From contig NW_026889767.1 in assembly GCF_033153115.1 (NCBI RefSeq), positions 62,001-126,000 of the forward strand: a stretch of 64,000 bases of DNA. The letters run 5' to 3'. Shown one piece after another: positions 1 to 64,000 of the stretch; the first letter of the stretch is position 1; each line of letters opens with the position of its first letter. Position numbers and translations under genes: made by a program. The DNA comes from Saccostrea echinata (lineage: Eukaryota). The notes beneath the pieces were generated by a model. The model made no database searches and was not told the origin of the DNA. It was given only the letters and a program-made list of their open reading frames with translations.

Positions 1-1041
1 GATGAGAATGTGTGTGTGTGTGTGTTTTTTAAATAAATTGATGCATACATTGCCCTCTTTAGGTCCTTTGGTAAATGCACTCTCCGTGTCCGGGACCGAT
101 TGAAGTTTAAATTGCTTCGAAATACATGCAAAGTTTCGTATTTGAATTTGCTGCTAGGTGAATGATTTTCATATAAGGCACGCCCAGGTACCGAGAAAGG
201 TCTGTTTACCTGTTATTAATCCCACTCTCAAATTAAAGTACTCTAAAGAACCTTAATTAACATTTCACGAAGTGGGAAACAGTGTGTCAAAATCTACACA
301 CTAGCAATCTCTAAACATATAGTGAGATTTACCGCCTACCGTACCCAAAGTTTGCACCGGAAGTTCAAAATCATTAAACTTTGGATAACTACATGTAAGA
401 GACCGGGTTAGGGGGATTAACAACACGACCTTGATTAATGCTGAAAATTTTGATAAAAGAAATGTCTTTAAAAATTCTAAAACCTTGTATCAAAGTATAA
501 TCGTATCTTAAAATATCTTTTGTTGTTGTGTAATAAAATCAAACAGTGATCAAACATACCAAACTGCTTTTACAATATATTGGTAGGATTATATGGCGCT
601 TCCTAATTTACAGTGAACCTTTTTATATTATGTTCATATTGACATCGAATTTATAAAATCGAAGTTCAAAACATTCCAGTAATATCTGTTTTTCTTCAAT
701 AAAATAAATCGTATAAGACGTATGTCAATTTTAAATAAATTTCAAATAAAAGATATGGCACGATTTCTGAGGGAAGAAAAAACGCTCATCACATCCCTTG
801 ACAAGGCTTCAGTGTGAATTTCGTTTATATGAGATTGGAACCTTACTATACACTCATGGCAATCTTAGATACTGTAGTATTTTAGATTAAATGTAAAAAT
901 ACATTTGACAGTTAAAAGTAATCTAAGTGCATGTTATATCTTATGATAAAGCTGGACAGGTATGTCTCTTTTTCAAAACAAATAGATAAAATAAAAAGAG
1001 AGAGTGCATGCTTAATATAAAGCGTATTGTCAAAATGCCTT

Positions 1042-2184
1042 CTAATGTTCATGTAGTATAGTACGTGAGTAGTTTTTCAGTTCAGAAAATCTTAAGATAA
1101 GTGCCTCATCTGATTTGGTAACAGTTGAATTACATCGGTTAATTTGACGCCAAAGTCTATACATGTGATCTATATCAGCCTCATGTACCAATAAAACGTC
1201 TCTTATGACGTCACAGTTTGCATCATGTAATTTATCAGTCACAAAATTGACAATATTGCGCGGAGTAATTCTAAGATGCGACAAAACTTGTCCAATGAAA
1301 ACATCTTCTAAACGAAAGTGCGGAACTTCACCTACAGCATGCAGTATATTCTGCACCAAGTCGGAACTCATTATGTAAGCGGATGTAGAACACATTGGTG
1401 GATATAGTTCCTTTTTGTACTCTTGGAAAGTGACGTAAAATGGAGAAACCTTATTCCTATTAGGTTTTGACGTCCCAAAGCATTTCCCTCCGATAAATTT
1501 CGAATCTGGAAGGAAATATTCCAATCTTTTAAATTGCATTGTGTTCACAAAAATGTCCCCATGAACTTTTGTGATATGCTTTACGCTTTGACAATTTTGT
1601 ATAACCCATGTGAGTCCAAGGAGTAACAATTCTGTTTTATTATGAGTATTGTAATTTACATTGAAGTTCAGGATGTCATTATAGTGTTCTGCTTGATGTT
1701 CGGGATTCCAATTTCTATTCTCCGATCCAACCAAAAAGAAATATCCAATTATAGCATCCTTGTTCAATAAGTCAGACACCCAACTATGCCTGACAACACT
1801 TCGGGCGTGGACTTCTAAGGGTGACGTCACGATAATGATAACATTTCGAATCCGATCGGATTTGCATGCAGTACTTGGAGTATACAATGTATTATATTGT
1901 TTTTCTCCAACTGATATAAACTTATCCTGTGAATCATCTACTATGATTGCGAATGGGTTATCAAAGTCTATCATTACATATTTATTTCTCACTGACTCTG
2001 TCTTCACTTTATCAAGTCTATTTAAAGTTTCACATATGTATATAACGTAGACAAATGCGACTGCAGCTAAAAGAATCATCATTGTTTCTATGGTTAAAAA
2101 GGGTCGAATATGCTTTGCCATTATGATCAAAGTTCTCTCCTTCTCTCGGAGCTGTGTTGCGGAGTCAATGATCATCGGGCACAT
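1042..2184 (-). CDS. Beta-1,3-galactosyltransferase-like protein (GT31/Galactosyl_T), copy 1; single coding exon, type II membrane protein
   Basis: 380-aa ORF with N-terminal TM (ILLAAVAFVYVIYIC) and GT31 motifs ARSVVRHSW, YFFLVG, YNDIL, PNRNKVSPFYV, YPPMCS, LEDVFIG. DxD motif reads KVHGD. Acceptor tttcag at 2205-2206; probable non-coding exon 1 ends at 5726 (CAG|GTAAGT). Alternative start is the conserved Met at 2121. Confidence 0.88.
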   Translation of the reverse strand: MCPMIIDSATQLREKERTLIIMAKHIRPFLTIETMMILLAAVAFVYVIYICETLNRLDKVKTESVRNKYVMIDFDNPFAIIVDDSQDKFISVGEKQYNTLYTPSTACKSDRIRNVIIIVTSPLEVHARSVVRHSWVSDLLNKDAIIGYFFLVGSENRNWNPEHQAEHYNDILNFNVNYNTHNKTELLLLGLTWVIQNCQSVKHITKVHGDIFVNTMQFKRLEYFLPDSKFIGGKCFGTSKPNRNKVSPFYVTFQEYKKELYPPMCSTSAYIMSSDLVQNILHAVGEVPHFRLEDVFIGQVLSHLRITPRNIVNFVTDKLHDANCDVIRDVLLVHEADIDHMYRLWRQINRCNSTVTKSDEALILRFSELKNYSRTILHEH

Positions 2185-2360
2185 TCGCTGGCCTTTTCTG
2201 CAATCTGAAAGGAAGTATTACAATATTATCATAATATATCCGAAAACTAATAGAATTCCTAAAATAGAAATCGAATTAATTTAATTTGCAACATTTGCAA
2301 AACTACACACGAATCAAAATTAGTTTAGGCTTGCCATTATACTTCAGTGAATTACAATTA

Positions 2361-4758
2361 ATTGAACATTTTCGGAATATCAGACACCTGACGTACTACT
2401 GACAGCGGACTTGAAAACAAAAGCTAACTTTTGGGGAGAGTATTGAAACGTTTTCACACTTACACAGCGTGTTTGCTGTACTGAGAATTTTTTCTCGTTA
2501 TCTCTGATGTCTGTTAGAAATGAATGAAGACAACAATAAAAGACATCATCATTACCAAGATTAATAAATTTTTAAAAAAAAAATTGATAAAGGGAATCTT
2601 ACAAACAAATCACTGCATGAATTGAAAATGATTAAAGGCCGAGGTTTTCAACCGGTCGGTTTTCCTCAGGTAAGTTTGGTGTGGGGTGTAGCTTAATCGA
2701 AGCTAGTGAGAAGCCCCTAGGGAACGACGCTGGCTTGTGTATACCTACCTTTATACACAGGATGTTACCTGAATGTATTACCTGTATATGTTTTCCTACG
2801 ACATGGTAAAACAATGTCATTGTTTTTCTTGTGTAGGTCAATTGAAATGTTGACCGTAAAATTCTTAAATAAAGCATGCGAAATATTTTTGTTGCGAACA
2901 GAATCCTACTTAAATTCTTGTTTTCATTGCTTCTTTATCACGTTATTATTTGCGGTAAGCATCAAAAGCCTGAATATAAATTCGATGGTCGGTACGATCT
3001 CCAGACAAGGTACACAAGATATACACAATGGCAGAAAACTAAAAGTCAATCAAATCCAAGTATCCAATCCCAGGCTTAATTTCAGATGATTGACAGGGGT
3101 TCACAGACCAGGTAAATTAGAAGGAGGTGCTTATTTCCTCCCCCTTTAATATGTATCTATGCATGATATTTAAGTTGCGGATCCAAAGGGGGGATATGGG
3201 AGTTCCAACGCACCCTATCATTTGATTTTGGTAAAAAATAAAAAAGAAAAAATCAGATAAGCATTGTAAAAAAGTTAAAATAGGTGAAAAAGCTAGAGGT
3301 ATGTGGACGTATCCATGTAAACGGTATTTTAAGAATTATCAGAACTTGTTCTCTATTATGAAGTCGTTCAAAAATTTCGGGGATTTTTTTTTCGAGTACA
3401 TATGGAAAACATTTTTCTTTCAACACTTTTTAGACATAGGTTCATTTAAAATGATATAGAAACCAACCTTTTCTTTTTTTTTTATAAATAATAAATAGGA
3501 TACATCAACAACAAAATATTGATAAAACGTTTTCATATATGCTATAATTTATATTTGGCTTCCTCAAGAACTACGCATAAAAAATGCCAAATTCGATTTA
3601 AAAAATACAAATGTACTCGTATATTGCTTGAGTTGATTCTACTCGTCGATTTTAATCTCAAAATGAAAAGAAACAATTATTAAAGATTTCCCTTCATCTT
3701 TTAAAGATGATATAAAAAAAATTGAGACATATTAAGCGCAAAATATTAAATAAATTTAGCATATTTAAATTAAGTAATTTCTTTGTTGAACATGAACTCG
3801 TATGCACACTTTTGAAATTAATACATATTATCCATATAATTTCCTCCATAATTATTATCTTGGCCATGATCTAAATACAAAATTTTTATTACAAAAACAC
3901 CATTCAAGTTAATGCGTTTTGTATTAAAAAGTTTGTCTCTCAAATTCCCAGAATCTAGAAGCTTATAATTTCCTGACCCCACCATGGCTCTTCCCTGTAC
4001 CCACTGGAAGCCTCATGGTGGCCACAGACACCAGATCTCCCTATAATGTAGCTGGCTTTTTAATGAGAATATGATATTGAGTTATTATGTTATGTTTAGG
4101 AGGGAATTTGATTGTGCATTAGAGATGTAAAATCGGGTTCATTTTAAAGCCTTTTGCTTAAGTTTTCTTCTCTGCGCCTAATACGTCGATTATGAAAAGA
4201 GTTGTACTGGTGGTATGTTGTACATAATTACACCGGTAATGTTGTTGCATGCTCTGATTATTCCGACAAAGAACTTTTTGTATGTCTACAAACAATTTCT
4301 GAAACAATGTTACATAATCTTTTTTCTCGAGTGATGCCATAAACTGCTTTGACAAAATTTTATTCTATTTTCAATTTACAGATTGTGCGCTCAGTGTCAT
4401 ACAATTATTAATATAAAGGTACACAAGTTTATAAAATTTTCTTTGCTCCTGGAGATCTCTGTTTATCTATTTGTCGTTCGGAATTTGGTGTTATTAATTT
4501 GTAAAATGAAACAAGGTTTCGGGAAAGGGATCAAAAAAGTATTCTCCGAAAAGTGGAGACACGCCGCCTGCCCCCTTCTTATGTGTTTTGTGTACACAAT
4601 GTATAACTCATACAAATAAGAACGAAATGTGATTATCGAGTTCAATAAAATATATACGTATAATTCAAATTACTTTTTGACACGTTCCCTTATGTCAAAA
4701 GTCCGCAGTCCGAAGTCAGTTGTCGGGTGTCTGAGATTCCATTCCGAAAATGTTCAAT
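2361..4758. mobile_element. Non-autonomous TIR DNA transposon in intron 1 of GT31 copy 1
   Basis: Perfect 18-bp TIR ATTGAACATTTTCGGAAT / ATTCCGAAAATGTTCAAT, extending imperfectly to about 60 bp. The empty site is visible in copy 2 (tgaattac...atggctag near 9195-9217). Confidence 0.8.
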
Positions 4759-7700
4759 ATGGCTAGAAAACATAAATCTTAGATTTCAATTGCTTAAATA
4801 GTTCTCGAAGCATAATAATGCAATTTACATTATCTTTGAGCTAAATTCAATTTTGTTTTTTAAAAGTCTGCCACTTTCAAACCTTGCTTCAAGAGACAAG
4901 TATTTACAGAAAAAACGTAATGTTGTTTGACAGAAAGAAAGTATAGTTACGTGACATGGAGCTGATGTTAAAATAAAATGAAATTTATTTGAATTCTTTT
5001 GCCATCTAAAATTCAAGTATGTAAAACGATAGCAGGTTATTTTTTCTGTATTTCATTCCAGATTTTGATTTCCCTATAGTTTTTTAAAGAATATATATTT
5101 TTTGATTTTTTTCTTTTTTCGGGGGGGGGGGGGGGGGATTATACAGTAGAATTCATATGCATGTACGATTAATTACCACTGACACTTTTTGAATTCATGA
5201 GCATTTTGTGCATACAATATGAATGATTGTCTTTCCCCTCAACGTCAACTGGTAAAATTTTAAAATTATTTGTATGCAGAAGAGAGGAAAAAAGAGGTGG
5301 AAATGTAGGATTCCAGCCCTGCTTCTCTCGTTAAAAAACTGCCTAGAACTTAGCAAAACCTCTTATTCTAAAGGCATTTATAAATAGCAGAATGGGTTTG
5401 TTTTTATAGAGTACATGCATAATTGTACTATTTTTACGACAGAGAGATACAAATCGTTAATCAGCACATACGTCACATTCAGTTAAAAACAACAGTCGGA
5501 ATTTGTTTGCCTCCATGAAACACCCTCTTTATTTTAATATATTAAACAAATAAGATTTAACGTGAGAAGATTTTCCAAACATGTTTATAACGAAGGTTCA
5601 ATTTATAAAGGGTTCGTTTTCTTAATTATATGTGAAACATATTTTACCTGCAGACACATTGGTATAAACGATTGAAATAAATTATGCACAGTATATACAA
5701 GTTGGAATACTATTGTTTTACTTACCTGCTGTTACTTACAATATCTTGATTATCCCAATCAATTATTCAATTTTTCCTCACATTTTAGCATTACTGTGTC
5801 AAAACTGTCATCTTACTGCCTTCGATTAAAATGTTTTCAGTTTTTAGATTTATACAGGTAAAAATTTATTGAAATGTCACATGCACCGGCTGTAGATATA
5901 TGCAAAGTCAACAGAGCGTTACTTAAATTTCATTTTACGTGAAATTTCACTCTTGATGTTGATAAATATCTAATGACCAAAAATATTAATATATCTACTT
6001 TTCCTGTTTCAGTTTTTCCCTTTTATACTTAAAAAACATACCTCCATTTTCTATTCAATTATTCAGTGCTTATTTTTTTTCCCGTCAATTCGTGACCGGA
6101 TTTCACTAAATGCTTTTACCATGCTTTTAAAAGATCCCGGACGTAAATTTAAATTTCTTTAGAGTAATGCAATTTTAAAAAAAATTAAAGGGGTTTACAT
6201 AAATTCCCTCTTTCATTTAATTAACAAAAAACTGTTGGATCATTAAAATTCTTGGATGGGGCAATTTTCGTGGATAGCCTTAATCTACAAAAGGAAAGAT
6301 GACACTTAAAACCCCAATTATTAATTTGATGAGGATGTGGATGCAGGATGAAACTGTGATTTCAGTTAACTGAAAGATGACTGAAAGGTGACCGAATGGC
6401 AGATCGCTGAATATTGAGCCACCACGAAATCTCATGATCGATAGCGAATACAGGCACGCATTAAAACTAGGAAAAGGTAAAATGCTCTCAAATGAGGGGG
6501 GGGGGGGCGAATGGAAAGATTAGCTTTATTTAAAGTGTGCAGAGCCATACACAAGAAAATAACTGGATATCATTTATTTATTTTATCTCTGTTTTCAAAT
6601 TCATATTTAAATGTGTCCATGTTTACAGTTTTCTTTTCATTCTTTCTTTTTTTTTTCATTGTTCCAATAGTTAGAAAATAATATATTTTTCTCATTTGCT
6701 TTAGGGCTGTGTTCTACCTGATTCATCGTTTTCCGTCTTTGATTTTAATAAAATTATCTTTTATTTAATAAAATTATCCTTATTTAAATGATGAAGATGA
6801 GAATGTGTGTGTGTGTGTGTGTGTGTTTAAATAAATTGATACATACATTGCTCTCTTCAGGTCCTTTGGTAAATGCACTCTCCGTGTCCGGGACCGATTG
6901 AAGTTTAAATTGCTTCGAAATACATGCAAAGTTTCGTATTTGAATTTGCTGCTGGGTGAATGATTTTCATACAAGGCACGCCCAGGTACCGAGAAAGGAC
7001 TTTTTACCTGTTATTAATCCCACTCTCAAATTAAAGTACTCTATGTTATTTACACAACAGTTATTCAAAATTTTAAACCTTAATTACCATTTCACGAAGT
7101 GGAAAACAGTGTGTCAAAATCTACACACTAGCAATCTCTAAACATATAGTGTGATTTACCGGCTACCGTACCCAAAGTTTGCACCGGAAGTTCAAAATCA
7201 TTAAACTTTGGATAACTACATGTAAAAGACCGGGTTGGGGTATGAAACAACAAGTCCTTGATTGATGCTGAAAAAAAAATTGATAAAAGAAATGTCTTTA
7301 AAAATTTTAAAACATTGTATCAAAGTATAATCGTATCTTAAAATATCTTTTGTTGTTGTGTAATAAAATCAAACAGTGATCCAACATAACAAACTGTTTT
7401 TACAATATATTGGTAGGATTATATGGCACTTTCTAATTTACAGTGAACATTTTTATATTATGTTCATATTGACATCGAATTTAGAAAGTGGAAGTTCAAA
7501 ACATTCCAGTAATATCTTTTTTCTTCAATAAAGTAAATCGTGTAAGACATGTGCAATATAATTTTGAATAAATTTAAAATAACAAAAGTAATGGCACTAT
7601 TTCTGGAGAAAGAAAAAAACGCTCATCACATCCCTTGACAAAGCTTCAATGTGCATTTCGTTTATATGAGATTGGAACTTTACTATACACTCAAAGCAAT

Positions 7701-7878
7701 CTTAAATACTGTAGTATTTTAAATTAAATGTAAAACTACATTTGACAGTTAATAGTGATCTAAGTGCATGTTATTTCTAATGATAAAGATCGACACGTAT
7801 GTCTCTTTTTCAAAATAAATAAATAAAATAAAAAGAGAGAGTGCATGCTTAATATAAAGCGTATTGTCAAAATGACGT

Positions 7879-9012
7879 TTAATGTTCCCTTAGTATAGTA
7901 TGTGAGTAGTTTTTCAGTTCAGAAAATTTTACGATAAGTGCTTCATCTGATTTGGTAACATTTGAATAACATTGTTTAATTTGACGCCAAAGTCTATACA
8001 TGTGATCTATATCAGCTTCATGCACCAATAAAACATCTCTTATAACGTCACAGTTTGCAGCATTTAATTCATCAGTCACAAAATTTACAATATTGCGCGG
8101 AGTAATTCTAAGATGCGACAAAACTTGTCCAATGAAAACATCTTCTAAACGGAAGTGCGGAACTTCACCTACAGCATGCAGTATATTCTGCACCAAGTCG
8201 GAACTCATTATGTAAGCGGAAGTAGAACACATTGGTGGATATAGTTCCTTTTTGTACTCTTGGAAAGTGACGTAAAATGGCGAAACCTTATTCCGATTAG
8301 GTTTTGATGTCCCAAAGCATTGCCCTCCGATAAATTTTGAATCTGGAAGGAAATATGCCAATCTACTAAATTTCAGTGTGTTCACAAAAATGTCCCCATG
8401 AACTTTTGTGATATGCTTTACGCTTTGACAATTCTGTATAACCCATTTGAGTCCAAGAAGTAACAATTCTGTTGTATTATGAGTATTGTAATTTACATTG
8501 AAGTTCAGGATGTCATTATAGTGTGATGCTTGATGTTCGGGATTCCAATTTCTATTCTCCGATCCAACCAAGAAGAAATATCCAATTATAGCATCCTTTT
8601 TCAATAAGTCAGACACCCAACTATGCCTAACAACACTTCGGGCGTGGACTTCTAAGGGTGATGTCACGATAATAATAACATTTCGAACCCGGTCGGATTT
8701 ACATGCAGTACTCGGGGTACCCAGTGTATTGAATTGTTTTTCTTGAATGGAAATAGATGTATCCTGGGCATCATCTACAATGAGTGCGAAGGGATTATCG
8801 ACATCAATCACAACATATCTGTTTTTCATTGCCTTTGTCTTTACTTTATCAAGTCTGTTTAATGTTTCACACATATATATGACGTAGACTAACGACACTG
8901 CAGCCAAAAGAACCGTCATTGTCTCTGTAGTTATAAACGGACGAAGATACTTTGCCATTATGACTGAAGATCCCTCCGTCTTTTGGGGCGGTTTTGGATG
9001 GATTACGCTCAT
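7879..9012 (-). CDS. Beta-1,3-galactosyltransferase-like protein (GT31), copy 2
   Basis: Paralog of copy 1 with the same motifs. Acceptor ttttag at 9093-9094, so the ORF-track start at 9114 is probably intronic. First in-frame ATG 9012; conserved MAK start 8958. Probable non-coding exon 1 ends at 10385 with a GC donor. Confidence 0.88.
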   Translation of the reverse strand: MSVIHPKPPQKTEGSSVIMAKYLRPFITTETMTVLLAAVSLVYVIYMCETLNRLDKVKTKAMKNRYVVIDVDNPFALIVDDAQDTSISIQEKQFNTLGTPSTACKSDRVRNVIIIVTSPLEVHARSVVRHSWVSDLLKKDAIIGYFFLVGSENRNWNPEHQASHYNDILNFNVNYNTHNTTELLLLGLKWVIQNCQSVKHITKVHGDIFVNTLKFSRLAYFLPDSKFIGGQCFGTSKPNRNKVSPFYVTFQEYKKELYPPMCSTSAYIMSSDLVQNILHAVGEVPHFRLEDVFIGQVLSHLRITPRNIVNFVTDELNAANCDVIRDVLLVHEADIDHMYRLWRQIKQCYSNVTKSDEALIVKFSELKNYSHTILREH

Positions 9013-11874
9013 GGGGTGCTTTCGCTCGTCTTTTCTCCCACTTGAGAGAAAGTTTGTATCATTACATGTACATTTACTAAAAACTGCAATTTCTAAAACA
9101 AAAAACAGATTCATTGATTTGCAAAATCAGTTTCAGCATTGCAAAATTGCAAATGGCTTTATTGAAAAATTCAGATTCGGTACTACGTAACAATGAATTA
9201 CCATAAAAAATGGCTAGGAAGCATGATTTTTCGATTTCCTTTTCTTCGTAATTAGTTCTTGAAACGCATGATTCTTGAGCAATATTAAAACAATTTTATT
9301 AAGATCTACCGCTTTCAAATTAAGCTTCCAATGACTTGCAAAAAAAATTGTTAGAAAAATCAAATGTAAAGGTATTTCTGCCTTATGTGGTGCATATGTT
9401 TGAATTAAAGAAATTTCATTTAAATTTATAAACCATCTGGACTTTAATTCTGCAAAGCGATAATAGATTAATTCCTTTTGCTATATTGTTTTATTCAAGA
9501 TTTTAATTGCTCTGGTGCATACTCCAAAAGTTTTAAATCACAGATGATGAAAAGAAAACTCACTGCGCATGCCAAGTGAGGGTTCAATGTTTTTTTTTTT
9601 TTTTTTTTTTTTTTTTTTGATATTTGATAAAGTTTTTATTTGTTCTATTTTGTTGTCTTACTGTGTAATTCATTCTACGATTAAAGATACATATCACACT
9701 GCAATTATAAATTTTCTTTTCTCCCACACAAAAGAGTTACATTTTTATTTCTCAATATTTCTTTCATTTGAAATCTTATAAGGAAATTTTGTTTGTGTAA
9801 AATGTAAAAATAAACTCTTAAAAATGTCCCCAGAAACTTTACAGTAACAAAACTTCATACATTAATTATTTCCTAGAACTTTATAAAAATAAAGTAACGT
9901 GATTAGGCGTAAAATATATGATTTATTTACGAATACCGTGCTTTTGGCGGGGACGCATAAAATACAAGATATGATACCCGAATTGAGCGGCAAAAAACGG
10001 CGCCGTAAAGTTTTTTACAATGTTTGGATCTGTAGCTGTATGGTTTATCTGTTCGATTTTTCTCAACCAGAGAGCTACAGTTCTGCAACTACATTATAAT
10101 TACTTATCTGTACCGAATATAATTTTTAATATTTCAATTGAAAAATTCCGCTCAGTTGATATGCTTAATCAGAGATTCATTCTATCAGAAGTCTAAACAG
10201 GAACTTGTATAAGATTTTACAAAATGTATGTTTTAAGGGATTTATATATGACCACCCACAGTATAAAATGAAATGTACAAATTTAAATTGAAAAAAAATC
10301 AAAATTTTGTTATTATTATAATAACTTCTAGCTAATTGATTAAATGAATTGTACACAAGGAAGTAGCGTTTAATTTTTACTTGCCTGCTGCGTCGTATGT
10401 TTTCCTGATTATCTCAAACAACAACTCAACCTTTCCTTGTATTGTAAGCTACATTCACAACTGTTACCTCATAACATTTAACTAAAATGTTTTTTTTTTT
10501 TTTTAGATTTACAGATAAAACTTTATTGGAATGTATCATGCATCAGACATATGCAAAGTCAATAGAGCGTTAAATTTCACCTGCTGGTTCAGTCTGAATG
10601 TTGATAATATCTAATGACAAAATGTCAATATTTCTACATTTCCTGGTTTAGAATATTTAAATTTGCTTGTTTACTTGTATATACATGTCTCCTTCTTTAT
10701 ATTCAATTAGGTTGTTTACTTGCATGCCTACCCTTTATGTTTGGATTACGTCGCGCTTTCAAAGGATCACGGACATAATTTTTTTTTAAAAGACGAACTC
10801 TCACAATAGGTATTGAAATTTAAAAAAGAAATGAAAATAAAAACGATTTAAATAACTTCTTTTTTGATTAAAATAACAACAGTGAATCCAGATATGATAT
10901 AAGTGTTCAGCAAGAAAGTTTAAATGCTTTTAAATCGGGATTGGGGAGGGGGGGGGGGGGGTAGTGGGTTATCTCTTTTACTGAAACTTGATTTTATTTC
11001 AAGCATGCAGTCCAATCAGAAGAAAACTATTGCATATAATTTCAATACATGATTTTATCATGGTCATCAAATTAATATTTACAACCTGTAATATATGCCC
11101 AGTTTATAGCCTTCATTTTGTTTGTTTTTAAAATCCAAATCTCTGTTCAAAAAGAATACTTTTCGAATAAGATAATTAGAAAAAAAATATTTCGTTTAAA
11201 TTACCTTAGTCAATATTTTCCCTCGTTGATTTAGAAAAAATCATCCTTAATTTAGCGCCGTTCTCCTCGTTTGATTGGTTAAGATGAATTTATATATATA
11301 AAAAAAAATCATTAACCAACATATCTTACACGGAACTTCATGCATTTGCAAACTGCCAAGATAAGCCGATATATACATGTTCTTTGTCCGGTGCTTTGGG
11401 TAATGCATTCTCCGTGTCCAGAACTGATTGAAGTTTAAAAACACGTCAAAATAAACGCAACCTTTCAAAATTGAGTCGCAGTTGGTTGAGTGATTTTAAC
11501 ACAAGGCACGACCAGGCACTGAGAAAGGGGTTGTTTACCTGCCATTAAGCCCGCTTTCTTTAAATAAATTACTTTGCAATATTATAACACCAGTTATTCA
11601 GAATATAGAAAATTGAAAAAAAAAAAATCATTGTGTCAGTTGAAGAAAGTTATATATAATGAACAATTAAATCTGAACGATGAAGTCTTATTTGAAATAT
11701 CAAATCTCACAAGCATCGCTTCTGAACATTAACATGAAGTTCCTTGAAATTAATTTATACTTAGAACTAATAACTATTTTGGATGAAGAAGGGGAGGACC
11801 ACACTAAATTGACTACTACAAAGTCACGATAAATGCTGAAAGAGATTTTTCAAAGATCTTTTTAAGCCTCCAGG

Positions 11875-11921
<47 letters not shown>

Positions 11922-12156
11922 ACCAAATAATGAATTTAAATAATTTCTATTATCATTGAAATCATTCATTAAATCAAAACCTGGTTATTTTACGCATAAC
12001 AATTTTCATGTTCCTTAATGCCAATGTATAGGTAAATGTGATCAGATATTTTTTTTTTTTTCACTAATTAAGAACAAATCTTGTAAGCAAGACACTTATC
12101 CATTATGATATTTAATTTCAAATACAAGCCATGGAATGTTATTAAAAACAGCATTT

Positions 12157-19277
<7,121 letters not shown>

Positions 19278-19479
19278 GCAGAAGAAACCTAATCTCAATC
19301 TACTGTGAAGTCCTCAAGGTGTGTTTAGGTACAAAAATGATAAAGCGGACATTATTACCATATACATGGTATATATGGTTATACATGTACATGAACTCTG
19401 TGAATGTTTTTATCTGTTTTTAGTTGTTTTATTTGGTAATATTTTTAAAGAAAGTTCTAGATATTGGGTTCTTTTATGT

Positions 19480-19860
19480 TTTGAGTGTTGTGGTCGCTCT
19501 ACTTATGGACAATTTCTTAAAAGAGGAAAGCTTTTGACAATAAAGCTTATGGCACAAATATATCAACAGTCCCATTCAAAGTCAACATTTCGTAAATTTT
19601 GTGGTCTATACAATGACCTTTGCAGCAAATACAGTCAATCGTTAAGACAAATATTGTCTGACGTTTTTCATTCAAAATGTTATTCCATTATTTTCACACT
19701 GCATTACAAGGAGCACACGGCGGATGTAACTGGTCGACAGGAGATGCTTACTTTTCCTTGGCACCTGATCCCACCTCTGATTTTTTTTCACAGGCCCTTG
19801 TTTGCTCTGCTCCCAATTTGCACTCTTCCAATGCACTTTTGAGCTTGGTTACTGTTCCAA
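19480..19860 (+). mobile_element. Penelope-like (Naiad/Neptune-type) 3' fragment, degenerate
   Basis: Translates as YGQFLKRGKLLTIKLMAQ...KSTFRKFCGLYNDL...LSDVF (RT thumb). It is followed by the 3' motif shared with 45110-45178 and 22516-22585. Confidence 0.7.
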
Positions 19861-20254
19861 TCTTCATAGTTTGCTAAAAAGGCGAAGGTTAGATGCGTTT
19901 GTTTATTATAGTATTTCCTCCGTGCCCAGGATAATTCGAATAGTTACGATGTGTTGCCCTTTACATGTTTAAATAACTAAAACATTTATTTTTAAAATGA
20001 ATCTTCTCAGTCAAAATAATAAAAAACATGCAAATATTTTGACCGAAAAGCAGTTACTTAGTTGAAACTGAACTTTAGAAAATGGAAGGCGAGTTTGTTA
20101 CACTTTAATTTTTCTTTTGTGAAATAAAATAATCATGAAGGTTGTCTGGTGTAAGGAACGTATTTATCTACTATACCATGAACTGAAGACACTGTCATTA
20201 TTTGATACAGTTAACGCTCAAGACGCATCCTTTACTCTTACATCTTTGATCATT

Positions 20255-20285
<31 letters not shown>

Positions 20286-20934
20286 GGGGAGGGTGCGTTA
20301 GTGTGTTTACCTTTGTTTTCTTTATAAAGCAAAATAAATAAATAAATAAATAAAACATTAAAAAAAATTGAATAAAATGTAGAGCTTCTAGATTCTAATA
20401 ACTTTCTAATTTTGTATTCCCTTTTCTGCATAGTGCAGAACTTGCCGTTCAACTCGATAAAGGATCTATGAATCAATTGTTTGAACACATGAGCATTCAT
20501 GATCAGGGAAGAGAGTATAGTATATAGGTTAAAGTAAACCTGCATACTTTATAGAGTAAGCTTAACACACGACTCGTAAATAGGCATATTCCATATAAGT
20601 TTTATTATCTCTAATATTAACACAACGGGTACATGCGTGGAATGGACGTGTTCCTGCTGGTTACTTATATTATTTTTGTTTATATTTTATTGCAGTTTAC
20701 GTGTATTTGTGTTTGTTTTTATACTGCACTGACCTGTGCAACTGTTTTTCTCTTCTGTTTTGGAGGAAGCACACCATTACTTTGTCGCTATGGAGAGTTT
20801 ACAATAGCTATGTAGAATACGCTCGTCTATACAGGTAACAACTGATTACACTGAACAGTGTCTGTTTGAACGGCTCATGGAGCCCTCAGATATAAGGACT
20901 GAATAAAAGAATTCCTTTTACGAATCGTGCTCAG

Positions 20935-21112
20935 CTTTAAAATCCGAGGTCCTGTGTCACGGTAGGCGTTGACACGATAAAGCTCCCCCACTGCTCAATG
21001 ACTCCGAGTGCCAAATTTGAAGCTCTTCACCGGTATCTGGTAACGTTTCTATATGAGTTTAAAAAATTGTCGAATGTAAAACATCATACACTCAACCAAT
21101 CAATCAATCAAC
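20935..21112 (+). mobile_element. 5'-truncated MetaSINE-like SINE
   Basis: GAGGTCCTGTGTCACGGTAGGCGTTGACACGATAAAG...CACTGCTCAATG core, also present in the 45266-45510 copy; (CAAT)n tail. Confidence 0.65.
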
Positions 21113-21352
21113 AAGGATAAAAGTCAATGACTCAATGCAACATGTTCAGCCAAAAAAAAAAAAAAAAACAAACAAACTTATAATGAACAATAGGATCGAA
21201 ATGAGACTTTTCAAGGCATGTGCGATGGGTTATGGAAATTGACCTTTCCAAATACATCTTGTTTTTTTCAAAACAACAAACATACGTAATGGTTTTTTTC
21301 TTTATACCACTTCATCAAAAGATAAGAGTTTTAAGAGTTTATATTTAAGCAA

Positions 21353-38094
<16,742 letters not shown>

Positions 38095-39223
38095 TATGAC
38101 CCGTACAGTTTGTAGAAAGAAAACTGAGTGAGAAAATTCGTGAGAATAGCAGACTTGACACTTAGATAGCGTACAATCTGACGAAAGATTAAACTTTCTA
38201 GGTGTAATAAGAGCATTTTAGAGAAGAAAAAAAAACATCTTGCTGTGTTGCAAGGTTTTCAAATTTTTCAGACACACGTTAAAGACATAAATGGGACAAT
38301 TATCCGTATTTATTTTATTTCCTTATCTCGATAAGTCATTTAGAATTTATATTTTTTTTCTTTGTTCCTCTTTTCTTGACAGGATGCTCCTGATTAGACA
38401 AAGGCAGGTTAAAAATGCTCTACATTACGAGTGCAAAAAGCATGATACAGCTTTTTATGTTGATCTTACAGCATTGTCTTACAAATATCTTTGAGAACTC
38501 AGATCAGCAAATTCTTATTTTTTTTAAAAAATCCTTTTATCGAATTGTTTTAAATCCAGTACTTAAGTACTTGTTAATGTACAAACTTAATGCTCTTTAA
38601 ACAATTCTTTGTGTATCGTTTTTGTCTCTAAACCTAGAAGAATAGGGTTTCCTTTTGTTGAAAGTATCCAATACCTAGAAAAAAAAATTTTTTTTTTTGA
38701 ATCGTTTAATGTTACCCTATTTACTAGTACTTTACAGAGCGACGGTAATGTAGAAAATTTTTGGAAAGTTAAAGTTGGGGCAAATGATTTCAATAACTTC
38801 AGAATGATATCTTATATTCCAATTCCATAAAATTTCTTTTTAGTGTAAAGTATTTAAATGGTGTCGCTCCATTATTATCCTCCTTGGACAAAGTAACCAA
38901 CTATGCTATATATACAGGAATGGAAGAAGTTTAAAGTGGAATATAGCCTTATTCTATGCAGCAAATCTGTCAAAACTGCAGTGATTTTATTTTTCACTTT
39001 CTTTGAAATCTATAACTTTTTCTTTCCTGGGATATTGCTACCCATCCATAAAGGCTAGAATAATAAAGTAACAGTTTGTCTTTCAAAAGAAATTCACTGC
39101 TCATCGTTTTGTGATCCAAGTATGTATACAATTAACAGTCAAACGATCGATAACATAAAACCATATATGTACAGTTATTGAAAACCAAATTTGAAAATTC
39201 GTTTGTAAGTACCTATTGATTAT

Positions 39224-39358
39224 NNNNNNNNNNNNNNNNNNNNNNNNNNNNNNNNNNNNNNNNNNNNNNNNNNNNNNNNNNNNNNNNNNNNNNNNNNNNN
39301 NNNNNNNNNNNNNNNNNNNNNNNNNNNNNNNNNNNNNNNNNNNNNNNNNNNNNNNNNN
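39224..39358. other. Assembly gap
   Basis: Run of N. Confidence 1.
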
Positions 39359-39980
39359 GATTAAAGGATATTAAAAATATTAAACAACGTCCCTTTTTTC
39401 AAAGAGGTGCAATATTTTCGTAAGAAAACTCATTGTTAAGTACTCTTGCACTTTGTTCAGAAATTTATCTATTTAGGATTAAGTCAGGAGGTACAGAAGT
39501 CTATAATTATCAATATCAATATCTCTTCCATGGGTATTTACCACATGTCAAGGTAATGTATTTGAAATGTGAAAACATAAATCAAAAGTATAAAGAAAAC
39601 GTACAAAAAGGGGCGTCTTATTCAAATCGGAAATTAGTTCTTTGTTTGAATTTTACTTATAAAAGGTGCATTTCTAACTACTGTTAAAGTCGTTAGTTTA
39701 AATGATTTTGTAATCATGCATTATTAAACTCAAAATATAAAACGAAACAATGATATTAATCGATCAAATTCACTTTCTAAAAGAGCTGCATTTAGTAGAA
39801 ACTGATAAAACATTCCAAAACCAACTTCTCGAGAAACAACAAGCGAATGTTTTAGATTTTTTTTTCGTTATATACCACAAATAATGAGTATATTTGTCTT
39901 GTTTTACACAACAACAAACACATGTTATGATGTCATCTTTATACCACGTCATCAAAAGATAAAAGTTTATAGTTAAGAGA

Positions 39981-49795
<9,815 letters not shown>

Positions 49796-50761
49796 AGCGA
49801 TCCGCACTTTAAGAAATGGAATGGAGTACGGAACTTACATGGGAATATAACAGCCTTGTATCTTTAAGATAATGGGGATTAAAAGTTCATGATACTGGTA
49901 TTCAGATATAACGCCATTTATATAGGAAGTAGGAGTACATTACAAAATCCTTACATACCTCGATGTTTGTTTTTGAAATATTTAATCACGAGATCATTGT
50001 CCAATAAGGTGTAGTCATTATGTCACTTGTTTTCTTGGTTTGAAATATGTCACCTTTTGGTTCGGTTACAAATAAGCGGGTTCATTTGGTTCAAAATGAA
50101 TTACTTTTAGGCAATACACATGTCCTATTTATACAAGCATTTGCCCCTTTTAAATTGTAGTCATTTTTAAAAGAATGTTTGGGGAATGGAGCACTGCATG
50201 TCCCTTCAAAATCCAACCTCTGGCTGCATGCTCGAGTTCTCCATTCGTTGAGTACTATGAAGCGGCCGCACATCCAAGATCGAGCTCTTCAATCTTGATG
50301 CAGCAGCTTAATTAAGACAGATGATAAAAAAAAGATACCTTGATTGATATATATTTTTGACTTATGTTGGTTGTAAATGATCATGATTAGAATAATAAAT
50401 TTCTAAAATATTAATAAATTGTAAGCTTTCTACGATGTTTAAAATTCATCCTTTCTGCAACCATCCTCATTAATCTATACAACTTTTTGTCATTTAAAAT
50501 CCATTTTTTGTGAAACTTTGAATGAAAAATAAAATTCTATGCGGTTTTTACTTTTTACTTATATAAACATGGTATTAGTTGTTATTTTCTAAGATTTTTG
50601 ATAAAAGTTTATTTGTATTCTCTGTCCTTAAATTGCTGTAAATTGAGGGAGACTCTACCGCATCACCAGAAAATTCCTTATAAACATGTATTGTCCGCTA
50701 CAGATGTCAGGCTAATAAAGAAGTCCCGATCCCCCTCCCCCTTTCCGATGATGCCCATGTA

Positions 50762-51240
50762 TTTTTTAGTCCCCTACCGGTGAAACCGGAGGGGACTATA
50801 GGTTTCCTCTGGGTCCGTCCGTCCATCTTTCTAGCTGTCTGTCTGTCCCTCTGTCTGTCTGTCAGTCTCTCCCACTTGGCTTTCCGCTCTTTTTTTCCTA
50901 AACGCTTGCAGATATTGAGCTGATTTTTGGTATGTGAGTGTATCTTGATAAGTTACAGATCAAATATGCATTTCGTTCCGCTTCATTGATTTTTGACGGA
51001 ATAACGATCTTTTCAATTTTTAAGGGTTTTCCGCAATTTTTTTTTCTAAAAGCTTGCAGATATTGAGCTGATTTTTGGTATGTGTCTTTACCTTGATTAA
51101 TTATAGATTATGTTTGAATTTCGTTCCGTTTCAATGATTTTTGACGAAATTATGGCATTTTCAATTTTTAACGGGAACCAGATTACACTTGCCGGTAGGG
51201 GACTAGTATTTCTAATGCAATACTCTCAGAATGCTTGTTT
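50762..51240 (+). mobile_element. Helentron-associated (HINE/DINE-1-like) element
   Basis: 5' subTIR TAGTCCCCTACCGG with adjacent inverted copy, (GTCY)n microsatellite, two ~147-bp core repeats, 3' subTIR CCGGTAGGGGACTA and short hairpin, T-rich flanks. Confidence 0.8.
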
Positions 51241-52157
51241 TTTAGGCGAAAGGTGCGGAAGCTTCAAATGGCCGCACCAGTGCCTTGCCTTAATTTGTAA
51301 ATTTCTAGTTTGTAATAATTATTTTTGGCGCCCAAATATTTGTGAACGGGATCGGAAGTGTCGGTCTGGGTGACTCTGTGTCCTTATAATGCAGGGGTAC
51401 CAGGTTCAATTCCCTGTTCAACCAAAAATACTAGTCATTTGGGTTGAATGTTCATAAATTGGAAACGGTGATGCTTGATCATCATAATGAGGACACAAGG
51501 CATAAAATTACGTCACTTTTATTTATTTATATATTTGAATTATAAGCATTTTATAATGCATTGTACATGTAATACATGTACACCTAATAAAGTATGGAAT
51601 TGTAAAAACCCTCATTTGCGCCAAGTCTCATTTTCAACTGCATCCATTTTTTAGATATGGTTTCACTTAAAAACATAACAATTACACTGTAATCAGACTT
51701 ATTTGTGTGATATTTGACAAATTTATGAAATAAAGTAAACAATGCTACATGTACCTTGCTGTCAATTGCTTTTACTCTGTAAAAATGCAAATAAATTTCC
51801 AACAATAAAAACAAACCATTTCCAAAAAAAAAAAAAAAGAAAAGAAAAGCAATACTCATTAAAAAAAATTGAAAAGCAATACTAAGTGTTTAAAATCATT
51901 AGAATGCAAAATCATTGTTTTTCATTGGATTGGGGTGGGGGGTGATGGTAAATTTCATACATTTCCTTTGTGCCAATTTCCCATGAATTCACAACCTCCT
52001 CATATAATGATTTTGATGGTGTCTTTTATGAGACTTTCTCTCATAAAATTATGTCCCCATAAATCTGCAAATGTTTAAAATCCACAAAAATTGCCTCATG
52101 AATTCAAATGAGTCAATGATTCCAAACCATCAATGACCATATGCTGTTATAAAATAT

Positions 52158-52413
52158 CACAGGCACTTGGGGACTGGAACCCCCCCCCCCCTTTTTCCAT
52201 TTTTTTTCTTTTCAAATCTGGGGTCAACACACCTTTTTCCTATTTTTGTACTCTTATTTGCACCACAAGACATTGATAATGTTACCCTTTTGTCTCAATA
52301 AGCTGTTTTTAAACATATCATTTTCGACTGATATGTGTGTCAATCCCAGATTTAAAAGGATAAAAAATGGATGGGGAGGGAGGGGGGTTCCAGCCCCCAA
52401 TTAAGTGCCTGTG
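52158..52413. mobile_element. MITE with 8-bp TSD
   Basis: TIR CACAGGCACTT...GGAACCCCCC; TSD TAAAATAT. Confidence 0.8.
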
Positions 52414-53065
52414 TAAAATATATTTCAACTCACAATTATGATAATCAGAGCATTTGCATTAAAACTAATATTCATCAATGCATGTTTCATTTCACAAACG
52501 TACTTGACAATGAATTTACATAAACAATACATGTACATTGCAAAATATTCATGTTAAATATTAATTATTTAATATATAATTATGATTATATATAAAACTT
52601 CCATGAAAGACAATAAAATTTTTTCATATTGAATTATGTGCATCTCTAACATTCAGTGTAAAACAAAATACCACAATTTAATCATTTCTCATATAATTAA
52701 TTATATGCTACGAACAATTAATTAACATCATACCTTTGTTCATGTTCAAATTTAGTTTTAAGGTACAAAATATGATATAGATGTACAATATTTGTCCCAT
52801 TTAATAAAATTACCAAATAACAAGGGCACAGCAAAGTTGAGCATCTCCTTGAAAAAATAGAAAATTATATAAGTTATCACTTTTTTCAAACACTCACAAC
52901 TGTGTTACTATACACGCACATAGTATCATTTTTGAAAGTGGAGGGGGGGGGGGGGCAGCCAGAAAAAAAATTTGGACAACTTTCCTAAAAAACTTTGACA
53001 AGCAACTATGAAAACCCAATTCTATTAATACATACCAAATTACATGTACCATGATTCAAAGCTAA

Positions 53066-53636
53066 AGGTGTCTGGACACAGTTGCATTGTTTACATTTTA
53101 AATTTCTATGCTTATTCAAAAAATTAAAACCAGTTAGATGAATTAAACTTACATGAATATTCTTAGAATTCAATGACAACAATATTCTTCTTTACATCAC
53201 ATCAAACATATGTTTTTGTAAATGGAGCACAAGCTCTGTTATTGTAAATGTTTACGTTTCACCAGGTGTGTTCAATTTGTTAAACTCTGCACACATCACT
53301 GAGCATAAAATGACAATACTGATGAGTTGGTTTTGCTTTCTCACATTTCTACTCAATTTTCTGGATTATAGTTTTGATATTTTTCATTCATACACAACAA
53401 AATTTCTATACTTTTCTTTAGTATTAAGGATAAAGTTTACTTTGTGAAAGTGCAAGGATGTGCCAATCAAATGCATCCTGAAATTCATAGTTTAATAATT
53501 TCCAGATAAAAGAAGTTTCTGAATGCGCTTTTAATATATTTCCATGTGAAATGCTATAGCAACATAGAAGTCATGATATTATACAGAAAATTTGATACAT
53601 GTAAAATATTAACTTCAAATCTGTGTCCAGGCCCCT
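53066..53636. mobile_element. Kolobok-like MITE
   Basis: AGGTGTCTGGACACAG / CTGTGTCCAGGCCCCT; degenerate TTAA-like flanks. Confidence 0.55.
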
Positions 53637-53984
53637 AAAACTAAGCTTCAACAAAAAGTGCGGGCCAACCAGCCTTTCAATAAACATTTTCTATAGTAAA
53701 AGGTTATTTCTGGAGAGAAGTAGAGGGGACAGCCCCCCCCCCCCCCCAACTATGTGCCTCCTATATCCCCTTCAACTTCATTGCCGAGGGATCATAATAT
53801 AATACAAAAATTAACTAACAGTTACTTACGGATATAATTTTGTCAGATTGTTAGTTCTTAGTATCTATAACTTTGACTAGATAATACATTAGACTGAGTC
53901 TGTTTGATGGTATAGATTCATCTCAGATTGCATTATTTAGTCTAACATATGTCATGTAGTAAACTTAGATGTTTTTTCATGATG

Positions 53985-56900
53985 CTATGATGTTGATTGG
54001 GGCTTTTTGACAACTTTGGCCTCTAACATTTTCTCTCTCTCTTGTTCCCGCTCCCGCTGGTGAACTTTTTGTAGATCCTCCTTTTGTTTTTGCTGCTGGA
54101 TCTTCACAGCTCGTCTCTATAATTTCAAATAGAAATTAAAGTCATACTGAATTTCAAGAATGATAAGAATTAAATGATGATATTATAGAAAACATGAGTA
54201 TCATTAAAAAAAAAAAAAATTAAAACATTCTCTCTGTTCACTCATATATAATGTTGCTTTAATGCTGATAATTTCCCAGAAGAAATTTTAAAATATTTTA
54301 CAATTTTAGCATAGCTTGCAAGACAAAACTGATTAAATAGAGACATTTTTAATTTGACAAATTTGAAAAGAAATAATTGACATTTACCCAGTAAGAGTTA
54401 TCTCTCTTATCAGAGTATCAAGGAACCTTACAATAGAAATTTGCAAATAATAAATCCTATAAAACATGCACAGTGCTAGATAAAAAATGTGCCTGAAAAA
54501 TACAAGTGCTCTGGATTTAACTTTGAGTCAAAAATTAACCTGATTCATAGCAAAAACTACTAATGCATGTGAATATTCTTTTTGTCCAGCTACATGCCTG
54601 TTGTATACCTATCAGTGAGATTTTTGCTTTATTTGGCATTCACAAATATACATACATTGAACAGGCAATTTACTTTAATTCTATTGTGGCGGTGAGACGG
54701 ATTTGATCGCCAGTGGCCAGATAGCTCAGTTGGTAGAGCACCTGACTGGAGATTCAGGGGGCCCTGGTTCGAATCCCGGTCTGGTCCACTGCATTTTTCT
54801 CCTCTCCTGTTACATTTGGTGCCGTGCCATGCCCTGGAAGTGACAGGTGAAAGACCTGCAAGGGATGAGCCTGGGTTGGAGTCTTTGGGGGGCCAAAGAC
54901 CTTTAAGGAGGGAGGAATGTGGTGGTCAGACGGATTCGATCGCCGATGGCCAGATAGCTCAGTTGGTAGAGCACCTGACTGGAGATTTAGGGGGTCCGGG
55001 TTCGAATCCCGGTCTGGTCCGCTGCATTTTTCTCCTCTCCCGTTACACTATGATCATCAGGGTAAACCTATAGATTTCTTTCTTTCACTTACCTTAAGCT
55101 TGGCAGCTTTCTCAGACAAAGCATTCATCTCTTTCTTGAGGTTGATCAACTTCATGTGATATTTCTTTGCTTGGGCCATCTATGGATAAGAGTGCTAGCA
55201 AATCAATTGCATTTAATAAAGTAATCATAGTAACTTTTAGAAGGAAAAGGACCCTTGTAATAAATAACATTGGACTCTATTCAGCCTCTTATAATTTCTA
55301 ATTTATAGAAATTGTTAGTGCAACTAACTGTTATACTTCAAAGGAAAATTTTCTAAGAAACACACTTGGCAATTCTGATGGCCAAACTATGTGATATACA
55401 TGTAGTATATTAAGTACATGTTATCCTAGACATTTATAAGTACATCTTGTTAAAGTAAACAAGATTTGGCATTTGTGTATATATGTATAATTATACAATC
55501 ATGTATTTAAGCTAAACATCAGGCCAAGCAGACAGTGTTGAGTCAAAATTACAATGAATTAATTTACATTTTTTAAACATCCATATGACAATGAATTATA
55601 ACAGATAACAGTTCAATAAAAGTTTTGTACATTAACCTGGACTTACAAATACAGTTGAACTGTGTACATTTATCTCAATACCCTGGATATGGCAAAGAGA
55701 GATGGAAGTCCTAATTTTGGTAGACACATCTTCTTTAGCCTCAATATCTCAAACTCTTTGATATCTCTCTGTTTTTTTCTCAGTCACTTCAAGTTTGAGA
55801 TAAGGAGGTTTGACTGGACAGCCATAAGTATAATATGGTTTTTAGCAACTAGCTGGTTCACAGGATTTTCACACACTCTACTTAACAAAATAATTCTTTA
55901 AGGATTCAGAGTTTCCAAGAATATGATGATGATCTGCTTACTGTTTTACTAATTTCCTCCATGTCTTGACAATCTGTAAACTTAGCATTCTCCTGCTGTA
56001 CGGACTCTACCAGGAACTGCTGATTATGCCTAAGGATAGAAAACATTAAAAATTATCAGACAATTGGTAGGAAATCTGTGAGTTTCCTCTACTGTAGAAT
56101 ACTTTTTTCCAGCTTTTTTAATCTGCTAATTTTAATGAGATAACTTTTGAAACCACTGTGAAGATTTTCACAATTTAATATTTGAAATACTACAGAGGAA
56201 TGGGGGGGGGGGGTTACAGTTATTTTATCCACACAACCAGTCGGTCTACTTAATGTACATTTTTAAAATTACTTGCCCATGCAGACTACTCATTTACTAG
56301 ACTGGGTCAGTCGGACGTGCCCTAGTGTCAAACCCTCTGCATGAAGTAAGAAGTTATCAGAAAATGTGTAATACAGTGAAAACTGTCTAATCTGACACCT
56401 GTGCAATCCATCACACTGTGAATTCCAGCGTTAAATTTCGTTCCCATTTTACTATTTTCCATGTTTTTTACACTGTGCAATCCGACACCCTGTCTATTCC
56501 GACACAAAATTCATCTCCCAGTGCATGTCGGATTAGACAGGTTTCACTGTATGTCTGATCTTCAGAATTCCTTTTTTTTCAATTAAAAGCAGTCTGAGAG
56601 AGAAATAATACAAGCCAAGACCATGTGAACAAATATATATAAATCTTTTAATTCTACATCTAATTCTATAAACCTTACATAAGGTCATCTAGTGAGCTCT
56701 TGGATTTCTGTAAAGGTGGCAGACAAATTTCCAGTAATCCTAATGACAACTTCTCCACCACTGATGGATCCACACTTGTCATTCCATCCTCCTCTGGATC
56801 CGCTCCTAAGTTTTCATTTACTTCTGGATCCACCTGTTTCTCCTCGTTTTCAGTTTTGGATTCTGTTGCTTGATTTTCACTTTCTTTAGGATCAAGACTT

Positions 56901-58684
56901 TCTTGTTTTATATTTTCTATAAGCAAAGAAGTTGTATATTGTTCAAGCTTCTGCAATATTGTGATAACAATTAATGCACATCTAAAAAATGATTTGAAAA
57001 ATCTGTGACTATATAAAAATACATGCATTCTTGACAATGTTGTCATCATCAATCGAGAATTTCATAGATAGAGTCAAACCTCTTTATCTCGAACATGATG
57101 GGACTGAGAAAAAACTTTGAGATATCCGAGGATTCGAGATATCAAGGGTAAAATACCTAAAGAATAAGTAATAGGGACTTCCAAATCAATTTGACAATCC
57201 ATGGTATTCGAGGTAGACAGACATCTCGGCACAACGGCACCTCAGCTCGTCAAATTTGACACCTCAGCCCTGACAGGTCGGCCCAAGATAATTGACACGT
57301 CGGCCCATATAAAAGACTCCTCGGCCCAAGCAAAATTTTGTGATAGAAATAATTAATCCAGTGTCTGAATAATAATATTATAGATACTATTATTTTTTCT
57401 GACGATTAAATGATTTTCTTCATAAAAATCAAATTGAGAGGGGGGTCTATGATAGATAATTGGTTCATTTGTATTTATAACTAAATAACTAAAATCATAC
57501 AGTACAAGTCCCTCTCTTGTGGAAAATGTGCAATATATATGCTATGTAATACTAAGATTTCAACATATTAGCAAAATTCTTTCTTATGATTTTATATATT
57601 TCTATTATAAGAATTGTATGTTATCGTATCATTAAATGCATTGTTTCTCTGACGATTTGAAACATTTGAGATAGGTCAATAATCTGTGAAAAGAAATGTA
57701 TTACATTTAAATGCAGCCTTTATGATTTTTTTTCCCCTACAAATTGAATATGGTTGAAAGCATTAATCTTGCATTAAAATTTTATGTTTCATTGACTGAA
57801 AAGCACACATTGATAGATCAAGGAAGCATAGGGAAAAACAGCCTCGAGCTATAGATAGTTTAGCAATATAAATGAATTTATGAAGGTACAAGGGGCATTT
57901 TAAAAAGTTCTGTTAACTGTTTGATAAAATGTTAACTTTCGTGAGTGTTTTCTTAGGAAATAAAATAGAAAATATTTAATGGATGTAAATGTACCATCTC
58001 ACAGCTAGGCCTGCTCGTAATTAACCCCTCATTGTCACCAGTATGACACACACTTGAGACTACAAAGGATGCGCCGCGGCATTGTTTGTTTATCAGGTAG
58101 CACCTTAATTATATGTTGTCTCATTCCTTGATTATAGTCAAAATTTTCATGGAAGGTCTTTTATAATCTAAAAAAAAATATTCGATTATTTTTTCAATCA
58201 ATATTTTATTTAAGTCACAATTTGGAAATATAACATATTTCGTAACGAAATTTTGCTTGGGCCGAGGTGTCTTATAGGTGGGCCGACCTGTCTTAAATCT
58301 TGGGCCGACCTGTCTGAGCTGAGGTGTCATTGGGCCGAGATGTCAATGGGCCAAGGAGTCGTTGGGCCGAGGTGTCTGACATTCGTATTCGAGATATCAG
58401 TGTTTGGGATACCGAAGTTCAACTGTGTATCATTAATGACCTTTAGGTAAATTATCAACCTGAGTCAAAATTTCCATCTGAATGTGAATGCATGTCTTTT
58501 AAGAAGCTCTATATATAGTATATTTCACTAACAGGATTGAATTATAAAATTGAACTCAACAGCTCAACAATTGAGCAATACAACAAATTCACAAACTCCA
58601 TTTGACTGTATATATGTAGGAATTATTACCTGTTTCCCCCGTCTCTGTAGAATCAGACCCATCTCTCGCCTGTGCCTCTGACAT
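53985..58684 (-). CDS. BLOC1S6: BLOC-1 subunit 6 (pallidin), 199 aa, 5 exons
   Basis: Exons 58684-58630, 56916-56679, 56029-55942, 55179-55093, 54116-53985 (600 nt). HNQQFLVESVQQENAKFTDC, AKKYHMKLINLKKEM, KLKRRAVKIQQQKQKEDL...REKML match the pallidin coiled coil. Confidence 0.9.
54715..54787 (+). ncRNA. tRNA-like cloverleaf in 5' LTR (8-nt anticodon loop; probably not a decoding tRNA)
   Basis: Acceptor GGCCAGA/TCTGGTC, D arm GCTC-AGTTGGTA-GAGC, anticodon arm CCTGA-CTGGAGAT-TCAGG, T loop TTCGAAT; T5 just downstream. Confidence 0.7.
54948..55020 (+). ncRNA. tRNA-like cloverleaf in 3' LTR
   Basis: Same fold; perfect T stem CCGGG/CCCGG. Confidence 0.7.
56374..56549. mobile_element. Tc1/mariner-type MITE
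   Basis: TA|CAGTGAAAACTGTCTAATCTGACA ... TGTCGGATTAGACAGGTTTCACTG|TA. Confidence 0.85.
57071..58425. mobile_element. Mariner/pogo-type MITE interrupted by a nested element
   Basis: Ends GAGTCAAACCTC..TATCTCGAACA / TGTTTGGGATACCGAAGTTCAACTG; internal TTCGAGATATC repeats. Confidence 0.65.
57212..58384. mobile_element. Nested TIR transposon with 8-bp TSD
   Basis: TSD GTATTCGA (57204-57211, 58385-58392); long imperfect TIRs with repeated TCGGCCCA / TGGGCCGA. Confidence 0.85.
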
Positions 58685-59071
58685 CTTCGGTCAAAGTCAG
58701 TGGTCACTTATCTTTTTCTCTGGCAAATATAAAATTCACGTTTTCTGATCATTTGTGTTGCTTTGTTAAAAAATGTCATTAACCCAAAAAGTAAGACGCG
58801 TAAGATATCCATACTCTGATTGCATTTATACCTGTGTTTATTATTTTCCTCTACATTTTAGGTGACATCAACGAAAAGAGGTTTCTGTAAAAAAAAATCT
58901 GCACTCAAACCATAAATACACCCCTTAATGGCCTTATAAGGAACATCTCTAGACTCATCATGAATAGACTAAGATAACACTAGAGGAAAATCGATTACAT
59001 TATCATGATTCTCGAGCCCGAGCCCGGTTAGAAAAAACTCGGGCTTGAGGTTCGGTGAAATAAAGAAAAAA
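58685..59071. promoter_or_regulatory. Probable bidirectional promoter BLOC1S6 / PSMB4
   Basis: Divergent ATGs only 387 bp apart. Confidence 0.7.
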
Positions 59072-61887
59072 ATGGAGACCTCGCTTATTTCGACAGAGCT
59101 TTGGAGAAATGGCCCACAACCTGGTTCATACTATAATTTCCCAGGCCATTTAGACACAAAACCAGCCTCACAGGTTGGGGCATCTAAAAGAACTTTGTAA
59201 GTACTCTATCATTTTGTAGATGTATTTTTTAACGTTATAAGACCAATTCTATATTTTGCTGATTCATTTGCGGTTCGCCGATTTTTTAATGGTAAACTGC
59301 AGTTGTATATAAAGCCGTTCAATATGTTTTTATTCTCATATGAGAGACTTAAATGGTGATGTTTTCGTTTAAAATTGTTTTTGAATGTGCAAAATTATGT
59401 TAGGACAAAGCAAGTTAGATAGAGGAATTTCGGAATGTTTATATATCACTGTACACAGTGTAAGTGCTTCTGTGTTATGAGAAGTTCTTGGATTAACACA
59501 TAAACCTCAAAAGACAGTGGAATTAATATAGGCCTAGTAGTCAAACTTCTCCTCAGCAAATACATGTTATATTCTCACCTTGATACTTGAATTTTTGTGT
59601 ACTTTTATTAATTTGTTGTCATTTATAATGGCCTGCCTAATTGAAGACCTACATAATTATACTGTCATTTCAGAAGCATTGTATTTGAAAGTCTGTGGGA
59701 CTGTGATTGAAACCCATATAGTACACTTTATATAGTACTGACATGGGTTTTTGGGACTGGGGCAGGGGCCGTGAAAATTGGGAAAATTAGTAACCTTTTG
59801 AGGAAATTTGGGAAAATCATAACTAGACAATATCCATTAAATTCATTATATATTGAGTTTCTGGTGGTTGTTATCAACTAAATTTCTGTTTTGTAATATA
59901 GAGAAATGTGAATAACAAATTTAGGAACTACATATTTTACTAAATGTTCTTTAATATTTGGGGAAGTGACCAATTGGGAAAATTAAAACATTAAATTGGG
60001 AAAAAAGGTACCTTTTTTGAATTGGGAATGGGGTCTTTAAATGGCCCCAATTATTAAGAATCGAGAGCCCTGACTGATTACCTGTTACTTTAATAAAAAA
60101 AAGTTTTGTTAGAGTACTGTATGTTTTAGTTTATTAATTATCATGTATTATATATCAGCAGTTAATACAAATCTGTGAGGATACCCATTTAAAGATCATG
60201 AAGAATGTGCTTTTTCTTCAAAATTTTGTCAAATGTGTGAAATTTAATTCTCAAAGGAATAGGGTAACTGACAGCATACCATTCCTGCCAGTCCGAGTAC
60301 TCCTTTTGGGGCATAACAATAACCAACAAGATTTCCCCAGCCACCACATATTATAATGATTTTATAAATACATGTATTTGTAATTTCAGAGCACCAACAG
60401 TAACAGGTACATCTGTTCTCGGACTGTGTTTTGATGGCGGTGTTATAATTGCAGCTGATATGCTGGGGTCTTATGGTTCCCTGGCTCGTTATAGGAATCT
60501 CTCTCGTGTAATGAAGGTCAATGATACCACAGCCCTGGGTATAAGCGGGGATTATGCTGATTATCAGTTCATGAAATCCATTATTGAACAAAGAGTGTTA
60601 GTACAAAAGTATCTTAATTGTCTTGTTATGAAGTAAAAAAAAAAAACTGTTTGATTTTTTCAGAGGAGTAATGAGATCTGATTTAAATCATGTAGATAGA
60701 AGTGAGAAGGAAAAGATTAACAATATTGAACAGATTGAAAATGAAATTTACAGATGTACATTCAATGTCTAGATAAATTATTAGTATGATGAATGAATTC
60801 ACATGCATGAATTTATTTCTCTAAAAAAGAAAATGAAAGAGTCAAGTTGAATATGACAAGATTAAATTAATATTCATTGCCAGAATTTCTGTTTTCTCTG
60901 GTCCAAATTTGAATATTTCAGTAAGTGCTTAGAGTTTAAGAGTTTAAACTTTTGGAAATGCTGTTAATTATCTGCATATAAACCTTGTTTGATGTCTTTA
61001 ACAAAGATATTTAGATAGTTAGATTAAAACATGACTTTTTCTGTTTTTAGTATAGACGAGGAGTGCTTAAATGACGGATTCCAATACACACCTAAAAGTC
61101 TGTTTTCTTGGATGACCCGAGTCCTGTACAACAGGAGGTCTAACTTTAACCCACTGTGGAACACATTTGTTGTGGGTGGATTACAAGATGGAGAACCGTA
61201 AGTTTGTGTGGAAAGGAGGAAGAAAGGAGGGGGGGAGTGCAAGATCAAGAACTGTTAATGGGTCTGGACAGGAGGTGACACTGATGGTAGGGGAGGCACT
61301 GAGGGAGTGAGGGGGATATGCTGTGCAAGAAGCTTGCATAGTTTATTTATATTGATGATAACATTCTTGGAGTTTCATTTTAGAGGAAACTCCTTAATAT
61401 TAGATCATAGATTAAAAAAAAAAATATGACTGTAATTCAAAATGATTAATAGGAATATTTTTTTTAAATAAGATAGCATATAGAATTAATTGTTTACCAT
61501 GAATGATTCTCATAACTATTGTTTCAGATAAATGCATGTAGTTTTTCTGTAAATGTGATTGCTAGAATATGCAGCTTTATACTATATGATTTCAGTAACT
61601 TCTTATCAGAGTCACTGTTAGCTCCAATAATGTAGCCCTCTCCAATTTTTTTTAATCTGATATTTTCTCAAAAAAAAAAAAAAAAAAAGAAAATCAGAGA
61701 GGGCTACATTATTGCAGCTAAGTCACTGTATTTCCTAAGGAGTTATGTGCAGCAGGCAGTGTAACTGCAGTAAAATCTTGCATTGTTCTCTCTTTTCACA
61801 TTCAGGTTCCTAGGTTATATAGACAAGATTGGAATAGCCTTCAATGATCCAACAATTGCCTGTGGATTTGGAGCATACCTTGCAGTG
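59072..61887 (+). CDS. PSMB4: Proteasome subunit beta type-4 (beta7), exons 1-4; remainder lies beyond the window
   Basis: Exons 59072-59196, 60390-60596, 61051-61197, 61806-61887; [68 protein letters not shown]. Confidence 0.95.
59742..60072. mobile_element. Degenerate MITE with 5-bp TSD
   Basis: ACTGA flanks on both sides; 3' end GAGAGCCCTG; internal TTGGGAA repeats. Confidence 0.45.
61619..61720. mobile_element. 102-bp MITE with 9-bp TSD
   Basis: TIR TAGCTCCAATAATGTAGCCCTCTC / GAGAGGGCTACATTATTGCAGCTA; TSD AGTCACTGT. Confidence 0.85.
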
Positions 61888-62687
61888 GTAAGAAGTCACT
61901 CATCAATATTAAATAAAATTTTCATCATTCCTGTGATATCACTTCACAGAGATGTAGATGTATCTTTATATTTCCCGCTTTAAAATTCAATAATGGCCAT
62001 TTGCAATTTTTCTTGCAAACAAATCAATCACTTTCAGGTTGTTTGAGGTTGAAAAATTTTTAGCATGTCAGTCTGTTTTCCCTCTTTCCATCGTACTCTT
62101 GGATAAAGATTTCACAAACAATATTCTTGAATTTTGCACACAGCAGTTTTTCTTTTGAAACTTGCCTAGCAAAATATGTATGTAAACATTTGACATAATA
62201 CAAGCTCAGAATGCAGATTTATGAGAGATGGCATGAAATTTTGATCATAACATCACAGTAAATTCATAACAATAACAGCTCATACTTATAAAAGATCATA
62301 ATGATACAGAAGTAAATCTTATTGCTGAAGGGGAATAACTCTTATTTGGACTTGGAAAAATTGTAACAGATATTAAACTGATGTATTATTATATTGTAAT
62401 TTAAGTAAAAAATATCAGCTTTATAGAGAAATTTTATGGGACTGTTTATACAAGAGAAAATAATTCAGACTGTGATCTCCAGAAATTTTTAGATCTAAAA
62501 AACCTAGATTGTCACTATTTTAGATTGATGATTTTCAGTTAAAATACATCAGATCTATGTTGAATACTATGGATTCTGATAATAAATTAAAAGTTTTTAA
62601 TTAAAATTCAGTTATTTGAAAACCTTCAGATATCTTGAATTTGTCTGATGTCAGTCCTGTTGAGTTCAAAATAACAAAATCTTACAT

Positions 62688-63775
62688 CAGGGTTCGAAAT
62701 TAGCTCATGTCTGTAAGTCCGAGACTAGTGAAAATTGTGTTGGACTACTAAAATTCATGTAGCACTAGTCTGTACGGACTAGTGAAAATTCAATCTTAGT
62801 ATTTTTCCACAATGTTTTCTTTCAAATGAACGCCTGTTTATCAGCACAAAAGTCTGCATTTTTATCATTAAACCAATGTGTAAACAATAACTAGAGAACT
62901 TAGTGAGCATAAGCATTTCAAGGATCAATGGGCGATTATGACAAAAAAAAATTAAAACTGCAAGATTTTCACGAAAGGATGGGCATGGTCGGGGAGGGGT
63001 AGTATTGTTTAGTCGCCATTCATTTTTTTTATTTACTTTCACAAAATCGTCTTCATTTATTTGAAAAGTAAATATATTGAAAATTTTCTCTGTTTAAAAG
63101 CTGTTTTTACAGCCTACAACAGTAGACTTTCTCAAAATCATAAGAGAAATCAACATGGGAATATGGGAATATCGTATCTTAATTAAGGCAATGAAAATTT
63201 AGTGTTGCAACACATCTGCATGTAAATGATCACAGATGATTTATAATGGTACAAATACAATAAACATTATTAAAAAAAATATTTACTAACACACTGATCA
63301 CAGTTGTTAATCTGTAATGTTAGGTCAGGGGTGAGACTAATACCAGCAATGCACAAAAATATGTTAATCAACCTTTTTCTCCATTCTTTTTTGTTCTCTC
63401 TCTCAATGATACAGTTATAAAAATATGCGTTCATTATTTTAATTGTTTTTGACACTTTATGTTACTCCATATGTTAACATTTCCAAGGGGGGGGGGGGTT
63501 CTTTTTATGATTTAATAAAAAAAAAATTTTTTTTGATACCTTGCAAATTTATTATTTCTTTAGCTACAGATTAATTATAATTTAATTTCTTATTCCAAAA
63601 GTTTATCTCATAAAAGTAGTTCGGGGTGGGGGAGGGGGGTGTTTTAAAGTTACAAAGTAGGAGTATCGGTATGTTATCATTATCATAAGACAAAAGGTGG
63701 ACCAACGGACTAGTGAAAACTGGAAGTTACTAGTCCATACGGACTAGTGCTTACAAAAGTTTATTTCGAACCCTG
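62688..63775. mobile_element. Non-autonomous TIR element with 5-bp TSD
   Basis: TIR CAGGGTTCGAAAT / ATTTCGAACCCTG; TSD TACAT; subterminal GGACTAGT repeats. Confidence 0.82.
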
Positions 63776-64000
63776 TACATGATTTGTATATTGATCTACT
63801 GTATATCAAACAATAATACATGTCTATGGGATCTATGGTCTTGACAGAATTTGAGTTTCAGCATTCAAATCTCAAACAAATTGGATATCTAATTAAGATA
63901 ATTCATGTTTTAAAAACTATTTCCCATTGTTTTCTCTATACTAAGATTTTTTTTTCTAAGATATATAAAAAGTGTTTTGAGTACTGAATCTTTGTCTGAT

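Follow-up and report, generated by a model that had tools for sequence, protein, structure and literature searches.

An intronic element with tRNA-like LTRs

Within the window, that is, the whole 64,000-nucleotide stretch of Saccostrea echinata contig NW_026889767.1 that was analyzed, an intron carries a 363-bp element with a tRNA-like unit in each of its two LTRs. The locus raises the questions of what this element is, which polymerase and which primer it would use to copy itself, and whether a cloverleaf with an 8-nt anticodon loop acts as a tRNA. Its features are as follows.

54117..55092, minus strand: host intron, 976 nt, GT..AG, holding the element in antisense
55093-55179, minus strand: upstream exon, 29 codons, Snapin/Pallidin-like
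54681..54684, plus strand: 5′ target-site duplication (TSD) CTAT (sequence, script, flank comparison)
54685-55047, plus strand: Helenus copy, 363 bp, flanked by the CTAT duplication (sequence, script)
54685..54814, plus strand: 5′ LTR, 130 bp, TG..CA (sequence, script)
54685..54714, plus strand: U3-like leader of the 5′ LTR, 30 nt (hairpin fold; decayed B-box/T-arm-like word seen by eye)
54715..54787, plus strand: tRNA-like unit 1, 73 nt (ARAGORN, Rfam)
~54722-54733, 54746-54753, ~54766-54776, plus strand: A box, 8-nt loop, and B box of unit 1 (boxes read from sequence)
54794..54798, plus strand: T5, predicted Pol III terminator of the 5′ LTR (read from sequence)
54815..54917, plus strand: noncoding interior, 103 bp, longest T run 3 (sequence, script)
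54817..54826, plus strand: PBS TGGTGCCGTG, complement of host tRNA-His(GTG) and its CCA over 10 contiguous bases
54905..54917, plus strand: PPT AAGGAGGGAGGAA, whose junction with the LTR has 18/19 bases of that of the Gypsy helper candidate
54918..55047, plus strand: 3′ LTR, 130 bp, TG..CA (sequence, script)
54948..55020, plus strand: tRNA-like unit 2, 73 nt, 8-nt loop at 54979-54986 (ARAGORN, Rfam)
55027..55031, plus strand: T5, where the genomic RNA is predicted to end (read from sequence)
55048..55051, plus strand: 3′ TSD CTAT (sequence, script, flank comparison)

The first-pass annotation had described a CTAT TSD, two 130-bp TG...CA LTRs, a PBS, a 103-bp interior, and a PPT, and inspection of the sequence, together with a script, placed every one of them where it had been reported. 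The 73-nt cloverleaf with its 8-nt loop and following T5 was likewise confirmed in each LTR by ARAGORN, Rfam, and the sequence; the T5 starts 7 nt past the end of the unit, and the T stem of unit 1 has one mismatch. The two LTRs are identical at 120/130 positions and differ at 10. The 30-nt U3 (54685-54714 and 54918-54947) is predicted to fold into a hairpin of −11.5 kcal/mol, computed without a shuffle control, and contains another B-box/T-arm-like word, which reads GGTTCGATC in most copies; a similar arm is present in a published Crassostrea gigas Helenus relative (PMC10886601). The pyrimidine tract following the last T5 (55027-55047) is partly complementary to the PPT (54905-54917). Pairing between the PPT and the 3′ LTR tail reaches −15.4 kcal/mol with 36 of 1000 shuffles equally stable, and the fold of the whole RNA has a z score of −1.73 with 5 of 100 shuffles equally stable, both weak signals.

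The element had also been placed 45 bp from a BLOC1S6 splice donor, and this distance holds, the nearest exon base being 55093. The exon at 55093-55179, which we take to be BLOC1S6, matches the Pfam Snapin/Pallidin family with an E value of 2.7e-4 and 21.8 bits, below the cut-off of 29.6, and no Pfam match was obtained for the downstream exon. In 4/4 runs of a related species, spliced reads connect 55093 with 54116. Elsewhere in the same intron (54392-54430), a word of ~39 nt with a short inverted repeat occurs in hundreds of RNA reads with unrelated flanks; it marks the conserved end of a different, very abundant repeat, which may be of the Helitron/MITE type.

A copy of a published Helenus family

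With a length of <1000 bp, two LTRs, no coding sequence, and a PBS and a PPT at the ends of the interior, the window copy is a TRIM of the Helenus class. The first-pass annotation had suspected such an assignment, which is supported by the structure, the 4-bp TSD, the tRNA-derived LTR, and a published consensus. A tRNA-derived SINE (SINE2), for which we expected a single tRNA head, a LINE-like tail, a duplication of variable length, and no LTRs, was ruled out by the paired LTRs, the PBS, the PPT, and the fixed 4-bp duplication. Membership in Cassandra or Ajax was also rejected, as an Rfam scan of 54500-55300, with hits admitted up to E = 1, gives a tRNA but no 5S. Helenus resembles these lineages in carrying a small-RNA-derived Pol III promoter in each LTR (the TRIMp3 concept) and in forming tandem LTR-interior arrays. 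However, the promoter is of the 5S type in Cassandra and Ajax and of the tRNA type in Helenus, and Ajax generates 5-bp duplications, whereas those of the window family are 4 bp long, as reported for Helenus in animals (PMC10886601).

The published consensus in question, Helenus-1_SaGl from Saccostrea glomerata (LTR 129, interior 103, TSD 4; Kojima 2024, Biology 13:119, PMC10886601, Table S1), has the architecture, sizes, PBS, PPT, and 8-nt loop of the window copy. Compared by eye with Data S1 of that paper, 339/363 positions (~93%) are identical: 99/103 in the interior (4 differences), 119/130 in the 5′ LTR (10 substitutions and 1 indel), and 121/130 in the 3′ LTR (8 substitutions and 1 indel). 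By the same visual comparison, the copy falls within the counting rule of PMC10886601, >90% identity across >90% of the consensus. Judging from this comparison, the window element is almost certainly a copy of the Helenus-1_SaGl family. Reads from the related species carry the published letter at all 12 interior and 3′ LTR substitutions and also contain the one-base shortening of the T5. Helenus-1_SaGl has the loop CCGGAGTT followed by T4, while the S. echinata genome has the loop CTGGAGAT followed by T5 (58/60 LTRs), and a term search of the whole supplement file of PMC10886601 found the LTR word ccagatagctcag in two families only. The window family is a species-level variant of the Helenus-1_SaGl family, with a few sites that look fixed in S. 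echinata. The novelty envisaged for the element is removed by this ~93% identical consensus; its class and family are already published, and the element itself is ordinary.

Other published families stand further away. Helenus-2C_CGi (C. gigas) and the Helenus-2_SaGl group have a His-type PBS and the same PPT as the window copy, and Helenus-5_SaGl has the same PPT with an Ile-type PBS. Helenus-2C_CGi carries a homologous tRNA-like unit with an 8-nt loop, but it and Helenus-2/-5_SaGl differ from the window copy in their U3 and interior and in having broken acceptor or anticodon stem pairs. Relatives of the Helenus-2 and -5 types also occur in S. echinata: loci L061-L090 hold other Helenus families, with a U3 of 26, 31, 34, or 35 nt and the same PPT, that by eye resemble the published Helenus-2 and -5_SaGl.

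The Helenus family in the S. echinata genome

In the 923-Mb genome, a DNA search that scored 40 of 1873 candidates yielded 47 matches, of which 44 span nearly the whole element with 91-100% identity; the window copy is 91-96% identical to these siblings, a similarity on a par with that to the Helenus-1_SaGl consensus. Copy number was also measured with short words. A 32-nt LTR word has 457 matches within 1 mismatch (control, 0), which identifies a dispersed, multicopy family, and the PPT-LTR junction motif, which includes several families, occurs 410 times (control, 1). Other copies possess LTR pairs and TSDs as well. Exact 4-bp duplications flank 21/30 loci and 5-bp duplications 0/30, the 30 loci being the best matches, chosen for their similarity to the window copy. 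Among the nine loci lacking an exact duplication, five adjoin further Helenus sequence, one has a mutated end, one shows a single mismatch, and two are unexplained. Two loci, L008 and L024, form one tandem array with CCTA repeated at its outer ends. Identity within LTR pairs ranges from 118/130 to 130/130, the identical pairs being those of L005 and L006, and the family therefore moved recently. At 120/130, the window copy is among the older members and is moderately old. L017 and L018 lie on different contigs and are identical in element size and in their flanks; they probably represent a duplicated or twice-assembled region.

Priming by tRNA-His and a candidate helper

The search word recovers 8 tRNA-His(GTG) genes and one captured copy from the S. 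echinata genome. As first read, the PBS matches the tRNA-His 3′ end, agreeing with the 8 host genes over 10 contiguous bases, CCA included. Sibling copies preserve traces of the primer itself. In L008 and L003, the interior of one unit begins with all 18 nt of the tRNA-His complement instead of the usual 10-nt PBS, the stretch of its tRNA primer that plus-strand strong-stop DNA copies. This 18-nt tRNA-His copy (L008 1865-1882) recurs among Helenus variants at L003, L039, L055, L056, L059, and L060. By BLAST, 6/30 fetched 18-nt PBS loci match Helenus, and in L059 the copied sequence extends further into tRNA-His-like sequence. L003 additionally holds a whole tRNA-His(GTG) copy (1422-1493; G000:C37, ~2976733-2976804) between two inverted Helenus LTRs; the array there is complex, and the fold-back arm measures 7 nt. 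The copy likely arose by read-through of the primer tRNA and subsequent fold-back or self-priming. Position −1 is A in 8/8 host tRNA-His genes. The G at −1 of the captured copy was not counted as a sign of a mature tRNA, since this base is also part of the fold-back arm. The captured copies in siblings are strong evidence that tRNA-His primes Helenus reverse transcription. The host genes lie in small clusters (L103-L106 and L108-L109; G000:C54), and all 8 have a near-identical 3′ trailer with no T run in its first 20 nt.

An autonomous Gypsy partner with a His PBS and a 4-bp TSD had been postulated, and one exists in the S. echinata genome. In six elements (L091-L100; G000:C9, C1, C5, and C3), an 18-nt His PBS is followed 6.3-7.0 kb downstream by a PPT junction. 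They constitute one family, ~90-98% alike over long internal alignments, with LTRs of ~1.2 kb and a length of 8.7-9.0 kb in the three copies measured. Interruptions occur in three of the six; the remaining three keep intact ORFs of 446 and ~1308 codons, pol lying in the −1 frame. Beyond these two, the candidate showed no further ORF of 200 codons. The pol order is PR-RT-RH-INT in the one copy scanned (L092). LTR pairs are 99.0-99.7% identical in the four elements examined, as in a young family. Exact 4-bp duplications flank 2/4 of the elements examined; a third has a one-base mismatch, and for the fourth one end was not found. The Gypsy PPT junction matches that of Helenus at 18/19 bases, and the LTR ends are TGTRGT..CCGGTTACA in Gypsy versus TGTGG..GTTACA in Helenus. 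Apart from the PPT junction, BLAST found no stretch shared by Helenus and the candidate. Other LTR elements also use this PBS: 22/30 fetched 18-nt PBS loci are unmatched to this family. Nonetheless, the same His PBS, the 18/19 PPT junction, the similar termini, and the 4-bp duplications make this Gypsy family a likely helper of Helenus, as far as sequence resemblance can tell. The main text of PMC10886601 names Gypsy-39_CGi, on its PBS only, as the His-primed autonomous counterpart of bivalve Helenus; in Fig. S2C, its PBS is the same as the 18-nt one of the S. echinata Gypsy, the two being compared by PBS alone. The shared PPT junction, the LTR tips, and the young Gypsy copies are additions to that work.

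Fold of the tRNA-like unit

ARAGORN calls both 73-nt units tRNA-??? with the four-base anticodon ggag, and Rfam RF00005 scores units 1 and 2 at 54.3 and 59.3 bits (gathering score, 29). An anticodon stem CCTGA/TCAGG closes the 8-nt loop CTGGAGAT and is followed by a variable region of 4 nt. The tRNA-derived sequence of each LTR contains box A (TRGCY..YGG) and box B (GGTTC) motifs as given in section 3.5 of PMC10886601. The loop CTGGAGAT, which in the window copy carries C32, U33, and a purine at 37, is found in 42/47 copies of the S. echinata family, and its four middle bases vary between families (GGAG, AGAG, AGTG, and AGTA). The main text of PMC10886601 leaves the 8-nt loop and Helenus terminators undiscussed.

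Of the stem pairs counted, 7 in the acceptor, 5 in the anticodon, and 5 in the T stem, each of the 17 is standard in the majority of the 47 copies, which were selected with a search pattern that favors intact units. No covariation was seen within the family among these 47 copies, their changes being scattered decay. Compared with a sister family (6 copies), acceptor pair 4:69 is C-G versus T-A and pair 5:68 is A-T versus G-C, with both sides changed; these two events, too few to test, hint at selection on the fold. The sister family is paired in 0/6 copies at 2:71 and in 0/6 at the last anticodon-stem pair. One Helenus LTR, at L007 1763-1835, is called tRNA-Ser(gga) by ARAGORN, which shows a route of Helenus LTRs into tRNA gene counts.

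Evidence bearing on transcription by Pol III

Transcription of Helenus by Pol III is proposed in PMC10886601 as yet to be validated, and that paper credits Cassandra alone with validated Pol III transcripts. For the window element, Pol III promotion is plausible and has some indirect support. A T5 is present in 58/60 LTRs of the S. echinata family, and in the 5′ LTR it precedes the PBS. Because the two LTRs are alike, Pol III would have to pass the first T5 and stop at the second to make a genomic RNA. The yield of that RNA would scale as f(1−f), with a weak terminator favored; T4-T5 is leaky as a Pol III terminator in animals. Intervening LTRs of Cassandra arrays are read through, according to the part of PMC7215508 consulted.

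T runs near the PBS and PPT measure 4-5 and 7-11, respectively, in 6/6 Gypsy copies and 3 in the window element and most copies of the Helenus family. Published interiors of Data S1, counted by eye in 3 of its ~9 parts with relatives as separate rows, have runs of 4 or more T in 3/86 and of 4 or more A in 41/86; by part, the T runs occur in 0/24, 0/31, and 3/31 and the A runs in 12, 2, and 27. The A-richness of retroelement sense strands could inflate this contrast. No T/A asymmetry was found in S. echinata copies, with 4 or more T in 4/33 units and 4 or more A in 5/33 before the tail. Several published Helenus LTRs, those of fish families and two Pinna families, have no T tract after the tRNA-like unit (PMC10886601 supplement). 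The T-run evidence is thus mixed. The scarcity of T runs in interiors is suggestive of a genomic RNA that Pol III would produce by read-through of a leaky T5, and we regard such an RNA as probable.

RNA data came from four runs of a related species, three of oligo-dT libraries and one of contigs only. In the oligo-dT reads, both directions are about equal even on exons, so that strand and ends are uninformative. Seven read ends at 55030 in 1/3 raw runs form a weak pile and were rejected as evidence of a transcript end. A search for runs returned none with half the words, and 20 of the 24 rows listed had shares of 0.11 or less.

Alternative explanations

A cloverleaf in each LTR invites the view that every LTR is a working tRNA gene, whose trimmed, CCA-tailed, and charged RNA would use the 8-nt loop as a four-base (+1 frameshift) decoder. 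The complete cloverleaf, with its standard pairs in most of the pattern-selected copies, the C32, U33, and purine 37 of the window copy, and the both-sided changes at 4:69 and 5:68 between two families of the same genome speak for such a decoder, which we nevertheless hold to be highly improbable. The loop of the closest published consensus, Helenus-1_SaGl, lacks U33 and purine 37 (PMC10886601 supplement), so the 8-nt loop is no pointer to a decoding tRNA; the middle loop bases differ between families, and the sister family is unpaired at the two positions given above. In the helper, pol is shifted by −1 relative to gag, so a +1 decoder would be of no use to it. A functional cytosolic tRNA gene has a 7-nt anticodon loop with a conserved anticodon, which the Helenus unit does not have, and Kojima also judged it unlikely that Helenus codes for a functional tRNA (PMC10886601). 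A decoding role of the cloverleaf is therefore unlikely from its sequence. That the tRNA-like RNA of the LTR primes the reverse transcription of its own element has next to no probability, even though a T5-terminated RNA of this kind would arise in cis. The LTR unit plus CCA needs a PBS starting TGG GGACC; the actual PBS starts TGG TGCCG and pairs with host tRNA-His over 10 contiguous bases, and it is tRNA-His sequence that sibling copies hold as a product of reverse transcription. The PBS mismatch and the tRNA-His captures refute this kind of self-priming, for which Kojima likewise found no complementarity (PMC10886601).

The genomic RNA could instead be made by Pol II, from the U3 or by read-in from a host gene, in which case the tRNA-like unit would be carried along as a passenger or would act as an RNA structure or insulator, and the T5 would do no more than end short Pol III by-products. 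A T5 would stop much Pol III, and one lies ahead of the PBS in 58/60 LTRs; Helenus reads are present in oligo-dT libraries of the related species, and the 33 local units lack a T/A asymmetry. The oligo-dT reads, however, are equally explained by copies within mRNAs, the U3 is only 30 nt long, the A and B boxes are the part conserved across families (section 3.5 of PMC10886601), and, compared with the helper candidate, T runs by the PBS and PPT are shortened to 3. Overall, we consider transcription of the genomic RNA by Pol II unlikely.

A proposed life cycle of Helenus

Taken as a whole, the account of Helenus as a tRNA-His-primed TRIM that is transcribed by Pol III and then packaged, reverse-transcribed, and integrated by a co-resident Gypsy family appears to us likely. 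TFIIIC would bind the A and B boxes, and Pol III would start at or just before the cloverleaf, which would act as a promoter and not as a decoding tRNA. Many transcripts would end at the first T5, after ~84 nt, while a read-through fraction would end at the second and yield a genomic RNA of ~317 nt whose repeated R region would be the whole tRNA-like unit. Reverse transcription is primed by tRNA-His, as seen in the sibling copies; the RT, RNase H, and integrase of Gypsy would act on the shared PBS, PPT, and LTR tips, and integration produces 4-bp duplications.

More tentatively, and on balance doubtfully, the LTR may have a dual output controlled by a half-leaky T5, in which read-through gives the genome and a stop gives an 84-nt precursor of a tRNA mimic, from >450 loci. 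RNase P, RNase Z, and the CCA enzyme would process this precursor into an abundant mimic with an 8-nt loop, and an acceptor stem kept by compensatory change would put the fold under selection.

Whatever their RNA, the 450-plus Helenus LTRs raise counts of tRNA genes through calls with odd anticodons, and masking is advisable. Within the literature searched, Helenus has been known so far from consensus sequences only. It can now be studied with a specific helper candidate, genomic proof of its primer, and a prediction of Pol III read-through, all of which are testable. If true, such read-through would explain both a terminator of only T4-T5 and interiors that avoid longer T runs. A dual-output LTR, if real, would, together with its young Gypsy helper candidate, make it tractable to study in an animal how an LTR parasite driven by Pol III escapes tRNA processing.
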